This document shows positions 1 to 64,000 of a stretch of DNA of 64,000 nt, piece after piece. The translations under genes and the position numbers were made by a program. Positions within the stretch are counted from its first letter, which is position 1; each line of letters starts with the position of its first letter. The notes below the pieces were generated by a model that did no database searches, was not told the origin of the DNA, and saw only the letters and a program-made list of their open reading frames with translations. Source of the stretch: Myxococcota bacterium (lineage in GTDB: Bacteria > Myxococcota_A > UBA9160 > UBA4427); NCBI GenBank assembly GCA_965250285.1, contig OZ252299.1, forward strand, positions 1,248,001 through 1,312,000. Reading direction: 5' to 3'.

Positions 1-1554
1 GCCCAGGTCGATCGCCGCTGGTTCACGACCCAGCGCTGCCGATGGGATGGGGCGACGGGGGACTGGCCGTGCGCGCTGTCGCCGGCATCGCCGCCTGCCG
101 AGGCGCCCGAGCCGGCGACCACCGACTTCGTGGTCCAGGGCGACAAGGCCCAGCGAGAGGTGACGCCTTCGTTCGTGCTCGTCGACTTCGACATCCCTTA
201 CCGCATCGACGGTGTGCACGGCGATCGCTTCCGCGGCGCGGGCCTCGTGATCGACGCGGCCGAGGGGCTCGTCGTGGTCGACCGCGAGACGGTGCCGGTG
301 GCGCTCGGCGATCTCTCGCTCACGTTCGCGAGCTCGATTCAGATCCCCGGCGAGGTGGTCTATCTGCACCCCGAGCACAACATCGCGATCATTCGCTACG
401 ACCCGGCGCTTCTCGGCGACACGCCGGTCGAGAGCGCCGAGCTGCGCGACGCAAGACTCGATCCCGGCGACGACGTGTACCTCGTCGGCATGACCTCGAG
501 CGAACGCGTCGTGACGCGTTCGACCCGCATCGCGCGGAAGGAGCCGCTGCAGATGCCCGTTCCGTATCCGCCGCGGTTTCGAGAGTCGAACCTCGAGGTC
601 GTGACCCTCGACGACTCTGCGTCGACGGTGGGCGGTGTCCTGACCGACAAGAAGGGGCGGGTGCACGCGCTGTGGGCGTCGTACACGGCCGGGTCGGGGC
701 AGGGCGCCGAAGCGTTCTTTGCGGGCATTCCGATCCAGTCAGTCAGCGATCTCCTCGGCCCGCTCGAAGCTGGTGAGCCGGTCGGTTGGCGGACCCTCGG
801 CGCCGAGCTTCGGCCGATCACGCTCGCGAACGCGCGGGATCGTGGTCTGCCCGAGGCCGAGGCGCGCCTGCTCGAGGAGCACGACGAGAACGCGCGCACC
901 GTGCTCTCCGTGCTCCGACTCGCTGCGGGGTATCCCGCGTCAGACGTCCTGCGCGCCGGCGACCTGCTGCTCGCCATCGACGGCGAGCCGGTGACGGCGT
1001 TCCGCGAGGTCGAACGCGCCTCGCAGCGCGAGCGCGTCGCGATTCGGGTCTTGCGCGATGGAGAGATCCTCGACCTCGACGTACCGACCGAGGCGGTGTC
1101 GGGTTCGGGTACGACCGAGGCGGCGTTGTGGGCCGGGACGCTGTTGCAGGCGCCGCCTCGGGCGCTCGCCACGCAACGCGGCCTGCCGCAGGAGGGTGTC
1201 TACGTCTCGCGCTTCTGGTTCGGCTCACCGGCGAACCGCTACGGGCTGCAGGCCACGCGTCGCATCGTCGAGGTCGATGGCCAGCCGACGCCCGATCTCG
1301 AGACGTTCCTCGAGGTCGTCGCCGGTCGACCCGATCGCAGCGGCGTGCTGCTGCGCACCATCGACCTCGACGGCAAGGTCGACGCCATCACGCTTCGACT
1401 CGATCTCGAGTACTGGCCGACGTGGGTGCTGCGGCGCGGCGACGATGGCTGGACGCGGACCTCGGCCGACGCGACGACGCCCGGCGCCGCGGTCGAGGGG
1501 CTGGCGCGGCCAGCCGGTGAGGCTGCAGCCGAAGCAGCGGCGGGCGGGGGTTGA
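1..1554 (+). CDS. Nma111/DEG7-like HtrA-family protease, C-terminal half (protease-like domain + PDZ domains); 5' partial
   Basis: Frame is open from base 1 (AQVDRRWF...). Trypsin-like segment GAGLVIDAAEGLVVVDR...HPEHNIAIIRYDP; PDZ-like segments VLRAGDLLLAIDGEPV and GSPANRYGL. Confidence 0.75.
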   Translation, partial: AQVDRRWFTTQRCRWDGATGDWPCALSPASPPAEAPEPATTDFVVQGDKAQREVTPSFVLVDFDIPYRIDGVHGDRFRGAGLVIDAAEGLVVVDRETVPVALGDLSLTFASSIQIPGEVVYLHPEHNIAIIRYDPALLGDTPVESAELRDARLDPGDDVYLVGMTSSERVVTRSTRIARKEPLQMPVPYPPRFRESNLEVVTLDDSASTVGGVLTDKKGRVHALWASYTAGSGQGAEAFFAGIPIQSVSDLLGPLEAGEPVGWRTLGAELRPITLANARDRGLPEAEARLLEEHDENARTVLSVLRLAAGYPASDVLRAGDLLLAIDGEPVTAFREVERASQRERVAIRVLRDGEILDLDVPTEAVSGSGTTEAALWAGTLLQAPPRALATQRGLPQEGVYVSRFWFGSPANRYGLQATRRIVEVDGQPTPDLETFLEVVAGRPDRSGVLLRTIDLDGKVDAITLRLDLEYWPTWVLRRGDDGWTRTSADATTPGAAVEGLARPAGEAAAEAAAGGG

Positions 1555-2228
1555 ACATGGCGCTCTCGTGGGCGCAGGTGGCGCGCGTCGGCTCGGGCTC
1601 CCGGGTTGCGCGCACCCTGGGTCCGCGCCCGGCGAAGCCGCTCGAGCTCTACGAGTTCGAGACCTGTCCGTTCTGCCGCAAGGTGCGCGAGGCCATCCAG
1701 ATCCTCGACCTCGAGGTCACGGTGCGACCCTGCCCGAAGCGCGGCGCCCGGTATCGACCCGCGGCCCGCGAGATCGGCGGACGTGCGCAGTACCCGCTCC
1801 TCATCGACCCGAACTTCGACCTGGTGCTCTATGAGTCGGACGACATCGTTCGGCACCTCTTCGAGCGCTACGGCCGCACGCGCGCGCCGTGGCCGCTCGG
1901 GGGCGGCGCGGTCGGGACCGCATTGTCCGTGCTTGCGGGGCTCGTGCATCCGAGCGACGGCACGTTCGCCGTGGCGAGCACGCTCCCAGCGGTTCCGCTC
2001 GAGCTCTGGGCCGACGAGGGGTCGGACGCGGCTCGCCGCGTGCGCGCGCGGCTCTGCGCGCTCGAGCTGCCGTATCGGCTGACGCCGATGGCGACGGGAG
2101 GGGCAGGGGAGGCGATGCTCGCCCAGCGCGGTCTCGCGTCACCGACGCTGCACGATCCGAACGCGAGCGTCTGGCTCGAAGGGGCCGACGCGATCCTCGC
2201 CCAGCTGGAGCGCTACTGCTTGCACTAG
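1551..2228 (+). CDS. Glutathione S-transferase N-terminal/glutaredoxin-like domain protein (tandem domains)
   Basis: LELYEFETCPFCRKVRE, QYPLLIDPN, LYESDDIVRHL; second degenerate copy PLELW...LELPY; TTGA overlap with upstream stop. Confidence 0.85.
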   Translation: MNMALSWAQVARVGSGSRVARTLGPRPAKPLELYEFETCPFCRKVREAIQILDLEVTVRPCPKRGARYRPAAREIGGRAQYPLLIDPNFDLVLYESDDIVRHLFERYGRTRAPWPLGGGAVGTALSVLAGLVHPSDGTFAVASTLPAVPLELWADEGSDAARRVRARLCALELPYRLTPMATGGAGEAMLAQRGLASPTLHDPNASVWLEGADAILAQLERYCLH

Positions 2229-2265
2229 AGGTGGCTCGCTCGGCGGCGATGCGGCGACCCGGGAA

Positions 2266-3618
2266 TCAGGCGAGACGGTCGATCAAGAGCGTCGCGATGC
2301 TCAAGAAGATGAGGAAGCCGAGCGCGTCGGTGCCGAAGGTGACGATCACGCCCGACCCGAGCGCGGGGTCTTGCCGCAGTGCCTTCAGAGCGAGCGGCAC
2401 GGCGGCGCCGAGCAGTCCGGCGATCGTCAGCGTGGCCATCATCGCGAAGAGCAGCACCAGCCCCATCCAAGGGTTGCCCTCCCACGCATACGCGATGCCT
2501 CCGGTCGCAATGCCCGCGACCGTACCGATCACGAGGCCGACGCCCATCTCCTTGCCGATGGCGCGGATGCCGCTCGAGAATTCGATCTCACCGAGCGCGA
2601 TCGAGCGCGTGATCACCGTGAGCGTCTGGATGCCGCCGTTGCCACCCATGCCGCCGACGATCGGCAGGAATGCGGCGAGGACGACGAAGCGCTCGATCGT
2701 GTCCTGAAAGAGGTAGACGACGAGGCCGGCGGTGAAGGTCGTGACGAGATTGAGCGCGACCCACGGCAGACGCTTGCGAATCGAGAGCCGCGCCGAGCTG
2801 AAGACGCGATCCTCGTCGGAGAGGCCGGCGAGGTGGTACATGTCCTCGGTCGCCTCCTCGGTGATGACGTCGATCACGTCGTCGACGGTGATGACCCCGA
2901 GCATGGTGCCATCGATGTCCGTCACCGGGATCGCGAGCAGGTCATAGCGCGCCACCAGCTGCGCCACCTCCTCCTGGTCGGCGTCGGGGGGCGTCGAGAC
3001 TGGCTGGGCGATCATGAGGTCGGAGCAGGGCGTATCGGGCGGTGCCGCGACGAGGCGCCGGATCGGGACGACGCCCTTCAGGTGTCGCAGCTCATCGACC
3101 ACGTAGAGGTAGAGGATCTGATCGCTCGAGTCGCCGGCCGCTCGAATCGAGTCGATCGCCTCTTGCGCCGTCATCTTCTCGTCGAGCGCGACGAAGTTCG
3201 TCGTCATCACGCGTCCGGCGCTTTGCGCCGGGTAGAGCTCGGCGTGCCTCAGCTCGGCGCGCTTCGCCGCGGGCAGCAGCTGACGAATCGACTCGCTGCG
3301 CTCTTCGGGGATCGCGTCGACGAGCTCGAGCATGTCGTCGACCTCCATGCGCGCGAGCACCTCGGCGAGACGCTGGTCCGACAGCGCGTCGAAGATCTGC
3401 GGCATGAGATCATGTGGAAGCTCGCGCAGCATGGTCGCGGCGCGGCGTTGTTTGAAGAGCAGGTCGACCACCAGTCGAATCTCGCTCGGCGAGAGATCGG
3501 CGAGGAGTGGACCGAGATCGGCTGGATGCACGCGCTCGAGCAGACGCTCGGCGCGCACGAGTACACCGCTTGCGAGAAGTCGCCGCAGAACCCGCGCTGT
3601 GGGGATCGTGGAGGGCAT
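2266..3618 (-). CDS. mgtE: Magnesium transporter MgtE
   Basis: MgtE_N repeats, CBS pair (AGRVMTT, YDLLAIPV, GVITVDDV), TM motifs KRLPW, GMGGNGGIQ, DPALGSG. Start placed at ATG 3618. Confidence 0.95.
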   Translation of the reverse strand: MPSTIPTARVLRRLLASGVLVRAERLLERVHPADLGPLLADLSPSEIRLVVDLLFKQRRAATMLRELPHDLMPQIFDALSDQRLAEVLARMEVDDMLELVDAIPEERSESIRQLLPAAKRAELRHAELYPAQSAGRVMTTNFVALDEKMTAQEAIDSIRAAGDSSDQILYLYVVDELRHLKGVVPIRRLVAAPPDTPCSDLMIAQPVSTPPDADQEEVAQLVARYDLLAIPVTDIDGTMLGVITVDDVIDVITEEATEDMYHLAGLSDEDRVFSSARLSIRKRLPWVALNLVTTFTAGLVVYLFQDTIERFVVLAAFLPIVGGMGGNGGIQTLTVITRSIALGEIEFSSGIRAIGKEMGVGLVIGTVAGIATGGIAYAWEGNPWMGLVLLFAMMATLTIAGLLGAAVPLALKALRQDPALGSGVIVTFGTDALGFLIFLSIATLLIDRLA

Positions 3619-4162
3619 CGCGCGCTCCCGGGTGTCGTGCATCTTGTCGCAGAAGGATCGGGTCTGGGGGTACCGACACACGCTCGATGCGTCTCGGGCG
3701 ACCGCCGGCGACCCTTTCGGTACATCAGTTGGCCGCGTTGCACTACCCCGGGGCGAGCGGGGCCACATCGAGTTGCGTCGAGCACAACATCGAGCGATTT
3801 CGGTCGGCTCGCGTCGGTGAGACGTCGCCGAGTGTGCGCCCGATCACTCGCCCCGGGGCGAGTGGGTGACATGCATCCGCCACCGAAATCACTGCACCGG
3901 AATCTCAGCGACATAGAAATGTCGAGCTGAGGGGGGTTCCCCAGTTGCGTCGAACGAAGCGACGGGAGATGATTGCCGAAACCCCGAGGGGTTTCGCCGT
4001 GATGTGTCGGCCCGGCCCGATGCAGACGTCGTGGGGGAGCGTCGGCCCGGCCGCCCGCTTCGCGCGACGGCGCGGTACGACCTCCCGCGGCACGCGAACT
4101 CGATGGACGCACGTCGGTGCGGATCGAGGTCGGCCGCGTGGTCAGAAGCGGAGAGCGTGGTC

Positions 4163-4396
4163 ATGAAGCAGCTGGTCGAGGACATCGTCAAAGCGCTGGT
4201 CGACCAACCCGGCGAGGTCCAGATCAAGGAGGTCGTCGGTGAGCATGCTCACGTGCTCGAGCTTCGGGTCGCCAAGGAAGATCTCGGCAAGGTGATCGGA
4301 AGGGGCGGCGCCCACGCGTCGGCCATTCGAACCTTGATGGCAGCCGCCAGCGGCAAAGAGAAGAAGCGCTACATCCTCGAGATCATCGAGCACTGA
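4163..4396 (+). CDS. khpA: KH-domain RNA-binding protein KhpA family
   Basis: MKQLVEDIVKALVD...LELRVAKEDLGKVIGRGG...AIRTL; GGAGAG RBS. Confidence 0.9.
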   Translation: MKQLVEDIVKALVDQPGEVQIKEVVGEHAHVLELRVAKEDLGKVIGRGGAHASAIRTLMAAASGKEKKRYILEIIEH

Positions 4397-4560
4397 GCGC
4401 GAGGTCGAACGGCCTCCGGCCGCGGCGACCGCATCGCCGCGCTCCTCCACAGATCGAATCGCTTCGACTGCGTGAACCCCGTCGTTGGGGCTCCGGTATG
4501 CTGACGCTCCCTTGGCCGGCGCCCGAGCGCGCGTCGGCTTGACCGTTCGCCGGAGTCGCC

Positions 4561-6384
4561 GTGCCTTTCTCCCCCCTCGAAGCGGATGCCCCCTTCACCC
4601 TGGGCGCGCAGCTCGATACGCGCGCAGCCCACCCCGAGCTCGCCGCACGTCCGTTCGCGGTGCACGATGACCGGGTCTGGTCGTATGCCGAGTACCGGGC
4701 CGAGGCGGTCCGCATCGCCGACTTCCTGCTCTCGCGCCTCGGCCGGCCGAGCTCATCGTCGCCGGGCCACGTCGCGATGCTGCTCGAGAATCACCTCGAG
4801 CTGCTCTCGCTGTACGCGGGGTGCGGCTACGCGGGCATGACGCTCTTCGGCATCAACACGGGCCTCGTCGGCGAGACGCTCGCGGGCGTCGTGAATCAGT
4901 CGCGGGCTCGGCTTCTCGTCGTCGATGAGAAGCTGCTGCCGCGCGTCGAGGCAGTGCTCGGCTCACTCGTGCACATCGACGAGCGAGACGTGCTCGTCGT
5001 TCCGACTCAGGGGGCGGCGATCTCGGCGGGGGAGCGCTTCGACGTTGCGCTCGAGCGCGAGTGTGGCCCGGTGTCGGTCGAGCGGCCGACACCCAAAGCA
5101 GACGTCTCGCCCGAGACGAATCTGATGGTCATCTATACGTCGGGTACGACCGGCCTGCCCAAGGGCATCAACAACAATCATGCGAAGCTGCTGATCATTG
5201 GCCGCACCGTGTCGGGCAATCTCGACCTCGGTGTCGACGATCGGGGCTACGCCTGCATGCCGCTCTTCCACTCGAACGCGATCTTTCTCGGTGTCATGCC
5301 GGCTTTCACCGTCGGGGCCTCGGTGGCGCTGCGCGAGCGGTTCAGCGCAAGCCGCTTCGTGCCCGACGTCTTCGAGCACGGCGTGACCTACTGGAACTAC
5401 GTGGGCGAGCCCGTGCACTACATCCTCGGGGCGATCGAGACGGCGACGGAAGGCGATCCGCAGCGCCTGCGCGCCGAGGTCACGCACCACCCGGCCAATC
5501 GGCTGCGCTACGCGGTTGGCAACGGCGCGTCCCCGCCCGATCTCGATCGATTCGTCGAGTGGCTCGGTCTCGACGACATGTTCGAGCTCTACGGCTCGAC
5601 CGAGGCCGCGATCAGCACGTTCCGGAAGCGAACCGACCCGCGCGGATCAGTCGGCGAGATCGCCGACGAGCGCGTGCAGATCCTGGCCGACGACGGCCGG
5701 GTGTGTCCGCCGGCGGAGCTCGATGCCGACGGCAAGATCACGAACTACGCCGATGCGGTCGGCGAGATCTGTCGCGTCGCCGAGGATACGGCGCTCTTTC
5801 AGGGCTACTTCGACAACGCCGACGCCAACGCGAGCAAGTTTCGCGATGGCATCTACCACTCGGGCGATCTCGGCCACGTGGTCGAGCGTGACGGACGCCG
5901 GTTCCTCTTCTTCGACGGACGGACCGATGACTGGATCCGCAAGGACGGCGAGAACTTCTCGGGCGCGCAGGTCGCTCGGCTCGCATCGGAGCACCCCGGT
6001 GTCGTCCTCGCCGCCGCGTACGGCGTGCCGTGCGCGGTGAGCGACGAGCTCGTCATGGTCGCGCTAAAGCTCGCACAAGGTGCGTCGTTCGACCCCCAAC
6101 AGTTCTTCGACGCGTGCGAGCGGCAGACCGAGCACGGCGGCATGGATCGCAAGTGGTTTCCGGACTTCGTTCGTGTGGTCGACGACTTCGAGTACACGCA
6201 GACCGAGAAGATCCTCGTGCGCAATCTGAAGAAGCAGCACTTCCACCCGGCGCGCGTCGCAGGCGATCCGGTCTGGTGGCGGGAGCGCAGCAGCACCTCG
6301 TACGCGGCCTTCACGCCGGCCGACTTCGAGCGATTGCGCGAGCGGTTCGTGGCGGCCGAGCGAGAAGACCTGCTCGAGCGCTAG
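4561..6384 (+). CDS. Acyl-CoA synthetase (AMP-binding, FadD17/CaiC-like)
   Basis: YTSGTTGLPKG, PLFHSNA, YGSTE, SGDLG, GRTDDWIRKDGEN. Confidence 0.9.
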   Translation: MPFSPLEADAPFTLGAQLDTRAAHPELAARPFAVHDDRVWSYAEYRAEAVRIADFLLSRLGRPSSSSPGHVAMLLENHLELLSLYAGCGYAGMTLFGINTGLVGETLAGVVNQSRARLLVVDEKLLPRVEAVLGSLVHIDERDVLVVPTQGAAISAGERFDVALERECGPVSVERPTPKADVSPETNLMVIYTSGTTGLPKGINNNHAKLLIIGRTVSGNLDLGVDDRGYACMPLFHSNAIFLGVMPAFTVGASVALRERFSASRFVPDVFEHGVTYWNYVGEPVHYILGAIETATEGDPQRLRAEVTHHPANRLRYAVGNGASPPDLDRFVEWLGLDDMFELYGSTEAAISTFRKRTDPRGSVGEIADERVQILADDGRVCPPAELDADGKITNYADAVGEICRVAEDTALFQGYFDNADANASKFRDGIYHSGDLGHVVERDGRRFLFFDGRTDDWIRKDGENFSGAQVARLASEHPGVVLAAAYGVPCAVSDELVMVALKLAQGASFDPQQFFDACERQTEHGGMDRKWFPDFVRVVDDFEYTQTEKILVRNLKKQHFHPARVAGDPVWWRERSSTSYAAFTPADFERLRERFVAAEREDLLER

Positions 6385-6586
6385 GTTCGCAGCCGACCGA
6401 TCGCGTCGACGCCTTCGACGGGCCGTGCGGGCTCTTCGAGCGATCGGCAACCGATGCGCAACGCGAGTGCCGTGAAACGTCTGCGTCGATTTCGATCGTG
6501 TAATCGAGCGCGGACGCCGCGCTCGGTGGCGAGCCCTTGATCACGTCACGTCGAGTGGTTGCGTCGCGAGTTGCCTGCGTAGGTTT

Positions 6587-6602
6587 CGGCACGCGGGTTG
6601 CT
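6587..6602 (+). promoter_or_regulatory. Sigma54 (-24/-12) promoter
   Basis: CGGCACGCGGGTTGCT: GG-N10-GC spacing with GGCACG and TTGC consensus, intergenic, about 85 nt upstream of the TPR gene. Confidence 0.7.
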
Positions 6603-6687
6603 TTCCTCATGGGCAGTGAATTTGCCCGTCCGCTGATGCGATCCGCACGCGCCGGCCGGGCCCCTGCGAGAGGGGAGAGTGGGACCC

Positions 6688-7200
6688 ATGATGCACGTCG
6701 AACCCGGATCATCCGATGCGACCGTTTCGGTATCGCAGCTCGTCACGACCAAGCAGCTCTTGGAGTCGGCGCTCGAACGCGCCGAGCATCTCGAGTACGA
6801 AGAGGCGCTGCCCCTGTTCGAGCAGCTGCTGAACCGCGACCCTCGCAGCGCGCGGCTGCGCAGCTACCACGCCCTCTGCCGTGCGGTCGCCGATCGACGC
6901 TTCGACGAAGGCCTCGAGCAGTGCCAGGCGGCCGCCAAGCAGGAGTTCTTCAACCCCGAGCTCTATCTGAACCTGGCCCGACTGCACCTGGCCTTCGGCT
7001 TCAAGGCCGAAGGGGTGCGCTTCGTGCGGCGCGGGCTCATGATCGATCCGGGCAACGAAGCGCTGTCGCAGGCGATGATCGACCTCGGTTCTCGCGTCTC
7101 CCCCGTGCTGTCGTTCCTGCCGCGCCGACATCCGCTGAATCGCCTGCTCGGGCGCGCACGGTCTCGCCTCGTGCGCATCGCGACGCCCGTCGCGGCCTGA
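6688..7200 (+). CDS. TPR-repeat protein
   Basis: YEEALPLFEQLL, NPELYLNLARLHL, GLMIDPGN TPR-like helices; AGGGGAG upstream. Confidence 0.75.
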   Translation: MMHVEPGSSDATVSVSQLVTTKQLLESALERAEHLEYEEALPLFEQLLNRDPRSARLRSYHALCRAVADRRFDEGLEQCQAAAKQEFFNPELYLNLARLHLAFGFKAEGVRFVRRGLMIDPGNEALSQAMIDLGSRVSPVLSFLPRRHPLNRLLGRARSRLVRIATPVAA

Positions 7201-7254
7201 ACCCCAAGGGGTTCGTCCGCATTTCGGGCCCTGGCGGCGTCCCAAGCGGCTTCC

Positions 7255-7282
7255 TTGACTTCGCCGCGGCCATTCCTACACT
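7255..7282 (+). promoter_or_regulatory. Sigma70-type promoter upstream of bS22 leader
   Basis: TTGACT-N16-TACACT. Confidence 0.6.
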
Positions 7283-7514
7283 GCGGCCGTCGCGCGCATC
7301 GCGACCTGAGCGGGTGCCGTCTCGAGGGACGTGCCCGCGCCCCGTCTGCCGATCGACTTGGTTGCCCACCCGGCGTGTTTCTGCGCTGAGACAGCCTCGG
7401 TGTCGGTCGGGGGTGCGTTCACGATGTGCAAGAGTGATGGGACTCGCCGCGACTCGATCCAAGCGCCGGGTGTTCGACGACGACGTCGGGCCAGAGCGCG
7501 AGAAAGGAGCCCGC

Positions 7515-7601
7515 GTGGGCAGCGTGATCAAGAAGCGCCGAAAGAAGATGCGCAAGCACAAGCAGCGCAAGCTTCTCAAGCGACAGCGCCACAAGAAGTA
7601 G
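7515..7601 (+). CDS. AURKAIP1/COX24-domain small ribosomal protein (bS22/mS38-like), 28 aa
   Basis: GTG start after AGAAAGGAG; MGSVIKKRRKKMRKHKQRKLLKRQRHKK matches the family signature. Confidence 0.9.
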   Translation: MGSVIKKRRKKMRKHKQRKLLKRQRHKK

Positions 7602-8314
7602 TCGTCGCCCGCGTTTCGGGTGTGAATGCACCCTGACCAGAGCCGAGCGTTGCCACGCATCTCTCGAGCCGGGTCGAACGTGGCGACGCGTGAAACGCAC
7701 GACGCACCCGCCCGACCGACTCTGTCGTGTCGTGCAGGTCGAGAACGGACGGTCGGCGGGGTCGACTGCGCATTGCGCAGGGCCTCTGCAGCCGTCCGTT
7801 CGTCGTTTGAGGCGGCGAAGGTCGAGGGGAGCACGCCCCAACCGGCCCATGCGCAGCGAAGTGCATCCCCGGCCGCAACGGTTCGGCGCCTTCGCCCCCC
7901 CCGACTCCCAGCCATCTCTGCACCTGCACCTGTACCTGCGCGTCCACACCGATGAACGCGCTGCGTCGTGAACCCTTCGAGTGATCGTGCGGTCGATGCC
8001 CGCCCTTTGTTTCACGCACACGTTGATCGATGCGAATGCGAATCGAACGCGCGCAGTGGCGCTTCGAATGCGCTCGGTGTGCTTCCTTCTTCTTTTCGAA
8101 CGTGTTTCGACTCGTACTTTTCGTGTGCGTTGGCGTTCGAACGCGTTGACTGCGCGCACGCCGATGTGCGCTTCATGTTTTCTTTGCAACTCATTGAACG
8201 AACAAGCAAAACCCTTTGCGCGACACACGATGCGGAACACACTCGTTGCGCTCGATTCTGGTTCGTCGGCCGCAGTTCACACGTCTATCCACTTGTTTTT
8301 TTTGGGGTATCGAC

Positions 8315-8344
8315 TTGACGCCCGCGAAAATTCGGTGTTAGCGT
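8315..8344 (+). promoter_or_regulatory. Sigma70-type promoter with extended -10 and T-rich upstream tract
   Basis: TTGACG-N18-TAGCGT with TG at 8336-8337; T-run at about 8296-8303. Confidence 0.5.
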
Positions 8345-8557
8345 CACTCGCAACAACCGCTCTAGGGCCGCGGATTGTGATGAGAACGTCGGGCGACTGA
8401 TGGTCGTTTGGTTTCAAGTCACCCACGCCGCACTCCGATAGGAGATCAGCACACGGTTTGGCATTTTCCGTCGCAATCGGTCGACCGAGCTCGGTTCGGT
8501 CGGGCGAGCGGGATGGGGACCGTGGCTCTACGAGTATGAAAGGGGGGTGACCCACCC

Positions 8558-8839
8558 ATGGCAGCTCGCAAGAAGAAGGCAACGAAGAAGAAGGCCGCCA
8601 AGCGCAAGGCCGGCAAGAAGAAGGCTTCGCGCAAGAAGAAGGCGACCAAGAAGAAGGCCTCCAAGAAGAAGGCCCGCAAGAAGGCCTCGAAGAAGAAGGC
8701 CCGCAAGAAGGCCTCCAAGAAGAAGGCCGGCAAGAAGAAGGCCGCCAAGCGCCGAAAGAAGGCGGCCAAGAAGAAGGCTGGCAAGAAGAAGGCGTCGCGC
8801 AAGAAGGCGTCGCGGAAGAAGGCCCGCCGCAAGAAGTAG
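8558..8839 (+). CDS. Histone H1/protamine-like Lys/Arg/Ala-rich protein
   Basis: 93 aa of KKKA[S/T/G/R] repeats; AAAGGGGGG RBS; followed by a terminator. Confidence 0.85.
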   Translation: MAARKKKATKKKAAKRKAGKKKASRKKKATKKKASKKKARKKASKKKARKKASKKKAGKKKAAKRRKKAAKKKAGKKKASRKKASRKKARRKK

Positions 8840-8889
8840 CTCGCTGCTTCGAGCAAGCGAGGGGTCTCTCCTCGCCAGGAGCCTATGGG

Positions 8890-8926
8890 CCCCGGCCGGC
8901 GCAAGCCGGCCGGGGTTTCCTTCTTT
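8890..8926 (+). terminator. Rho-independent terminator
   Basis: CCCCGGCCGGC-GCAA-GCCGGCCGGGG followed by TTTCCTTCTTT. Confidence 0.85.
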
Positions 8927-9137
8927 GGGCGCCCTTCGTGCGCGCCCGCGCTGCGGGCGGGCGTTTTGACGGCTGCAGGCGGCTGGCCTAGATTCCCGAT
9001 CTCCGCCCCGGTTGTCCCGCGGGGCAAATCGACGACACCGACTCACTCACGAATCCACGTCGCAACGCGTCCGGCGACGGCCGACGCGATCGACCTCCGA
9101 TCCGTGCCTTCGAAACTCCGAACCGAGGAACGCCGCC

Positions 9138-9446
9138 ATGGCCCGAATCACCATCGAAGACTGCATCGAGAAGGTGCCGAACCGCTTTCACCTGGTGCAG
9201 ATGACCGCCATTCGCGCGAAGCAGCTGAAGCGCGGCGCCCAGTCGCTCGTCGACGGCGACGACAACAAGGAGGTCGTGACGGCGCTCCGCGAGATCGCGG
9301 CCGGCCACGTCACGCCCGACGATGAGGCACCCATCGAGCCCACAGCCGAGGCCGCCGCAGCGCCCGTCGAGACGGCCCCCGTCGCCGAGGCCGCGCCGAC
9401 CGCCGAGCCGGCCGCGAGCGAAGAGCCGCCGCCCAGCGAGGCCTGA
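9138..9446 (+). CDS. rpoZ: RNA polymerase omega subunit
   Basis: MARITIEDCIEKVPNRFHLV...RAKQL...NKEVVTALREIAAG; Ala/Pro/Glu-rich tail. Confidence 0.97.
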   Translation: MARITIEDCIEKVPNRFHLVQMTAIRAKQLKRGAQSLVDGDDNKEVVTALREIAAGHVTPDDEAPIEPTAEAAAAPVETAPVAEAAPTAEPAASEEPPPSEA

Positions 9447-9477
9447 TCGTCGACAGGGCAGGGCGCGTTGCAGCGCT

Positions 9478-9532
9478 CCCGAAACGTCGAAGGGGCGAGC
9501 CGCCGAGCGGCTCGCCCCTTCGACGTTTCGGG
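9478..9532. terminator. Perfect 26-bp inverted repeat between convergent genes (likely bidirectional terminator)
   Basis: CCCGAAACGTCGAAGGGGCGAGCCGC-cga-GCGGCTCGCCCCTTCGACGTTTCGGG. Confidence 0.7.
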
Positions 9533-9547
9533 TCTCGCGTGATCCGG

Positions 9548-10822
9548 TCAGGCCGTCTGGGGCTGCACCGGCAGCGTAAAGCGGGCCACCGTGCCTTCAC
9601 CCGCCTCGCTGCGCAGCGAGCACTCGCCGCCCATCAGCGTACAAAGGTCGCGAACCAGCGTGAGGCCGAGGCCGGCGCCGCGGTAGCGCGCCGATGCGCG
9701 GTCGTCGACCTGGTAGAACTCGTCGAAGACGTAGGGCTGATCGTCGGGGCAGATGCCGATGCCCGTATCTTCGATCTCGCACACGAGTTCGCCGTCGACG
9801 ACCTCGCCGCGGATCGTCACCGATCCCTTCGTCGTGAACTTGGCTGCGTTCTCGAGCATGAGGAAGAGGATCTGGTTGACCTTGGTGAGGTCGGTCCGGA
9901 TCTTCGGGAACGGCTCTTCGATCTGCTTCTGGATCGTGACCGGTCGCCCCTCGAGCTCGTCCTGCACGCTGAAGATCGCCTCGTCGATGACTTCCGAGAA
10001 GTTGACCTCCTGCACCTCGAGGTCGAGCTCGCCCTGCTTGATCTTCCACAGGTCGAGGATGTTCTGCAGCGTGCGCTGAAAAGCCGTGCCCTGATCGAGG
10101 GCACCCCGCAGCTGTGTCTTGGCCGACTCGCTGATGTTCTCGTTCTCGCCGGCGAGCACCGCGATAATGGCTTCGATGATGCTGTTGAGCGGCGTCCGCA
10201 GCTCGCGCGACATCTTCTCGATGAAGTCGCTCTTCATCTTCTCGACGCGACCGAGCTCTTCGTTGTTGCGCAGCAGCTCGATGTCCTGGGCGAAGAGCGT
10301 CTCACTCATCTTCAGGAGCTCGTCGTTCTTCTCGTCGGCGACATTCGACTGATCGAACAGCTCTTGCTCGAGGGCTTCGACGCGTTCCTGGAGGCGCGCG
10401 TGATCGAGATGGATGGCGGTCGACCGGGCGAGGTCTTCGAGTGCGGCCTGCCCGTGCTCGGCGGCCGACGCGGGCAGCCCGACGACGAGTAGGCCATGGG
10501 GGTGCCCGCGCTCGGAGAGCGGGATCATCAGTACGCCCCCCTGGCCGCGGGGGCCCATCTGCGGAGGCGCACCGGCCTGGGTCGTGTGCTCACCGGACAG
10601 CGCGGTTCGAATCGAAGAAGCGAGGGCTTCGGCTGAGCCGCGCGCGTCGTCGAGCGACGCGAAGCCTGCCGCGGCGCGCAGTCGAGGCAGACCGATCTGG
10701 CGATCGTCCCCCGGCAGGAACGCAAAGAGCAGGCTCGCACCGCCGCCCACGACCTCAGCCGCGCGAGACGCGGTGGCCCGAAGCGCACCGTTCAGCCTTT
10801 CGAGGGATTCGGGCCCGGCCAT
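9548..10822 (-). CDS. GAF-like + HisKA/HATPase protein lacking the phospho-His (pseudo-histidine kinase)
   Basis: H-box MSRELRTPLNSI; ENAAKFT, EDTGIGI, FDEFYQ, GAGLGL; GGAGG RBS before ATG 10822. Confidence 0.85.
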   Translation of the reverse strand: MAGPESLERLNGALRATASRAAEVVGGGASLLFAFLPGDDRQIGLPRLRAAAGFASLDDARGSAEALASSIRTALSGEHTTQAGAPPQMGPRGQGGVLMIPLSERGHPHGLLVVGLPASAAEHGQAALEDLARSTAIHLDHARLQERVEALEQELFDQSNVADEKNDELLKMSETLFAQDIELLRNNEELGRVEKMKSDFIEKMSRELRTPLNSIIEAIIAVLAGENENISESAKTQLRGALDQGTAFQRTLQNILDLWKIKQGELDLEVQEVNFSEVIDEAIFSVQDELEGRPVTIQKQIEEPFPKIRTDLTKVNQILFLMLENAAKFTTKGSVTIRGEVVDGELVCEIEDTGIGICPDDQPYVFDEFYQVDDRASARYRGAGLGLTLVRDLCTLMGGECSLRSEAGEGTVARFTLPVQPQTA

Positions 10823-10971
10823 CGCCGCGTTCGTGCCTCCTGCTTCTGCCGTGGTCGCGCGTCGCGACGGTTGCCTCGGTCGGGCCGCTCTCTGCGGCCG
10901 GGGCCCTCTCGGGCCGGGTCCGTTTGACTCATTCGCGAACCATGGAGCAACGCCGCTCCGCGATCCGCCGG

Positions 10972-12114
10972 CTAGAACCGGTCGTCCGGTTCGATCTCGA
11001 AGGGCGCCTCGGGCTTCTCGACCTCGGGCGCGTCTTCGAAGTCGCCCTCCATCTCGAGCTTGGTCTGGAAGTCTGCCGGGTTCGAAGCCGCGTTGAGCGC
11101 CGTCTCCACCGAGATCTTGTTCGCCCGCAGCAGGTCGAGCAGATGCTGGTCGAACGTCTGCATGCGATCGCCGCGGCCTCGCGCGATGAACTCGCTCATC
11201 TCGTGTGTGCGGGCGGGGTCCTTGATGCACTCTTGAATCGATCGGGTCGAGCGCATGATCTCGATCGCGGGGACGCGACCGTTCTGCTTCTTGTTGACGA
11301 GCAGACGCAGCGAGATGATCGCCTTGAGGTTGTCCGCCAGGCGCGCGCGCACCTGAAGCTGCTCTTCGGTCGGGAAGAACGAAACGAGGCGCCCGATCGT
11401 CGAGGCGACGTCGGCCGTGTGGATCGTCGAGAAGACGAGATGGCCGGTCTCCGCCGCCTTGAGCGACGTGTCGACGGTCTCGAGATCGCGCATCTCGCCG
11501 ACCATGATGCAGTCGGGATCCTGGCGCAGCGCGGCGCGCAGGGCGTTCGGGAACGACTCGGTATCCATCCCGATCTCGCGCTGCGTGATGATCGCCTTCT
11601 CCTGCTCGAAGACGAACTCGATCGGGTCTTCGATCGTGACGATCTTGCACTTCCGCTGGCGGTTGATCTCGTTGATCATCGTCGCGAGCGTGGTCGACTT
11701 GCCCATACCGGTCGCACCGGTCACGAGCACGAAGCCGCGGCGCAGTCGCGAGATGTCGGCGAGCACGCCGGGCAGGTTGAGGTCGCCGAAGGTCTTGATC
11801 GTCGGCGGAATCACGCGGAGCACGACGTTCAGATTGCGTCGCTGCCTCGAGATGTTGACTCGGAATCGGCCTTCGCCGGGCAGCTCGTAGGCGAGGTCGA
11901 GCTCGTTGAGCTCGGGGCTCCGCTTGAGCGGATCGGTCTCGATGAGCATCTGGACGATCTGCTCGGTGTCCTCCGGTGTGAGGACCTTGTACTTGAGCTC
12001 GACCAGTTCACCGTGGAACCGATACAGCGGGAGATATCCCACCTGGAAGTGGATATCGGACGCGCCTTTCTCCAGACCCAGCCGGAGCAGACGGTGCAGC
12101 TTGTCGCGATCCAT
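10972..12114 (-). CDS. pilT: PilT/PilU-family type IV pilus retraction ATPase
   Basis: ASDIH, GATGMGKST, TIEDPIE, ALRQDPD, GEMRD, TGHLVFSTIHT, MQTFDQ. Exact paralog class uncertain. Confidence 0.9.
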   Translation of the reverse strand: MDRDKLHRLLRLGLEKGASDIHFQVGYLPLYRFHGELVELKYKVLTPEDTEQIVQMLIETDPLKRSPELNELDLAYELPGEGRFRVNISRQRRNLNVVLRVIPPTIKTFGDLNLPGVLADISRLRRGFVLVTGATGMGKSTTLATMINEINRQRKCKIVTIEDPIEFVFEQEKAIITQREIGMDTESFPNALRAALRQDPDCIMVGEMRDLETVDTSLKAAETGHLVFSTIHTADVASTIGRLVSFFPTEEQLQVRARLADNLKAIISLRLLVNKKQNGRVPAIEIMRSTRSIQECIKDPARTHEMSEFIARGRGDRMQTFDQHLLDLLRANKISVETALNAASNPADFQTKLEMEGDFEDAPEVEKPEAPFEIEPDDRF

Positions 12115-12462
12115 CGCCGATCTACCCTCCTCAGGACCCGGCGAGCGATGCGCGGGCGAGGATGACGAGAGACCTATCGGATCGCCGAGAGGCCGCCTGT
12201 AGCGGATCTTGCGTCTTCGACTCGTGCAGTCGTGAAGATCGCGACCCACCGTCGCGGCGAGCAGGCGTTGCCCGCCTTGGGGCGGCGACGGGCTATGCTG
12301 GCCCGCCGGGCGGCGGTGCGAAGCGGGTGGGGGACGCCCGTGATGCGAGCGCACGCAGCGCTTCGAGCGGCGCAACGGCGGACCGGGCGAGCGTGTGACC
12401 CGGCGAGGGAGACGAGCAGCGTGAGACTTCGACGGGCAGCGCCTCGCGGCGTGCGCATCGCG

Positions 12463-13098
12463 GTGGACGATTCGCGTGTCGCCGGAACGCGGCGCTGGAT
12501 CGGCTTCGCCGCCCTCGTGTGCGCGTGCGCGTGCGGACCGCTCGGCGTGGCCGTCGCTCAGGTTCCGCTCGGCGACGACCGGGTGGAGGCAGCCGCCGAA
12601 GGCGAAGCCGAACCGGCCCCGCAGTCGGACGCGGCCACCCCATCGACCGAATCGGCGCCCGTGCCCGGCGCTGACGCTCCGCCGCCGAGTGGCGGCGCGC
12701 CGCCCCCCTCCGGCGCCAGCGACGTCGGGCTCGACCAGCTTCTTCGCTTGCCGAACAGCCTCGACTTCAAGGAAGAGCGCCGCGGCGGAGGGGGCGCCGC
12801 CGACTGGCGACGCCGCTTCGCCGAGAGCGAGCTCGCCGTGCTCGAGGCACGAAAGAAGCTCGATGAGGCCGAGATCGCGCTGTCCGAAGCCGGGACGGCT
12901 GGCGGCGGGCAGTGGCAGATCGCGCCGCCGGGTCAGCAGGCGAGCAGCGAGGCGGGACCGATCAGCATCAAGCTGCGCGAGGATCTGCGCCGAGCCCGGA
13001 CCGGGCTCGAAGAGGCCGAACGCCAGCACCGGGCCCTCGTGGTCGAGGCCGACCTCGCCGAGGTGCCGATGGCCTGGCGCCAGAACGGCGTCCGCTAG
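12463..13098 (+). CDS. Hypothetical secreted coiled-coil protein (start uncertain)
   Basis: Signal-like hydrophobic stretch (WIGFAALVCAC...VAVAQ), Pro/Ala linker, helical C-terminus ending VPMAWR. Confidence 0.6.
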   Translation: MDDSRVAGTRRWIGFAALVCACACGPLGVAVAQVPLGDDRVEAAAEGEAEPAPQSDAATPSTESAPVPGADAPPPSGGAPPPSGASDVGLDQLLRLPNSLDFKEERRGGGGAADWRRRFAESELAVLEARKKLDEAEIALSEAGTAGGGQWQIAPPGQQASSEAGPISIKLREDLRRARTGLEEAERQHRALVVEADLAEVPMAWRQNGVR

Positions 13099-13276
13099 AC
13101 CGCGCGAGGCGCGCCCCTCGCAACCGTTCGCTGCACGACCGGCCGATTTGCGGGGCAGGGGCCCCCGGCTACACTGCGCGCGCCCGGCGAGGAGGATCTA
13201 TCCGTCCCGCGGGGCATTCTCAGCCCGATTTCCGCGCGTCGACGCGTTCGACGTGCGAAGCAGCGAGGAAGCCAGC

Positions 13277-13459
13277 ATGCCGCTCGACGACATTCCGGAG
13301 CGAACCCAGGAAGAGCTCGACAACGGACCGACCCCGAACGGCGATGCCGCCTCGTGGGCCTACGTCCTCGGCGGGCTTCCGATGATGGTTGTCTTCTTCG
13401 TCGTGATGTTCGGTCTCGTCGGGTCGTGCGACCGGATCGACGTGCTGCTGCCCGGCTGA
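13277..13459 (+). CDS. Small single-pass membrane protein (60 aa)
   Basis: GAGGAAG RBS; MPLDDIPERTQEEL...YVLGGLPMMVVFFVVMFGLV; followed by a hairpin. Confidence 0.65.
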   Translation: MPLDDIPERTQEELDNGPTPNGDAASWAYVLGGLPMMVVFFVVMFGLVGSCDRIDVLLPG

Positions 13460-13482
13460 TCGCGCACCGCTCGCTCGGTCAC

Positions 13483-13523
13483 CGACGCCCCCGCTCCGAT
13501 CCGGAGCGGGGGCGTCGTCGTTT
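13483..13523 (+). terminator. Terminator-like hairpin
   Basis: CGACGCCCCCGCTCCG-atc-CGGAGCGGGGGCGTCG then TCGTTT. Confidence 0.6.
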
Positions 13524-13753
13524 CGGCATCGCGACGACCCTGGCCGGTGCCGAAGGCCCTGGGCGGATGCGCGCCCGTTGCCCGCGTTTGGGCCGCGCGG
13601 GTGCGCGCGACTGCGCCCCCGACGGATTCATCGAGCGACGGTGCAGCCCGCACGCTGAGTGCGTGATGCACCTCACCTGCCGCGGGGATGCGCGACGCAT
13701 GCGCGTGTGAGATGCCTCAACTCGGTGCGCTGCGACGCCGATCCAGAAGATCG

Positions 13754-14509
13754 ATGGGTCGCTTCGCATTCACATCTCGGGATGGCTTGCTCGCGTTCGC
13801 CCTCGCGATCGTGCTCGTCGTCGGCCATGGCTGCGCGAGCACGCCGAACGCGGGTGCCGCGAGCTGGGCATGGTTTCAGGTGCCGGCGCCGGACGATGCA
13901 TGGAGCCCGAAGATCGCCGGCTGGCAGCATCGCGAGCGCCAGGATGACGGGACGCCGCGACCGGCGGTGGCCGCCGATGGTCAGGCGCTCGAGCCCTTCG
14001 AGACGGGCCCGCCCGCCGAGGATCTGGTGCCCGAGGCACGCACGCTCCGCAGCAAGTACTTCGGCTTCCGCGCCGCACAGAAGCGAGAGCTCGCTCGATC
14101 GTTCGCCGCCTGGGTTCAGGGACAGGCCGCGGAACACTACGTCGAGGATGGGCCGACCGATCACTGGGCCACCCTCGAGGAGACGCTGCGCAGCAACGGC
14201 GATGACTGCGACGGCCTCGAGCTGCTCACCTTTCACGGGCTGCGCGACCTCGGCTTCGACGAAGACGAGGTGTTTCGCGCGATCGTGTACCGAAAGAGCG
14301 ACAACCAGCACCACATGGTCACGCTCTGGTTCGAAGACCCCGACGATCCGTGGGTCATCGATCCGACCGGTGCGATGACCCTCGGTATGCCCCGCATGTC
14401 GGCGATGCCCGGCTGGGTGCCGCTCAAGCTCTTCACCGACGATCGTGAGTACACCGTTCGCCCCGGTGGTGTGGCCGATGCGGCGGAGCGGCTCGCCCAG
14501 AACCGCTGA
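13754..14509 (+). CDS. Transglutaminase-like cysteine peptidase (BTLCP/LapG-like), probable lipoprotein
   Basis: DHWATLEETL..GDDCDG (Cys), HHMVTL (His), WVIDP (Asp); hydrophobic leader ending GHGC. Confidence 0.75.
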   Translation: MGRFAFTSRDGLLAFALAIVLVVGHGCASTPNAGAASWAWFQVPAPDDAWSPKIAGWQHRERQDDGTPRPAVAADGQALEPFETGPPAEDLVPEARTLRSKYFGFRAAQKRELARSFAAWVQGQAAEHYVEDGPTDHWATLEETLRSNGDDCDGLELLTFHGLRDLGFDEDEVFRAIVYRKSDNQHHMVTLWFEDPDDPWVIDPTGAMTLGMPRMSAMPGWVPLKLFTDDREYTVRPGGVADAAERLAQNR

Positions 14510-14590
14510 GCGCACCCCCCTCGCGCCGCGAGATCGACCGCAGCGGCACCGCCCGCTCGATCTGGACAGGGGCGGCCCGGTGGCCGCGCG

Positions 14591-14619
14591 TTGACGCAGC
14601 GGGGCGCCGCTCCGATACT
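14591..14619 (+). promoter_or_regulatory. Sigma70-type promoter, near-leaderless, for the ABC operon
   Basis: TTGACG-N17-GATACT, 9 nt before ATG 14629. Confidence 0.5.
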
Positions 14620-14628
14620 CGGCGCGCA

Positions 14629-15663
14629 ATGCCTCTCTCTGCCTTTCTCCGCGTGCCGACACCCGCTTCGTTCGTCCGTCTCGCCTGTGCCGCTCTGGCC
14701 GCGATCGCCCTATGCGGCTGCGGCTCGGACGATGCGCCGGGCGCCTCCGACACGTTTCGCGTCGCGCTGCTGACCCCTGGCTCGATTGCCGATGGTGGCT
14801 GGAACGCCGGGGCCTACCGCGGGCTCGAGCGCATTCGCGACGAGCTCGGCGCGCAGATCTCGCACGAAGAGACGAAGACGCCCGCGCAGTTCGAAGAGTC
14901 GTTTCGCGCGTACGCAGCGCAGGGCTACGACCTCGTCTTCGGCCATGGCTTCGAGTACCAGGACGCGGCCGCCGCCGTCGGGGCCGAGTATCCCGACACG
15001 ATCTTCGTGACCACGTCGGGCAACACCGTGCGCGAGAACGTCGTGCCGATGGTGTTCGAGCTCGAGCAGGCGACGTATCTGTGCGGCCTGGTCGCCGGTC
15101 ACGCGTCGCGCAGCGGGATCGTCGGGATGATCGGCGGCATCGACATCCCCTCGATCCGCAGCACGTTCCTCGCCTTCCAGGCGGGTGTGAAAGAGTCGCA
15201 GCCCGACGCCTCCGTGCGTGAAGTCTTCATCGGCAACTTCGACGACACCGCGGCCGCCCGTGAGTCGGCGCTCGCGCTGCTCGAAGAGGGCGCCGACTTC
15301 TTGATCCACCAGGCGAACGAAGCAGGCCGCGGGGTCTTTCAGGCCGCGCAGGATCGCACCACGAAAGAGGCGCCCGTCTACGTCTTCGGCACCAACGCGA
15401 ACCAGAACGACATGGCGCCCGAGGTCGTGGTCGCGTCGGCGACGCTCGATCTGCCGGGCGCGTTCGTGACCGTCGCGAAGCGCGTGCAGGACGGTGCCTT
15501 CGAGGCCGCGCCGATCCGACTGGGCATGAAGGATCGCGTGGTGGACTTCGTGCCGAACGAGGCGCTGTTCCCGGGGCTCGGGCCCGAGGCGAAGCAGCTC
15601 GTCGCCGAGAAGCGCGCCGCCATCGAGTCGGGGGCCTTCACCGTGCCCCGCGGCGACTTCTGA
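14629..15663 (+). CDS. BMP-family ABC substrate-binding lipoprotein (nucleoside-type)
   Basis: Lipobox LCGC; DGGWNAGAYRGL, GYDLVFGHGFEY, GNFDD. Confidence 0.9.
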   Translation: MPLSAFLRVPTPASFVRLACAALAAIALCGCGSDDAPGASDTFRVALLTPGSIADGGWNAGAYRGLERIRDELGAQISHEETKTPAQFEESFRAYAAQGYDLVFGHGFEYQDAAAAVGAEYPDTIFVTTSGNTVRENVVPMVFELEQATYLCGLVAGHASRSGIVGMIGGIDIPSIRSTFLAFQAGVKESQPDASVREVFIGNFDDTAAARESALALLEEGADFLIHQANEAGRGVFQAAQDRTTKEAPVYVFGTNANQNDMAPEVVVASATLDLPGAFVTVAKRVQDGAFEAAPIRLGMKDRVVDFVPNEALFPGLGPEAKQLVAEKRAAIESGAFTVPRGDF

Positions 15664-15683
15664 CCCGCGAGGCCGCTCGGCGC

Positions 15684-17243
15684 ATGTCCGCTCCCGTGCC
15701 GCTCTCGCCGCCCGACGCTTTCCCCCGCCTGCGGCTCGTCGACATCGACAAGACCTTCGTCGCGGGTCGGCCGGTGCTGCAGCAGGTCGGCCTCGAGGTC
15801 GCTGCCGGCGAGATCCACGCTCTGCTCGGCGAGAACGGTGCCGGCAAGTCGACGCTCATGAACGTGCTCGTCGGGCTCGTGCAGCCCGACGCCGGCCGCA
15901 TCGAGATCGACGGCGCGCCCCGCACGCTCGATCGCTGGGGGCCGGTCGCTGCCCTCGAGGCCGGCATCGCGATGGTGCACCAGCACTCCACGCTCGTGCC
16001 CGCGATGACGGTCGAAGAGAACCTCTGCTTCGGGGATCGTCGTCGCGGCCTGCGCTTCGATCACGCGGCCGCAAGCGAAGCACTGCGCACGCTCTCCGAG
16101 CGGCATGGCCTCGAGGTGCCGCTGGGTGCCCGCGTCGAAGACCTCTCGGTGGGACAACGCCAGCGGGCCGAGATCCTGCGGGCGCTCGATCGAGGTGCGC
16201 GCATCCTCGTTCTCGACGAGCCGACCGCGGCGCTCACGCCGAGTGAGACGCGCGAGCTGTTTCCCGCGCTCGAGCAGCTACGGGCCGAGGGCCAGAGCCT
16301 CATCTTCATTTCGCACAAGCTCGACGAGGTCGAAGCGCTCGCCGATCGCGTCACCGTGCTGCGGCGAGGCCGCGTGACCGGCACCGTCGCGACCCGCGAT
16401 GCCGACGCACATGCGCTCGGCGAGCTGATGCTGGGCCGCAGCATGCCCACGCTCGAGAAGCGCCCCCGGCCGACCCCCCCGGCCGACACACCGGCGTCGT
16501 TCGCGCTCGAGGGCGTCGCGGCCGATGGGGTGCGCGCAGCGAGCGCGCTTCGCGGGCTCGATCTCGAGGTTGAGGCCGGAGAGCTCGTCGGCATCGCCGG
16601 CATCGACGGCAACGGACAGCTCGAGCTCGAAGAGGTGCTGGTGGGCGTGCGCCCGATGACGTCGGGCGCGCTGCGCGTCGCGGGTGCGGTCGTGGCGCCC
16701 GGCGTACACAGCCTGCGGTCACACGGCGTCGCGCACCTGTCGGGGGATCGCGAGGGCGCGGGCCTCGTGCCGGGGCTCTCGATGACCGAGAACTGGATCC
16801 TCAAGGCGACGGGCGAGGCGTCGGTCTACTTCGAGCACGGCTTCGTCGATGCCGGCGCGGCGCGCGCGGCCACCGAGGCGGCCATCGATGCGTTCGAGAT
16901 TCGCCCGCCGGTTGCGTCGGCCGACGTCGCGACGCTCTCGGGCGGCAACGCCCAGAAGCTCGCGGTGGCGCGCGAGCTGTCGGACGATCCCGATGTCCTG
17001 CTCGCCGTGAATCCCACCCGGGGCCTCGATGTCGGCTCGGCCCGGTTCGTCCATGAGCAGATGCTGGCGCTGCGCGACCGCGGGGGCTCGGTGCTGCTGC
17101 TCTCGACCGAGCTCGACGAGGTGCTGCTGCTCGCCGACCGCGTCTTCGTGCTCGTGCGCGGCGAGCTGGTGCCCGTCGCACGCGGGGCCGATCGGGCCGA
17201 GATCGGCGCCGTCATGCTCGGTCGCGGGAGCGAGCACGGATGA
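15684..17243 (+). CDS. ABC transporter ATP-binding protein (dual domain, sugar/nucleoside type)
   Basis: GENGAGKST, LSVGQRQ, LDEPT, LSGGNAQK, PTRGLDV. Confidence 0.95.
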   Translation: MSAPVPLSPPDAFPRLRLVDIDKTFVAGRPVLQQVGLEVAAGEIHALLGENGAGKSTLMNVLVGLVQPDAGRIEIDGAPRTLDRWGPVAALEAGIAMVHQHSTLVPAMTVEENLCFGDRRRGLRFDHAAASEALRTLSERHGLEVPLGARVEDLSVGQRQRAEILRALDRGARILVLDEPTAALTPSETRELFPALEQLRAEGQSLIFISHKLDEVEALADRVTVLRRGRVTGTVATRDADAHALGELMLGRSMPTLEKRPRPTPPADTPASFALEGVAADGVRAASALRGLDLEVEAGELVGIAGIDGNGQLELEEVLVGVRPMTSGALRVAGAVVAPGVHSLRSHGVAHLSGDREGAGLVPGLSMTENWILKATGEASVYFEHGFVDAGAARAATEAAIDAFEIRPPVASADVATLSGGNAQKLAVARELSDDPDVLLAVNPTRGLDVGSARFVHEQMLALRDRGGSVLLLSTELDEVLLLADRVFVLVRGELVPVARGADRAEIGAVMLGRGSEHG

Positions 17244-18349
17244 GCTCGATCCTGCCGAGCGGCGGCGCGTCGGGATCCTTCGCCGAACGCGCGCTCGAAG
17301 AGGCGCTGCGTGCGGTCGTGTCCATCGGGGTGGCGCTGCTCCTCGCGGGCCTCGTGATCGCGATGCTCGGCTATTCACCAGGCCGCGCGCTCGCGGCGCT
17401 GCTCTCGGGTGGGCTCGGCGGGCCGGCGGCGTGGACGTCGACGCTGCTCAAGGCGTCGCCGCTGCTTCTGACCGGCCTCACCGTGTCGCTGTGCTTTCGC
17501 TGCGGCGTGTGGAACATCGGCGCCGAGGGGCAGTTCTATCTCGGTGCGCTGCTCGCCACGGCCGTCGCGACCCGCATCCTGCCGGGTGCACCCGCGCCGA
17601 TCCTGGTGCCGGCGGGCATGCTCGCGGCGGTCCTCGGCGGCGTGCTCTGGGCTTCGATCGCGGGCGCGCTCAAGGCCGGGCGGGGCGTGTCGGAGGTGAT
17701 CTCGACGATCCTGCTCAACTTCGTGGCGATCCAGCTCGTATCGCTCGCCGTGCACGGCTGGCTGCAGGAGTCGTCGGGCGCCTATCCCCAGAGCGACGCG
17801 CTCGCGGCCGCCGCCCGGCTACCGCGCTGGGGCCGGCTGCACCTCGGCTTGCCCATCGCCGGTCTGCTGGCGGTCGGATGCTGGCTGCTGCTCTTTCGCA
17901 CGGCGTTCGGCCTGCGCATGCGCGCGGTCGGCTTCGGCCCCCGCGCTGCGCGCTTCGCGGGCATCGATCCCAGTCGCACGCTGGTCGCGACGCTCGCGCT
18001 CTCGGGCGGTCTGGCCGGTCTCGCCGGCGGGCTCGAGGTCATGGGCGTCACGGGACGGCTCTACGAGAAGCTCTCACCCGGCTACGGCTACACCGCCATC
18101 GCAGTGGCGCTGCTCGCGCGCCTGCATCCCCTGGCCGTCATTCCGTCGGCGCTGCTCTTCGGCCTGCTCGAAGCCGGGGGCGGCGCGATGCAGCGCGAAG
18201 CGGGCGTGCCCGCGGTGGCGACCGACGTCGTGAAGGGCGTCGTGATCCTCGTCTCGATCGGCTTCGCGACGCTCTCGTGGCCTTTCGCTCGGCGTACGGC
18301 GGAGGCCGGGTCGAGCGACGACGATGTGCAGCCGGAGGTCGCCGGCTGA
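17240..18349 (+). CDS. ABC transporter permease (nucleoside type)
   Basis: NIGAEGQ, EVISTILLN, GYGYTAIAVALL; ATGA overlap. Confidence 0.92.
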   Translation: MSSILPSGGASGSFAERALEEALRAVVSIGVALLLAGLVIAMLGYSPGRALAALLSGGLGGPAAWTSTLLKASPLLLTGLTVSLCFRCGVWNIGAEGQFYLGALLATAVATRILPGAPAPILVPAGMLAAVLGGVLWASIAGALKAGRGVSEVISTILLNFVAIQLVSLAVHGWLQESSGAYPQSDALAAAARLPRWGRLHLGLPIAGLLAVGCWLLLFRTAFGLRMRAVGFGPRAARFAGIDPSRTLVATLALSGGLAGLAGGLEVMGVTGRLYEKLSPGYGYTAIAVALLARLHPLAVIPSALLFGLLEAGGGAMQREAGVPAVATDVVKGVVILVSIGFATLSWPFARRTAEAGSSDDDVQPEVAG

Positions 18350-19257
18350 TGGAGGCGCTGCTCGAAGCCTGTGTTCGGCTCGCGATTCCGCTGCTGCTCG
18401 CGGCGCTCGGCGAGCTTGTGATCGAGCGCTCTGGCGTGATCCACATCGGCGTCGAGGGCACGATGCTGGTGGGCGCCTTCGTCGGGTTCGCGGTCGGTGT
18501 CGGTGTGGCGTCGCCCGGCCTGGGGCTGGTCGCCGCCGCCTTCGCCGGCGTCGCCGTGGGGCTCGTGTTCGGCTTCTTCGTGCTCGTACGGCGCGCGGAT
18601 CAGATCGTGGTCGGCACCGCCGTCAACCTGCTCGCGCTCGGCTCGACCGGGCTCGCTGCGCGCGCGATCTGGCAGGGCGCGATCCCGACGGGTGAGACGC
18701 TCCCGACCTGGTCGCTGCCCGGCCTCTCGCAGCTGCCCTGGGTGGGGTCGGCCCTCTTCTCGATGGGGCCCCACGCCTGGCTCGCCTTCGTGCTCGCGCC
18801 GTCGATCGCCTGGTTTCTGGCGCGCACCCGCCCGGGCCTGCAGCTGCGGGCGGTGGGGGAGAGCGCCCGGTCGGCCGACGCCGAAGGCGTGTCGGTGATC
18901 GGCACCCGTCTCGCTGCCATCGTGTTCGGCACGGCGGTGATGGGTGTGGCCGGGGCGACGCTCTCGCTGTCGCTCAGCAACACGTTCACAGAGGGCATGA
19001 CCGCGGGCCGCGGCTTCATCGCACTGACGGTCGTGATCTTCGCGCGCTGGAGCCCGGTCGGCGCAGTCGGGGCCGCGCTCTTCTTCGGCGCGGCCGTCGC
19101 GGCCCAGGCGCGACTGCAGGCGATGGGGACCGCGATCCCGTATCAGCTGACGCTGATGCTGCCCTATGTCCTCACGCTGGTCGTGCTCGCGTTGGCCTCG
19201 CGCCGGTCGGCCGGGCCGGCCGACCTGGGCCAGGCCTTCTCTCGAAACGAGCAATGA
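18349..19257 (+). CDS. ABC transporter permease 2
   Basis: LLAALGE..ERSGV.IGVEG, GRGFIAL, LPYVLT; TGATG overlap. Confidence 0.92.
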   Translation: MEALLEACVRLAIPLLLAALGELVIERSGVIHIGVEGTMLVGAFVGFAVGVGVASPGLGLVAAAFAGVAVGLVFGFFVLVRRADQIVVGTAVNLLALGSTGLAARAIWQGAIPTGETLPTWSLPGLSQLPWVGSALFSMGPHAWLAFVLAPSIAWFLARTRPGLQLRAVGESARSADAEGVSVIGTRLAAIVFGTAVMGVAGATLSLSLSNTFTEGMTAGRGFIALTVVIFARWSPVGAVGAALFFGAAVAAQARLQAMGTAIPYQLTLMLPYVLTLVVLALASRRSAGPADLGQAFSRNEQ

Positions 19258-19334
19258 GTCGGCGGCGCGCCGGAGGCAAGACGATTCGCGTCGTCCGGTC
19301 CGGCTGAGGTACCCTTCCGAATGGGGGGAGTACC

Positions 19335-20240
19335 GTGAACCGACGTGGTGTGGATCGACGGGTCCGCGCGGCGAGGCCTCGTGCGGCCGGCGCGGCGAAT
19401 GGATGGGGGCGACCGATCGCGCTCGTATCGGCGATCGCGTTCACCTCGTCGTTCTTTCTCTCTCATGATCTCGGTGCGAAGCCGCATCGGCCCGATCGCT
19501 TCGATCGGGTCGTGATCGACGCCGGCCACGGGGGCGAGGACGACGGCGCCCGGGGTGCGCGCGGGCTGACCGAGAAAGAGGTGGTGCTCGACGTCTCGCA
19601 GCGCGTCGCCCGTGCGCTCGAGGCACGCGGCGTCGAGGTGTTGCTGACTCGCACGGACGACACCTTCATTCCGCTCGAAGAGCGCACGTCCCGGGCCAAC
19701 GACGCGCGGGCCGATCTCTTCGTCTCGATTCACGCCAACTCGGCCAAGCATGCGAAGCCGTCGGGCATCGAGACGTTCTTCGTCTCGCTCGACGCCACCG
19801 ACGAAGACGCCGCCGAGTTGGCGGCGCGTGAGAACGAGGCGTTTGGCGAGGCGGGACGCCGCGTGATCGTCGACGATCCGCTGACGCAGCTCATGGGCGA
19901 CATGATCACGAACGAGCACGTTCGCGAGTCGAGCGAGTTCGCGAAGATCGTGCAGCACGAGCTGGCCGGTCTCGACGGCGCCCGGTCGCGGGGCGTGAAG
20001 CAGGCGCCCTTCGTGGTGCTGATGGGCGTGCAGATGCCGGCTGCGCTCATCGAGGTCGGCTTCATTTCGAATCCCGAAGAAGAGAAGAAGCTCGGCCGCC
20101 GCGATCATCGCGATCGTCTCGCCGCCGCGATCGTCGAGGCGATCGGAGAGTTCGGCGAGCGCGCCGACGCGCGCCGCGGCGTCGATCACGAGTCGTCGCT
20201 GTTCCTGTCTTCTTCGGACGCGCGGTCGGCTCCACGCTGA
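19335..20240 (+). CDS. N-acetylmuramoyl-L-alanine amidase (Amidase_3)
   Basis: VVIDAGHGG, TEK, FVSIHANS, ALIEVGFISN. Confidence 0.92.
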   Translation: MNRRGVDRRVRAARPRAAGAANGWGRPIALVSAIAFTSSFFLSHDLGAKPHRPDRFDRVVIDAGHGGEDDGARGARGLTEKEVVLDVSQRVARALEARGVEVLLTRTDDTFIPLEERTSRANDARADLFVSIHANSAKHAKPSGIETFFVSLDATDEDAAELAARENEAFGEAGRRVIVDDPLTQLMGDMITNEHVRESSEFAKIVQHELAGLDGARSRGVKQAPFVVLMGVQMPAALIEVGFISNPEEEKKLGRRDHRDRLAAAIVEAIGEFGERADARRGVDHESSLFLSSSDARSAPR

Positions 20241-20354
20241 GCCTGGCCTCGGACCGGGTCGCGCGCGAAGCTGGCTTCTTTGGCTGGCTCACCCTTCGTC
20301 ATTCGCAGTAGTCTCCGCCCTCCGGCCGCTCGGGCCGGTTCGATCGGAGATCTC

Positions 20355-21113
20355 ATGTCGACCCCTCGCCGCGACGGCCGAGCCCACGATGAGCTGCGCC
20401 CGCTCGGGCTGACCCCCGACTTCATCGACAACCCGCTGGCCTCGGTGCTCTGCGAAATGGGCCGCACGCGCGTGCTCTGCAGCGTGAGCGACGAGCCCTC
20501 GGTCCCGCGCTGGCTGAAGGGCCGGGGCGAGGGCTGGGTGACGGCCGAGTACGCGATGCTGCCGGCCGCGACCGACACGCGCAACGAGCGCGAGTCGTCG
20601 AAGGGCAAGGTGTCTGGGCGCACCATGGAGATTCAACGTCTGATCGGTCGTAGCCTGCGCGCGGTGGTCGATCTGTCGGCGCTCGGCGAGCGCACGTTGA
20701 CGGTCGACTGTGACGTGCTCCAGGCCGACGGTGGGACGCGGACGGCCTCGATCACCGGGGCATTCACCGCGCTCGCGCTTGCCGTGTCGCGCCTGCGCGC
20801 CCGCGGTGACGTCGAACGACCGGTCTTGCGCGACAGTGTCGCCGCGATCTCGGTCGGCATCATCGACGACGAGGTGCGCCTCGATCTGCCCTACGAAGAG
20901 GATGGGCGTGCGCAGGTCGACATGAACGTCGTCGCGACGGGCAGCGGTCGGCTCGTCGAGATTCAGGGCACCGGCGAGGGGCATACGTTCTCGCGAGCTG
21001 AGCTCGACGCCCTGACCGATCTCGCGCTCGACGGGGTCGCGACGCTCACGGCGAAGCAGGCCGATGTGCTCGGCGATGCCATGCCCAAGCCGGCGAACAC
21101 GGACGCGTCGTGA
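20355..21113 (+). CDS. rph: Ribonuclease PH
   Basis: [44 protein letters not shown]. Confidence 0.97.
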
Positions 21114-21709
21114 CACCGCGGCTCATCGTCTCGACCGGCAACCCCGGCAAGCTGCGCGAGTTCATCGAGATCCTCGGGCTCGAAGCCGGTGCGCTCGGCA
21201 CGCTGCGCGACGTGCCCGAAGTGGTTCTGCCCGAGGAGGGCGCGGAGTATCTGCCGAACGCCATCGCCAAGGCGCGCGCGGTGGCCGACCAGGCCGGGCT
21301 CCCGGCCATCGCGGATGACTCTGGGCTCGAGGTCGACGTGCTGGACGGCGCGCCCGGGCCACTGAGCGCCCGGTATGGCGGGCCGGGCCTCGACGACGCG
21401 GGGCGCGTCGCCCATCTGCTCGCCGAGATGGCCGCGCGGGGGGGTACACCTCGCGGTGCTCGCTTCGTCTGCATCGCCGCGCTGGCGATCCCGGGCGGCG
21501 AGACGCACACGGCGACCGGCGTCTGCGAGGGCGAGATCCTCGATGCACCGACCGGGGTCGGTGGCTTCGGCTACGACCCCGTCTTTCGGCCGACCGGCCA
21601 CGCCGTCTCGATGGCCGAGCTGCCCGGCGGCGTGAAGAACCGCATCTCGCATCGCGGTCGAGCGTTGGCCGAGCTGGCGAATGCGGTGGCCGCGGTGGTC
21701 GGGGCCTGA
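21110..21709 (+). CDS. rdgB: Non-canonical purine NTP pyrophosphatase (RdgB/HAM1)
   Basis: [28 protein letters not shown]; follows rph. Confidence 0.95.
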
Positions 21710-21810
21710 GACCCGAAGCGGCTCGCCATCTCGCATCGCGGTCGAGCGTTGGCCGAGCTGGCGAATGCGGTGGCCGCGGTGGTCGGGGCCTGAGACCCGA
21801 AGCGGCTCGC
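21643..21810 (+). repeat. Exact 84-bp tandem duplication spanning the rdgB 3' end and stop codon
   Basis: 21643-21726 is identical to 21727-21810. Confidence 0.95.
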
Positions 21811-21827
21811 CCGCCAAAGGAGCGGTG

Positions 21828-22103
21828 ATGCGCGCCCTGCCGGATGGGGTCTCGAGCTACAAGCGCACGCCCGAGTTCGAGGCGTCGACGGTGCCCGCCG
21901 GACTGCTGCGTTCGCACCGGACGAAGGCCGGCGTCTGGGGCGTGATCCATGTGCTCGAGGGCGAGCTCGTGTACCGCATCCTCGAGCCTTCGGTCGAAGA
22001 ACACGTGCTGCGACAGGGCTTCGAGGGCGTCGTCGAGCCCGAGGTGCCGCACCAGGTCGAGCCCCGGCCCGGCGTACGGTTCTACGTGGAGTTTCGTCGC
22101 TAG
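21828..22103 (+). CDS. DUF1971/TehB-N (YeaR-like) cupin protein
   Basis: YKRTPEF, HRTKAGVWG, VEPEVPHQV; AAGGAG RBS. Confidence 0.85.
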   Translation: MRALPDGVSSYKRTPEFEASTVPAGLLRSHRTKAGVWGVIHVLEGELVYRILEPSVEEHVLRQGFEGVVEPEVPHQVEPRPGVRFYVEFRR

Positions 22104-22115
22104 GCGTCTCGGCCG

Positions 22116-22844
22116 CTAGACGTTCAGCTCGGCGTAGCGGCTGGTGATGAACTCACGCAGCCGCTTGGTGTCGTCGCTGTTCATCTCGTCGAAGCGCAGA
22201 CCCATGCCGAGCGGAAGGTTCGGGCGCTGCAGATTGCCCGGAACGTTCGAGAAGAGGACCTGGCCCGAAGTCTCGATCGCCGCGCCGGGCAGCCGCAGCT
22301 CGAGCTGGATCTGCGCGCCCTCCATGCTGGCGCGCTGGGTCTCGAGGAACGCGCCGCCTTCGGACAGGCTGTACACCACGGCGTCCTTCGTGCGGCCGCC
22401 GACGAAGACCCGGGCCAGCAGATACGTCGGTACGCGCAGCGTGCGCCGCTTGTGATGGTCGCGGTCGCCGCCGAGCGCGCGGTTCAGCTGAAAGCGCAGG
22501 GTGCCTTCGTCATAGGGCTCCCAGAGTGCGAGCTTCAGCCCGGCCGACTTGAGCTCCTTGCGCTGGCTGGGTGTCGGGTGCCGACCGACCGAGACGAGCA
22601 TCACCTCGCTCTGCGACGTGGCGTTGCTGAGCTTCTTCAGGGCCTTCTTCAGCTTGTCGTGGTGGAAGTCGGTCGGGATCATCACGACGCAGAACGGCTG
22701 ACGGGTCGCGGCGACGAGCGCCTCGGCGCTCTCGATGTTCGCGACCCGGGCCGGCTCGACGTCGAACGAGCGAAGCCGCTCCGCGAGGGTGGTGATCCCC
22801 CCGTCGGAGCCCTCGATCAGGATGATCTGGGGGCGCTCGTCCAT
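22116..22844 (-). CDS. PilZ-domain protein with degenerate receiver-like N-terminus
   Basis: KRRTLR (RxxxR), SLSEGGAFL, GMGLRF. Confidence 0.8.
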   Translation of the reverse strand: MDERPQIILIEGSDGGITTLAERLRSFDVEPARVANIESAEALVAATRQPFCVVMIPTDFHHDKLKKALKKLSNATSQSEVMLVSVGRHPTPSQRKELKSAGLKLALWEPYDEGTLRFQLNRALGGDRDHHKRRTLRVPTYLLARVFVGGRTKDAVVYSLSEGGAFLETQRASMEGAQIQLELRLPGAAIETSGQVLFSNVPGNLQRPNLPLGMGLRFDEMNSDDTKRLREFITSRYAELNV

Positions 22845-22941
22845 GGCGGGCGGATCGGGTGGCCCAGCCCGATTCTTGAGGGATGCGGCTGATTGGGGCC
22901 AGCGCCCCTTCGAATGGGGGGGCTCCGCGACCGAGTCGACG

Positions 22942-23238
22942 TCAGGTCGGAGGCGCGAAGATGCGCTGCATCGTCTCGTAGGGTGTCGGTACGTTCGGAT
23001 CGAAGCGGCGCAGGCGCCGCCGCAGGCGCTCGAGGCGCTTCGGGGTGAGCTCGAGGTCTTCGCTCAGGAGGAACGCGCCGAGTCGCTCGTCGAGATACCG
23101 ACGCAGCTGGTGGGCGGCCAGGGCGTCGGGGTCGTAGCCGGCCTCCTGCAAGCTGATCCACAGCGCATAGCGGGGCACGAGCCTTCCGATCTCGACGGAA
23201 AGTTCGGCATGCAGATGATCGAAGCAGCGACGCCGCAC
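22942..23238 (-). CDS. Hypothetical protein
   Basis: GGAGG RBS before GTG; globular-looking 98 aa downstream of the ECF sigma gene. Confidence 0.6.
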   Translation of the reverse strand: MRRRCFDHLHAELSVEIGRLVPRYALWISLQEAGYDPDALAAHQLRRYLDERLGAFLLSEDLELTPKRLERLRRRLRRFDPNVPTPYETMQRIFAPPT

Positions 23239-23374
23239 ACGGGCCTCCGGCCCCCCGCTCGAACGTGGGATGGCGACCCCGCTTGTGTCAGAGCGATTCG
23301 ACAGTGTGCGTCCCGGTCGCGCGCGTTCGGTGCCGTGCCGATGCCGGCGCAGCGACGGCTGTCGGGGCGTCGCC

Positions 23375-23452
23375 CAGTCTTCTCGCAGCCAGGTCTCGAG
23401 ATACTGCCGTGCTCAGTCGTGTCGCAGCCAGGTCTTGAGACGCTGCCGGGCG
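23375..23452. repeat. Diverged 39-bp tandem duplication of the ECF sigma 3' end
   Basis: 23375-23413 vs 23414-23452, 32/39 identical by hand count. Confidence 0.8.
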
Positions 23453-24054
23453 CGGAACGCGCGGCTCTTGGCGGCCGCCGATCCGATGCCGGCGCGGCTG
23501 GCGTAGGCGTCGTAGCTCTCGCCGGCGAGCGCACAGTGCTCGAGCACGTCGCGCTCGGGTTCGGGCAGGGCGGCGATGCCCGCCCGCAGTCGCCCGATGC
23601 GTTCACCTTCGAAGAGCGCGCGCGAAGGGTCGGCGTCGGGGTCGGCCTGGCGCTCGGGCTCGAAGCCGCTCTCGGCAGCGAGCTCGACGCGGCGACGACG
23701 TCGCGCCTCGCTGCGCAGCCACATCAGCCCCTCGTTCACGACGATCCGGTGAAGCCAGGTCGAGAAGCGCGCGCGGCCATCGAACGTGGCCACACCGCGC
23801 ACGGCCTTCTCGAACGCGCTCTGGACGACGTCTTCAGCGGCATCGGGGTTGCGCACCACACGGCGTGCGACCGCGATCATGCGCGGGCGAAGCGACGCGA
23901 GGGTCTCGTCGAGCCGCGACGGGTCGAACGCGGTCGGGCGCGGGGCCGGTTGGGGCTTTGCACGCACGAGGCGGTCGCGCCGTCGCGGCGCCGTGGCGGA
24001 TTCGGGAACCACGTCGAGTCGGGGCAGGTCGGGCGTCGAGTGCATCACATTCAT
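23413..24054 (-). CDS. ECF sigma factor
   Basis: AEDVVQSAF, FSTWLHRIVVN, region 4 AAKSRAFRAR. Confidence 0.9.
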   Translation of the reverse strand: MNVMHSTPDLPRLDVVPESATAPRRRDRLVRAKPQPAPRPTAFDPSRLDETLASLRPRMIAVARRVVRNPDAAEDVVQSAFEKAVRGVATFDGRARFSTWLHRIVVNEGLMWLRSEARRRRRVELAAESGFEPERQADPDADPSRALFEGERIGRLRAGIAALPEPERDVLEHCALAGESYDAYASRAGIGSAAAKSRAFRARQRLKTWLRHD

Positions 24055-24063
24055 CGACCAGCA

Positions 24064-24089
24064 CTACGGCCGCCGGCCGATCCGGTTAC
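24064..24089 (-). promoter_or_regulatory. ECF-type promoter GTAACC-N15-CGTAG
   Basis: Minus strand GTAACC (24089-24084), 15 nt, CGTAG (24068-24064), 9 nt before ATG 24054. Confidence 0.75.
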
Positions 24090-24197
24090 GTCGGCGACGC
24101 CATTCGACCTGAATCCGGTGCGTCGCGAGCGGCGCGAGGCCGTCTCGGCCCGCACACGTGCGATGCGGAGTGGGGTGCGCAACGGGCCGAATCCGCC

Positions 24198-24223
24198 GTA
24201 ACCTCGCAGGGCGAACCGCGTAG
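24198..24223 (+). promoter_or_regulatory. ECF-type promoter GTAACC-N15-CGTAG
   Basis: GTAACC 24198-24203, CGTAG 24219-24223, 7 nt before ATG 24231. Confidence 0.75.
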
Positions 24224-24230
24224 AACGAGG

Positions 24231-24848
24231 ATGGTGATGGCCGAGGTCGCCGACGGGGTCCAGGGGAACGCCCGCGAGGATGCCCGACGTGCAGAGCGTG
24301 AGGCCGAAGACGCGCGCTGGAGCGCGTGGATGGCCGCCGCCCAGGACGGCGACGGCGACGCCTACCGGCGGCTGCTCGAAGAGCTGCTGCCGGCCCTGCG
24401 ACGCATGGTGCGCGCACGGGTGTACGACCAGGAGAGCGCCGAAGACGTGGTTCAGAACACCCTGCTCTCGATCCACCGCGCCCGCCATACATACCGGCCC
24501 GAACGTTCCTTCGGGCCGTGGATGCGGGCCATCGCGCGCAACGCGATGATCGACTCGTTCCGCGAGAGCGGCCGGCGCGGTGAGCGCGAGGTCGGCGTCG
24601 ACTGGATCGACGACGTGCCCGCCGAGCCGCCGTCGTCGCGCACGAGCGAAGGGCTCGACCCGCGTCTGCAGGCCGCGCTCGAGCGCCTGCCCGACAAGCA
24701 GCGGCAGGCGGTCGAGATGATCCAGCTGCGCGAGCTCTCCGTGGCCGAGGCCGCGCTCGAGGCCGGGGTGTCGCCCGGTGCGCTCAAGGTGCGGGCTCAC
24801 CGGGGCTACCGCGCGCTGCGTCGCATGCTCGGGGGGGAAGGCTCATGA
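24231..24848 (+). CDS. ECF sigma factor (SigF/ECF16-like)
   Basis: MAAAQDGDGDAYRRLL, EDVVQNTLLSIHRARHTY, PWMRAIAR, ALKVRAHRG; followed by an NrsF-like gene. Confidence 0.9.
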   Translation: MVMAEVADGVQGNAREDARRAEREAEDARWSAWMAAAQDGDGDAYRRLLEELLPALRRMVRARVYDQESAEDVVQNTLLSIHRARHTYRPERSFGPWMRAIARNAMIDSFRESGRRGEREVGVDWIDDVPAEPPSSRTSEGLDPRLQAALERLPDKQRQAVEMIQLRELSVAEAALEAGVSPGALKVRAHRGYRALRRMLGGEGS

Positions 24849-24924
24849 GCGCGCACGACGCGAACAGACGCCCCACGACGAGCGCTCAGGGGGCCGCGCA
24901 TCGCATGTGCGGGGGAGGTGGCTC

Positions 24925-25593
24925 GTGAGTGCGCCGGGTTCCGAACAGCACGACGCGACCGATCGCCTGCTCGATGCCCTCATCGACGACGCCGAGCCTG
25001 TCGAGCGGATCTATCCGATCGGCCGCGTGGCCGCCGGCGTGCTGGCGATCTACGTCGTGTGGTGGGGCGTCAGCGTCTGGATGATGGGCGGGATGCGCGA
25101 CGCCGCGAGCTTCGCCGAGGTGGTGGCCGATGGCTTCTTCGTCGGCCTCGTATCGAGCGTCGCGGGTGCGACCGGCGCAGCCCTCGCGTCACGCGAGCCC
25201 GGCCGGGAGCGCATGGCGCAAGGGGCCCTGGGGCTCGCGCTCGTGGGCGTCGCCGCGATGCTTGCGACCTTCCTCGTGCGGGTGGGCGACACGACCGACA
25301 CGTTCTCGACGAGCATGAGCGCGCACTGTCTGCTGAACGCGGCCCTGCTCGGGGGCCTGCCGGCCGGGGTGCTGCTCGTCGTGGCGCTCGGCGGCTGGCG
25401 CGGGCGGCCGGTGATGACCTCGCTCACGGCCGCGACCAGCGGGGCGGCGCTCGGGGCGATTGCCGTACACATGACGTGTCCGGCCCAGGGCGCCTGGCAC
25501 ATCCTGCTGGGCCACTACGTGCTGCCGCTCGGCGCCGCGCTCGCCGTCGGCGGTGCGGGCGCCTTCGTGTGGCGGTGGTGGACGAACCGCTGA
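24925..25593 (+). CDS. NrsF/DUF1109-like membrane anti-sigma factor
   Basis: TDRLLDAL..DAEPV N-terminus, about 6 TM segments, HCL and MTCP cysteines, GHY. Confidence 0.75.
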   Translation: MSAPGSEQHDATDRLLDALIDDAEPVERIYPIGRVAAGVLAIYVVWWGVSVWMMGGMRDAASFAEVVADGFFVGLVSSVAGATGAALASREPGRERMAQGALGLALVGVAAMLATFLVRVGDTTDTFSTSMSAHCLLNAALLGGLPAGVLLVVALGGWRGRPVMTSLTAATSGAALGAIAVHMTCPAQGAWHILLGHYVLPLGAALAVGGAGAFVWRWWTNR

Positions 25594-25662
25594 GTCGAGG
25601 CGCACTCGGGCGCGATCGGCGGCATCGCTGATCGAGATGGGCCGAGCTAATCTGCGCCGCCG

Positions 25663-26253
25663 ATGTCCGACCACAGCGGCGAATTGATCCTCATTCGACA
25701 TGCCCAGAGCGAGTGGAACGCGGCCGGCCGCTGGCAGGGTCACGCCGATCCGCCGCTGTCGGCGCTCGGCGAGGAACAGGCGCTCAAGCTGGCGGCCGAG
25801 CTCGCCGGCGAGCGGGCCGACCGGCTCTTCGCGAGCGATCTGCGCCGCGCGCTGCAGACCGCAGAGCCGATCGGCGCGCGGTTCGATCTCGCGATCACGA
25901 TCGAGGACGCCTTTCGCGAGCTCGACGTCGGGCGTTGGTCGGGGCTCACGCGCGAAGAGATCCATGCGCGCGAGCCCGAGCTGCTCGCCGAGTTCGAGAC
26001 CGGCGATCCGCACATCCGGCCGGGCAGCGGCGAGACCCGGGCCGAGCTGCGGCAGCGGGCGCGCGATCGCATGGCGCTGATGGCAGCCGAGCACCCCGGC
26101 GAGCGCATCATCATCGTGACCCACCTCGGCTTCATCCGCGCGCTGCTCCCCGAGGCCGAGCCTGAGAATGCGAGTGCGCTGCGGGTGAGCATGGAGCGGG
26201 CGCTCACGGCCCGCGACCCGGGCGTCGCCGCGGAGCAGGTCGGGCCGCTCTGA
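25663..26253 (+). CDS. Histidine phosphatase family protein
   Basis: LIRHAQSEWN..GRWQG, SDLRRA, VTHLG. Confidence 0.9.
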   Translation: MSDHSGELILIRHAQSEWNAAGRWQGHADPPLSALGEEQALKLAAELAGERADRLFASDLRRALQTAEPIGARFDLAITIEDAFRELDVGRWSGLTREEIHAREPELLAEFETGDPHIRPGSGETRAELRQRARDRMALMAAEHPGERIIIVTHLGFIRALLPEAEPENASALRVSMERALTARDPGVAAEQVGPL

Positions 26254-26289
26254 CCCGTCCAACCATCGCCCATCGAGGCGGCCTCTCGC

Positions 26290-27000
26290 TCAGAGGTGAG
26301 CCAGCCCGACCAGTCGACCGATCGCAGCCGTCACGGCCATCGCGAGGGCGCCCCAGAAGACGACGCGCACCGTGGCGCGTGCCGGTGCGGCCCCGCCCGT
26401 GCGGGCCGAAGCGAAGCCGAGCACGACGAGCATGCCGAGCGCAACGCCCGTGACCCCAGGCATGAGCCAGGTCGGCGGCAGCGCCACGGTCGTGAGGACC
26501 GGGAGGAGCCCGCCGACGCTGAAGGTCAGCGCCGATACGAGCGCCGCGGCGACGGGCCGGGCTGCCGTCACCTCGGTGAGTCCGATCTCGTCGCGTGCAT
26601 GGGCGTCGAGCGCATCGCGTGCCATCAGCTGTCGCGCGACGAGGCGCGCGACGTCGGGGTCCACTCCCCGGTGCTCATAGATCGTTGCCAGCTCGTCGAG
26701 CTCGGCATGGGGATGCGCATCGAGCTCGGCCCGCTCCCAGTCGAGGTCGGCCTTCACCGAGTCGCGCTGGGCCGAGACCGAGACGTACTCGCCCGCCGCC
26801 ATCGACATGGCCCCGGCGATGACCGCCGCGATGCCGGCGGTGAGAATGGCATCGATGCCCGCGCCCGCGGCGGCGACGCCGACCAGCAGACTCGCCGTCG
26901 AGATGATGCCGTCGTTCGCGCCCATGACGGCGGCGCGCAGCCAGCCGAGCTTGAACGCGTGGTGATCCTCGGGCAGGTGGCGATGCGCCGGTGAGCTCAG
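26290..27000 (-). CDS. VIT1/CCC1 Fe/Mn transporter family protein (probable CTG start)
   Basis: LGWLRAAVMGANDGIISTASL, AMSMAAGEYVSVS. The conserved N-terminus extends upstream of the ATG at 26925. Confidence 0.88.
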   Translation of the reverse strand: MSSPAHRHLPEDHHAFKLGWLRAAVMGANDGIISTASLLVGVAAAGAGIDAILTAGIAAVIAGAMSMAAGEYVSVSAQRDSVKADLDWERAELDAHPHAELDELATIYEHRGVDPDVARLVARQLMARDALDAHARDEIGLTEVTAARPVAAALVSALTFSVGGLLPVLTTVALPPTWLMPGVTGVALGMLVVLGFASARTGGAAPARATVRVVFWGALAMAVTAAIGRLVGLAHL

Positions 27001-27012
27001 GGTGGGTCTCCC

Positions 27013-27462
27013 TCAGTCGTGATCGCCGCCGTGTGTCTCTTCGCCGAACGTCGCGATCAGTCCGGCCAGGAGCGCGGCCCGCTCCTCCCCCTCGAGGTCG
27101 GCCTCGGGGTGGGCGAGCAGATAGAGGATCGGGGGCATCTCGCCCTCGCGCAGCATCTCGGCGGCCTCGTCGGCATCCTGCTTGCCCTGGCCCCATCGCG
27201 AGACGTTGAAGTGCGATCGCGCCTCGTCGACGTCGTGCTGCATGAGCCAGGAGACCGGAGCCACGTTCGCGTACGCGGGCCACACGGTTTCGTTGCTGTG
27301 GCAGTCGCCGCAGGCGCGCATGAACAGCGCGCGCGTCTCGGGCGCGTTCCACTCGGGCTCGGCGACGACCGCGGGATTCTCATGGTCGCGGCCGTACGGA
27401 ACGAGCTGGATCGCGATGAAGCCGGCGAGGGCGGCGAGGGCGATCTGGGTGGGCCGGGCCAT
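27013..27462 (-). CDS. Haem-binding domain (Haem_bd) cytochrome c-like protein
   Basis: IQLVPYG, ACGDCHSNET.WP.Y..VAP.SW, EMPP..Y...HP. Confidence 0.85.
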   Translation of the reverse strand: MARPTQIALAALAGFIAIQLVPYGRDHENPAVVAEPEWNAPETRALFMRACGDCHSNETVWPAYANVAPVSWLMQHDVDEARSHFNVSRWGQGKQDADEAAEMLREGEMPPILYLLAHPEADLEGEERAALLAGLIATFGEETHGGDHD

Positions 27463-27473
27463 TCGATCCCCCT

Positions 27474-29165
27474 TTAGGCCGATGCGTTCGTGGTGCGCGC
27501 GCGCAGCTGACTGCGCTCAGCGACCAGCATCTTCAGCCCTTCGAGCGTGATCCAGACATCGAGCGCCAGGATCAGCGTGCCCGAGAGGGCGAGCAACCAC
27601 AGCGACCCGAAGTCGGCATAGTAGTTGATCAGGTTGCCGACCATCGCGAACGCCGTGGCCGTCGTGACGAAGAGCATCGGGACGATGGTGTACACGATCG
27701 GTCGACCCAGGCGCTGCAGCCAGATCGAGACGATCAGCAGCGTCACGCCGGCCACCAGCTGGTTGGTGGTGCCGAAGAGCGGCCAGAGGGCAAGACCGCC
27801 CTTGCCCCCGCCCTGCGTGATCGCGAGCAGCAGCGCGGCGCCGATCCCGATCGCGCCGGCGAGGAACCGATTGTCGAGCTGCTTGATCCCGTAGGCTTCG
27901 CCGAGCTCGCTGATCACGAGGCGCTGGATCCGCGCGCCGGTATCGAGCGACGTCGCAGCGAATGCGATCACCATCACGGCCATGAACGTCTCGGCGCCGG
28001 CGCGCGGAATGCCGAGCGCCGAGACGAACGTACCGCCGCCCGAGACGAAGGCGCCGAGCTTGGCCGCGAGCCCATTGGCCGCGCCCCAGCTCGCGTAGTG
28101 CGAGCTCCAGTGGTCCATGCTCGAGAAGCCCGCCGTCGCGGCGAGGGTCGCGAGCAGGGCGAGGCCGCCCTCGGCGAGCATCGCGCCGTAGCCGATCGGA
28201 CGGGCGTCGGTGGCGCAGGCGAGCTGCTTCGAGGTCGTACCGCTCGAGACGAGACCGTGGAAGCCGCTGATGGCGCCACATGCGATCGTGACGAACAGGA
28301 ACGGGATCATCGGCGGGGCACCTTCGGGCGAGGGGTTGTACGCCGGCGCCACGATCGTCGGCTGCAGCACGAAGAGCCCCGCCGTCAGGATGCACAGCCC
28401 GGTGACCAGCTGATGGCTGTTGAGATAGTCGCGGGGCTGCAGCAGCAGCCACACCGGCAGCACCGAGGCGACGAACGAGTACCCGAGCAGCAGCCAGACC
28501 CAGGTCGATACCGAGACGGTCTGGATCGCCGGAAACGCCTCGGCGAAGTCGTTGCCGAAGCCGATGGCCGTGAGCAGCAGACCAAAACCCACGAGCGAGG
28601 GCCAGAGCAGCGGCCAGCCCTTGCGGTGCACGCCCCAACCGAGTGTCATCGCCACGATGATCTGCACGTTGATCGGGAAGATCGAGCCCGGGTTGCTCTT
28701 GAAGAGCGTGCCGATGATGTAGGCGAACACCGCGAGCACGACCCAGATGAGCAGCGAGATCGTGACGAGGAAGAGCGTGCGGATGCGCGGCCCGACGACC
28801 TCGCCCGCCACCTCGCCGATCGAGCGGCCGCGGTGGCGGGCGCTGATGACCAGTGCAGAGAAGTCGTGGGCGGCGCCCATGAACAGGGTTCCGATCGACA
28901 CCCAGAGCAGCGCGGGCAGCCAGCCCCAGATGACGGCGATGGCCGGGCCGACGATCGGGGCCGCCCCGGCGATCGAGGCGAAGTGGTGGCCCCAGAGCAC
29001 CGACTTGCGGGTCGGCAGGTAGTCGACGCCGTCTTCGAACTCGCGCGACGGCATCGGCTCGTCGTCGCGCAGCCGAAAGATCGAGTCGGCGAGGAAGCGG
29101 CTGTAGTAGCGATAGCCGAGGCCGTAGATCGCGATCACGATGAAGGCGAGCACCGCAGCGTTCAT
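27474..29165 (-). CDS. cstA: Carbon starvation protein A family transporter
   Basis: GHHFASIAGAAPIVGP, TIACGAISGFH, LWPLFGTTNQL. Confidence 0.93.
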   Translation of the reverse strand: MNAAVLAFIVIAIYGLGYRYYSRFLADSIFRLRDDEPMPSREFEDGVDYLPTRKSVLWGHHFASIAGAAPIVGPAIAVIWGWLPALLWVSIGTLFMGAAHDFSALVISARHRGRSIGEVAGEVVGPRIRTLFLVTISLLIWVVLAVFAYIIGTLFKSNPGSIFPINVQIIVAMTLGWGVHRKGWPLLWPSLVGFGLLLTAIGFGNDFAEAFPAIQTVSVSTWVWLLLGYSFVASVLPVWLLLQPRDYLNSHQLVTGLCILTAGLFVLQPTIVAPAYNPSPEGAPPMIPFLFVTIACGAISGFHGLVSSGTTSKQLACATDARPIGYGAMLAEGGLALLATLAATAGFSSMDHWSSHYASWGAANGLAAKLGAFVSGGGTFVSALGIPRAGAETFMAVMVIAFAATSLDTGARIQRLVISELGEAYGIKQLDNRFLAGAIGIGAALLLAITQGGGKGGLALWPLFGTTNQLVAGVTLLIVSIWLQRLGRPIVYTIVPMLFVTTATAFAMVGNLINYYADFGSLWLLALSGTLILALDVWITLEGLKMLVAERSQLRARTTNASA

Positions 29166-29235
29166 GCGTCGCGGCCTCGCTCGGCCGGAGCATGGGGGCA
29201 GGCGACCCCCGCCGTGGCCGCGCGCGTGCGCTCGG

Positions 29236-30969
29236 TCATGCGCCGAGCTCCTCCTGCGCGAAGGGCACGGCCCCTTCGCCGCGCAGCAGGTTCTTCAGGA
29301 TCTTGCCCGCCGGGTTTCGGGCGAGCGGCTCGGTGCGGTAGGTGAATCGCTCGGGCACCTTGAACGGCGCCAGGTGTGCCCCGACGTGACTCTGCAGCTC
29401 GGCGTCGGTCACGCGGGCCCCGGGCTTCGTCACGACGACGGCGTGCACGCGCTCCCCGAGGTCGGGACAGGGGTCGCCGATGATCGCGGCCTCGTCGACG
29501 GCCGCGTGATCGGCGAGGCAGGCCTCGATCTCCTGGCAGTACACGTTCTCGCCCCCGCGGATGATCATGTCCTTCGCGCGATCGGCGACGAAGAAGAAGC
29601 CGTCTTCGTCCTCGTAGCCGACGTCGCCCGTCCAGAGCCAGCCGTCGCGCACGGTCTCGGCCGTGGCTTCGGGGCGGTTCCAGTAACCGGGCGTGACCAG
29701 CGGGCCGGCGAACGTGATCTCGCCGAGCTCGCCGGTGGGCACCGGCGCGCCGTCTTCGTTTCGGATCACGAGATCCATGAGCGGCATCGGCCGGCCCACC
29801 GACTTCATCTTGTCGAGCAGGTTCTTGCCGCCGTTCACCGTGGCGACGCCGTGGGTCTCGGTGAGCCCGTAGGCATTGGTGAAGCTCGGCTCGATCGGCA
29901 GCACGGCGCGCGCCTTCTCGATGGTCTCGGGCGGCGTCGGCGCGCCGCCGAACGAGACCGAGCGCAGGCTCGACAGGTCGTAGTCGCCGACCTTCTCGTG
30001 ATGCACGACGCGGTGGAGCATCGTCGGGATCGCGCCCCAGTTGACGACCTGCTCCGCCTGAATCAGCTGCATCACCTGCTCGGGCTCGAAGCGGCCCTCG
30101 GTGAAGACGAGCCTGGCGCCGGCCGTCATCCCGGCGCAGAACCCCGAGTGCAGGCCGCCGACGTGGAAGAGCGGCGACGACATGAGATTTACGAGCGCCG
30201 GCTTCTTGCCGGTCGCCTCGCCCTGCTGGGCCCGGGATTGCGTCGCGCCCGTCAGCGCGCCCGCGACCTGGGCGAAGAGGATGCCGGTCACCTGGGCGAT
30301 GGTGCCGCGATGGGTGGTGATGCAGCCCTTCGGTCGACCCGTCGTGCCCGACGTGTAGAGAATGACGAATGGATCGTCTTCGTCGATCGGCACGTCGGGC
30401 GGCGTCGGGTGCTCGACGATGACGTCCTCGACCGGCACCGTGCCCTTCGGCGCGCTCGCGCCGATGTAGATCACCGCCTCGAGCGTCTCGATCTTCTCGA
30501 GGACGGGCTGGGCCCGCGGGTACAAGCGTTCGTCGACGATGAGCACCTTGCTGCCGCTGTCGCGCAGGCCGTACTCGATCTCTTCGGCGGTCCACCAGCC
30601 ATTCAGGCCGACGCCCACGCCGCCGGCGCTGACGGCCCCGAAGAGCGCAATCAGCCACTCGGGGCAGTTGTACGAGAGCACCGCGAGGCGATCGCCCTTC
30701 GCGAAGCCGAACTGCTTCGTGAGGACGTCCGCCGTGCCCCACACCCGCCGGCCGAACTCGCCATACGAGATGCGCCGATCGCCCTGGATCATGAATTCGG
30801 CGTCGCCCCGCTGCGCCGCGTTCGCGACCTTCTCGCGCATCGAGCGTTCGCGGTTCTTCCAGTTTCGCATCGCGCGGCCGCCGACGTCGCTCGACGCGAT
30901 CTCGAAGGGGCCTCCGGGCCCGGTCAGCTGGGCGACGGCCTGCGCGTAGGTCGGGGGGGCGTCGGACAT
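29236..30969 (-). CDS. Long-chain acyl-CoA ligase (class I adenylate-forming)
   Basis: YTSGTTGRPKG, YGLTET, TGDVG, DRAKDMIIRGGENV, NPAGK. Confidence 0.92.
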   Translation of the reverse strand: MSDAPPTYAQAVAQLTGPGGPFEIASSDVGGRAMRNWKNRERSMREKVANAAQRGDAEFMIQGDRRISYGEFGRRVWGTADVLTKQFGFAKGDRLAVLSYNCPEWLIALFGAVSAGGVGVGLNGWWTAEEIEYGLRDSGSKVLIVDERLYPRAQPVLEKIETLEAVIYIGASAPKGTVPVEDVIVEHPTPPDVPIDEDDPFVILYTSGTTGRPKGCITTHRGTIAQVTGILFAQVAGALTGATQSRAQQGEATGKKPALVNLMSSPLFHVGGLHSGFCAGMTAGARLVFTEGRFEPEQVMQLIQAEQVVNWGAIPTMLHRVVHHEKVGDYDLSSLRSVSFGGAPTPPETIEKARAVLPIEPSFTNAYGLTETHGVATVNGGKNLLDKMKSVGRPMPLMDLVIRNEDGAPVPTGELGEITFAGPLVTPGYWNRPEATAETVRDGWLWTGDVGYEDEDGFFFVADRAKDMIIRGGENVYCQEIEACLADHAAVDEAAIIGDPCPDLGERVHAVVVTKPGARVTDAELQSHVGAHLAPFKVPERFTYRTEPLARNPAGKILKNLLRGEGAVPFAQEELGA

Positions 30970-31078
30970 GATGGGCGCATCACTCCTGTTTCGTCTGGCC
31001 GAGAAGGCGAGGCCGCCCACGACGCGGCGGCGGCGAAGGGGTGCATCGGGTCTCGGTGGGGAAGTGGCGCTCAGGGTA

Positions 31079-31633
31079 TCACGCGGGCGGCGGGGGCGTG
31101 CGCGGGGGCGTGGACGCAGGCGGAGACGTGTCCTCGCCCGGCTCCCCCCAGCCGGGGATGCCGAGCCAGCGTCCACCGGCGATCGTGGCGCACGTGACCG
31201 CCAGCGTGATCGCGATCGCCGCGCCCGCGACATCGAGGCCGACGTCGAAGGCCGACCCGGTTCGGTCGGCGAGTGTCGCCTGACGGCGTTCGTCGAGGAC
31301 CGCGAGCAGCGTCGAGAAGGCCAGCGCCGTCACGCACGACAGCACCACCGGTGCTCGGCCGTACCGAAGCCGCTGTCGCACGTCGACGTAGCGCAGCGCG
31401 AGCACGGCAAAGACGCCGTACTCGATCGGGTGCGCGAGCTTGCGGATCGCCGCGACCCATCCGGCCCTCTCTTCGGGCGACGCGTCGGGCAGCAGCCACT
31501 CGAGCAAGGGGCCGAGGATGCGCGACGTCTCGGCCGCGCTGAAGTCGCTGCTGCCGAGCACCCAGATGAGGCTCGCCCACGCGAGCGCGAGCCCACCGTC
31601 GAGCCAGATGCGTTTCTCGTCCGAGAGTGCCAT
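31079..31633 (-). CDS. VanZ family membrane protein
   Basis: FSAAETSR, IRKLAHPIEYGVFA, LDERRQ...RTGS..DVGLD. Confidence 0.85.
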   Translation of the reverse strand: MALSDEKRIWLDGGLALAWASLIWVLGSSDFSAAETSRILGPLLEWLLPDASPEERAGWVAAIRKLAHPIEYGVFAVLALRYVDVRQRLRYGRAPVVLSCVTALAFSTLLAVLDERRQATLADRTGSAFDVGLDVAGAAIAITLAVTCATIAGGRWLGIPGWGEPGEDTSPPASTPPRTPPPPA

Positions 31634-31674
31634 GCGAAGTCGTCCGTTCGGCGCGTAGGGTAGTGTCCCGAGCG

Positions 31675-32745
31675 ATGTCGACCAGTGAACCGCGCACCGT
31701 CGGTCTCGTGTTCGAGACCTTCGACAGCTACGACCGAGCCGACCGCGACCCCGCCGACTGGCACGTCGAGTACGAGCCCGAAGCCACGATCGATGGACTC
31801 GCCGCTGCGCTCGAGTCGCGCGGGCACACGGTCGCCCGGCTCGGCACCCCGCACGCACTGCTGGAGCGCGTGGGTCGGGGTGAGCTGCCGAGGCTCGACG
31901 CGGCGCTCTGCATCGCCGAGGGCTTCGGCTCGCGCAACCGCGAAGCCTGGGGCCCGACGGTGCTCGAGATGGCGGGTGTGCCGCTGCTCGGCAGCGATGC
32001 GCTGACGCTGTCGCTCACGCTCGACAAGGCGTGGACGCACCGCACGGTCGAGGCGGTGGGTGTCCGCGTGCCCGCATGGGGGTTGCTCGAAGACGGACCC
32101 GCGGCCCGCGACGCGGCGCTGCCGGCCGACTTCCCGCTCTTCGTGAAGCCGCGCTGGGAGGGCACCGCCAAGGGCATCGGGCCCGCGTCGAAGGTCGGCG
32201 ACCGCGCCGCGCTCGAGGCGGCGGTGGCGCGGGTCGTGCGCGACTACGCGCAACCGGCACTGGTCGAGGCGTTCGTGCCCGGCGCCGAGTACACGGTCAC
32301 CGTGGTCGGCCACGCGCCGCGGCGCGCGCTGCCGGTGCTGCAGCGCGCGCTCCATGCCGCGACGGGGATCGGCCTGCACGCGATCGAAGGGGTGCACGAA
32401 GCCGACCGCGACGGCGCCGAATCGGCGGTGCCCGCCGACTACGCGCTGCCGGGCGAGCTCACGCCGGCGCTCGAACGCGAGCTGCAGGCGATCGCGCTGC
32501 GCATCTGCGAGACCCTCGAGGTGCTCGACTTCGCGCGGCTCGACTTCAAACTCGACGCACGGGGGCGTCCGGTCTTCCTCGAGATCAATCCGCTGCCGAC
32601 CTTCGCGCCGGACGGTACCTTCGCGATCCTCGCCGAGCTCGAGGGCAGGGCGACCGGCGAGCTGCTGGGCGACGTGCTGCAGGCGGCGCTCGACCGCGCC
32701 GTCGCGGCCCGGTGGCCCGGCGGGCGAAGGCCGTCGCTCGCCTGA
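31675..32745 (+). CDS. D-Ala-D-Ala ligase-like ATP-grasp amidoligase
   Basis: IAEG...REA, GSDALTLSLTLDK, PLFVKPRWEGTAKGI, LVEAFVPG.E, ARLDF, FLEINPLP. Confidence 0.85.
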   Translation: MSTSEPRTVGLVFETFDSYDRADRDPADWHVEYEPEATIDGLAAALESRGHTVARLGTPHALLERVGRGELPRLDAALCIAEGFGSRNREAWGPTVLEMAGVPLLGSDALTLSLTLDKAWTHRTVEAVGVRVPAWGLLEDGPAARDAALPADFPLFVKPRWEGTAKGIGPASKVGDRAALEAAVARVVRDYAQPALVEAFVPGAEYTVTVVGHAPRRALPVLQRALHAATGIGLHAIEGVHEADRDGAESAVPADYALPGELTPALERELQAIALRICETLEVLDFARLDFKLDARGRPVFLEINPLPTFAPDGTFAILAELEGRATGELLGDVLQAALDRAVAARWPGGRRPSLA

Positions 32746-32794
32746 GCCGGCGACCTCGTTCACCGACCCACTCCAGCCTCGCGGAGATCCGCTC

Positions 32795-33943
32795 GTGTCC
32801 AGTGCCGTTCCCACCGCTGCATCGAAGCCCGTCCGTGCGCGCGCCGCGACGGCCGGCGACGCGCCCGAAGGCATCGCGCCCGACGACTGGACGAGCTGGC
32901 GCTGGCAGATGCAGCACCGCATTCGCGACGCCGAGGCGCTGGCCGAATGGATCCATCCGACCGACGACGAAGCCCGCGCCATCGAGGCGCTGGCCACGCG
33001 CTTTCGCTTCGTGATCACACCGTACTACGCGTCCCTCATGGACCCCGCCGACCCGAGCTGCCCGGTGCGCCGGCAGGTGGTGCCCCGCATGGACGAGCTC
33101 GGTGACGCCGCCGGGCTCGCCGACCCGCTCGACGAGGTGGCCCACTCGCCCGTCAAGAACGTGATCCGCGTGTATCCCGATCGCATCGCGTTCTGCGTCA
33201 ACAACGAGTGCGCGCTCTACTGCCGCTACTGCCTGCGCAAGCGCATGGTCGGCGACAGCGAGTGGACGATGCAGAAGCGCGAGCTCGAGACCGCGCTCGA
33301 CTGGATCGAGCGCACGCCCGAGATCCGCGACGTGCTGCTGACGGGCGGCGATCCGCTCACCTTCGGCGACGACCGGCTCGGCTGGCTGCTCGAGCGGCTG
33401 CGGGCGATCTCGCACGTCGAGATCATCCGCCTCGGCACGCGGCTGCCGGTCACGCTGCCGCATCGCGTGACCGATGACCTGTGCGCGCTGCTCGAGCGGC
33501 ATCACCCCGTCTGGGTCAACACGCACTTCAACCACCCGAAGGAGCTCACGCCGGCCGCCATCGCGGCCTGCGATCGCCTGACGCGGGTGGGCATCCCGGT
33601 CGGCAACCAGTCGGTGCTGCTGCGCGGGTTGAACGACGACCTCGACACGATGAAGAGCCTCTGTGAGTCGCTCGTGCGCGCACGCGTGCGCCCCTACTAC
33701 GTCTATCAGGCGCAGCTGCTCGAGGGCACCGCGCACTTCCGCGTACCGATCGAAGAAGGCCTCGCGCTGTTCAAGCAGATGCGCGGCCGCACGAGCGGCT
33801 TCGCGATCCCGCAGTACGTGCTCGACACGCCTTATGGCAAGGTGCCCCTCGACCATGCCTGGGCGAAGGGGCGCGACGGCGACGACTTCGTCGTCGAAGC
33901 CTGGACGGGCGACCTCTGGCGCGAGCCGAATCCGCGCGATTGA
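32795..33943 (+). CDS. KamA-family radical SAM/PLP 2,3-aminomutase
   Basis: WRWQ, ITPYY, DPLDE, YPDR, CALYCRYCLR, LLTGGDPL, THFNHP, GNQSVLL, YGKVP. Confidence 0.92.
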   Translation: MSSAVPTAASKPVRARAATAGDAPEGIAPDDWTSWRWQMQHRIRDAEALAEWIHPTDDEARAIEALATRFRFVITPYYASLMDPADPSCPVRRQVVPRMDELGDAAGLADPLDEVAHSPVKNVIRVYPDRIAFCVNNECALYCRYCLRKRMVGDSEWTMQKRELETALDWIERTPEIRDVLLTGGDPLTFGDDRLGWLLERLRAISHVEIIRLGTRLPVTLPHRVTDDLCALLERHHPVWVNTHFNHPKELTPAAIAACDRLTRVGIPVGNQSVLLRGLNDDLDTMKSLCESLVRARVRPYYVYQAQLLEGTAHFRVPIEEGLALFKQMRGRTSGFAIPQYVLDTPYGKVPLDHAWAKGRDGDDFVVEAWTGDLWREPNPRD

Positions 33944-34063
33944 GCCCGCGGCCTGGGTGGGTCGCCTGCGCCCGTTCGCATGGGGTGGCGGGCGGGTGCT
34001 CTGCGCCTCGCCCTTCGAGGGTGAAGCGACGCGCCTTGCCGCATACTCCGGCCGGGGGGAACC

Positions 34064-35653
34064 GTGAGCGACGACGACGACGCGCGTCCGGACGCGGAAG
34101 ACGAGGGCGAGGGCACGCTCTCGGGTGCACGCGTGGGCGCCGCCGCGCTGCTGCTGGCGGCGAGCGTGCTGCTCTCGCGCGTGATGGGCTTCCTGCGCGA
34201 GATGGTGCTCGCGGCCGAGGTCGGCAACGGTCCTCAGACCGATGCGTACCGCGCGGCGTTCCAGATCCCCGATCTGCTGAACTATCTGCTCGCGGGCGGC
34301 GCCCTCGCCGTCGCGTTCACACCCCTCTACCAGCGCGCCCGATCCGAGGAGGGGCAGGCGGCCGCGACGGCGCTGTATCACGTGGTGATCTCGACCCTCG
34401 GTGCGCTTGCGATCGTCCTCACCGCGGTGCTCTGGTTCGCTACGCCGCGTCTGGTGGCGCTGCAATTCGGGGGCTTCGAGCCCGACGTACAGGCGCTCAC
34501 GTCGTCGCTCACGCGCGTCGTGCTGCCGGCCCAGATCTTCTTCATCACCGGCGGCGTGGCGCGGGCCGTGCTCATGGCGCACGGCCGATTCGCGGCTCAG
34601 GCTGCCGCGCCGCTCGTCTACAACGGCGGGATCATCGTCGGTGGACTCGCCACCGGCACCGTCGAAGGCTTCGCCTGGGGCGCGCTGGCGGGCGCCGCGC
34701 TCGGCCCCTTCCTGTATCCGCTGTGGGCGCTTCGCCGGATCGCGCCGCTTCGCGTCGAGGTGCGTCCGCTCGATCCGCGCTTTCGGCGCTACCTCTGGCT
34801 CGCGCTGCCGCTGATGGCCGGGGTCTCGCTCTCGACGGTCGACGAGTGGCTCGGTCGCTGGTTCGGCGCGCGCCTCGCCGAGGGCACGGTGGGTGCGCTC
34901 GGCTACGCGCGGCAGCTGATGATGGCGCCGGTCGCGGTGATCGGTCAGGCGGCGGCCGCCGCCGCGCTGCCGACACTCGCGGCCCTGTACGCGAAGGGCC
35001 AGGGTCGGGCCCTCGACGATTCGCTCTCACGCACCCTGCGCGTCACGCTCGCGCTCTCGATGCTCGCCGCCGTAGGGCTCGCCCTCTTTGCCAGGGAGAT
35101 CGTCGAAGTCCTCTATTTCAGAGGACGTTTCACGGCGCAGGATGTCGTCGACGTGTCGGCGATCCTGCGGGTTGGCGCGTGCGCCGTGCCGGCCTGGATC
35201 GCGCAGCAGGTCGGGGTGCGGGCCTTCTTTGCACGCAGCGACAACTGGCGACCGATGATCCTGAACAGCGCGCTGCTGGTGGCGTCGATCCCGCTCTATC
35301 TGCATCTCGGTGACCGCTTCGGCGCGCCGGGCATCGCGGGCGCCGGTGCGATCGCGATGACGGTGAACGCGGTGGCCACGCTCGGCTGGGCGCGGCTGCG
35401 CTTCGGCGGCCCCGCGGTCGCGCCGCTAATCGCCACGCTCGCGCGTTCGCTCGCGATCGCCGGCGTCGCCGGTGCGCTCTCGCTGGCGCTCCCTGCCTTC
35501 GACCTGCCGATGCTCGGCGCCGCTTGGGGACGCCTGCTGAGCGCTGGGTTGCTCTACGGTCTCGCCGCGATCGCAGGGGCGATGCTGCTCGGCGACGACC
35601 CGATGAAGGCGGCCGTGGCCACGCTCACGCGCGGGCGACTCGGTCGGCGCTGA
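34064..35653 (+). CDS. murJ: Lipid II flippase MurJ/MviN family
   Basis: SRVMGFLRE, DAYRAAFQIPDLL, AGGAL..AFTP, YARQLMMAP, RGRF. Confidence 0.88.
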   Translation: MSDDDDARPDAEDEGEGTLSGARVGAAALLLAASVLLSRVMGFLREMVLAAEVGNGPQTDAYRAAFQIPDLLNYLLAGGALAVAFTPLYQRARSEEGQAAATALYHVVISTLGALAIVLTAVLWFATPRLVALQFGGFEPDVQALTSSLTRVVLPAQIFFITGGVARAVLMAHGRFAAQAAAPLVYNGGIIVGGLATGTVEGFAWGALAGAALGPFLYPLWALRRIAPLRVEVRPLDPRFRRYLWLALPLMAGVSLSTVDEWLGRWFGARLAEGTVGALGYARQLMMAPVAVIGQAAAAAALPTLAALYAKGQGRALDDSLSRTLRVTLALSMLAAVGLALFAREIVEVLYFRGRFTAQDVVDVSAILRVGACAVPAWIAQQVGVRAFFARSDNWRPMILNSALLVASIPLYLHLGDRFGAPGIAGAGAIAMTVNAVATLGWARLRFGGPAVAPLIATLARSLAIAGVAGALSLALPAFDLPMLGAAWGRLLSAGLLYGLAAIAGAMLLGDDPMKAAVATLTRGRLGRR

Positions 35654-35719
35654 GCAATCTCGGGTCGAGCCTCGAAGTTGGCTCGAATGGCCCGAATCAG
35701 AAGAGTTTTTTGTGCACCA

Positions 35720-36706
35720 TCAGCGCGTGAGCACGACCCGCCCCTCGAGGAGCAGATCGCGCTTCAACGCGAGAGAGAAGATCTCGTCGTACCAGCCGAG
35801 GCGATCCCAGCACCAGTCGGGCAGGGCATCGGGCTCGAGTCCGCGACCGAGCCGCAGATTGGTTTCGGTCTGGTGCGAGAAGGGGGCCTCGAGCGCGTGG
35901 AGCGGCGTGATCTCGAGCCCGCTGAACCCCGCCGCCTGCGCGTAGTCCTCGAACATCGAGCGCGTGAAGAGCCACTTGTCGTCGATGTCGAGAAAGCCCG
36001 GCGCGCTCGGATCGATGCCCGCGCGAAAGCCGTAGTCGCGCAGCATGTCCTCGAGCAGGCGCATGCCCGGAGCGTCGAAGTCGCGCCGCTCGCGCTCGGC
36101 GCGCTCGAGCAGGTCGGTGTACGCGATGCGCAGCACGGCGCTCCCGTTCTCGAAGGGCTCGAAGAAGATCGCCCGCGCGCCGGGCTCGAGCGCGTGGGCG
36201 AGGGCGCCGATCGCCGCCCTGGGGTCGGGCAGGTGGTGCAGGATCGCGGCGCCCACGGCCAGGCCGAAGCGGCCGGGGGCGTACGGGTCGTGCGTCGCCG
36301 ACATGCACACGGGCGTCACGCGGCCGCGCAGCGCCGGGTCGGCTTCGACGGCGTCGCGTAGGATCTGAAGCAGGTCGGGGCTGATGTCGACGGCGACGAC
36401 ATGCGCTTCGGGCAGCAGTTCGAGGCAGCCGAAGACCGAGTTGCCCGAGCCCGAACCGATGTCGAGCACCAGGTCGCGTGTCGCACCGCCGACCTCGGCG
36501 AAGGCCGTGTCGAGCAGCGCGCGAAAGTAGGCGACGTTCGTGTAGCGCGCGTGGTAGTCGCCGGCGCGGGCGAGGAACTGGTCGGTGACCCCCACCTTCG
36601 CGACGCCGTGCTGCGACTGCGGCACGAAGATACCCGCGAGCGGCGACGCGTCGGCGCCGAGGTCGAGCAGGGGCTCGGCGAAGCAGTCAGCGATCGAAGT
36701 GGGCAT
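35720..36706 (-). CDS. Class I SAM-dependent methyltransferase
   Basis: VLDIGSGSGN, AVDISP, AAILHHL, GARAIFFEP. Confidence 0.85.
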   Translation of the reverse strand: MPTSIADCFAEPLLDLGADASPLAGIFVPQSQHGVAKVGVTDQFLARAGDYHARYTNVAYFRALLDTAFAEVGGATRDLVLDIGSGSGNSVFGCLELLPEAHVVAVDISPDLLQILRDAVEADPALRGRVTPVCMSATHDPYAPGRFGLAVGAAILHHLPDPRAAIGALAHALEPGARAIFFEPFENGSAVLRIAYTDLLERAERERRDFDAPGMRLLEDMLRDYGFRAGIDPSAPGFLDIDDKWLFTRSMFEDYAQAAGFSGLEITPLHALEAPFSHQTETNLRLGRGLEPDALPDWCWDRLGWYDEIFSLALKRDLLLEGRVVLTR

Positions 36707-36926
36707 GGATCCTTCGGCGTCGGGGTTCCGGCGCGGCGCGGGGGCGGCGCGAACGTAGGCGAGTTTGCTCGACTGGGCACAGCGCATTGGCGCTTGACGG
36801 GGCGACGCGAGCGTCATTCGCCGAGGTCCGTCAGAATGGGAGAATGGTTCTCGGGATGTGTGACAAGTGCTCGTTCTGCAGCGGTTTTCGCTCGCGCATC
36901 GCATGCGCGCTGACGGGCCCTCGCGG

Positions 36927-40553
<3,627 letters not shown>

Positions 40554-40680
40554 GGGTAGGGCGCGCACCGACGCGGTCGAATCGGGACGCCCGCTGCAGC
40601 GGCGCCGCGCATCCCTGCACACCTCCCCGCTTCGCCCCGCAAACCCTTGATTCGAAACGCCATGTGGCTAAAGTGCGCCC

Positions 40681-40756
40681 GGGCGCGTAGCTCAATTGGC
40701 AGAGCAAGAGACTCTTAATCTCTAGGTTCAGGGTTCGATTCCCTGCGCGCTCACCA
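40681..40756 (+). tRNA. tRNA-Lys (CTT)
   Basis: 76-nt cloverleaf; anticodon arm AGAGA-CTCTTAA-TCTCT; GGTTCGATT T-loop; encoded CCA; TTGATT-N16-TAAAGT upstream. Confidence 0.97.
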
Positions 40757-40803
40757 CCCACATATGTCGCAGCGAAGAAGCCAACTTGGCTGCGGGCACG
40801 ATC

Positions 40804-40841
40804 AATGCCCCGGCCACCCTCAGCGGTGGTCGGGGCGTTTT
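40804..40841 (+). terminator. Terminator after tRNA-Lys
   Basis: AATGCCCCGGCCACC-ctcagc-GGTGGTCGGGGCGTT-TT. Confidence 0.7.
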
Positions 40842-40855
40842 CGTTCGTCCTCGTG

Positions 40856-41443
40856 ATGGTGAGTCTGAGAGCGTGCCGCGAGCAGGCGACGGATTTGGAT
40901 GGTCGGGTGGTCGACCCGTCGCCCAGGGAGGTCGGGCGGCTCTTCCTGGCCGACGTACTGCCCAAGCTGCTCTTGCGTTCCTGTCATCGGGTGCTCGTGG
41001 ACGGCCCACTGCTCAGCGTCGCGGGCGACGGCGAATTCGGGCGCACCGACCGGGAGCGCGTCGCCTTGGCTCGCGACCGCAATCGCCGCGCCTTCCTCGA
41101 GGTCCTGCTCGAGCCGGACTGGAAAACGGATCTCACCGGCCAGCAGGCGTTTGCCATCTAAGCCGAAGAGGTCGTTGCGCATCTCGCCAAGGTTCGGGCC
41201 GAGCTCGTGATCGATGGTGAGGTCACCGGTCTGCGTGTGGGCGTGGTCGAACGGATGTGGGACATGATCGCGGTCGCGATGTACCCGAACGGCAGCCGAC
41301 TCACGATCCGTGGGGCGGGGTTCTCGAGCCCGGCGCGACCGCCATCCGCAAACAGGCCGCCGCTCGTGATTCTGACTGGTCCTAGGCATGACCCGCCGAC
41401 CGCGTACGGCCACGCGCACGAGGCCGTGTGGAGCGCCGCATAG
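40856..41443 (+). pseudogene. Possible pseudogene with in-frame TAA (41159-41161)
   Basis: ORFs 40805-41161 and 41207-41443 share one frame separated only by a TAA (AFAI*AEEVVAHL). No family recognised. Confidence 0.4.
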
Positions 41444-41554
41444 CTTCGGGATGCCCTTCGCCATCGGAGCTAACGTCGGGCGTCATCGAAGCCAGCCCCG
41501 CGGCCGCGCACGACCACCTCGCCCCGCGACCCGGGCCGCATCGAGGAGAAGCCC

Positions 41555-43228
41555 ATGAGCCCCGCCCTGAATGCCACGACCCTCTGCGAAGCGTTCCAGA
41601 ACACCGCCCAGGCGCGTCCCGACGCCACGGCCGTGCGCACACCGGGCGGAGGCACGTCGATCGACTGGTCGGGCTATCGGCAGCGCGTCGAGCGCATCGC
41701 ACGCGGGCTCGCGGCGCTGGGCGTCTCGCGCGGCGACACCGTTGGGCTCATGATGACGAACCGCCCCGAGTTCAGCCTCGTCGACACGGCGGCGCTGCAT
41801 CTCGGCGCCACGCCGTTCTCGATCTACAACACGTCGGCGCCCGAGCAGATCGCGTACCTCTTCGGCAACGCCGAGAACCGGGTCGTCGTGTGCGAAGAGC
41901 AGTTCGTGCCGAGGATCCTCGAGGCGCGGGGCGAGACCGGCCTCGAGCATGTCGTCTGCATCGACGGCGAGCCCGACGGCACCCTCTCGATCGAAGGGCT
42001 CGAGGCGGGCGGAGACCCGAGCTTCGACTTCGAAGCCGCTTGGCGCGCGGTCACGCCCGATGACGTCGCGACCCTCATCTACACGTCGGGGACGACGGGG
42101 CCGCCCAAGGGCGTCGAGCTCACGCACGGCAACATCATCGCCGAGCTGCAGGCCATCATCGGCTTTCTCTCGATCACGCCGGACGATCGCGCGATCTCGT
42201 ATCTGCCCTCGGCGCACGTGGCCGATCGACTCTTGTCGCTCTACGCCAGCATCGGTTTCGGTGTCGAGGTCACGTATCTCGACAATCCGGCGGGCATCCT
42301 CGGCGCGACCATCGACGTGCGACCCACCTTTTTCGGCGGTGTGCCGCGCATCTGGGAGAAGCTGATGGCCGGGCTGCAGGCGGCCGGGGTGGCCGATCCC
42401 GGGGCGCTCGATGACGCCACCCGCCAGGCCACGCTCGAGAAGATCGGCATGGATCAGGTCAACTCGGCAGTGTGCGGTGCGGCCCCGGTGCCGACCGAGG
42501 TGCTCGAGTACTTCCTCGCCTTCGGGATCCGAGTGCAGGAGGTCTGGGGCATGTCGGAGCTGACGGGCGTCGCGACGATCAACCCGAGTGACGACCTGCG
42601 CATCGGCACCGTGGGCGTGGTCGTGCCGGGCACCGAGGTCAAGCTGGCCGACGACGGCGAGCTGCTCTGCCGCGGACCGATCGTCATGCGGGGCTACCGC
42701 AACCAGCCCGAGAAGACCGCCGAGACCATCGACGCCGACGGCTGGCTCGCCACGGGCGATATCGCCGAGATCGACGCGGACGGCTACGTCAAGATCGTCG
42801 ATCGCAAGAAGGAGCTCATCATCAACGCGGCGGGCAAGAACATGTCGCCCGCGAACATCGAGCAGAAGCTGAAGGCGGCGAGCCCCCTGATCGGGCAGGC
42901 CGTGACCATCGGCGACGGCCGCAAGTACAACGTGGCCCTGCTGGTGCTCGACCCCGACAACGCGGCGGCCTACGCGAAGCAGCACGGCCTCGCCGACGCG
43001 TCGGCGGCAGCGCTCGCTGGCCACGCCGATGTGCATGCGCTGATCGAGCAGGCCGTCGAGGCCGCGAACGCCCGGATGGCGCGGGTCGAACAGATCAAGA
43101 AGTTCGTCATCCTGCCGACCGACTGGGTGCCCGGTGGCGACGAGCTGACCCCCACGTCGAAGCTCAAGCGCAAGCCCATCGCCGAAAAGTATGCGGCCGA
43201 GATCGAGTCGCTGTACGCCGAGGGGTAG
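41555..43228 (+). CDS. Long-chain fatty acid-CoA ligase (FadD11-like)
   Basis: YTSGTTGPPKG, WGMSE, TGDI, DRKKELII.A.GKN, ELTPTSKLKR. Confidence 0.93.
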   Translation: MSPALNATTLCEAFQNTAQARPDATAVRTPGGGTSIDWSGYRQRVERIARGLAALGVSRGDTVGLMMTNRPEFSLVDTAALHLGATPFSIYNTSAPEQIAYLFGNAENRVVVCEEQFVPRILEARGETGLEHVVCIDGEPDGTLSIEGLEAGGDPSFDFEAAWRAVTPDDVATLIYTSGTTGPPKGVELTHGNIIAELQAIIGFLSITPDDRAISYLPSAHVADRLLSLYASIGFGVEVTYLDNPAGILGATIDVRPTFFGGVPRIWEKLMAGLQAAGVADPGALDDATRQATLEKIGMDQVNSAVCGAAPVPTEVLEYFLAFGIRVQEVWGMSELTGVATINPSDDLRIGTVGVVVPGTEVKLADDGELLCRGPIVMRGYRNQPEKTAETIDADGWLATGDIAEIDADGYVKIVDRKKELIINAAGKNMSPANIEQKLKAASPLIGQAVTIGDGRKYNVALLVLDPDNAAAYAKQHGLADASAAALAGHADVHALIEQAVEAANARMARVEQIKKFVILPTDWVPGGDELTPTSKLKRKPIAEKYAAEIESLYAEG

Positions 43229-43367
43229 GGGGGCGAGGGGTCGGGTCGCTGCTCGAGGTCTCCGCGATCTGGCTGGGATATGCGTGAACTCGCGGCCTCT
43301 CTTCCTCGCAACGGCGACCTACAGTGACGCCTGTCGATGTCATCGACTTCAGCAAGGGGCTTGTCGG

Positions 43368-44426
43368 GTGAGAACAGAGTCTTCTTGGCGCGCGAGGATC
43401 GGGCATGGGCGCTCGATTGCAATCATCGGATTCGTTTTGGGGATGCTGGCCCCATCGGTCGCTCTGACCGACGAGCCCTCGATTCGCGACCACCTCGTCG
43501 ACGTCGGTGGCTTCTCGATCAAGAAGATCGAGTCGATCGGCGATTCGGTGCTCGTGCGCGAGATCGACGTGCCCAATGCGTCGCGCGAGGCCGGTTTCGC
43601 GGGTCTCATCCGCATCCAGAGCACGGGTGATGCCCTCGTGCGGGCGCTGGCGAAGCGGGACGTCGCCGTGCTCGGCGACACCCAGGCGGCCGGGTTCTTC
43701 TCCGATCCGGCGAAGGCGAGCGACGTCGACCGACTGACCTTCTCCGATTCCGACTTCGAGGTGCTCGCCGAGTGCCACGTCGGCGACTGCAAGTTCAAGC
43801 TCGGCGAGGCTGGGATCGAGCGCATCGAGTCGATCGACTGGAAGGCGCCGGGCGCCAAGAAGACGGTGACCGATCTGTTCCGCCGTGAAGCGGTCAGCTA
43901 CGTGAATGCGTACCGAGAGCAGGGCGACGCGGCGCTCATCGTCTACGACGACAAGAAGCAGCCGGTCGCCCTCGCCAAGACCTTCGAAGATCTGCTCACG
44001 CAGTTCGTGGCGTTCGAACGCGTGGCGCCGAAGTTCGTCTCGTCGCTGAGCACGTATCCGAAAGGGGAGCGCTCGGGCACCGCCGCCGCGCTCGACTGGT
44101 CGGTGCGCGACTTCGGGCGACGTCCGACGCTGACGATCGATCAGCTGGTGGTCGACGTCGAGCCCGAGGATGCGAACCTCGACCTGCTCTTCGCGTCGAA
44201 GACCCTGTACGCGAACCACTACGTGGCCGCCCGCATCCAGATGGGCGCCGTGATCGAGGGCGACAAGGCGCTCGGCGTGCCCGGTCGCTACATGCTGCTC
44301 GTCGACCGCATCGTCTTCGACGACGACCTGAACGGGTTCAAGCGGGCGCTGCTCGGCCGCGGCCTCTCGTCGGATCTCGAGGATCGAATGAAGGGCCTGC
44401 GCCGCCTCGCCGACGGCGGCCGCTAG
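43368..44426 (+). CDS. Hypothetical exported protein (start uncertain)
   Basis: Signal-like IAIIGFVLGMLAPSVA; host-like codon usage over about 350 aa. Confidence 0.7.
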   Translation: MRTESSWRARIGHGRSIAIIGFVLGMLAPSVALTDEPSIRDHLVDVGGFSIKKIESIGDSVLVREIDVPNASREAGFAGLIRIQSTGDALVRALAKRDVAVLGDTQAAGFFSDPAKASDVDRLTFSDSDFEVLAECHVGDCKFKLGEAGIERIESIDWKAPGAKKTVTDLFRREAVSYVNAYREQGDAALIVYDDKKQPVALAKTFEDLLTQFVAFERVAPKFVSSLSTYPKGERSGTAAALDWSVRDFGRRPTLTIDQLVVDVEPEDANLDLLFASKTLYANHYVAARIQMGAVIEGDKALGVPGRYMLLVDRIVFDDDLNGFKRALLGRGLSSDLEDRMKGLRRLADGGR

Positions 44427-44467
44427 CGGGGGCGGGCCTGCCGGCCGAGGCAGGGTACGCTCTCGCG

Positions 44468-46576
44468 ATGCCTGAGATTCCCACCTTCTGCAGAGTCTGT
44501 GAGCCGAGCTGCGGCCTCGTGGCGACCGTCGAAGACGGTGCGCTGGTCGGCCTGCGTCCCGACGCCGATCACCCCGTCACCGCGGGTTTCGCCTGCAACA
44601 AGGGCCTCGCCGGGCTCGAGCTGCACCGCGATCCCGATCGCTGCGACTACCCCGAGCGACGACGCGAAGACGGCACCTTCGAGCGCATCAGCTGGGACGA
44701 GGCGATCGAGGGGATCGCGGGGCGGCTGCGCAAAATCCTCGACGAGCATGGGCCGGGTGCGGTCGGCTCGTACGTCGGCAACCCGACAGCGTTCAATGCG
44801 CTCGCGGGTCCGGCGCTGGGCTCGTTCCTCGGTCAGCTCGGCGTGCGCTGGAACTTCAGCTCGGGCACGCAGGACTGCGCGAACAAGTTCGCCGGCAGCG
44901 AGGCCGTCTACGGCACGTCGACCTGTCATCCGATCCCCGACTTCGATCACACGGATCACCTGCTCGTTCTCGGCTCGAACCCGCGCGTCTCGCGGATGAG
45001 CTTCGTCTCGATCGCCGACCCGATGCGCAAGCTGCGTGAGATCGGCGCCCGGGGCGGCGTGGTGCGCTTCGTGAATGCCCGCGAGATCGAAAGCGCGCCG
45101 GGCACGGGTGAGGTCGTGCTGGTGCGGCCCGACAGCGACGTGTACTTGCTCGCCGCCATGATCCACGCGATCGCCGCCTCGGGGCGCATCGATCGCGCCG
45201 TCGTCGAAGCGCACGGCGCTCGCGTCGATGCGTTGCTCGACTTCGCGGCGATGTATCCGCCCGAACGCGTCGCCGACGTCGTCGGCCTCGGCGCCGACCG
45301 CATTCGCGAGTTGGCGTTCGAGTTTGCCGATGCACCGAGCGCCTCGGCGACGATGTCGACCGGGCTCAACATGGGCCGACAGGGGACGCTCGCCTACTGG
45401 CTGGTGCAGATGCTCGTCTTCGTAACCGGCAATCTCGATCGCCGCGGCGGCAACGTCTACGGCGAAGGCTTCTACGCCGGTGCGCCGCGAAGCGGCCGAA
45501 CCGAGCCCGAACGCCACTTCTTCGAGTCGCCGTGGGGGCGGATCCGACGGATCCGCGGCTCGCTGCCGGGCAACCTGATCGCCGACGCGGTGCAGACCGA
45601 CGACAACCCGATGCGAGCCCTGTTCGTGGTGGCCGGCAATCCGCTGCTGACCGTCGGGGGTGAGGAGCGTATGCGTGCCGCCTTCGAACGGCTCGATCTG
45701 CTCGTCACCATTGATCTCTACCGCAACGCGACCGGCCAGCTGGCCGACTATGTCCTGCCTGCGACCGACGGCTTCGAGCGCGACGACCTGAACCTCTGCG
45801 GTCTCGGGCTGCAGCACCAGCCGTTCGTGCAGGTGACCCGGCCCGTCGTCGAGCCGCGGGGCGAGCGCCGGCCCGAGTGGTGGATCTTCGGCCGCCTCGA
45901 GCAGGCGCTCGGCCTGAAGAGCGCGCTCGATCGAGGCGAGCGCCCCGCGCTCTTCTCGCGCCTCGACCATATGTTGCGCGGCACCGGGCTCACGACCGAC
46001 GCGATCGCCGAGGCCCCGAGCGCGACAGCGGTGCTGCCGGGGCGCGAGCCCGGTCGGTTCTACGACGATGTCGTGCAGACCGAGGACGGGCGCGTCGACT
46101 GCTACCCGGCGCTCTTCGAGACCGAGGGCGCGATCGAACGCGCCGGCGCGATCTTCGACGAGCTGGCCCGCGAGACCGAGGGACAGCTCAAGCTGATCAC
46201 GAAGCGCGAGCCGTCGATGCACAACAGCTGGTATCAGAACCTGCCGAAGGTGCGCGGTCGCCGGCATCGCGAGCCGCGCCTCTGGATGCACCCGGAAGAT
46301 GCCGCGGGTCGCGGGCTCGAGGTGGGCGATCGGGTGCGGGTATCGAACGCGTGGGGTGAGATCGAGGTCGAGCTGGCGTTCGACCCGGGGCTCGTGCGGG
46401 GCGCCGCGGCGCTGCCGCATGGCGGCGGCAACGCGCGCACGCCGGCGCTCACCTTTGCGAGTGAGGAGCCCGGAGCCAATGCGAATCGGCTCTTGCCGAG
46501 TGGACCGGGCAGCTTCGAACCGATCAGCGGCCAGGCGTTCATGACCGGGATCCCCATCGAGGTCGAGCGCGTGTAG
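44468..46576 (+). CDS. Molybdopterin-dependent oxidoreductase (DMSO reductase family)
   Basis: CRVCEPSC...CNKG [4Fe-4S] motif, ISWDEA, GNLDRRGG, ADYVLP, HNSW, MHPEDA. Confidence 0.92.
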   Translation: MPEIPTFCRVCEPSCGLVATVEDGALVGLRPDADHPVTAGFACNKGLAGLELHRDPDRCDYPERRREDGTFERISWDEAIEGIAGRLRKILDEHGPGAVGSYVGNPTAFNALAGPALGSFLGQLGVRWNFSSGTQDCANKFAGSEAVYGTSTCHPIPDFDHTDHLLVLGSNPRVSRMSFVSIADPMRKLREIGARGGVVRFVNAREIESAPGTGEVVLVRPDSDVYLLAAMIHAIAASGRIDRAVVEAHGARVDALLDFAAMYPPERVADVVGLGADRIRELAFEFADAPSASATMSTGLNMGRQGTLAYWLVQMLVFVTGNLDRRGGNVYGEGFYAGAPRSGRTEPERHFFESPWGRIRRIRGSLPGNLIADAVQTDDNPMRALFVVAGNPLLTVGGEERMRAAFERLDLLVTIDLYRNATGQLADYVLPATDGFERDDLNLCGLGLQHQPFVQVTRPVVEPRGERRPEWWIFGRLEQALGLKSALDRGERPALFSRLDHMLRGTGLTTDAIAEAPSATAVLPGREPGRFYDDVVQTEDGRVDCYPALFETEGAIERAGAIFDELARETEGQLKLITKREPSMHNSWYQNLPKVRGRRHREPRLWMHPEDAAGRGLEVGDRVRVSNAWGEIEVELAFDPGLVRGAAALPHGGGNARTPALTFASEEPGANANRLLPSGPGSFEPISGQAFMTGIPIEVERV

Positions 46577-46643
46577 TCGAGCGCTGCACTGGGCCAGACC
46601 GAGAGCGCGATGGATCATCGAGCGGTGCGTCGTTCGCGTCTGC

Positions 46644-47915
46644 TCAGTGAGACTCGATGGGCTCCTGGAGGGTCACGTCGAGCCCGGTCAGCATCCAGCG
46701 TCCCGTCTTCGACTCGACGATGAGCTCTGCGCGCACGCGATTGCGTCGGGTGTGCGCGAGGCCCCAGTGTCGGTCCGAGCCTTCCACGACCCACGTCGCG
46801 TCGGCGGCGAACCCATCTTCCCATGTCGCGGTCACCTCGAGCGCTTCGAGCGCGACGTTCTTCAGCTTGGCGTGGGCGCCGCCCTGATTCGCGAGCACCA
46901 GGCCGCGCCGGGTCTCGGCGTCAATTCGCTCGAGTAGATCGCCCGATGCGCTCTGCGCGAGTGTGTCGTAGACGCGCGCCTCGTCGCGGTGGTCGAACGC
47001 GCGGTAGACGTTGTGGAGCAGGGCGTGCACGACGTCGTGGCCGCGTTCGGCGTCGACCCGGACACGGCCACCGAACCAGAACGCGGCACCGGTGAGCGCC
47101 GCGACGAGGATCGCGATGGGCGCCCGCCGCCGCATGTCGCGGATGCTCCAGAGCAGCACCCCCGATGCGAGGATCAGCAGCCCCCACGCTCCGTCGGCCG
47201 CCAGCCGCTCGAGGGGGCTTGGTGGGGGCACGACTTCGACGAGCGTCGGCAGCTCGGGCAACGGCCGGGGTCTCTTCCACTCGAGCGTCGGCTCATCGCG
47301 GTCGAGCAGCGTGGCCTTCGATCCAGCGCGATCGAACGAGACCGCACGGATCTGGTCGAGCGGCTCTCGGAAGAGCTCCCACTCGAGGGCCACGTGCTCG
47401 GGGAGGTCGGCGGTCGGGTAGACGAAGACCGCGCCGAGGATCGCGCTGTGCACGTCGAGCGCTTCGGGTGGTTCGATCACCCGGCTCGTGCCCGGCCTGC
47501 GCTCGAGGAAGTGGATGCGCGCGAGGTCGCCGTTCGCCGGCTCTCCGTCGATCTCGACGGGGAGGTGGTCGGCCAGGAACGCGCCCGCGCGGCGCTTCAG
47601 CTCGGACTGCTGCTCCACCGGGATCGTGTCGCGGCCCCCGAGGTCGAGGTCGACCCACTGTTGCAGGTCGAATGGACGCATGACGATCTCCATGCGCACC
47701 TCGTCGGGATGGACGTAGAGAAAAGCGGACGTCGCTGCATCTTCGAGTGACCCAACCGCGATTTCGTCGCGCACCACGCGCTCGCTCGGTTCGATCGACC
47801 CGATGGTGGCGTCGGCGCGAGCCTCGGGCGGCACGACGAACAGGACCGCCCACACGGCGAGCCACGGCCAGCGCAGCCGATTGGCGCCAGAACAATCAAG
47901 GCGGCGGGACTTCAC
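46644..47915 (-). CDS. Hypothetical membrane-anchored protein
   Basis: Signal peptide, two central TM segments, C-terminal LLHNVYRAFD...HWG..H.RRN segment. Confidence 0.7.
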   Translation of the reverse strand: MKSRRLDCSGANRLRWPWLAVWAVLFVVPPEARADATIGSIEPSERVVRDEIAVGSLEDAATSAFLYVHPDEVRMEIVMRPFDLQQWVDLDLGGRDTIPVEQQSELKRRAGAFLADHLPVEIDGEPANGDLARIHFLERRPGTSRVIEPPEALDVHSAILGAVFVYPTADLPEHVALEWELFREPLDQIRAVSFDRAGSKATLLDRDEPTLEWKRPRPLPELPTLVEVVPPPSPLERLAADGAWGLLILASGVLLWSIRDMRRRAPIAILVAALTGAAFWFGGRVRVDAERGHDVVHALLHNVYRAFDHRDEARVYDTLAQSASGDLLERIDAETRRGLVLANQGGAHAKLKNVALEALEVTATWEDGFAADATWVVEGSDRHWGLAHTRRNRVRAELIVESKTGRWMLTGLDVTLQEPIESH

Positions 47916-47933
47916 GCGGCGGCGTCGACGGAT

Positions 47934-48965
47934 TCAGCTCGGTCCATCGCGGATCAGGCCCTGCTCGGTGAAGTAGCGCAGTGCGCCAGGATGCACCGGG
48001 GCGACCATGCCTCGCACCATCTGCTTCGGGCCCAGACCGCGCAGTACCGGGTCGAATCGGCCGAGCTCTCCCACGTTCTCGAACACGGTCTTGGTGACCT
48101 CGTAGACGAGATCGTCGGGCGCGCTCGCAGACGTGACGAAGACGGTCTTGACTCCGACCGTCTCGACGTCGGTCTCGTTCTCGATGCCGGGGTAGAGCTC
48201 GGGTGAGATCGTGACCCGGTTGTAGAAGGGCTGGCGACGAGCGACCTCGTCGGCGTGCTCGACGGGGACGAGCCGCGCGCGCGGCATCGAGTTCACGGCG
48301 AAGAGGATGTCACTCGTCGGGTGACCGACGGTGGTGAAGAACGCGTCGAGGTCACCGCGCAGGTACATGGCCGAGCGCTCGTCGGGTTTCGCCTCGCTGA
48401 TCTGCGACTGCTCTCGCCAGTCGGCGCGAATCGCATCGAGCACGTGCACGGCGTTGCTGTTCGCGCCCGACTCGGCGTGCCCGATGTCGACGCGGCGTCC
48501 GATCAGATCGGCGGCCGACACGATCCCCGAGTCTCGCGTAGCCACGATCGTGACGGCCTCGGTATAAAGCGTGAAGACCGATCTCAGCTCGCGCTGGGGG
48601 CCGCGCTCGGCCCAGGGGCCCGTGCCGTCCACCGCGTCGAACTCGACGTCGGCCTGGGCGAGACCGAACGTGACGTCGCCCGAGAGCACGCCGTCGATGT
48701 TCGCGACCGAGCCCGAGGTCGGGACATCGCTCAGGCGCATGCCCGAATCGGGGTTCTTTTGGTTCACCACCCGGGCGATCGCCGTCGCGGTGGCCGAGTA
48801 GCTCCCGGCCGTGCTGCCCGAGCCGATGCCGACCACCGTCGGCTTGCGCTCGGTGCACGCGACCGCCGCGAGCAGCAGAGCTGCCACGGCGACGATCGCC
48901 GTGCGGCGGTCCCAAGATTCGATTCGTGCGCGCATCTTCCCCCCGATTCGATCCGTCGGCTGCAT
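47934..48965 (-). CDS. TAXI-family TRAP solute-binding lipoprotein
   Basis: GSGSTAGSY, TSGSVAN, LAQAD, LYTE, PVHPGALRY; TGATG overlap. Confidence 0.9.
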   Translation of the reverse strand: MQPTDRIGGKMRARIESWDRRTAIVAVAALLLAAVACTERKPTVVGIGSGSTAGSYSATATAIARVVNQKNPDSGMRLSDVPTSGSVANIDGVLSGDVTFGLAQADVEFDAVDGTGPWAERGPQRELRSVFTLYTEAVTIVATRDSGIVSAADLIGRRVDIGHAESGANSNAVHVLDAIRADWREQSQISEAKPDERSAMYLRGDLDAFFTTVGHPTSDILFAVNSMPRARLVPVEHADEVARRQPFYNRVTISPELYPGIENETDVETVGVKTVFVTSASAPDDLVYEVTKTVFENVGELGRFDPVLRGLGPKQMVRGMVAPVHPGALRYFTEQGLIRDGPS

Positions 48966-50536
48966 CACAGCACCCGCGTCTCGTGGCCCTTCCAGTACTC
49001 GTCCTTGAGCAGCCGCTTGTAGAGCTTGCCGGTCGGATGCCTCGGCAGCTCCTCGCGAAAGTCGATGCTGCGTGGACACTTGACGTCGGCCAGATGGTCG
49101 CGGCAGTAGGCGACCAGCTCACGCTCGAGCGCCTCGCTCGCTTCGCTCATGTCGATGGGCTGGACGACCGCCTTCACCTCTTCGCCGAAGTCGGTGTTCG
49201 GGACGCCGAAGACGGCGACGTCCTGCACCTTCGGGTGCATGGTCAGCACGTTCTCGGCCTCTTGCGGGTAGATGTTCACGCCCCCGCTGATGATCATGTT
49301 CGCCTTGCGGTCGGTCAGGTAGAGAAAGCCGTCTTCGTCGAGCTTGCCGATGTCGCCGAGTGTGCTCCAGTCGCCGAGATAGCTGTTCGCCGTCTTCTCC
49401 GGGTCGTTGTGGTACTCGAATGCGCTGCCGCCGGCGGGTGTGGGCGACTCGAAGTAGATGCCGCCTTCCTCGCCGACGCCGAGCTCGTGGCCTTCGTCGT
49501 CGACGATGTGGATCGTGCAGTTGATCGGCTTGCCCACGCTGCCGGGGTGCGCGAGCCAGTCACCCGGCGAGCAGTAGACGAAGCCGTTGCCCTCGGTGCC
49601 CGCGTAGTACTCGTGGATCACCTCGCCCCACCACTCGAGCATCTTGCGCTTCACGTCGACGGGGCAGGGCGCGGCCGCGTGCACCGCCATCTTCAGGCTC
49701 GACACGTCGTAGCGAGCCCGGGTTTCTTCGGGCAGCTTGAGCATGCGGACGAACATCGTCGGGACCCACTGGCTGTGCGTGACCCGGTGCTGCTCGATGG
49801 CGGCGAGGGCGCCCTCGGCGTCGAAGTGCTCCATCACGACGATCGTCGCGCCGACGCGAAGGAACTGGGTGCAGTAGCGCAGAGGCGCCGAGTGGTAGAG
49901 CGGCGCGGGGGACAGATAGACGCTCTCGTCGTTCGCACCAAAGAGCCCGGCGATCAGGCCGAGAAGCGCCTCGCCGCTGCCGAGCGGCTTGCCCGGCACC
50001 GTGAGCTTGACGCCCTTCGGGCGACCGGTCGTGCCCGACGAGTACAGCATCGGCAGCGACTCGATGCGGCCATCGAGCGGCTCGTTCGATTGTGCGGCGA
50101 TCGCGTCTTCGAACGATGCGAAGCCGGGCAGATCGCCGCCCACCGAGAGCTTGACGTCGAGGCGCTCGAGGGCGGGCGCGATCGCATCGATCACGTCGGC
50201 TTTGTACGGGCTGGTGATGAAGGCGCGGCTGCCGCTGTCCTCGATGATGTAGGCGATCTCGTCTGCCGTGAGCCGAGAGCTGATGGCGGTGTAGTAGAGC
50301 CCCGCATAGTGAGCGCCCCACATGATCGGCAGATACTCCGCACGATTCTCCATGCAGAAGGCCATGTGATCGCCGGGCTTCAGGCCCGCGTCACGGAACA
50401 CGCGCGAGAGGCGATTCGCCATGTCGTCGAGCTGGGCGTAGGTCACGACATCGCCGGTCTCGTGCATCACGATGGCCGGCTTGTCGGGTGTCTTCGCGGC
50501 CCAGGTGCCGGGGTAGAACTCGGGTGCATCGCTCAT
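48965..50536 (-). CDS. Acyl-CoA synthetase (FadD4-like)
   Basis: YSSGTTGRPKG, PLYHSAP, HAAAPCP, YAGTE, DRKANMIISGGVNIYP, TGKL. Confidence 0.93.
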   Translation of the reverse strand: MSDAPEFYPGTWAAKTPDKPAIVMHETGDVVTYAQLDDMANRLSRVFRDAGLKPGDHMAFCMENRAEYLPIMWGAHYAGLYYTAISSRLTADEIAYIIEDSGSRAFITSPYKADVIDAIAPALERLDVKLSVGGDLPGFASFEDAIAAQSNEPLDGRIESLPMLYSSGTTGRPKGVKLTVPGKPLGSGEALLGLIAGLFGANDESVYLSPAPLYHSAPLRYCTQFLRVGATIVVMEHFDAEGALAAIEQHRVTHSQWVPTMFVRMLKLPEETRARYDVSSLKMAVHAAAPCPVDVKRKMLEWWGEVIHEYYAGTEGNGFVYCSPGDWLAHPGSVGKPINCTIHIVDDEGHELGVGEEGGIYFESPTPAGGSAFEYHNDPEKTANSYLGDWSTLGDIGKLDEDGFLYLTDRKANMIISGGVNIYPQEAENVLTMHPKVQDVAVFGVPNTDFGEEVKAVVQPIDMSEASEALERELVAYCRDHLADVKCPRSIDFREELPRHPTGKLYKRLLKDEYWKGHETRVL

Positions 50537-50573
50537 CGGGCGCTCCTCGTGCGCCGCGAGACCGGCGCGCCGG

Positions 50574-51164
50574 TCAGGTGTAGCGAAGTCGGCGTACGCC
50601 TCGCCCGAGTGCGACGAGACCCAGCGCGAGGAGCAGCGCCGTGCTCGGCTCGGGGATCGGTGTGCTCGTCACGATGATGTCGCCGGCGGACCAGAGTTCG
50701 AGGGGCGCCGTGAGGTTCGACGCGATCGTGACGTGAAAGGGGTCGGCGCTGAATCTCGTGTCGCCGTCGGCGAAGGGTTCGCAGCCCCCCGCGCAGAGCT
50801 CGACGTGGCCCATGCCGACGTCGAGCTGCACCGACGCGTCGACGACGACGTCGCCGTTCGCGCGCCAGTCGAGGCCGGGCGCCGAGAAGACGCCCGACGG
50901 CACGTGGACCACCATCAAGCCAGCGGTCGAGATCGGCGTGCCCAGCGTCGATGGGCCGAGCACCACGTGGAACACGCCGCCCGGATCGATCGGGCCGATG
51001 CCGCCCGGATCGATTGGGCCGATGCCGATCGGTGGCGCGAGCTCGGCCGGCGGCAGGCCCGGGGAAGAGCCGCACGGCGCGAAGCAGATCGTGATCGCCG
51101 ACGCGGCGGGGGGCATCCCCGTCAGGGCGAGCAGCGTGACGAGCGTTGCGAAGGAAGGGCGCAT
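50574..51164 (-). CDS. PEP-CTERM sorting-domain protein
   Basis: Signal peptide (…AASA); C-terminal IPEPSTALLLALGLVALG + RGVRR; GIGPIDPG x2. Confidence 0.85.
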   Translation of the reverse strand: MRPSFATLVTLLALTGMPPAASAITICFAPCGSSPGLPPAELAPPIGIGPIDPGGIGPIDPGGVFHVVLGPSTLGTPISTAGLMVVHVPSGVFSAPGLDWRANGDVVVDASVQLDVGMGHVELCAGGCEPFADGDTRFSADPFHVTIASNLTAPLELWSAGDIIVTSTPIPEPSTALLLALGLVALGRGVRRLRYT

Positions 51165-51239
51165 GGAGGAGTGTGGTCCGGCGGCCTCGAAAATGGCACG
51201 CCCAACTCGAGCGCGTCCCGTGAATGGAGGAAGACCGTG

Positions 51240-51899
51240 ATGGCCCAGATCGACCTCTACGAAGCGATGTCGACGACACGGGCCGTGCGCCGTCTGCGCC
51301 CAGACCCGATCCCCGACGCCGTGCTCGAGCGCGTGCTGCAGGCCGCGACCTGGGCGCCCTCGGGCGGCAATCGGCAGGCGTGGCAAATCGTCGTCGTACG
51401 CGACGCAGCCACGAAGGCGCAGCTGGGCGCGTGGTACGCCGAAGGTTGGTCGCGCTACCGCGCGCATCAAGAAAAGCCGCTCGCTGCGGCGCCGCCCGAC
51501 ATCGCAGCGCGCGCGCGGCGTTCGCTCGACGCCGGTAGCCATCTCGCCGAGCACTTCGCCCAGACACCGGTCGTGCTCGTCGTCTGCTTCGACCCGAACG
51601 GTCTCGCCGTGACCGATGCCGGGCTCGACCGCGTGAGCGTGGTGGGCGGCGGCTCGATCTATCCCGCGGTGCAGAACCTGCTGCTCGCCTGCCGGGCCGA
51701 GGGGCTCGGTAGCGTGCTGACGACGTTGCTCTGTGCGCGCGAGGCCGACGTCAAGGCGCTGCTCGAGATTCCGGACGAGTGGGGCACGGCCGCCACGATC
51801 CCGATCGGGTACCCGGTGGGCCGGGGGCATGGACCGCTTCGGCGCCGCGGCGTCGAAGAAACGGTGTTTGCCGACCGTTGGGGTCGCGCATGGACCTGA
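51240..51899 (+). CDS. Nitroreductase family protein
   Basis: TTRAVRRL, APSGGNRQ.W, SIYPAVQNLLLACRAEGLG, IPIGYP. Confidence 0.92.
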   Translation: MAQIDLYEAMSTTRAVRRLRPDPIPDAVLERVLQAATWAPSGGNRQAWQIVVVRDAATKAQLGAWYAEGWSRYRAHQEKPLAAAPPDIAARARRSLDAGSHLAEHFAQTPVVLVVCFDPNGLAVTDAGLDRVSVVGGGSIYPAVQNLLLACRAEGLGSVLTTLLCAREADVKALLEIPDEWGTAATIPIGYPVGRGHGPLRRRGVEETVFADRWGRAWT

Positions 51900-51948
51900 A
51901 GGTGCGCGCTGCCGAGGCACAGTGTCGATCGAGTAAGCTCGTTCCCCC

Positions 51949-53367
51949 ATGACGAGCTTCGACGAACGCCTCAGCGCGAGCCTCGCGCGCTCGATCCCCG
52001 ACTTCGATCGGCTCGTGAAGGCGAGGCGTCTGAGCGGCGGCGCGAGCCAGGCGACCTACCGCGTCGAGATCGAGACGACCCGAGGGCCCCGCACGCTCGC
52101 CGTGCGACGGTCGGCTCTCGGCGGGGCGACGCTCAACGAGGGGCCGGGCATCGAGGGCGAGGCCGAGCTCTTTCGTGTCGCGCGCGCGGCGGGGGTCCCC
52201 GAACCCGAGATCCACCACGTGTTCACGCCCGACGAGGAGCTGGGCGAAGGCTTCGTGATGGAGTGGCTCGATGGGGAGACGGTGGGCAGCCGGATCCTGC
52301 GCTCCCCCGATCTCGAGGCGGTGCGCCCGAAGCTCGCGCGACAGTGCGGCGAGATTCTCGCGCGGATCCACGGCATCGATCCCGCCTCGACCGGCCTCGA
52401 CCAGCGGCTCAAGACCGTGACGACCGAGGCCTTCGTGCGTGAGGTCTGGGAGCGGTACCAATCGTTCGGCACGTCGATGCCGATGATCGACTACACCGCG
52501 CGCTGGCTGCTCGATCACCTGCCTGACGAAGCCGCACCTCGGCTGGTTCACAACGACTTTCGCAACGGCAACATCATGGTCGCGCCGGAGGGCGTCGTCG
52601 CCGTGCTCGACTGGGAGCTCGCCCACCTCGGCGACCCGGTGCGCGACATCGGCTGGATCTGCACGAACTCGTGGCGCTTCGGTCGGTACGAGCACCCTGT
52701 CGGTGGCTTCGGTCGGCTCGAGGACCTGCTCGACGGTTACGAGCACGTCTCGGGCGTACGGGTGCCCGCCGAACACGTGCACTTCTGGGAGGTGTTCGGA
52801 TCGTTCTGGTGGGCCGCCTCGAGCCTCGCCATGGCCGCGTTCTGGCGGGCGGGCGCCGACAAGACGGTCGAGCGGCCGGGCATCGCCCGCCGCAGCAGCG
52901 AGTGTCAGGTCGACTGCGCGAACCTGATCATCCCCGGTCCCGTCGAGCTCGTCGAATCGAGCCCCGTCGCGACGAGCGTCGACATGCCGCGGGCCGACGA
53001 GCTGCTCACCAGCGTGCGCGACTTCTTGCGCGAGGACGCGCGCAAGGCCCTCGACGGGCGCAATGCCTTCCTGGCGCTCGTCGCGTCGAACTCCCTCGAC
53101 ATCGTGCTGCGCGAGCTCGAACGTGGCCCCGCGCATCTGCAGGGGGAGCTCGCTCGGCTCCAGGCGTTGTACGCCAGCGACGAGGGGCTCGAACCGCTGC
53201 GCGCTCGCCTGTGCGCCGAGCTTCGTGCGGGCGAGATCGCGCTCGATGCGCCGGGGCTGGCGGCGCACCTGCGCACGACCGCGGCGAATCAGCTCGCGAT
53301 CGATCAGCCGAAGTACTCCGGGCTCGCCGCCGCGCTGGCGTTCGACAACGAGGAGGGGGCGGCGTGA
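51949..53367 (+). CDS. APH-like phosphotransferase fused to DUF6285-like domain (LvaA-LvaB-like)
   Basis: LSGGASQ, LVHNDFRNGN, VLDWELAHLGDP; C-terminal VASNSLDIVLRE...QLAIDQPKY. Confidence 0.85.
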   Translation: MTSFDERLSASLARSIPDFDRLVKARRLSGGASQATYRVEIETTRGPRTLAVRRSALGGATLNEGPGIEGEAELFRVARAAGVPEPEIHHVFTPDEELGEGFVMEWLDGETVGSRILRSPDLEAVRPKLARQCGEILARIHGIDPASTGLDQRLKTVTTEAFVREVWERYQSFGTSMPMIDYTARWLLDHLPDEAAPRLVHNDFRNGNIMVAPEGVVAVLDWELAHLGDPVRDIGWICTNSWRFGRYEHPVGGFGRLEDLLDGYEHVSGVRVPAEHVHFWEVFGSFWWAASSLAMAAFWRAGADKTVERPGIARRSSECQVDCANLIIPGPVELVESSPVATSVDMPRADELLTSVRDFLREDARKALDGRNAFLALVASNSLDIVLRELERGPAHLQGELARLQALYASDEGLEPLRARLCAELRAGEIALDAPGLAAHLRTTAANQLAIDQPKYSGLAAALAFDNEEGAA

Positions 53368-53816
53368 TCCCCGACCTCGAGGCGATGGAGGCACTCGTCG
53401 GGCATCGGTTTCCGGGTGGGCGTTACCGCATCGAACACTGGGAGAACTTTCTGCTGAGCGACGCCACCGGCGTCGCGCCCCTGCCGGACGGTCTCGCGCA
53501 CCCCGTGCACCTGTTTCACGTGCCGATCAGCGGTTCGGGGACGAGCATCACCGAGCTGTTCAAGCTGGCGCAGGCGCAGCGGGCGGCGCCGGTCAGCATC
53601 GACTACTACGACTGGAAGATTCACGCGCCCCTGCGCGAGAACGAGCTCTACGCCCTCGATGGGGGGATCACCGCCGTCGAGCGCACCGAGCGCGAGAGCG
53701 CCCCGACCGTCGACTCGTTCACGTACGAGATCGACGTGCGCGACGCATCGGGTTCGCTCGCCGCCGAGGTGGCCTTTCGGTGGCACTTCTGGCGGCTCGG
53801 AGGCACCCCCTCATGA
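53364..53816 (+). CDS. Hotdog-fold (MaoC N-type) protein
   Basis: GTGA overlap; LVGHRFPGG.Y.IE.WEN, AHP, PLR; beta-rich C-terminus; paired with a MaoC gene. Confidence 0.65.
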   Translation: MIPDLEAMEALVGHRFPGGRYRIEHWENFLLSDATGVAPLPDGLAHPVHLFHVPISGSGTSITELFKLAQAQRAAPVSIDYYDWKIHAPLRENELYALDGGITAVERTERESAPTVDSFTYEIDVRDASGSLAAEVAFRWHFWRLGGTPS

Positions 53817-53850
53817 TCCGCGGGGGCGAGCGGCCGAGGGGAGACGCGTC

Positions 53851-54270
53851 GTGAACGTCGAAGTGGGCGATTCGATCCCGCCTTTCGTGATGGAGCGAGT
53901 CAGCGCCGACCGAATGAAGACGGTGGCGGCGATCTTGCGTGACCCGACGCCCATTCACTGGGACCGCGATGCGACCCGGGCGCTCGGTCTCGACGGGCGA
54001 CTGCTCAACCAGAGCCCGATCAACCTCGGGTACATCGTGAACATGCTGATCGCCTGGGCCGGGCCGACGTGCCTGCGGCGCATTCGAACCGAGTTTCCGC
54101 AGCCGGTCTTCGACGGCGATCGGGCCGAGGCGGGTGGGCGGGTCGTCGCCGTGACGCGAGAAGGCGACGAGCGCGTAGCCGAGTGCGAGGTCTGGCTCGA
54201 TCGCGCAGACGGCACGCGCAACGTCGCCGCCCGGGCCTGGGTGGCCGTGCCCGAAGCAGGAGGAAGCTGA
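53851..54270 (+). CDS. MaoC-family dehydratase
   Basis: DPTPIHWD, F.QPVFDGD. Confidence 0.8.
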   Translation: MNVEVGDSIPPFVMERVSADRMKTVAAILRDPTPIHWDRDATRALGLDGRLLNQSPINLGYIVNMLIAWAGPTCLRRIRTEFPQPVFDGDRAEAGGRVVAVTREGDERVAECEVWLDRADGTRNVAARAWVAVPEAGGS

Positions 54271-54271
54271 C

Positions 54272-55543
54272 ATGGACTTCGATCTCCCCGAGCACCTCGT
54301 GGCGTATCTCGCCGAGCTCGATGCGTTCATCGAGAGCGAGATCGTTCCCCTCGAGCAGCAGGACGACAACATTCGCTTCTTCGATCATCGCCGCGAAGAT
54401 GCGCGCACCGACTGGGAGCGCGGCGGCTTGCCCAACGAAGAGTGGGAGGCCCTGCTCGGCGAGGCGAAGCGCCGCGCGGACGCGGCGGGGCACTACCGAT
54501 ATCCCTTTCCGAAGGAGTGGGGCGGCCGCGAGGGTACGAACCTCGACATGGCGGTGATTCGGGAACATCTCGCACGCAAGGGGCTCGGGCTTCACAACGA
54601 CCTGCAGAACGAGCACTCGGTCGTCGGCAACAATGTCGGCCTGCTGCTGCTACTGCATTACGGCAGCGACGCGCAAAAGGCAGAGTGGCAGGATCGACTC
54701 GCCACCGGACAAGGCGGTTTCACCTTCGGCATCACCGAGAGCGCCCACGGCAGCGACGCGACGCACATGGAGACGAGCGGCGTCCGCGATGGCGACGAGT
54801 GGGTGCTGAACGGCGAAAAGTCGTGGAACACCGGCATCCACAAGGCGAGCCACGCGATGGTCATGGCCCGCACGAGTGGCGCGCCGGGGGACGGCCACGG
54901 CATCACCGCGTTTCTCACGCCAACCGATGCCCCGGGCTTTCGCGTCGAAGAGATGCTCTGGACGTTCAACATGCCGACCGACCATGGTCGCTTCACGCTG
55001 AACGACGTACGGGTGCCGCACGCGGCGATCTTCGGCGAGGAGGGCCGGGGGCTGCAGATCGTGCAGCACTTCTTCAACGAGAACCGCATCCGACAGGCCG
55101 CCTCGTCGCTCGGCGCCGCGCAGTTCTGCATCGATCGCTCGGTCGAATTCGCCCGCCACCGAAAGCCGTTCGGCAAGGCGCTCGCGACGAATCAGGGCAT
55201 TCAGTTTCCGCTCGTCGAGCTGCAGACCCAGTGCGAGATGCTGCGAGCGTTGATCCACAAGACTGCCTGGCAAATGGATCGTGACGGTGCGTTCTCGGTC
55301 TCGGACAAGGTCTCGATGTGCAACTACTGGTCGAACCGACTCTGTTGCGAGGCGGCCGATCGCGCCATGCAGGTGCACGGCGGCATGGGCTACTCGCGGC
55401 ACGAGCCCTTCGAGCACATCTACCGACACCACCGGCGCTACCGCATCACTGAAGGCGCCGAAGAGATCCAGATGCGACGCGTGGCCGGCTACTTGTTCGG
55501 CTTCATGAAGCAGCAGGCGCCGAAGGGTGTCACGACGGACTGA
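54272..55543 (+). CDS. Acyl-CoA dehydrogenase family protein
   Basis: TE..HGSDA, LNGEKSW, IFGEEGRG, RKPFGK, QVHGGMGYS, RITEGAEE. Confidence 0.93.
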   Translation: MDFDLPEHLVAYLAELDAFIESEIVPLEQQDDNIRFFDHRREDARTDWERGGLPNEEWEALLGEAKRRADAAGHYRYPFPKEWGGREGTNLDMAVIREHLARKGLGLHNDLQNEHSVVGNNVGLLLLLHYGSDAQKAEWQDRLATGQGGFTFGITESAHGSDATHMETSGVRDGDEWVLNGEKSWNTGIHKASHAMVMARTSGAPGDGHGITAFLTPTDAPGFRVEEMLWTFNMPTDHGRFTLNDVRVPHAAIFGEEGRGLQIVQHFFNENRIRQAASSLGAAQFCIDRSVEFARHRKPFGKALATNQGIQFPLVELQTQCEMLRALIHKTAWQMDRDGAFSVSDKVSMCNYWSNRLCCEAADRAMQVHGGMGYSRHEPFEHIYRHHRRYRITEGAEEIQMRRVAGYLFGFMKQQAPKGVTTD

Positions 55544-55558
55544 CGAGGCCGGGGTGAC

Positions 55559-55993
55559 TCACGCCTCGGTTTCGACGAGCGTCGCGGTGCGTCGCATCCC
55601 GCCGCGAATCGCGGCGTACAGCCCGAGGCCGACGGGGCCCATCATCAGCGTGAAGGCAAGGCACGGCAGGACGATCAACGGGTGGATGCCGCGCCGCACG
55701 GCGTCGCGGCTGATCCAGGCGCCGACGAAGAGATCGAATACCAGGTAGTGCACCCAGCCGGCCAGCAATGCGCGGGGGTCGGCGAAGGCCGCCCCGAGCC
55801 CGGCGAGTGTCGAGATGTCGCCTTCGGCGTCCGCGCCGAGCAGCAGCCACAGATAGATCGGCGCATAGACCGCGACGATCACGACCGAGTGCGTCAATCG
55901 ACGCGTCCATTCCCAGCGAGGGGCGACGGCGAGCAGCACCCAGAAGGGCAGGACGGCGGTATTCAGAATCGTGAAGAGCGTCTCGAGGTTCAT
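55559..55993 (-). CDS. ABA4-like (DUF4281) membrane protein
   Basis: LPFW.LL..APRW, AGWVHYLVFDLFVG, LTLMMGPVG-like motif. Confidence 0.88.
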   Translation of the reverse strand: MNLETLFTILNTAVLPFWVLLAVAPRWEWTRRLTHSVVIVAVYAPIYLWLLLGADAEGDISTLAGLGAAFADPRALLAGWVHYLVFDLFVGAWISRDAVRRGIHPLIVLPCLAFTLMMGPVGLGLYAAIRGGMRRTATLVETEA

Positions 55994-56055
55994 GCGGAGC
56001 CTCCCTGTCGGAAAACGTTCGCGCAGCTCAGATCGCGGCGCTCGACACTCGAGGC

Positions 56056-56670
56056 TCAGCCCGAGCTGTCGGCCTTGCGCTCGAAGTACTGCAGGTCGAC
56101 GAACAGGCCGGCTGCGAGCAGCAGCAGGCGATCGTCGTCGGTGAGCGACGGGTCGACGAACTCGATCTTGAAGTTGTCGGCGTCGAGGAACGCCTCCTTC
56201 ATGAGGCCCGACCAGCGCTTGCGCACGAACGCCAGCTCGCGACCTTCGCGCTCGAACGGGAAGGTCCAGGGCCTCCAGAGCGGGCTTGCGACTCGCAGAC
56301 GCACCTCGCCCATCGCATCCTCGACGTCGAAGCGTTTGTGAAGCAGCGAGAAGCGCTGTTGCAGCGCGCCGAGGGGACGCCCTTCGGCTGTGTGCACCTC
56401 GAGTCGCTGGAAGAAGAAGCGCCACGGGTGCACGGCCACGGCCACGAGTGCCCGCTGCATGTCGAAGATGTGAATCTCGAACGTTCGCCAGTGGCCGAGG
56501 AACATGCGCGCGAGCAGCGCGCCGAAACCCTTGCCCTGCTCGGCGGCGAACCCGAGCGGGGCGCCGTCGCCGCCGAAGATCTCGAACTTGTTGCGCGTCT
56601 CGAAGCCGGCCAGCTCGGCGAGCTCGCGGCGCTGCTGCAGGACGATCTCGGTCTGCGAGGCGAGGTGCAT
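56056..56670 (-). CDS. Phospholipid scramblase/LURP-one-related protein
   Basis: GFETRNKFEI, WSGLMKEAFLDADNF.IEF, DLQYFE. Confidence 0.82.
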   Translation of the reverse strand: MHLASQTEIVLQQRRELAELAGFETRNKFEIFGGDGAPLGFAAEQGKGFGALLARMFLGHWRTFEIHIFDMQRALVAVAVHPWRFFFQRLEVHTAEGRPLGALQQRFSLLHKRFDVEDAMGEVRLRVASPLWRPWTFPFEREGRELAFVRKRWSGLMKEAFLDADNFKIEFVDPSLTDDDRLLLLAAGLFVDLQYFERKADSSG

Positions 56671-56702
56671 GAGAGCGAGGGTACCGGGGCGATCCGGGCG
56701 TG

Positions 56703-57278
56703 CTAGCGCGCGCCGAGATCCTGCCCGCCCGACTCGACGAGCCGCTCGAAGCGCGCGGGGCGGGGGTCTGCGTCGTCGACGATGCGGCCGATCCAGTGGC
56801 GCACGTAGTCGAGGTCGAGCTCACCGTCGGTTGCGAACACGACCTCGGCGAGGTCGCGCCAGTCCTTCTCGCGGTCGAAGACGATCTTGTAGATCATCAG
56901 GTCTTCGGCCGAGAGCACGTGGATTTCGTCTCCGCCGAAGTCGACGCGGCGTCGGCGCTCCATCGAGCTGTCGTGCAGCGGGTCGTACGAGAAGAAGAGG
57001 TCGAGCGGCGTGCGGTCCCAGTACAGCCGCGTCTGTCCGTGGTGCTCGATCGCTTCACGCACGCGATCACCGCCCGGCGACACGCCGAGGTCTTCGAGCA
57101 CCGACAGCACTTCGTTCGCGCGCGACGCCGCGACGAAGACGTTGAGGTCGATATCGTGGGTCGCCCGCGGCGTGCCGTAGTAGGCGAGGGCGTGCGCACC
57201 GCCGAAGGCATGCGGCAGGTCGGCGGCGTCCAGCGCGTGGCCGATGGCGACGATCTTCTCGTCGAGCAGCATCGCCAT
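56703..57278 (-). CDS. Nucleotidyltransferase (DUF6036/AbiEii-like)
   Basis: GGAHALAYYGTPRATHDID, LSAEDLMIYK..FDREKDWRD. Confidence 0.8.
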   Translation of the reverse strand: MAMLLDEKIVAIGHALDAADLPHAFGGAHALAYYGTPRATHDIDLNVFVAASRANEVLSVLEDLGVSPGGDRVREAIEHHGQTRLYWDRTPLDLFFSYDPLHDSSMERRRRVDFGGDEIHVLSAEDLMIYKIVFDREKDWRDLAEVVFATDGELDLDYVRHWIGRIVDDADPRPARFERLVESGGQDLGAR

Positions 57279-57281
57279 CGT

Positions 57282-57779
57282 TCAGTGCGCAGGCTGCGAG
57301 CTGAAGCGCGGGAAGGGCTCGGGCTCGGCCACGCGAAGCGGCCGCCGCGACTGCACGATGCGATCAGCCGTGCGCAGGAGGCCCCGCAGCGCGGCACCCC
57401 GCTCGCGCTCGGGCTGGCCGATCCAGTCGGCCGCATCGCTCAGATGCTCGGGGACGGGTTGGGCGTCGAGCGCGTCGAGCGCTTCGCGGAGCAGGCCGAC
57501 GAGGGTCGGCTCGAGCTCACCGCCGCGCTGCAGCCGCGCGAGCAGGCGCCGTGCGTTCGGGTGCCGGCGTCGCATGCGCACCGGTAGGCCGAGCTTCTCG
57601 GCGCGGGCGATCAGGGCCTCGCGGTCGAAGGGGCGTCGGGCATTCGACTCGGCCTCGTCGAGGATCTCGGGCGTCAGGCTGTCGCGAAAACGTGCGAGGG
57701 AGCGTTGGCGCGGCCCGCGCTCGGTCGGCACGCACTCGCGAATCTCGTACAGGTCGCGCTGTCTACGAATCGACGCCAT
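57282..57779 (-). CDS. Hypothetical protein upstream of the nucleotidyltransferase
   Basis: GGAGAAG RBS before ATG 57779; stop 3 nt before the NTase start; ends ..PFPRFSS. Confidence 0.7.
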   Translation of the reverse strand: MASIRRQRDLYEIRECVPTERGPRQRSLARFRDSLTPEILDEAESNARRPFDREALIARAEKLGLPVRMRRRHPNARRLLARLQRGGELEPTLVGLLREALDALDAQPVPEHLSDAADWIGQPERERGAALRGLLRTADRIVQSRRPLRVAEPEPFPRFSSQPAH

Positions 57780-57927
57780 GGGGCTTCTCCGGTCGTTCGG
57801 CGGGCGAATGGACCACCCGAGTGGATCGGACACCGAGAAAGTACTCATGAGGACTGAATTGGCAAACGCCCCGCGGGCGGCGAGCCTCGATCCGCCTGTG
57901 CGGCGAATGCTACGGTGCGCGCCACGT

Positions 57928-58009
57928 GCCGGGGTGGCGAAACTGGTAGACGCAGTGGCCTTAGGAGCCACCGCCCTTGGGCGTGCAGGTTCGAGTCCTG
58001 TCCCCGGCA
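57928..58009 (+). tRNA. tRNA-Leu (TAG), CCA not encoded
   Basis: GCCGGGG/CCCCGGC acceptor; GTGGC-CTTAGGA-GCCAC anticodon arm; long variable arm; GGTTCGAGT. Confidence 0.96.
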
Positions 58010-58117
58010 CCCTTCCGCGTTGCATTCATGCAGCTCAGCCCCGCGAGATCTTCGGCGGGCCGCATCTGCCATCGCATCGGAAAGCACGAGGCGGCCCCAG
58101 GTCAACGACGTCACGGC

Positions 58118-58987
58118 TCATGGCCCCTCCGATGCCCCTCGGAGGAAGGCCAACAGCGCCTGCACCTTCGGTGTCCTGTGCTGATCGACGTGGGTCACGA
58201 GCCAGAACGGTACATCCCAGGTGGGGTCGGGTGGGTCCACTTCGATGAGTTCCGGGTCGTTCGCCGCCACGTACTCAGGGCAGAACCCGATGCCCAACCC
58301 GGACCGAATCGCCTCCATGTTGAGCCGGGGATTGGCGCTGGCGAAGGCGATCTTCGCATCGTCTCGCCCTTGAACCCAGCGAGCGAACGGAAACGGGCTG
58401 TCTGCGCCGGGGTCTCCGACGAACCGGTGGTCGGTCACGTCCGCACCAAAGTCCGGCATGCCTCGAGCCGCCACGTAGGACCGGTGCGCATACATGCCCG
58501 ATCGCAGCGTCAGGAAGGGCATCACCACGTAGTCTGGGTGATCGGGCCGGATTCGGGCACGGATGGCGACGTGCGCCTCGCCGTACTCGAGATTGAGCGC
58601 CCGGTCGCTCGAGTCGTAACGCACACGCATCCGAGGGTTCTCAGACAGGAACCGATCGAGCGCCGTCATCACCAGGGGAGCGATGATCTCGACCGACGTG
58701 ACGACGACTTCTCCTGAAAGCCGGGCGGACGCTCCGCGCAGGCGTCCCTCGAAGGCCGAGAACTCCTCCTCGGTCGCATCGGCGACGCGCAATAGATCGC
58801 GGCCCGCCTCGGTCGGCTCGTAACCGCGGGCATGCCGCAGGAAGAGCCGTTCGCCGAGCTCTTGCTCCAACGCATCGACATGGCGGATCACGGTGGCGCG
58901 GTGAAGCCCCAGGGCCTTCGCTGCCGCAGTGACGGTGCCGAGCTTCGCCACGAGATGCGCGGTTCGGACCTCTGTCCATCGCTCCAT
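58118..58987 (-). CDS. LysR-family transcriptional regulator
   Basis: GTVTAAAKALG...TVIRH..ALEQELG..LF.R..RGY.PTEAG; substrate-binding domain follows. Confidence 0.93.
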   Translation of the reverse strand: MERWTEVRTAHLVAKLGTVTAAAKALGLHRATVIRHVDALEQELGERLFLRHARGYEPTEAGRDLLRVADATEEEFSAFEGRLRGASARLSGEVVVTSVEIIAPLVMTALDRFLSENPRMRVRYDSSDRALNLEYGEAHVAIRARIRPDHPDYVVMPFLTLRSGMYAHRSYVAARGMPDFGADVTDHRFVGDPGADSPFPFARWVQGRDDAKIAFASANPRLNMEAIRSGLGIGFCPEYVAANDPELIEVDPPDPTWDVPFWLVTHVDQHRTPKVQALLAFLRGASEGP

Positions 58988-58994
58988 GACGGGA

Positions 58995-59052
58995 TGTTAC
59001 ATTTTCGCACACTGGCCGCGCCTGAACTCGACTTGTGTCGAATTTCTGCACA
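58995..59052. promoter_or_regulatory. Two LysR-type T-N11-A operator boxes
   Basis: TGTtacATTTtcGCACA (58995-59011) and TGTcgaATTTctGCACA (59036-59052), both TGT-N11-ACA, in the divergent spacer. Confidence 0.65.
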
Positions 59053-59088
59053 GGGAATGATTCATCCCGTTCGAGCTGGAGGATCGGC

Positions 59089-59559
59089 ATGAATGGAACA
59101 TCCGCGGCGCTCAGGGTCGCCGCTGTGCTCTGGATAGTCTGGGGACTCGTTCACATCCTGGCCGGGGTCATGACGATCTCTCAGGACGCGAGTGGAGCGG
59201 TACAGGGCATCGCGGACGCGGTTGATCCTGCCGAGCTGGTGCGTGACTACCCGCCTGCTGCTGCGGCCATCTTCAATCAGCATGGGTGGAACCTGGGCTG
59301 GATCGGTCTGACCACGCTCGCCTGCGCACCCTTCATCTGGCGAGGCGATGCGCAAGCCATCTTTCTGGCGGCCTTGGTTGGGGGCCTCGCCGACGTCGGC
59401 TACTTCGTCTTCATCGATCTGGGCGGCTTCGCCCGGTTGATCCCCGGCACCCTGATGACCGTGTTCTCCGCCAGCGCCATCGTGCTCAGCTTCTGGGCTT
59501 ACTTCAGCTCGAATCGATCGACAGACCCCACATCCGCTGACATCGAGTATTTGACTTGA
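59089..59559 (+). CDS. Hypothetical membrane protein (about 4 TM)
   Basis: GGAGG RBS; WIVWGLVH..AG, NQHGWNL, ADVGYFVFIDLGG. Confidence 0.75.
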   Translation: MNGTSAALRVAAVLWIVWGLVHILAGVMTISQDASGAVQGIADAVDPAELVRDYPPAAAAIFNQHGWNLGWIGLTTLACAPFIWRGDAQAIFLAALVGGLADVGYFVFIDLGGFARLIPGTLMTVFSASAIVLSFWAYFSSNRSTDPTSADIEYLT

Positions 59560-60281
59560 TCGGGGGCGAACCCCGAGATTTCGACGCGCGCCGGGACTCG
59601 AAGCTCCGGGTCATCGTCTTCGGCGCGACGGGTGGATTGGGTCAATGGGCCTGGAAGGCGGCCGTCGCAGCTGGCCACGACGTCGTCGCATTCGCCCGTT
59701 CTCCAGACAAGCTCGACTCGAGCGCCTTGGAGTACTCGAAGCTTCGCGTTGCTGTGGGGGACGTGATGGACGCCGCGGCCGTCGAGGAAGCCAGCAGCGG
59801 CTGTAAAGTCGCCATCAACTGCACTTCGCCGGCAGGTGGCAACTCGGCCCTCGAGATGGCTCGGTCGATCGCGAGCCGTGCTTCGGCAAGCGGCGTCGAC
59901 ACCTTCTACATGGTCGGTGGGGTGGGGGCGCTGTGGGTGCCCGGAAGTGGGCAGACAGTCTTGGTTCAGGACGCTGATTTCACCGACGAGCTGGCGAGGT
60001 TCGGGTTGCCGCCCGGGATGTCCAAGGAGCGAATTCAGGAAATGACCAAGGGCCATCTAGCTTCGATGGCGTACATGGCGAGTACCGGACTCGACCATAC
60101 GTTCGTGTGTCCTGGGGTCATGGTGGAGGGGCCGGCGACGTCCGAACGGGTGGTGACGCTTGACGAGCTCGGCGGGGCCGCCGTCATGCGCGTGAACATG
60201 GGCGACATCGCGGATGTGATCGTGGGCGATCTGGGCAAGCGCGAACTGATCGGCCACCGCGTCTGCGTGGCAGCCTCGTGA
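59556..60281 (+). CDS. NAD(P)H-binding Rossmann protein (BVR-B/NmrA-like)
   Basis: VIVFGATGGLG, GHDVVAFAR, VGGVGAL; TTGA overlap. Confidence 0.85.
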   Translation: MIGGEPRDFDARRDSKLRVIVFGATGGLGQWAWKAAVAAGHDVVAFARSPDKLDSSALEYSKLRVAVGDVMDAAAVEEASSGCKVAINCTSPAGGNSALEMARSIASRASASGVDTFYMVGGVGALWVPGSGQTVLVQDADFTDELARFGLPPGMSKERIQEMTKGHLASMAYMASTGLDHTFVCPGVMVEGPATSERVVTLDELGGAAVMRVNMGDIADVIVGDLGKRELIGHRVCVAAS

Positions 60282-60650
60282 CGATTCGACCGGCGCCCTC
60301 GATCTAGCCAGAGCGGCGAAGGACGCGGTCGGCGTCCGCGATCGTTCTGGGCGCTCGACAAGGAACGGGCGCGGTCGCGGGGGCGGAACCGTCGCATCCT
60401 CTCATGCGGTCGTTCGGCCGCGAAACTGCCGATCCGCCTGCGGCGGAACGCTCTCGCCGTTGCGCGGAGACGCCCTGCGAGCAGACCGGTTGGTGGAGAG
60501 CTTCGGGCGCGTCGCCAGCCGATCCACCAACAGCTACAACTCCAATCCAATCGGCACGCGCAGTAGGGCGACGCCCAAAAAGGCTGTGGAGTTCCGGTCC
60601 ACCCTGGCCTCGGCAGCCAGACATTCTCTCTCGCGGATGGGTTTCGACGC

Positions 60651-61475
60651 TTGGATGATCCCAGCCAGCTCGCGTTCTGGGCCAGCCTCCTCGCCGGGGC
60701 CGTGATCGGCGCGTGGGCGGGCTTCTCGGCGACGTCGGGTTGGATCGTCGTCTTCCCGCTGCTCTTCGTCGTGGCCGAGCGACCGCTCTTCGAGTGCCTG
60801 CTCGCGTCGCTCGTCGTCGACTGGTCGTGCGCCTTCGTGGCGGCCGTGTCGTACGTGCGCCGCGGCGACGCCGACGTCGGCTTCGCGGTGCGCTGGGCCG
60901 CCATCTCGGTCCCCCTGGTGCTGCTCGGCGTGGGCATCGCGGTGAGCGTGCTGCCGCACCTCGACTCGCTGCTCGGTGGCATCTCCGGGCCGATCGCGAT
61001 CGGCATGGGGCTGCTGCTGTTGCGACGAGCGTGGCGCTCGGGCGCACCGCCGACGGTCGATGCCCAGGACGCTCAGCCGACGGAGGGCCCGCGCCACGCG
61101 ACGGGGGTGCTCCGCGCCGGCCTCGTCGCCAACGGCACGCTGATGGGCATTCTCGGTCAGAGCGGCGGACTGAATACGGCGCTGCTGCTCATCTGGCTGC
61201 GGGGCAAGCCCACGCGCGCCGCCGTCGCGACGGCGGTGCTGCTGGGCGCGATCGTGCTGCCCGTGGGCATCGCCGCCTATCTCTGGGTGACAGCGGGGGC
61301 GGGGGGGCTCTGGCCGGTGCTCGGCCCCTTTGCCCTGGCCAGCATCGCGGCTTCGGCGACGGCGGCGCACCAGGTCGCGCACATTCCCGAGCGCAGGCTC
61401 GAGTTCGTCGTCGCCTTCTGCGTGTTGCTCGCCGGCACCGTCGCGACCGCGCAGCGCTGGATCATGCCGGTCTGA
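60651..61475 (+). CDS. TauE/SafE (TSUP) family transporter
   Basis: About 8 TM segments; G..GA..G…GW..VFP and GILGQSGG repeats, AVAT. Confidence 0.7.
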   Translation: MDDPSQLAFWASLLAGAVIGAWAGFSATSGWIVVFPLLFVVAERPLFECLLASLVVDWSCAFVAAVSYVRRGDADVGFAVRWAAISVPLVLLGVGIAVSVLPHLDSLLGGISGPIAIGMGLLLLRRAWRSGAPPTVDAQDAQPTEGPRHATGVLRAGLVANGTLMGILGQSGGLNTALLLIWLRGKPTRAAVATAVLLGAIVLPVGIAAYLWVTAGAGGLWPVLGPFALASIAASATAAHQVAHIPERRLEFVVAFCVLLAGTVATAQRWIMPV

Positions 61476-61524
61476 GAGGGGCGAGCCGGGCGCGGGATCG
61501 GGTCGATCCGCGCTGCCTGCGGTC

Positions 61525-62649
61525 CTACAGACCGAGCTGATACATCCGGTGCACCTTCCGCACCTGGCCGTTCAGCGACTCGACGTTGCTGAGCATGCGG
61601 GCCGTCGTCTCCTGGATCTGCACCATCTCGAGATCGGTGAACTGGTCGTGCTCTTTCAGTGTGTTCTCGAGCTCCTGGTAGAGCATCATGTTCGCGCCCG
61701 TCCCCTGGAACTCCGGCAGGATGCCCATGCCATTGACCAGCAGCCACGGGGTGCGCTTGATCTCGCGCCAGAGCCTGAAGAGATCGAACACCCCCACCGT
61801 TCCGCCGCTGCGCTGAAGCACCGACGACAGGTCGTAGAAGCCGAAGAGGAAGCCGACGACCTTGTCGTCGTGGGCGATCAGCTTGATCAGCTCGGGGCGC
61901 GCGATCTGCAGCAGGCTCTTCTTCAGATAGGCGATCTCGTTGGGCGAGAGCTCGTAGTTGCCCGGGTGATCGGCGAGCGTCTCGTAGAACAGATGGACGA
62001 CGTCGTCGGCGAGCCGCTCGAGCTCCTTCTTCTTGCGCAGGCGAAGCACACGAAAGTGGCCGTCGGCCGCCGCCGCATCGGCGCGCTCGCGAAGCGGTTC
62101 AGGCAGCCGTGCGGTCGTGGGCAGATGGAACGAGAAGTTGTCGAGATACTTCTCGAAGCCGAAACCCTCCATGAGAGCGGGGAGCCACGGCCCGTTGTAG
62201 GGCATCATCGTCATCGAGGCGCGATGCTCGAAGCCCTCGACCAGCATGCCGCCGCCGGTCACACCCCCGAAGCCCATTGGGCCGATCAGCTGCTCGAGCC
62301 CGCGGTTGCGCGACCAATCGCGTGCCGCTTCGAGCAGGCGATCGGCCACCGCCCGATCGTCGACGCAGTCGAAGAAGTAGAAGTGTGCGCACTTCATGTC
62401 GTGGGTCGCGTTGTAGCGCGGGTTCTCGAACACGAAGATGCGACCGAGCGCGCGGCCCTCGTGCATCGCCACCAGGAACTCGCCGTGGGCGTGCTCGAAG
62501 AGGGGATGCCGGCGATCGACGAGCTCGGCGACGTCGCCCTTCAGCCACGGCACCCATTGCGGGTCGTCTCGGTGAATCGACGCCGGGAGCGTGTAGAAGT
62601 GCTCGAAGGCAGGGCCCTTCGCATTCTCGACCTTCACGATCTCGGTCAT
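61525..62649 (-). CDS. GNAT-fold protein (YghO-like)
   Basis: DPQWVP, HPLFEH, GRI, IGPM, GMLVEGFE, MMPYN, MGILPEFQGTG; GGAGG RBS. Confidence 0.75.
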   Translation of the reverse strand: MTEIVKVENAKGPAFEHFYTLPASIHRDDPQWVPWLKGDVAELVDRRHPLFEHAHGEFLVAMHEGRALGRIFVFENPRYNATHDMKCAHFYFFDCVDDRAVADRLLEAARDWSRNRGLEQLIGPMGFGGVTGGGMLVEGFEHRASMTMMPYNGPWLPALMEGFGFEKYLDNFSFHLPTTARLPEPLRERADAAAADGHFRVLRLRKKKELERLADDVVHLFYETLADHPGNYELSPNEIAYLKKSLLQIARPELIKLIAHDDKVVGFLFGFYDLSSVLQRSGGTVGVFDLFRLWREIKRTPWLLVNGMGILPEFQGTGANMMLYQELENTLKEHDQFTDLEMVQIQETTARMLSNVESLNGQVRKVHRMYQLGL

Positions 62650-62784
62650 GCGGTCACCTCCATCGTCGGCGTGTCGGGTGGGTCCAAAGGCGCATATCAA
62701 CGCTATCCCACGCGGCGCCAGGCGGCCGCGGGGCCGAAGCCCCGGTCGCTGCTCGGGTCGCGGTGCACCCACCTCATCGGGGCG

Positions 62785-64000
62785 TCAGCGTGATCGGCGG
62801 GCAGCCGACACGCGCAGCGCGATCTGGTGAAAGATCGAGCGAGCAAAGCCGAGCGGGTGGCTTCGCAGCTGGCGCAGGAGCAGCCGGCGAAAATGGGGGG
62901 CGCCGTCCATCGTCGACTTGCGCTGACCGGTCTCACCATGAAACGCGAGGTCGGGCATGTCGACGGGCTCGAGCCCGACATCGAGCGTGAAGTGCTCGGT
63001 GCGCGGTGCCAGGCAGCTGGTGTCGGTGCACGCCTGATAGTGCACGGTCACGTCGATCGGCACCGAATCATGGTCGACCGGTCGACACTCGCTGACGAGC
63101 TCGGCCCGCGGGTAGAATGGGACCACGATGTCGACTCCGTCGTCCCACACGTTCAGCGTCAGGTCGAGCCCGTCGAGCCGCAGGGGACGGGTCGGCGGAA
63201 CCTCGGGGTCGAGCGTCACGAGGCCGTCGGGCCCCGACACCTCGACCCGTGTGGCCACCATACCTTCGGGCACGGGCTCGCCATAGACGTGCAGACCGTC
63301 GCCGAGCGAGAAGCGCACGACGAGCTTGCGAACGATCCCCTGACGCAGGGTGCCGCGACCACCGTGCACGAAGGTCTCGATGCGCACGTCGTCGTCGCCG
63401 CCCGTGAGGGGCGTGTCGTCGGGGCCGGCGAGCACGCCGCCGAGCGCTGCGTCGATCAGACTCTCGGCGCTGTCTCGCTTCTTGTAGCTGTCGTGGAAGA
63501 ACTTCTCGACGACGACGCCGTGCTCGTCGGTGACGTACGTGCCGGGCCAGGGCACGCCGTAGGCCGGGATATCGCCCGGCTTGAGGGCCGTGTTGAGGAT
63601 GCCGTAGCGGCGGATGACCTCGGAGCCCGCGTCGGAGAGCATCGGGTACTCGATGTCGTACGTCTCAGCGAACGCGGCCAACGCGTCGACGTCGTCATAC
63701 GAGATGGCGTAGAGCTTGATGCCCGCCGCCTCGAACTGGGCCTGTGCATCGCGCAGCTCGACGAGCTGCGTAAAGCAGGGGGGTCACCAGACCGCCGATC
63801 GAAAGAACACGACGGCGGCCTTCGAGTCGCCGCGGTCAGCGTGAAAGTCGACCGTGCGCCCGGTGTGGTCGGTGAGCACCCAGTCGGGCAGCCGCTCGCC
63901 GATCGCGGGGCCGGTCGGCGCCTCGTCGGGCATGTTCGCGCGGCCGGGGTGCCCGAGCGGGGCCGGCGCGTCGAAGCCGAGATGGTCGCGTTCGTGAAAG
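62785..64000 (-). CDS. Selenocysteine-containing AhpC/TSA (thioredoxin-fold, UxxC) + DsbD-N-like fusion protein; 5' end probably outside window
   Basis: Frame open from 63999: GPAIGERLPDW.LTD...VVFFRSAVW-TGA(63786-63784)-PPCFTQLVEL...YAISYD..; C-terminal HVYGEP...YQACTDTSCLAP. Confidence 0.85.
63741..63783 (-). promoter_or_regulatory. Bacterial SECIS-like hairpin
   Basis: After the UGA: CGCAGCUC-GUC-GAGCUGCG (63770-63752), loop G 22 nt downstream of the UGA; lower CCUG/CAGG pairing. Confidence 0.7.

Follow-up and report, generated by a model that had tools for sequence, protein, structure and literature searches.

To our knowledge, the characterised radical SAM 2,3-aminomutases use lysine, glutamate or arginine as substrates. 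In the AblA/AblB route a beta-amino acid is made and then acylated, the partner of the aminomutase being an acetyltransferase and the product N-epsilon-acetyl-beta-lysine; the ablAB genes are described in PMC1224877. The blasticidin S cluster contains an aminomutase of shifted specificity (BlsG) and an ATP-dependent carboxylate-amine ligase (based on the annotation of L203), whereas EpmA/EpmB combines a ligase with a KamA-family mutase. PylB/PylC consists of a radical SAM rearranging enzyme and an amide ligase of the Ddl superfamily (PMC2933860). There are also uncharacterised loci, namely cassettes of a LAM, two Ddl-like ligases and a GNAT protein (with or without a deacetylase), and loci with tandem ligases and a DmpA/S58 peptidase.

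The locus analysed here is located in a window of 64,000 nucleotides, which is the whole stretch of DNA that was analysed; G000 denotes its source genome, other G numbers the compared genomes and L numbers the compared loci or sequences. Core gene 1 (P0001, 31675-32745, plus strand) encodes an ATP-grasp ligase of 356 aa, which has a Dala_Dala_lig_C match of 68.7 bits and belongs to a single-gene subtype with the Ddl fold. Core gene 2 (P0002, 32795-33943, plus strand) encodes a KamA-family radical SAM/PLP 2,3-aminomutase of 382 aa, referred to here as the 'YQAQ' subtype. Downstream lies murJ (34064-35653, plus strand, 529 aa; Pfam MurJ, 215.8 bits), and on the other side a divergent gene for a vanZ-like small membrane protein (31079-31633, minus strand, 184 aa; Pfam VanZ, 37.7 bits). 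All four genes are present as the preliminary description reported, with gaps of 41 (divergent), 49 and 120 bp. A second VanZ-family gene of the source genome is found at G000:C1:1715577. The genes for the carbon-starvation transporter CstA (27474-29165, minus strand) and for a hydantoinase/oxoprolinase A-B fusion (36867-40553, plus strand; the coordinates are those of the longest ORF, and the true start is probably slightly downstream) are unrelated members of the syntenic block and served as synteny controls. A promoter and terminator scan at the locus gave nothing above shuffled sequences. Within 1.5 kb of the mutase, the ligase is found upstream in 27 of 29 relative loci, murJ downstream in 24/29 and vanZ in 18/29; the gene order at the locus exceeds chance. 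Some taxon labels of the relatives look unreliable (Spirochaetaceae-labelled genomes carry the Myxococcota-type block), and the phylum of the 'Gemmatimonadota'-labelled relative is represented by only 10 genomes.

With moderate confidence, we read the ligase and the aminomutase as a self-contained two-gene unit whose product would be a small beta-aminoacyl amide of the cytoplasm (a beta-dipeptide); in this reading, murJ and vanZ are neighbours characteristic of the lineage. The product is likely an undescribed small peptide; in listings of the open-access literature we found no published work on such a pair of aminomutase and ATP-grasp ligase.

The mutase belongs to the KamA family (TIGR00238: 334.5 against a cut-off of 199.2) and a structure comparison gives a TM of 0.83 to KamA/AblA (PDB 2A5H), with which it shares the radical SAM/PLP fold. 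It contains the CxxxCxxC motif at 139-146 (C139, C143 and C146) and equivalents of Arg134, Asp330 and Lys337 (R148, D344 and K349, the last being the PLP lysine). In contrast to KamA/AblA, it has Gln (Q307) where they have Asp293, lacks two residues ahead of the PLP lysine in the DTPxGK motif, and has a shorter C-terminus. In lysine 2,3-aminomutase, Asp293 and Asp330 presumably bind the epsilon-amine of lysine. Q307, D344, R148 and K349 are found in all of the 134 mutase sequences with at least 57% identity, and 39 of the 40 sampled rows of Q-type mutases are placed on one branch (support 100/98). Concerning the equivalogs, the protein scores below the cut-offs for the lysine (AblA/KamA; TIGR03820, 412.6 vs 525.4), glutamate (TIGR04368, 435.3 vs 650) and arginine (BlsG; TIGR04468, 417.1 vs 600) 2,3-aminomutases and for EpmB (245.5 vs 369.3); three relatives are likewise below all four cut-offs (407-452 for the lysine model). 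BlsG shares the short xxGK loop, but its residues (YHCD) are the mirror of those seen here (YQAQ): in BlsG, Asp293 is retained and position 330 is Thr, whereas the present mutase has Gln and Asp. A single change from acid to amide at the Asp293 position may still allow lysine. The tight conservation of this subtype, its distinctive pocket residue and the co-varying Ddl-fold ligase point to another aminomutase substrate.

The closest solved fold to the ligase is that of Ddl (DdlB, TM 0.73; DdlA, Z 28.6, rmsd 3.0, 303 aligned), and no solved ligase closer than Ddl was listed by a VIA-align search. The ATP/Mg residues K118, K158, E198, R288, D290, E303 and N305 are kept, and in the alignment E32 corresponds to the Glu near the N-terminus of Ddl. 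The scores are nevertheless far below the Ddl cut-offs (TIGR01205, 90 vs 245.65; PRK01372, 92.5 vs 243), and the best Van-ligase model gives 75 against 495 bits. Compared with the genome's own Ddl, HG is replaced by AEG (His to Glu82), the YxxKY loop by GLHA, and a Gly by Thr309; the HG motif and the YxxKY loop belong to the D-Ala sites of Ddl. The subtype-specific residues are R224, H235 and T309, of which R224 and H235 are present in 142/142 ligase orthologues, while 30 more distant relatives have mostly V/I and Y. The separately encoded canonical Ddl scores 346, and such a Ddl is kept above the cut-off in 36/41 and 29/31 genomes of two sets; because it is retained, a role of the ligase as replacement Ddl was rejected. 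The blasticidin S ligase is not significantly similar to P0001 (E 0.41), and there are no nucleoside genes at the locus. The ligases of the uncharacterised cassettes belong to the same family (about 30-40% identity) and have the donor-side residues in common; the pair differs from those cassettes in its one ligase and Q-type mutase, and in lacking GNAT and the S58 peptidase. It also differs from a Van glycopeptide-resistance cluster, since a scan of 15 ORFs of the window in this region showed no vanH, vanX or vanRS.

From its family, its fold and the cofactor residues that it retains, we expect the [4Fe-4S]/SAM/PLP enzyme to shift the amino group of an amino acid substrate from the alpha carbon to C3. 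Q307 suggests that the substrate likely carries a neutral, hydrogen-bonding side chain instead of the free epsilon-amine of lysine, glutamine being our first guess and N-epsilon-acyl-lysine the second. As its Ddl fold predicts, the ligase would then activate the beta-amino acid with ATP as an acyl-phosphate and join it to an amine. Arg224, which is invariant and located on the rebuilt acceptor side, suggests a carboxylate on this amine partner.

In three bacterial lineages the ligase and the aminomutase behave as one unit, being retained together, lost together and in some cases fused, in agreement with the earlier proposal of one functional unit without a known product. Joint presence and absence is seen in 301 Rhodothermia-class genomes, whose kin are not independent: 97 contain both proteins, 3 only the ligase, 4 only the mutase and 197 neither. 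All 8 ligase-positive genomes among 201 of the Methylomirabilota type contain the mutase elsewhere in the genome, and a ligase orthologue is found elsewhere in 10 of the 14 genomes whose mutase has no adjacent ligase. The pair is present in 34/40 relatives of the source genome. Four in-frame, stop-free ligase-mutase fusions (L146, L151, L152 and L264) occur in two lineages, and the order is reversed in L279 and L280, where the genes still abut. The active-site residues co-vary, and the pair is independent of murJ. No third gene (peptidase, transporter or acceptor) recurs beside the pair across lineages. A DmpA/S58 peptidase is found beside distant tandem ligases in 11/20 loci, but it was rejected as a third component of the present pair, G000 having no PF03576 match. 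The recurrent neighbours at Rhodothermota-type loci (a GAF-like membrane protein, a cyclase family, DUF498, FadL/GDSL and others) include none common to the window's order; the neighbours scanned at these loci are mutually unrelated, except for ftsX, which is a few genes away in some loci.

The preliminary description had proposed a dedicated four-gene envelope system, and had named a sole housekeeping murJ as a finding against it. The murJ of this locus is indeed the only MviN-type gene of the source genome (other matches reach at most 52 bits), a single MviN-type match is also seen in 36/41 genomes of the window's order, and ddl and murB are present elsewhere in the source genome. The MurJ protein scores 231.8 on TIGR01695, just below the cut-off of 235.55. 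The cavity arginines of MurJ are R18, R24 and R270 (PMC9973255 and PMC4790310). In the present protein the equivalents of R18, R24 and D39 are kept, that of R52 is Asn, and the R270 position is Gln with an Arg one residue earlier; at position 270 the relatives have mostly K/R. Inside the order, murJ is found in 19/20 loci, vanZ in 14/20, cstA in 13/20 and the oxoprolinase in 16/20, so that vanZ and the two controls are about equally conserved; all four of these genes are members of one order-wide block. In four relatives both ligase and mutase are missing from the locus, while murJ is still part of the block, joined to cstA (G006 and G012) or to vanZ (G009 and G015), and the ligase still adjoins murJ where the mutase has moved or is missing (G019 and G032). 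Outside the order, neither murJ nor vanZ was matched near the pair in partly overlapping sets of 23, 30 and 20 Rhodothermota-type loci. The adjacency is conserved within one lineage but not beyond it at the loci examined. MurJ, which is a sole copy kept in relatives without the pair, is likely the housekeeping lipid II flippase and not part of the ligase-mutase unit, and VanZ, conserved about as often as the controls, is likely a lineage-level neighbour. With no extra flippase and no four-gene grouping outside one lineage, the proposed system is not borne out, and the neighbourhood should not be taken for a resistance or wall-modification operon.

A role in the cell wall is a rather doubtful alternative, in which the beta-amino-acid dipeptide would enter the wall (for instance added by MurF instead of D-Ala-D-Ala, or serving to modify the stem or the bridge), an ordinary MurJ would flip the modified lipid II, and selection would keep the genes near wall genes. 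The Ddl fold with its N-terminal Glu is consistent with this, as is the orientation of the pair, which matches that of murJ in most of the order, including loci with another type of MurJ at this place (L027, L135, L137, L139 and L182). In 9 Methylomirabilota-type genomes the ligase follows an additional murB (another murB is found elsewhere in 5/5 tested genomes with this arrangement), because of which the product may have a wall role; the link is, however, confined to one small clade (8/201 genomes) and so counts as one event. In G455, the gene before the ligase obtains its best scores, which are below cut-off, with models for DgcA / L-Ala-D/L-Glu epimerase. Against these points stand the retained canonical Ddl, the lack of murJ and vanZ matches at the Rhodothermota-type loci and their mostly unrelated neighbours, and the unusual MurJ motifs (PDLLNYLLAGG and ARK/RL), which are identical in genomes without the pair; also, the murJ link is itself the feature by which the locus was picked. 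It is similarly improbable that the YQAQ mutase has a new specificity (glutamine or N-acyl-lysine) and that the ligase's beta-dipeptide enters peptidoglycan or another lipid-linked envelope polymer, as a trait common to UBA9160-type Myxococcota, Rhodothermia and some Methylomirabilota. If true, such incorporation would be an undescribed wall chemistry and would explain why one lineage has the ligase beside murJ and another has it beside an extra murB.

It is also unlikely, in our estimate, that the mutase remains a lysine 2,3-aminomutase and the pair a stripped-down form of the cassette with a LAM, two Ddl-like ligases and GNAT, which would make a beta-lysine amide or feed the beta-lysylation of EF-P. 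The mutase is 44-49% identical to LAM/AblA-type proteins and keeps the R134, D330 and K337 equivalents, the donor-side ligase residues E32, E82, R89 and E90 are common to distant relatives, including ligases beside YQCD-type LAMs, and the nearest D-type sisters (Limnochordales, L185 and L186) also adjoin one ligase. However, Q307 is invariant, and some genomes hold the pair together with a separate YQCD cassette (L227 in G038, L228 in G036). Concerning EF-P, that of G000 has PGKG, but the window contains no efp or epmA, as stated earlier: the one efp of the genome is about 258 kb away, and the best epmA match reaches 40 bits against a cut-off of 287, epmA thus not being found in this genome (95% complete). 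The pair differs in these respects, and in the mutase score, from EpmA/EpmB. Among 41 genomes, EpmA-like genes and the mutase are unlinked (both in 20, mutase only in 15 including G000, EpmA only in 4, neither in 2); because they vary independently, the idea that the ligase stands in for EpmA was rejected. A reversed order is quite unlikely: the ligase would first acylate the epsilon-amine of lysine, or an amine of a protein or lipid, and the mutase would then isomerise the neutral N-epsilon-acyl-lysine, its amide pairing with Gln307 and Asp344. This would account for the changes near the pocket (Asp to Gln, and Leu118 to Ala132) and for the absence of a dedicated peptidase or exporter, although Ala132 is found in the D-type sequence L185 too. 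PylC, a Ddl-superfamily enzyme proposed for the pyrrolysine amide bond (PMC2933860), offers a precedent, but it is structurally farther from the ligase (Z 17.9) than Ddl, and PylB is biotin-synthase-like and not KamA-like.

Returning to the two-gene unit making a small cytoplasmic amide, roughly one third of the Rhodothermia-class genomes and most relatives of the source genome contain the pair, so its product would be common in lineages whose metabolites have barely been studied. A new aminomutase specificity and a new enzyme forming beta-peptide bonds would also be useful for beta-amino-acid biocatalysis. According to PMC1224877, Salinibacter ruber has few organic solutes and Rhodothermus marinus contains mannosylglycerate, which argues against a role of the product as bulk osmolyte if those species carry the pair. 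Cultured carriers of the pair are Salinivenus iranica CB7 and S. lutea DBO.

The source genome (G000) is a single contig of 6.25 Mb, 95% complete, with the window at C1:1248001-1312000; close homologues are found in records titled Myxococcota or Deltaproteobacteria UBA9160. The locus contains a vanZ-like gene (31079-31633, minus strand), a Ddl-like ATP-grasp ligase (31675-32745), a KamA-family enzyme (32795-33943, hereafter the mutase) and murJ (34064-35653); the four genes and their gaps of 41, 49 and 120 bp are real. A short direct duplication is also present at about 21680-21830, where the start of a peptide recurs inside the listed ORF 21681-22103.

Inside the order, 34 of 40 relatives have an orthologue of the mutase (at least 71% identity). 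Of 29 loci, 27 have the ligase within 1.5 kb of the mutase, 24 have murJ and 18 vanZ. Twenty longer loci, picked because their contigs are long and with the ligase-mutase pair at the centre, contain the ligase (20), murJ (19), the mutase (18), oxoprolinase (16), vanZ (14) and cstA (13); as oxoprolinase and cstA are kept alongside vanZ and murJ, conservation extends to the entire block and its unrelated genes. In some genomes natural loss has split murJ from the pair: with the pair gone from the locus, cstA directly adjoins murJ in G006 and G012 (94-95% complete) and vanZ adjoins it in G009 and G015, while G007 has only fragments of the pair next to an intact murJ. Counter to this split, the ligase of G019 and G032 is still beside murJ, the mutase being relocated or not found.

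Concerning other lineages, the best 80 of 584 loci from a species-genome scan for the mutase include 23 titled Rhodothermota, Bacteroidota, Gemmatimonadota or unnamed bacterium; the ligase lies near the mutase in 20 of these, and murJ or vanZ has no match in the 23, nor in 30 and 20 more loci of the Rhodothermia class (partly overlapping sets). Of 301 Rhodothermia-class genomes, 100 have a ligase match and 101 a mutase match: 97 have both, 3 the ligase only, 4 the mutase only and 197 neither (nominal Fisher p 9e-70, a value inflated by the relatedness of the genomes). Of 201 genomes in the phylum to which the Rokubacteria-titled records belong, 8 contain the ligase, and all eight carry the mutase at a separate site. 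There are also four stop-free ligase-mutase fusions, three of them in the lineage of the window (L146, L151 and L152) and one in Rhodothermia (L264); at L279 and L280 the two genes abut in reversed order. The unit of inheritance is the ligase-mutase pair. The preliminary description had proposed a dedicated four-gene system for beta-amino-acid envelope modification, which is not supported: murJ is a sole copy, it stays where the pair is lost, and the conservation of the neighbourhood holds inside the order, as part of the whole block, but not in the outside loci. In Rhodothermota, a lineage-specific membrane-anchored protein of ~460 aa with GAF-like features and no Pfam match is often found 3' of the mutase (L165:9352-10767 and 12 related loci).

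Of the two housekeeping genes that might lie elsewhere, ddl does and murJ does not. Apart from the window murJ, G000 has no MviN-type gene; the window copy scores 216 Pfam bits (at most 52 for four other matches) and 232 on TIGR01695 (at most 51 for others), and its product is the only BLASTP match in 36,653 six-frame ORFs. The canonical Ddl is encoded at C1:5643673 (346 bits); the ligase is therefore not the cell's Ddl, nor is the flippase an extra copy. Across 41 genomes of the order, murJ matches number one in 36, two in 4 and none in 1, and Ddl is above cut-off in 36. The unusual MurJ motifs of the lineage are identical in genomes with and without the pair. Equivalents of R18, R24 and D39 are retained and the R270 position is shifted (roles of these residues as described in excerpts of PMC4790310 and PMC9973255). 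Another MurJ type (motif PNLLQNLFGEG, ~30% identity to that of the window) follows the mutase at L027, L135, L137, L139 and L182, suggesting either replacement in place or an ancestral type. The housekeeping ddl (G000:C1:5643592-5644713; L001:11596-12717) is outside any dcw cluster, flanked, by eye, by sulfatase-like and LarE-like genes. A second orphan Ddl-like ATP-grasp (C1:2809718-2811049; L002:8046-9047; 107 bits on TIGR01205, below cut-off) has no mutase neighbour and adjoins, by eye, an error-prone DNA polymerase III alpha-like gene.

The mutase is above the KamA family cut-off only, and below those for lysine, glutamate, arginine and EpmB. It aligns to 2A5H across residues 27-368, and its model (pLDDT 89.6) has a TM of 0.83 against 2A5H. 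Based on counting along the alignment, R148, D344 and K349 correspond to Arg134, Asp330 and Lys337 of 2A5H and are kept, whereas Asp293 is replaced by Gln307; all 134 distinct sequences of at least 57% identity show this pattern, Gln307 included. A tree of 57 rows (40 random Q-type mutases, which have this Gln, and all 17 others) places 39 Q-type rows on one branch (support 100/98). At the 293/330 positions, AblA-annotated and other LAM-like references have Asp/Asp and BlsG-annotated ones Asp/Thr; glutamate mutase presumably has Lys/Asn, and we take Asp293 and Asp330 to hold the epsilon-amine of lysine. The replacement by Gln307 suggests a neutral, amide-like substrate side chain, for which glutamine or N-epsilon-acyl-lysine would be candidates.

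The model of the ligase (pLDDT 91.7) is closest to Ddl (TM 0.73, Z 28.6, rmsd 3.0, 303 aligned), followed by ArgX/LysX (Z 23) and PylC (Z 18). Compared with the Ddl of G000, the N-terminal Glu and ATP/Mg residues are retained, whereas the HG histidine is Glu82, the glycine after the ExN motif is Thr309 and the YxxKY loop is GLHA. R224 and H235 are invariant in 142 orthologues and T309 is found in 138; 30 remoter relatives share E32, E82, R89 and E90 and mostly have V/I, Y and G at the R224, H235 and T309 positions. By these residues the donor side is like that of the wider family, with a rebuilt acceptor side that parallels the change in the mutase. Many of the remoter relatives come as two ligases, in tandem or fused, frequently as two-domain proteins of ~680 aa (L069-L088), and adjoin either an S58/DmpA peptidase (11 of 20 loci; two in L069-L088 are also beside a capC-like gene cluster) or a YQCD-type LAM and GNAT. 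A separate cassette comprises a YQCD/YHCD-type aminomutase, two Ddl-like ligases and GNAT and/or a deacetylase (L227:5988-11827, L078, L086, L228); G038 and G036 have such a cassette in addition to the pair.

The combination of aminomutase and amide ligase is already known, from AblA/AblB (excerpts of PMC1224877), PylB/PylC (excerpts of PMC2933860) and, by annotation, the blasticidin cluster; the pair belongs to none of these, and no literature on it was found in open-access sources. We consider it most probable, with moderate confidence, that the mutase would form a beta-amino acid, which the ligase would then condense with an amine partner to a putative small cytoplasmic amide. Entry of the product into the cell wall is unlikely, yet retains some weight because in nine Methylomirabilota-type genomes the ligase is 3' of a second, N-terminally extended MurB (5 of 5 tested hold another murB elsewhere) and in G455 it is 3' of an epimerase-like gene; these neighbours are, however, single-clade events. 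Ordinary beta-lysine chemistry is slightly less likely still, and the ligase acting first, or on a macromolecular acceptor, is the least likely of the readings. The MurB extension (~90 residues) is conserved in a small clade (L213-L218, L231-L233, e.g. L215:4955-6295); in G224, crcB lies between this gene and the ligase.

A role in EF-P modification is rejected, since the EpmA-like gene and the mutase vary separately: of 41 genomes, 20 have both, 15 the mutase alone, 4 EpmA alone and 2 neither. G000 itself has one efp, whose product contains PGKG, and no epmA match in its 95% complete genome. In G009, G012 and G015 (71-95% complete), where no KamA-family match to the window mutase was found, an EpmA-like gene is present at 259-269 bits, under the cut-off.

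Follow-up and report, generated by a model that had tools for sequence, protein, structure and literature searches.

A predicted selenoprotein of Myxococcota joins a Prx-like UxxC domain to a DsbD-alpha-like domain

Prx-like proteins with a UxxC motif have been listed among predicted selenoproteins since 2008: Dataset S1 of PMC2398784 (2008) holds, under '#Prx-like 1' (pfam00578, UxxC), orthologues of the clade described here with U at the active site. The string UPPCWTQL occurs 10 times in this dataset of GOS ocean sequences, and one read, JCVI_READ_1947008, has the same U site and extends into the C-terminal domain; the reads are partial, and the passages concerned do not discuss the C-terminal domain, the absence of a signal or a mechanism. 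A Prx-like U/CxxC domain fused with a Pfam11412 'DsbC' domain bearing an extra conserved Cys was reported in PMC9402790 (2021), in one sentence and a figure panel that give neither mechanism nor localisation, and the clade depicted there may be either the present one or the exported one. A 2026 review (PMC13188914) counts Prx-like UxxC proteins among the high-confidence predictions, and literature searches of incomplete coverage returned no experimental study of the Prx-like/PF11412 fusion. The gene that we describe here has the architecture of the 2021 fusion, a PF00578 UxxC domain followed by a PF11412 domain with conserved Cys, and falls under the 'Prx-like 1' definition of a PF00578 domain with UxxC (104 bits against a cut-off of 26, E 5e-30). 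Family and fusion are already predicted and the gene adds one more member, so the novelty implied by an earlier note on this DNA does not stand. What we did not find in the published descriptions is the apparent absence of a signal peptide, the missing peroxiredoxin Pro and Arg, and the predicted cationic tail.

The closest characterised systems are of two kinds. In the DsbD/ScsB/CcdA systems (PMC3322552), an alpha-type Ig fold with a Cys pair likewise works beside a Trx-fold CxxC partner; electrons run from CcdA to the Trx-like and on to the alpha domain, that is, in gamma-to-alpha order, and ScsB-type nDsbD domains also donate to the Trx-fold partners TlpA and PrxL. Unlike DsbD and ScsB, the protein encoded here has no transmembrane beta domain (no DsbD_TM match in a Pfam search) and no export signal, its location being judged from hydropathy; unlike DsbD, it would carry Sec in place of the first Cys, and its second Cys pair is spaced by x4 rather than the x5 of E. 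coli DsbD-alpha. SOQ1 of Arabidopsis (bioRxiv 2021.03.16.435614 and 2024.11.01.621559) likewise has a Trx-like and an nDsbD-like domain in one chain, of which the former reduces the latter one way, and the nDsbD-like domain shows Msr activity (bioRxiv 2024.11.01.621559). The selenoprotein differs from SOQ1, which has HAD, TM and NHL domains, a CCINC motif, a thylakoid lumen location and no Sec; the NHL beta-propeller found between the two domains in SOQ1/NHLRC2-type proteins is absent, the two domains being joined by about 10 residues. By the precedent of DsbD and SOQ1, a relay from Sec to disulfide within a single chain is plausible. Our preferred reading, which we hold with about even confidence, is that the 406-residue selenoprotein would be a cytoplasmic thiol reductase acting in two steps, the Sec domain giving its electrons to the Cys pair and the pair passing them on to substrates.

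The window analysed is a stretch of 64,000 nucleotides of a Myxococcota genome (assembly GCA_965250285.1, contig OZ252299.1, positions 1,248,001 to 1,312,000). The gene lies on its minus strand and comprises 406 codons, from 62785 to 64000 plus 5 bases past the window, where the genome sequence supplies an ATG at 64005-64003 with an AGGA-type element 5' of it and an in-frame stop 5 codons further upstream; it ends with the stop codon TGA at 62787-62785. Start region and length are common to the host gene and 19 relatives. The earlier note had placed FFRSAVW-TGA-PPC in the same frame as the ORF at 62785-63681, with the frame open up to the window edge, and had left the start and a possible signal peptide to the upstream sequence; the frame is as it described, and the start just given is followed by no signal peptide. 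There is exactly one internal in-frame TGA, at 63786-63784 (minus strand), corresponding to residue 74 in the context W73-U74-P-P-C77, and the coding sequence is conserved on both sides of it. As that note had also anticipated, annotation pipelines mishandle the gene: public protein collections store it as a 285-residue N-truncated fragment that lacks the active site, and among the database matches listed, 120 of 120 cover at most 81% of the query and are downstream fragments only. The neighbourhood in the window comprises a downstream GNAT-family gene (61525-62772, minus strand), a membrane protein gene that has no Pfam match (60651-61475, minus strand) and a tRNA-Leu (57927-58012, plus strand), and we saw no link between any of these and the selenoprotein.

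The UGA at residue 74 almost certainly encodes selenocysteine, judging from its conservation and from the residues that homologues carry in its place. Full-length orthologues, each with exactly one TGA, occur in 19 of 60 related genomes. A scan of species genomes gave 169 relatives, and the site reads TGA, never TAA or TAG, in all 80 of the best 80, one of the two search patterns behind these loci being the Cys form. These 80 loci come from several phyla; record titles of the relatives are mostly marine Myxococcota/'Deltaproteobacteria', Halieaceae and other Gammaproteobacteria, and Alphaproteobacteria. Within the host phylum, the two-domain gene is present in 17 of 301 genomes, with one TGA in each. 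Among the best 150 representatives of more distant homologues, 39 read through the site and carry CxxC (34), CxxS (1), S (2) or W (2), which puts Cys at the UGA position in 35 of the 39. The alignment of homologues mostly places Cys or Sec at the site, and the earlier note's proposal of a hidden selenoprotein is borne out.

Should the TGA instead be a real stop, in a pseudogene, a split gene or through sequencing error, one would understand why databases hold only downstream fragments and why one relative has a broken copy (G036; L033 on G036:C206, where additional stops and a changed frame interrupt the copy; the genome is 75% complete). Yet this is hardly credible given a TGA that is never replaced by another stop across several phyla, a frame intact on both sides, the Cys homologues and the constraint on the SECIS hairpin described below. 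Sequencing error is ruled out by the 80 of 80 TGA loci and by agreeing run contigs: the TGA-spanning contigs from two public runs show zero differing letters and neither TGC nor TGT, while a third run's contig covers the TGA near its end, all three runs belonging to one study, which may be the source of the sequence.

The genome was also expected, from the window, to encode the Sec machinery, and the host (G000) does so: selA, selB and selD, all above curated cut-offs, and a tRNA-Sec. Its SelD (L003, G000:C1:5312234-5313154, minus strand) is of the Cys type (CGGC) and makes up the last part of an open frame of 781 codons, which resembles the Ndh-SelD fusions reported in PMC2398784. A selA match is present in 21 of 21 carriers among 61 kin genomes (split over two contigs in G008) and a full-length copy of the gene in 0 of 6 kin genomes that lack selA, counts that are non-independent because the genomes are kin. 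The host has a paralogue (L007, G000:C1:2345597-2346712, minus strand) that is 48% identical with the same UPPC site; its hairpin is a variant and its Cys pair the same. Other candidate in-frame TGA codons, set in CxxU or UxxC motifs, occur on G000:C1 at positions 3573817, 5740006, 3186092, 121328, 3754820 and 3020228, which we take to resemble AhpD-like, PrdB-like, SelL-like and UGSC families. The list is no census of host selenoproteins, since the screen behind it was a strict one that failed to pick up two genes identified by other means.

Downstream of the UGA lies a bSECIS-like hairpin (63752..63770, minus strand), which the earlier note had already described correctly: a perfect 8-bp stem, 63770-63763 paired with 63759-63752, and a GUC loop with its G (63762) 22 nt past the UGA. 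Published bSECIS limits are a 3-9 nt loop, a 4-16 bp stem, a G in the first two loop positions, a 16-37 nt spacer and an MFE of at most -7.5 kcal/mol (PMC13188914); the hairpin, with a 3-nt loop, 8 bp, GUC, a 21-nt spacer and -18 to -19.6 kcal/mol, lies within all of them. As a control for chance, such a hairpin follows 214 of 31,674 sampled genomic TGA triplets (0.7%). Across 90 distinct coding sequences, codons 79-85 are under the strongest synonymous constraint in the gene: Thr79 is ACG in 89 of 90 and Glu83 is GAG in 90 of 90, the top two of 169 conserved sites by this measure and both within the hairpin, and the mean synonymous excess is 0.50 over 8 sites against 0.06 over 157 others (p 2e-4, uncorrected for kinship). 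Seven stem pairs are kept in 85-90 of the 90 sequences, and the first loop base is G in all. Covariation is thin, with a two-sided change at one pair (6 A-U, 60 G-C, 22 G-U and 2 mismatched); 23 of the 90 sequences have a disrupted closing pair, and six of eight examples, picked partly as deviants, have a different minimum-energy fold. The folding z-score varies with the window taken, from -3.16 (50 nt) and -2.72 (41 nt) to -1.23 (60 nt) and -0.20 (80 nt).

Peroxiredoxins are marked by a PxxxT/SxxC motif and a conserved catalytic Arg. The N-terminal domain of the selenoprotein (residues ~30-192, 63430..63918, minus strand) follows a conserved hydrophilic extension (residues 3-29, 63919..64000, minus strand, recognised by hydropathy and motif only). 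In a confidently predicted full-length model (pLDDT 90.7, pTM 0.89), residues 30-192 match peroxiredoxin and ResA/TlpA folds, with the best Z of 16 to chains of the BCP and AhpE peroxiredoxins; BCP/PrxQ and AhpE are its closest fold and profile matches. Unlike in peroxiredoxins, however, the catalytic Pro and Arg are replaced: all 90 sequences have Arg69 and Pro154 in the corresponding columns, Pro154 occupying a position like that of the Trx cis-Pro, and in the alignment to BCP-type proteins U74 stands opposite Thr/Ser and Cys77 opposite the peroxidatic Cys. No NCBIfam model reaches its cut-off, and all peroxiredoxin models score far below theirs. The two replaced residues and these scores rule out a true peroxiredoxin, and with U74 facing Thr/Ser the domain resembles a thiol-disulfide oxidoreductase instead.

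These features bear on the direction of electron flow. Selenocysteine favours a role as terminal nucleophile, and this, together with the peroxiredoxin folds nearest to the N-terminal domain, would suit a reverse flow, in which the Sec domain is a terminal peroxide or disulfide catalyst recycled by a thioredoxin-fed DsbD-alpha-like domain. Caulobacter ScsB, which reduces TlpA and PrxL, offers a parallel, but peroxidase activity could not be detected in PrxL itself, which likewise lacks the peroxiredoxin Pro and Arg (PMC3322552). Given the loss of both residues in every sequence and the low NCBIfam scores, we regard reverse flow as a possible but distinctly less probable arrangement than flow from the N- to the C-terminal domain. 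The latter direction is preferred because of the precedent in the DsbD/CcdA systems and SOQ1, and the thioredoxin reductase of the host counts in its favour.

The C-terminal domain (residues ~203-347, 62965..63399, minus strand) is recognised as DsbD_N (PF11412) with 29.5 bits against a cut-off of 25 (E 8e-7), and residues ~200-347 of the full-length model match ScsB-alpha and DsbD-alpha folds, in line with the two-domain anatomy proposed earlier. Folded alone, the domain matches 6C29 (Z 12.6, rmsd 2.5, 125 aligned), 1JPE (Z 11.5, rmsd 2.3, 108 aligned) and 2K0R (10.9), the next match scoring 9.3, and its top Foldseek matches are nDsbD. The SOQ1 structure 7DJK is among the fold matches of the full model (Z 9.4), and SOQ1 is absent from the top 50 of the C-terminal domain alone. 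By sequence the relationship is remote: a profile of the domain searched against PDB retrieved only four sequences up to E 10, all of them DsbD-alpha with the Cys pair aligned, the alignment of the pair to 1L6P being weak (E 0.7), whereas a single-sequence search gave only weak, unrelated matches, and the alpha domain of the host's own DsbD, compared profile to profile, likewise matched weakly (probability 4.9%). The motif YQACTDTSC, read in the earlier note as a DsbD-alpha-like Cys pair, lies at residues 323-331, and Cys326-x4-Cys331 (63013..63030, minus strand), which aligns with the catalytic pair of E. coli DsbD-alpha, is invariant in 90 of 90 sequences, as are the four redox residues together; the pair is kept in 103 of 113 distant representatives. 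One distant homologue, P0126, has the two-domain unit duplicated, with Ser at the first Cys position in the second copy and an N-truncated first copy. Another copy (L066/P0110) runs in frame into a glutathione S-transferase domain, a single case and possibly a lost stop.

Whether the two sites would exchange electrons within one chain is a separate matter. The confident packing of the two domains could equally keep the sites apart, and the conserved N- and C-terminal extensions of the rigid model (pTM 0.89) may block domain movement. Single-domain relatives exist as well (G020, G235 and G260, partial matches), so that each domain might serve separate partners, electrons might cross from one subunit of an oligomer to another, or the role of the Cys pair might be structural. 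We consider such arrangements rather unlikely, since the fusion persists with both sites intact across exported and signal-less branches at ~30% identity and the Cys pair sits at the catalytic position of DsbD-alpha.

Neither a signal peptide, a Tat signal nor a transmembrane segment was found by hydropathy and motif in 21 sequences of the clade: none of the 21 has an N-terminal hydrophobic stretch or a 19-residue segment that exceeds 1.6 in Kyte-Doolittle hydropathy. A hydrophobic N-terminus is present in 27 of the 39 read-through relatives and absent in the closest Cys forms. Most Cys relatives have a signal peptide and this clade does not, so a cytoplasmic location is probable for its DsbD-alpha-like domain. 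An unrooted quick-search tree of 52 rows, made up of 15 Sec, 27 of 29 full-length representatives and 10 truncated sequences, recovers the Sec clade as a single branch of 16 rows (SH-aLRT 98); P0184, P0220 and P0126 were left out, and three intended Sec rows were dropped as duplicates. On this unrooted tree the signal-less label requires at least 4 changes, and we therefore claim no order of events. The C-terminal tail (62788..62952, minus strand) is predicted to form two cationic amphipathic helices, 369-382 and 384-405, with a hydrophobic moment of 0.65-0.71 against 0.44-0.46 in control helices; a cationic amphipathic tail of 55 or more residues is found in 87 of 90 sequences and may serve as an anchor on the membrane's inner face.

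The DsbD-alpha-type domains of solved structure lie outside the cytoplasm, and the host genome carries two full DsbD/ScsB genes plus a further DsbD_TM gene that could act as partners, along with CcdA, if the protein were exported by a route other than a classical signal, or were held in the membrane with its domains on the outer side, as the hydrophobic N-termini of the read-through relatives might suggest. The lack of any hydrophobic stretch in the clade argues against this, as does gene context, dsbD or ccdA lying near none of 82 clade loci, and we think export very unlikely. No neighbour that would point to a donor or substrate is conserved across the signal-less clade, the host gene is flanked by unrelated-looking genes, and NrsF is near none of the 82 either. 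Among 80 metagenome loci of exported Cys relatives, dsbD or ccdA is adjacent in three (L176, L213 and L222), and in nine (L150, L155, L157, L159, L165-L167, L174 and L194) the gene immediately upstream, in the same orientation, encodes an NrsF anti-sigma factor, with its ECF sigma gene present in most, assignments checked with Pfam on 2 pairs.

Other redox genes also came to light in the host and near family members. The host has two membrane-anchored Prx-like genes with W-U-P-Y-C, L009 (G000:C1:3873687-3874172) and L008 (G000:C1:2320385-2320870), of which L009 directly follows a full dsbD/scsB-like gene. In 14 of 80 loci, with Halieaceae-type titles (L056, L061, L069-L071, L073, L075, L077, L089, L094, L097, L104, L111 and L118), the same UPYC selenoprotein gene stands next to the fusion gene in convergent orientation, on the opposite strand; the opposite strand rules out a two-selenoprotein operon in Halieaceae. 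In 9 of 82 loci there are GST-like ORFs no more than 300 nt away; since 38 such ORFs occur in the host genome by itself and the search seeds were drawn from the same loci, this link was set aside and is not used as evidence.

In the two-step reductase that we favour, SelB and tRNA-Sec would recode the UGA, and the U74-C77 site would be reduced by the cytoplasmic NADPH/thioredoxin system or by glutathione. U74-C77 would then pass electrons to Cys326-Cys331 of the DsbD-alpha-like domain, which in turn would reduce oxidised target proteins, while the cationic tail may keep the protein at the inner membrane face. Such a scheme would amount to the gamma-to-alpha step of DsbD minus its membrane part.

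The identity of the targets can be framed more speculatively. The SigF/NrsF system of Azospira responds to reactive chlorine and controls methionine repair (PMC4436054), and the nine exported Cys relatives behind SigF/NrsF would fit a mini-DsbD that repairs oxidised methionine or cysteine. The host has an MsrA in addition to its thioredoxin reductase. That this widespread marine clade has a DsbD-alpha domain relocated to the cytoplasm and coupled to Sec, in a soluble mini-DsbD that would be a bacterial methionine sulfoxide reductase on an nDsbD fold, similar to SOQ1, we regard as a long shot.

The gene is a clean case of a family that has been predicted since 2008 and that public collections still hold as N-truncated fragments. 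With public entries lacking the active site, many marine genome annotations are correctable. A DsbD-alpha-like domain that comes without a signal and together with Sec would provide a simple soluble system for the direction of electron flow between Trx and nDsbD folds, and the same system would be suited to asking whether nDsbD folds reduce methionine sulfoxide, a question that comes from the SOQ1 preprint (bioRxiv 2024.11.01.621559).
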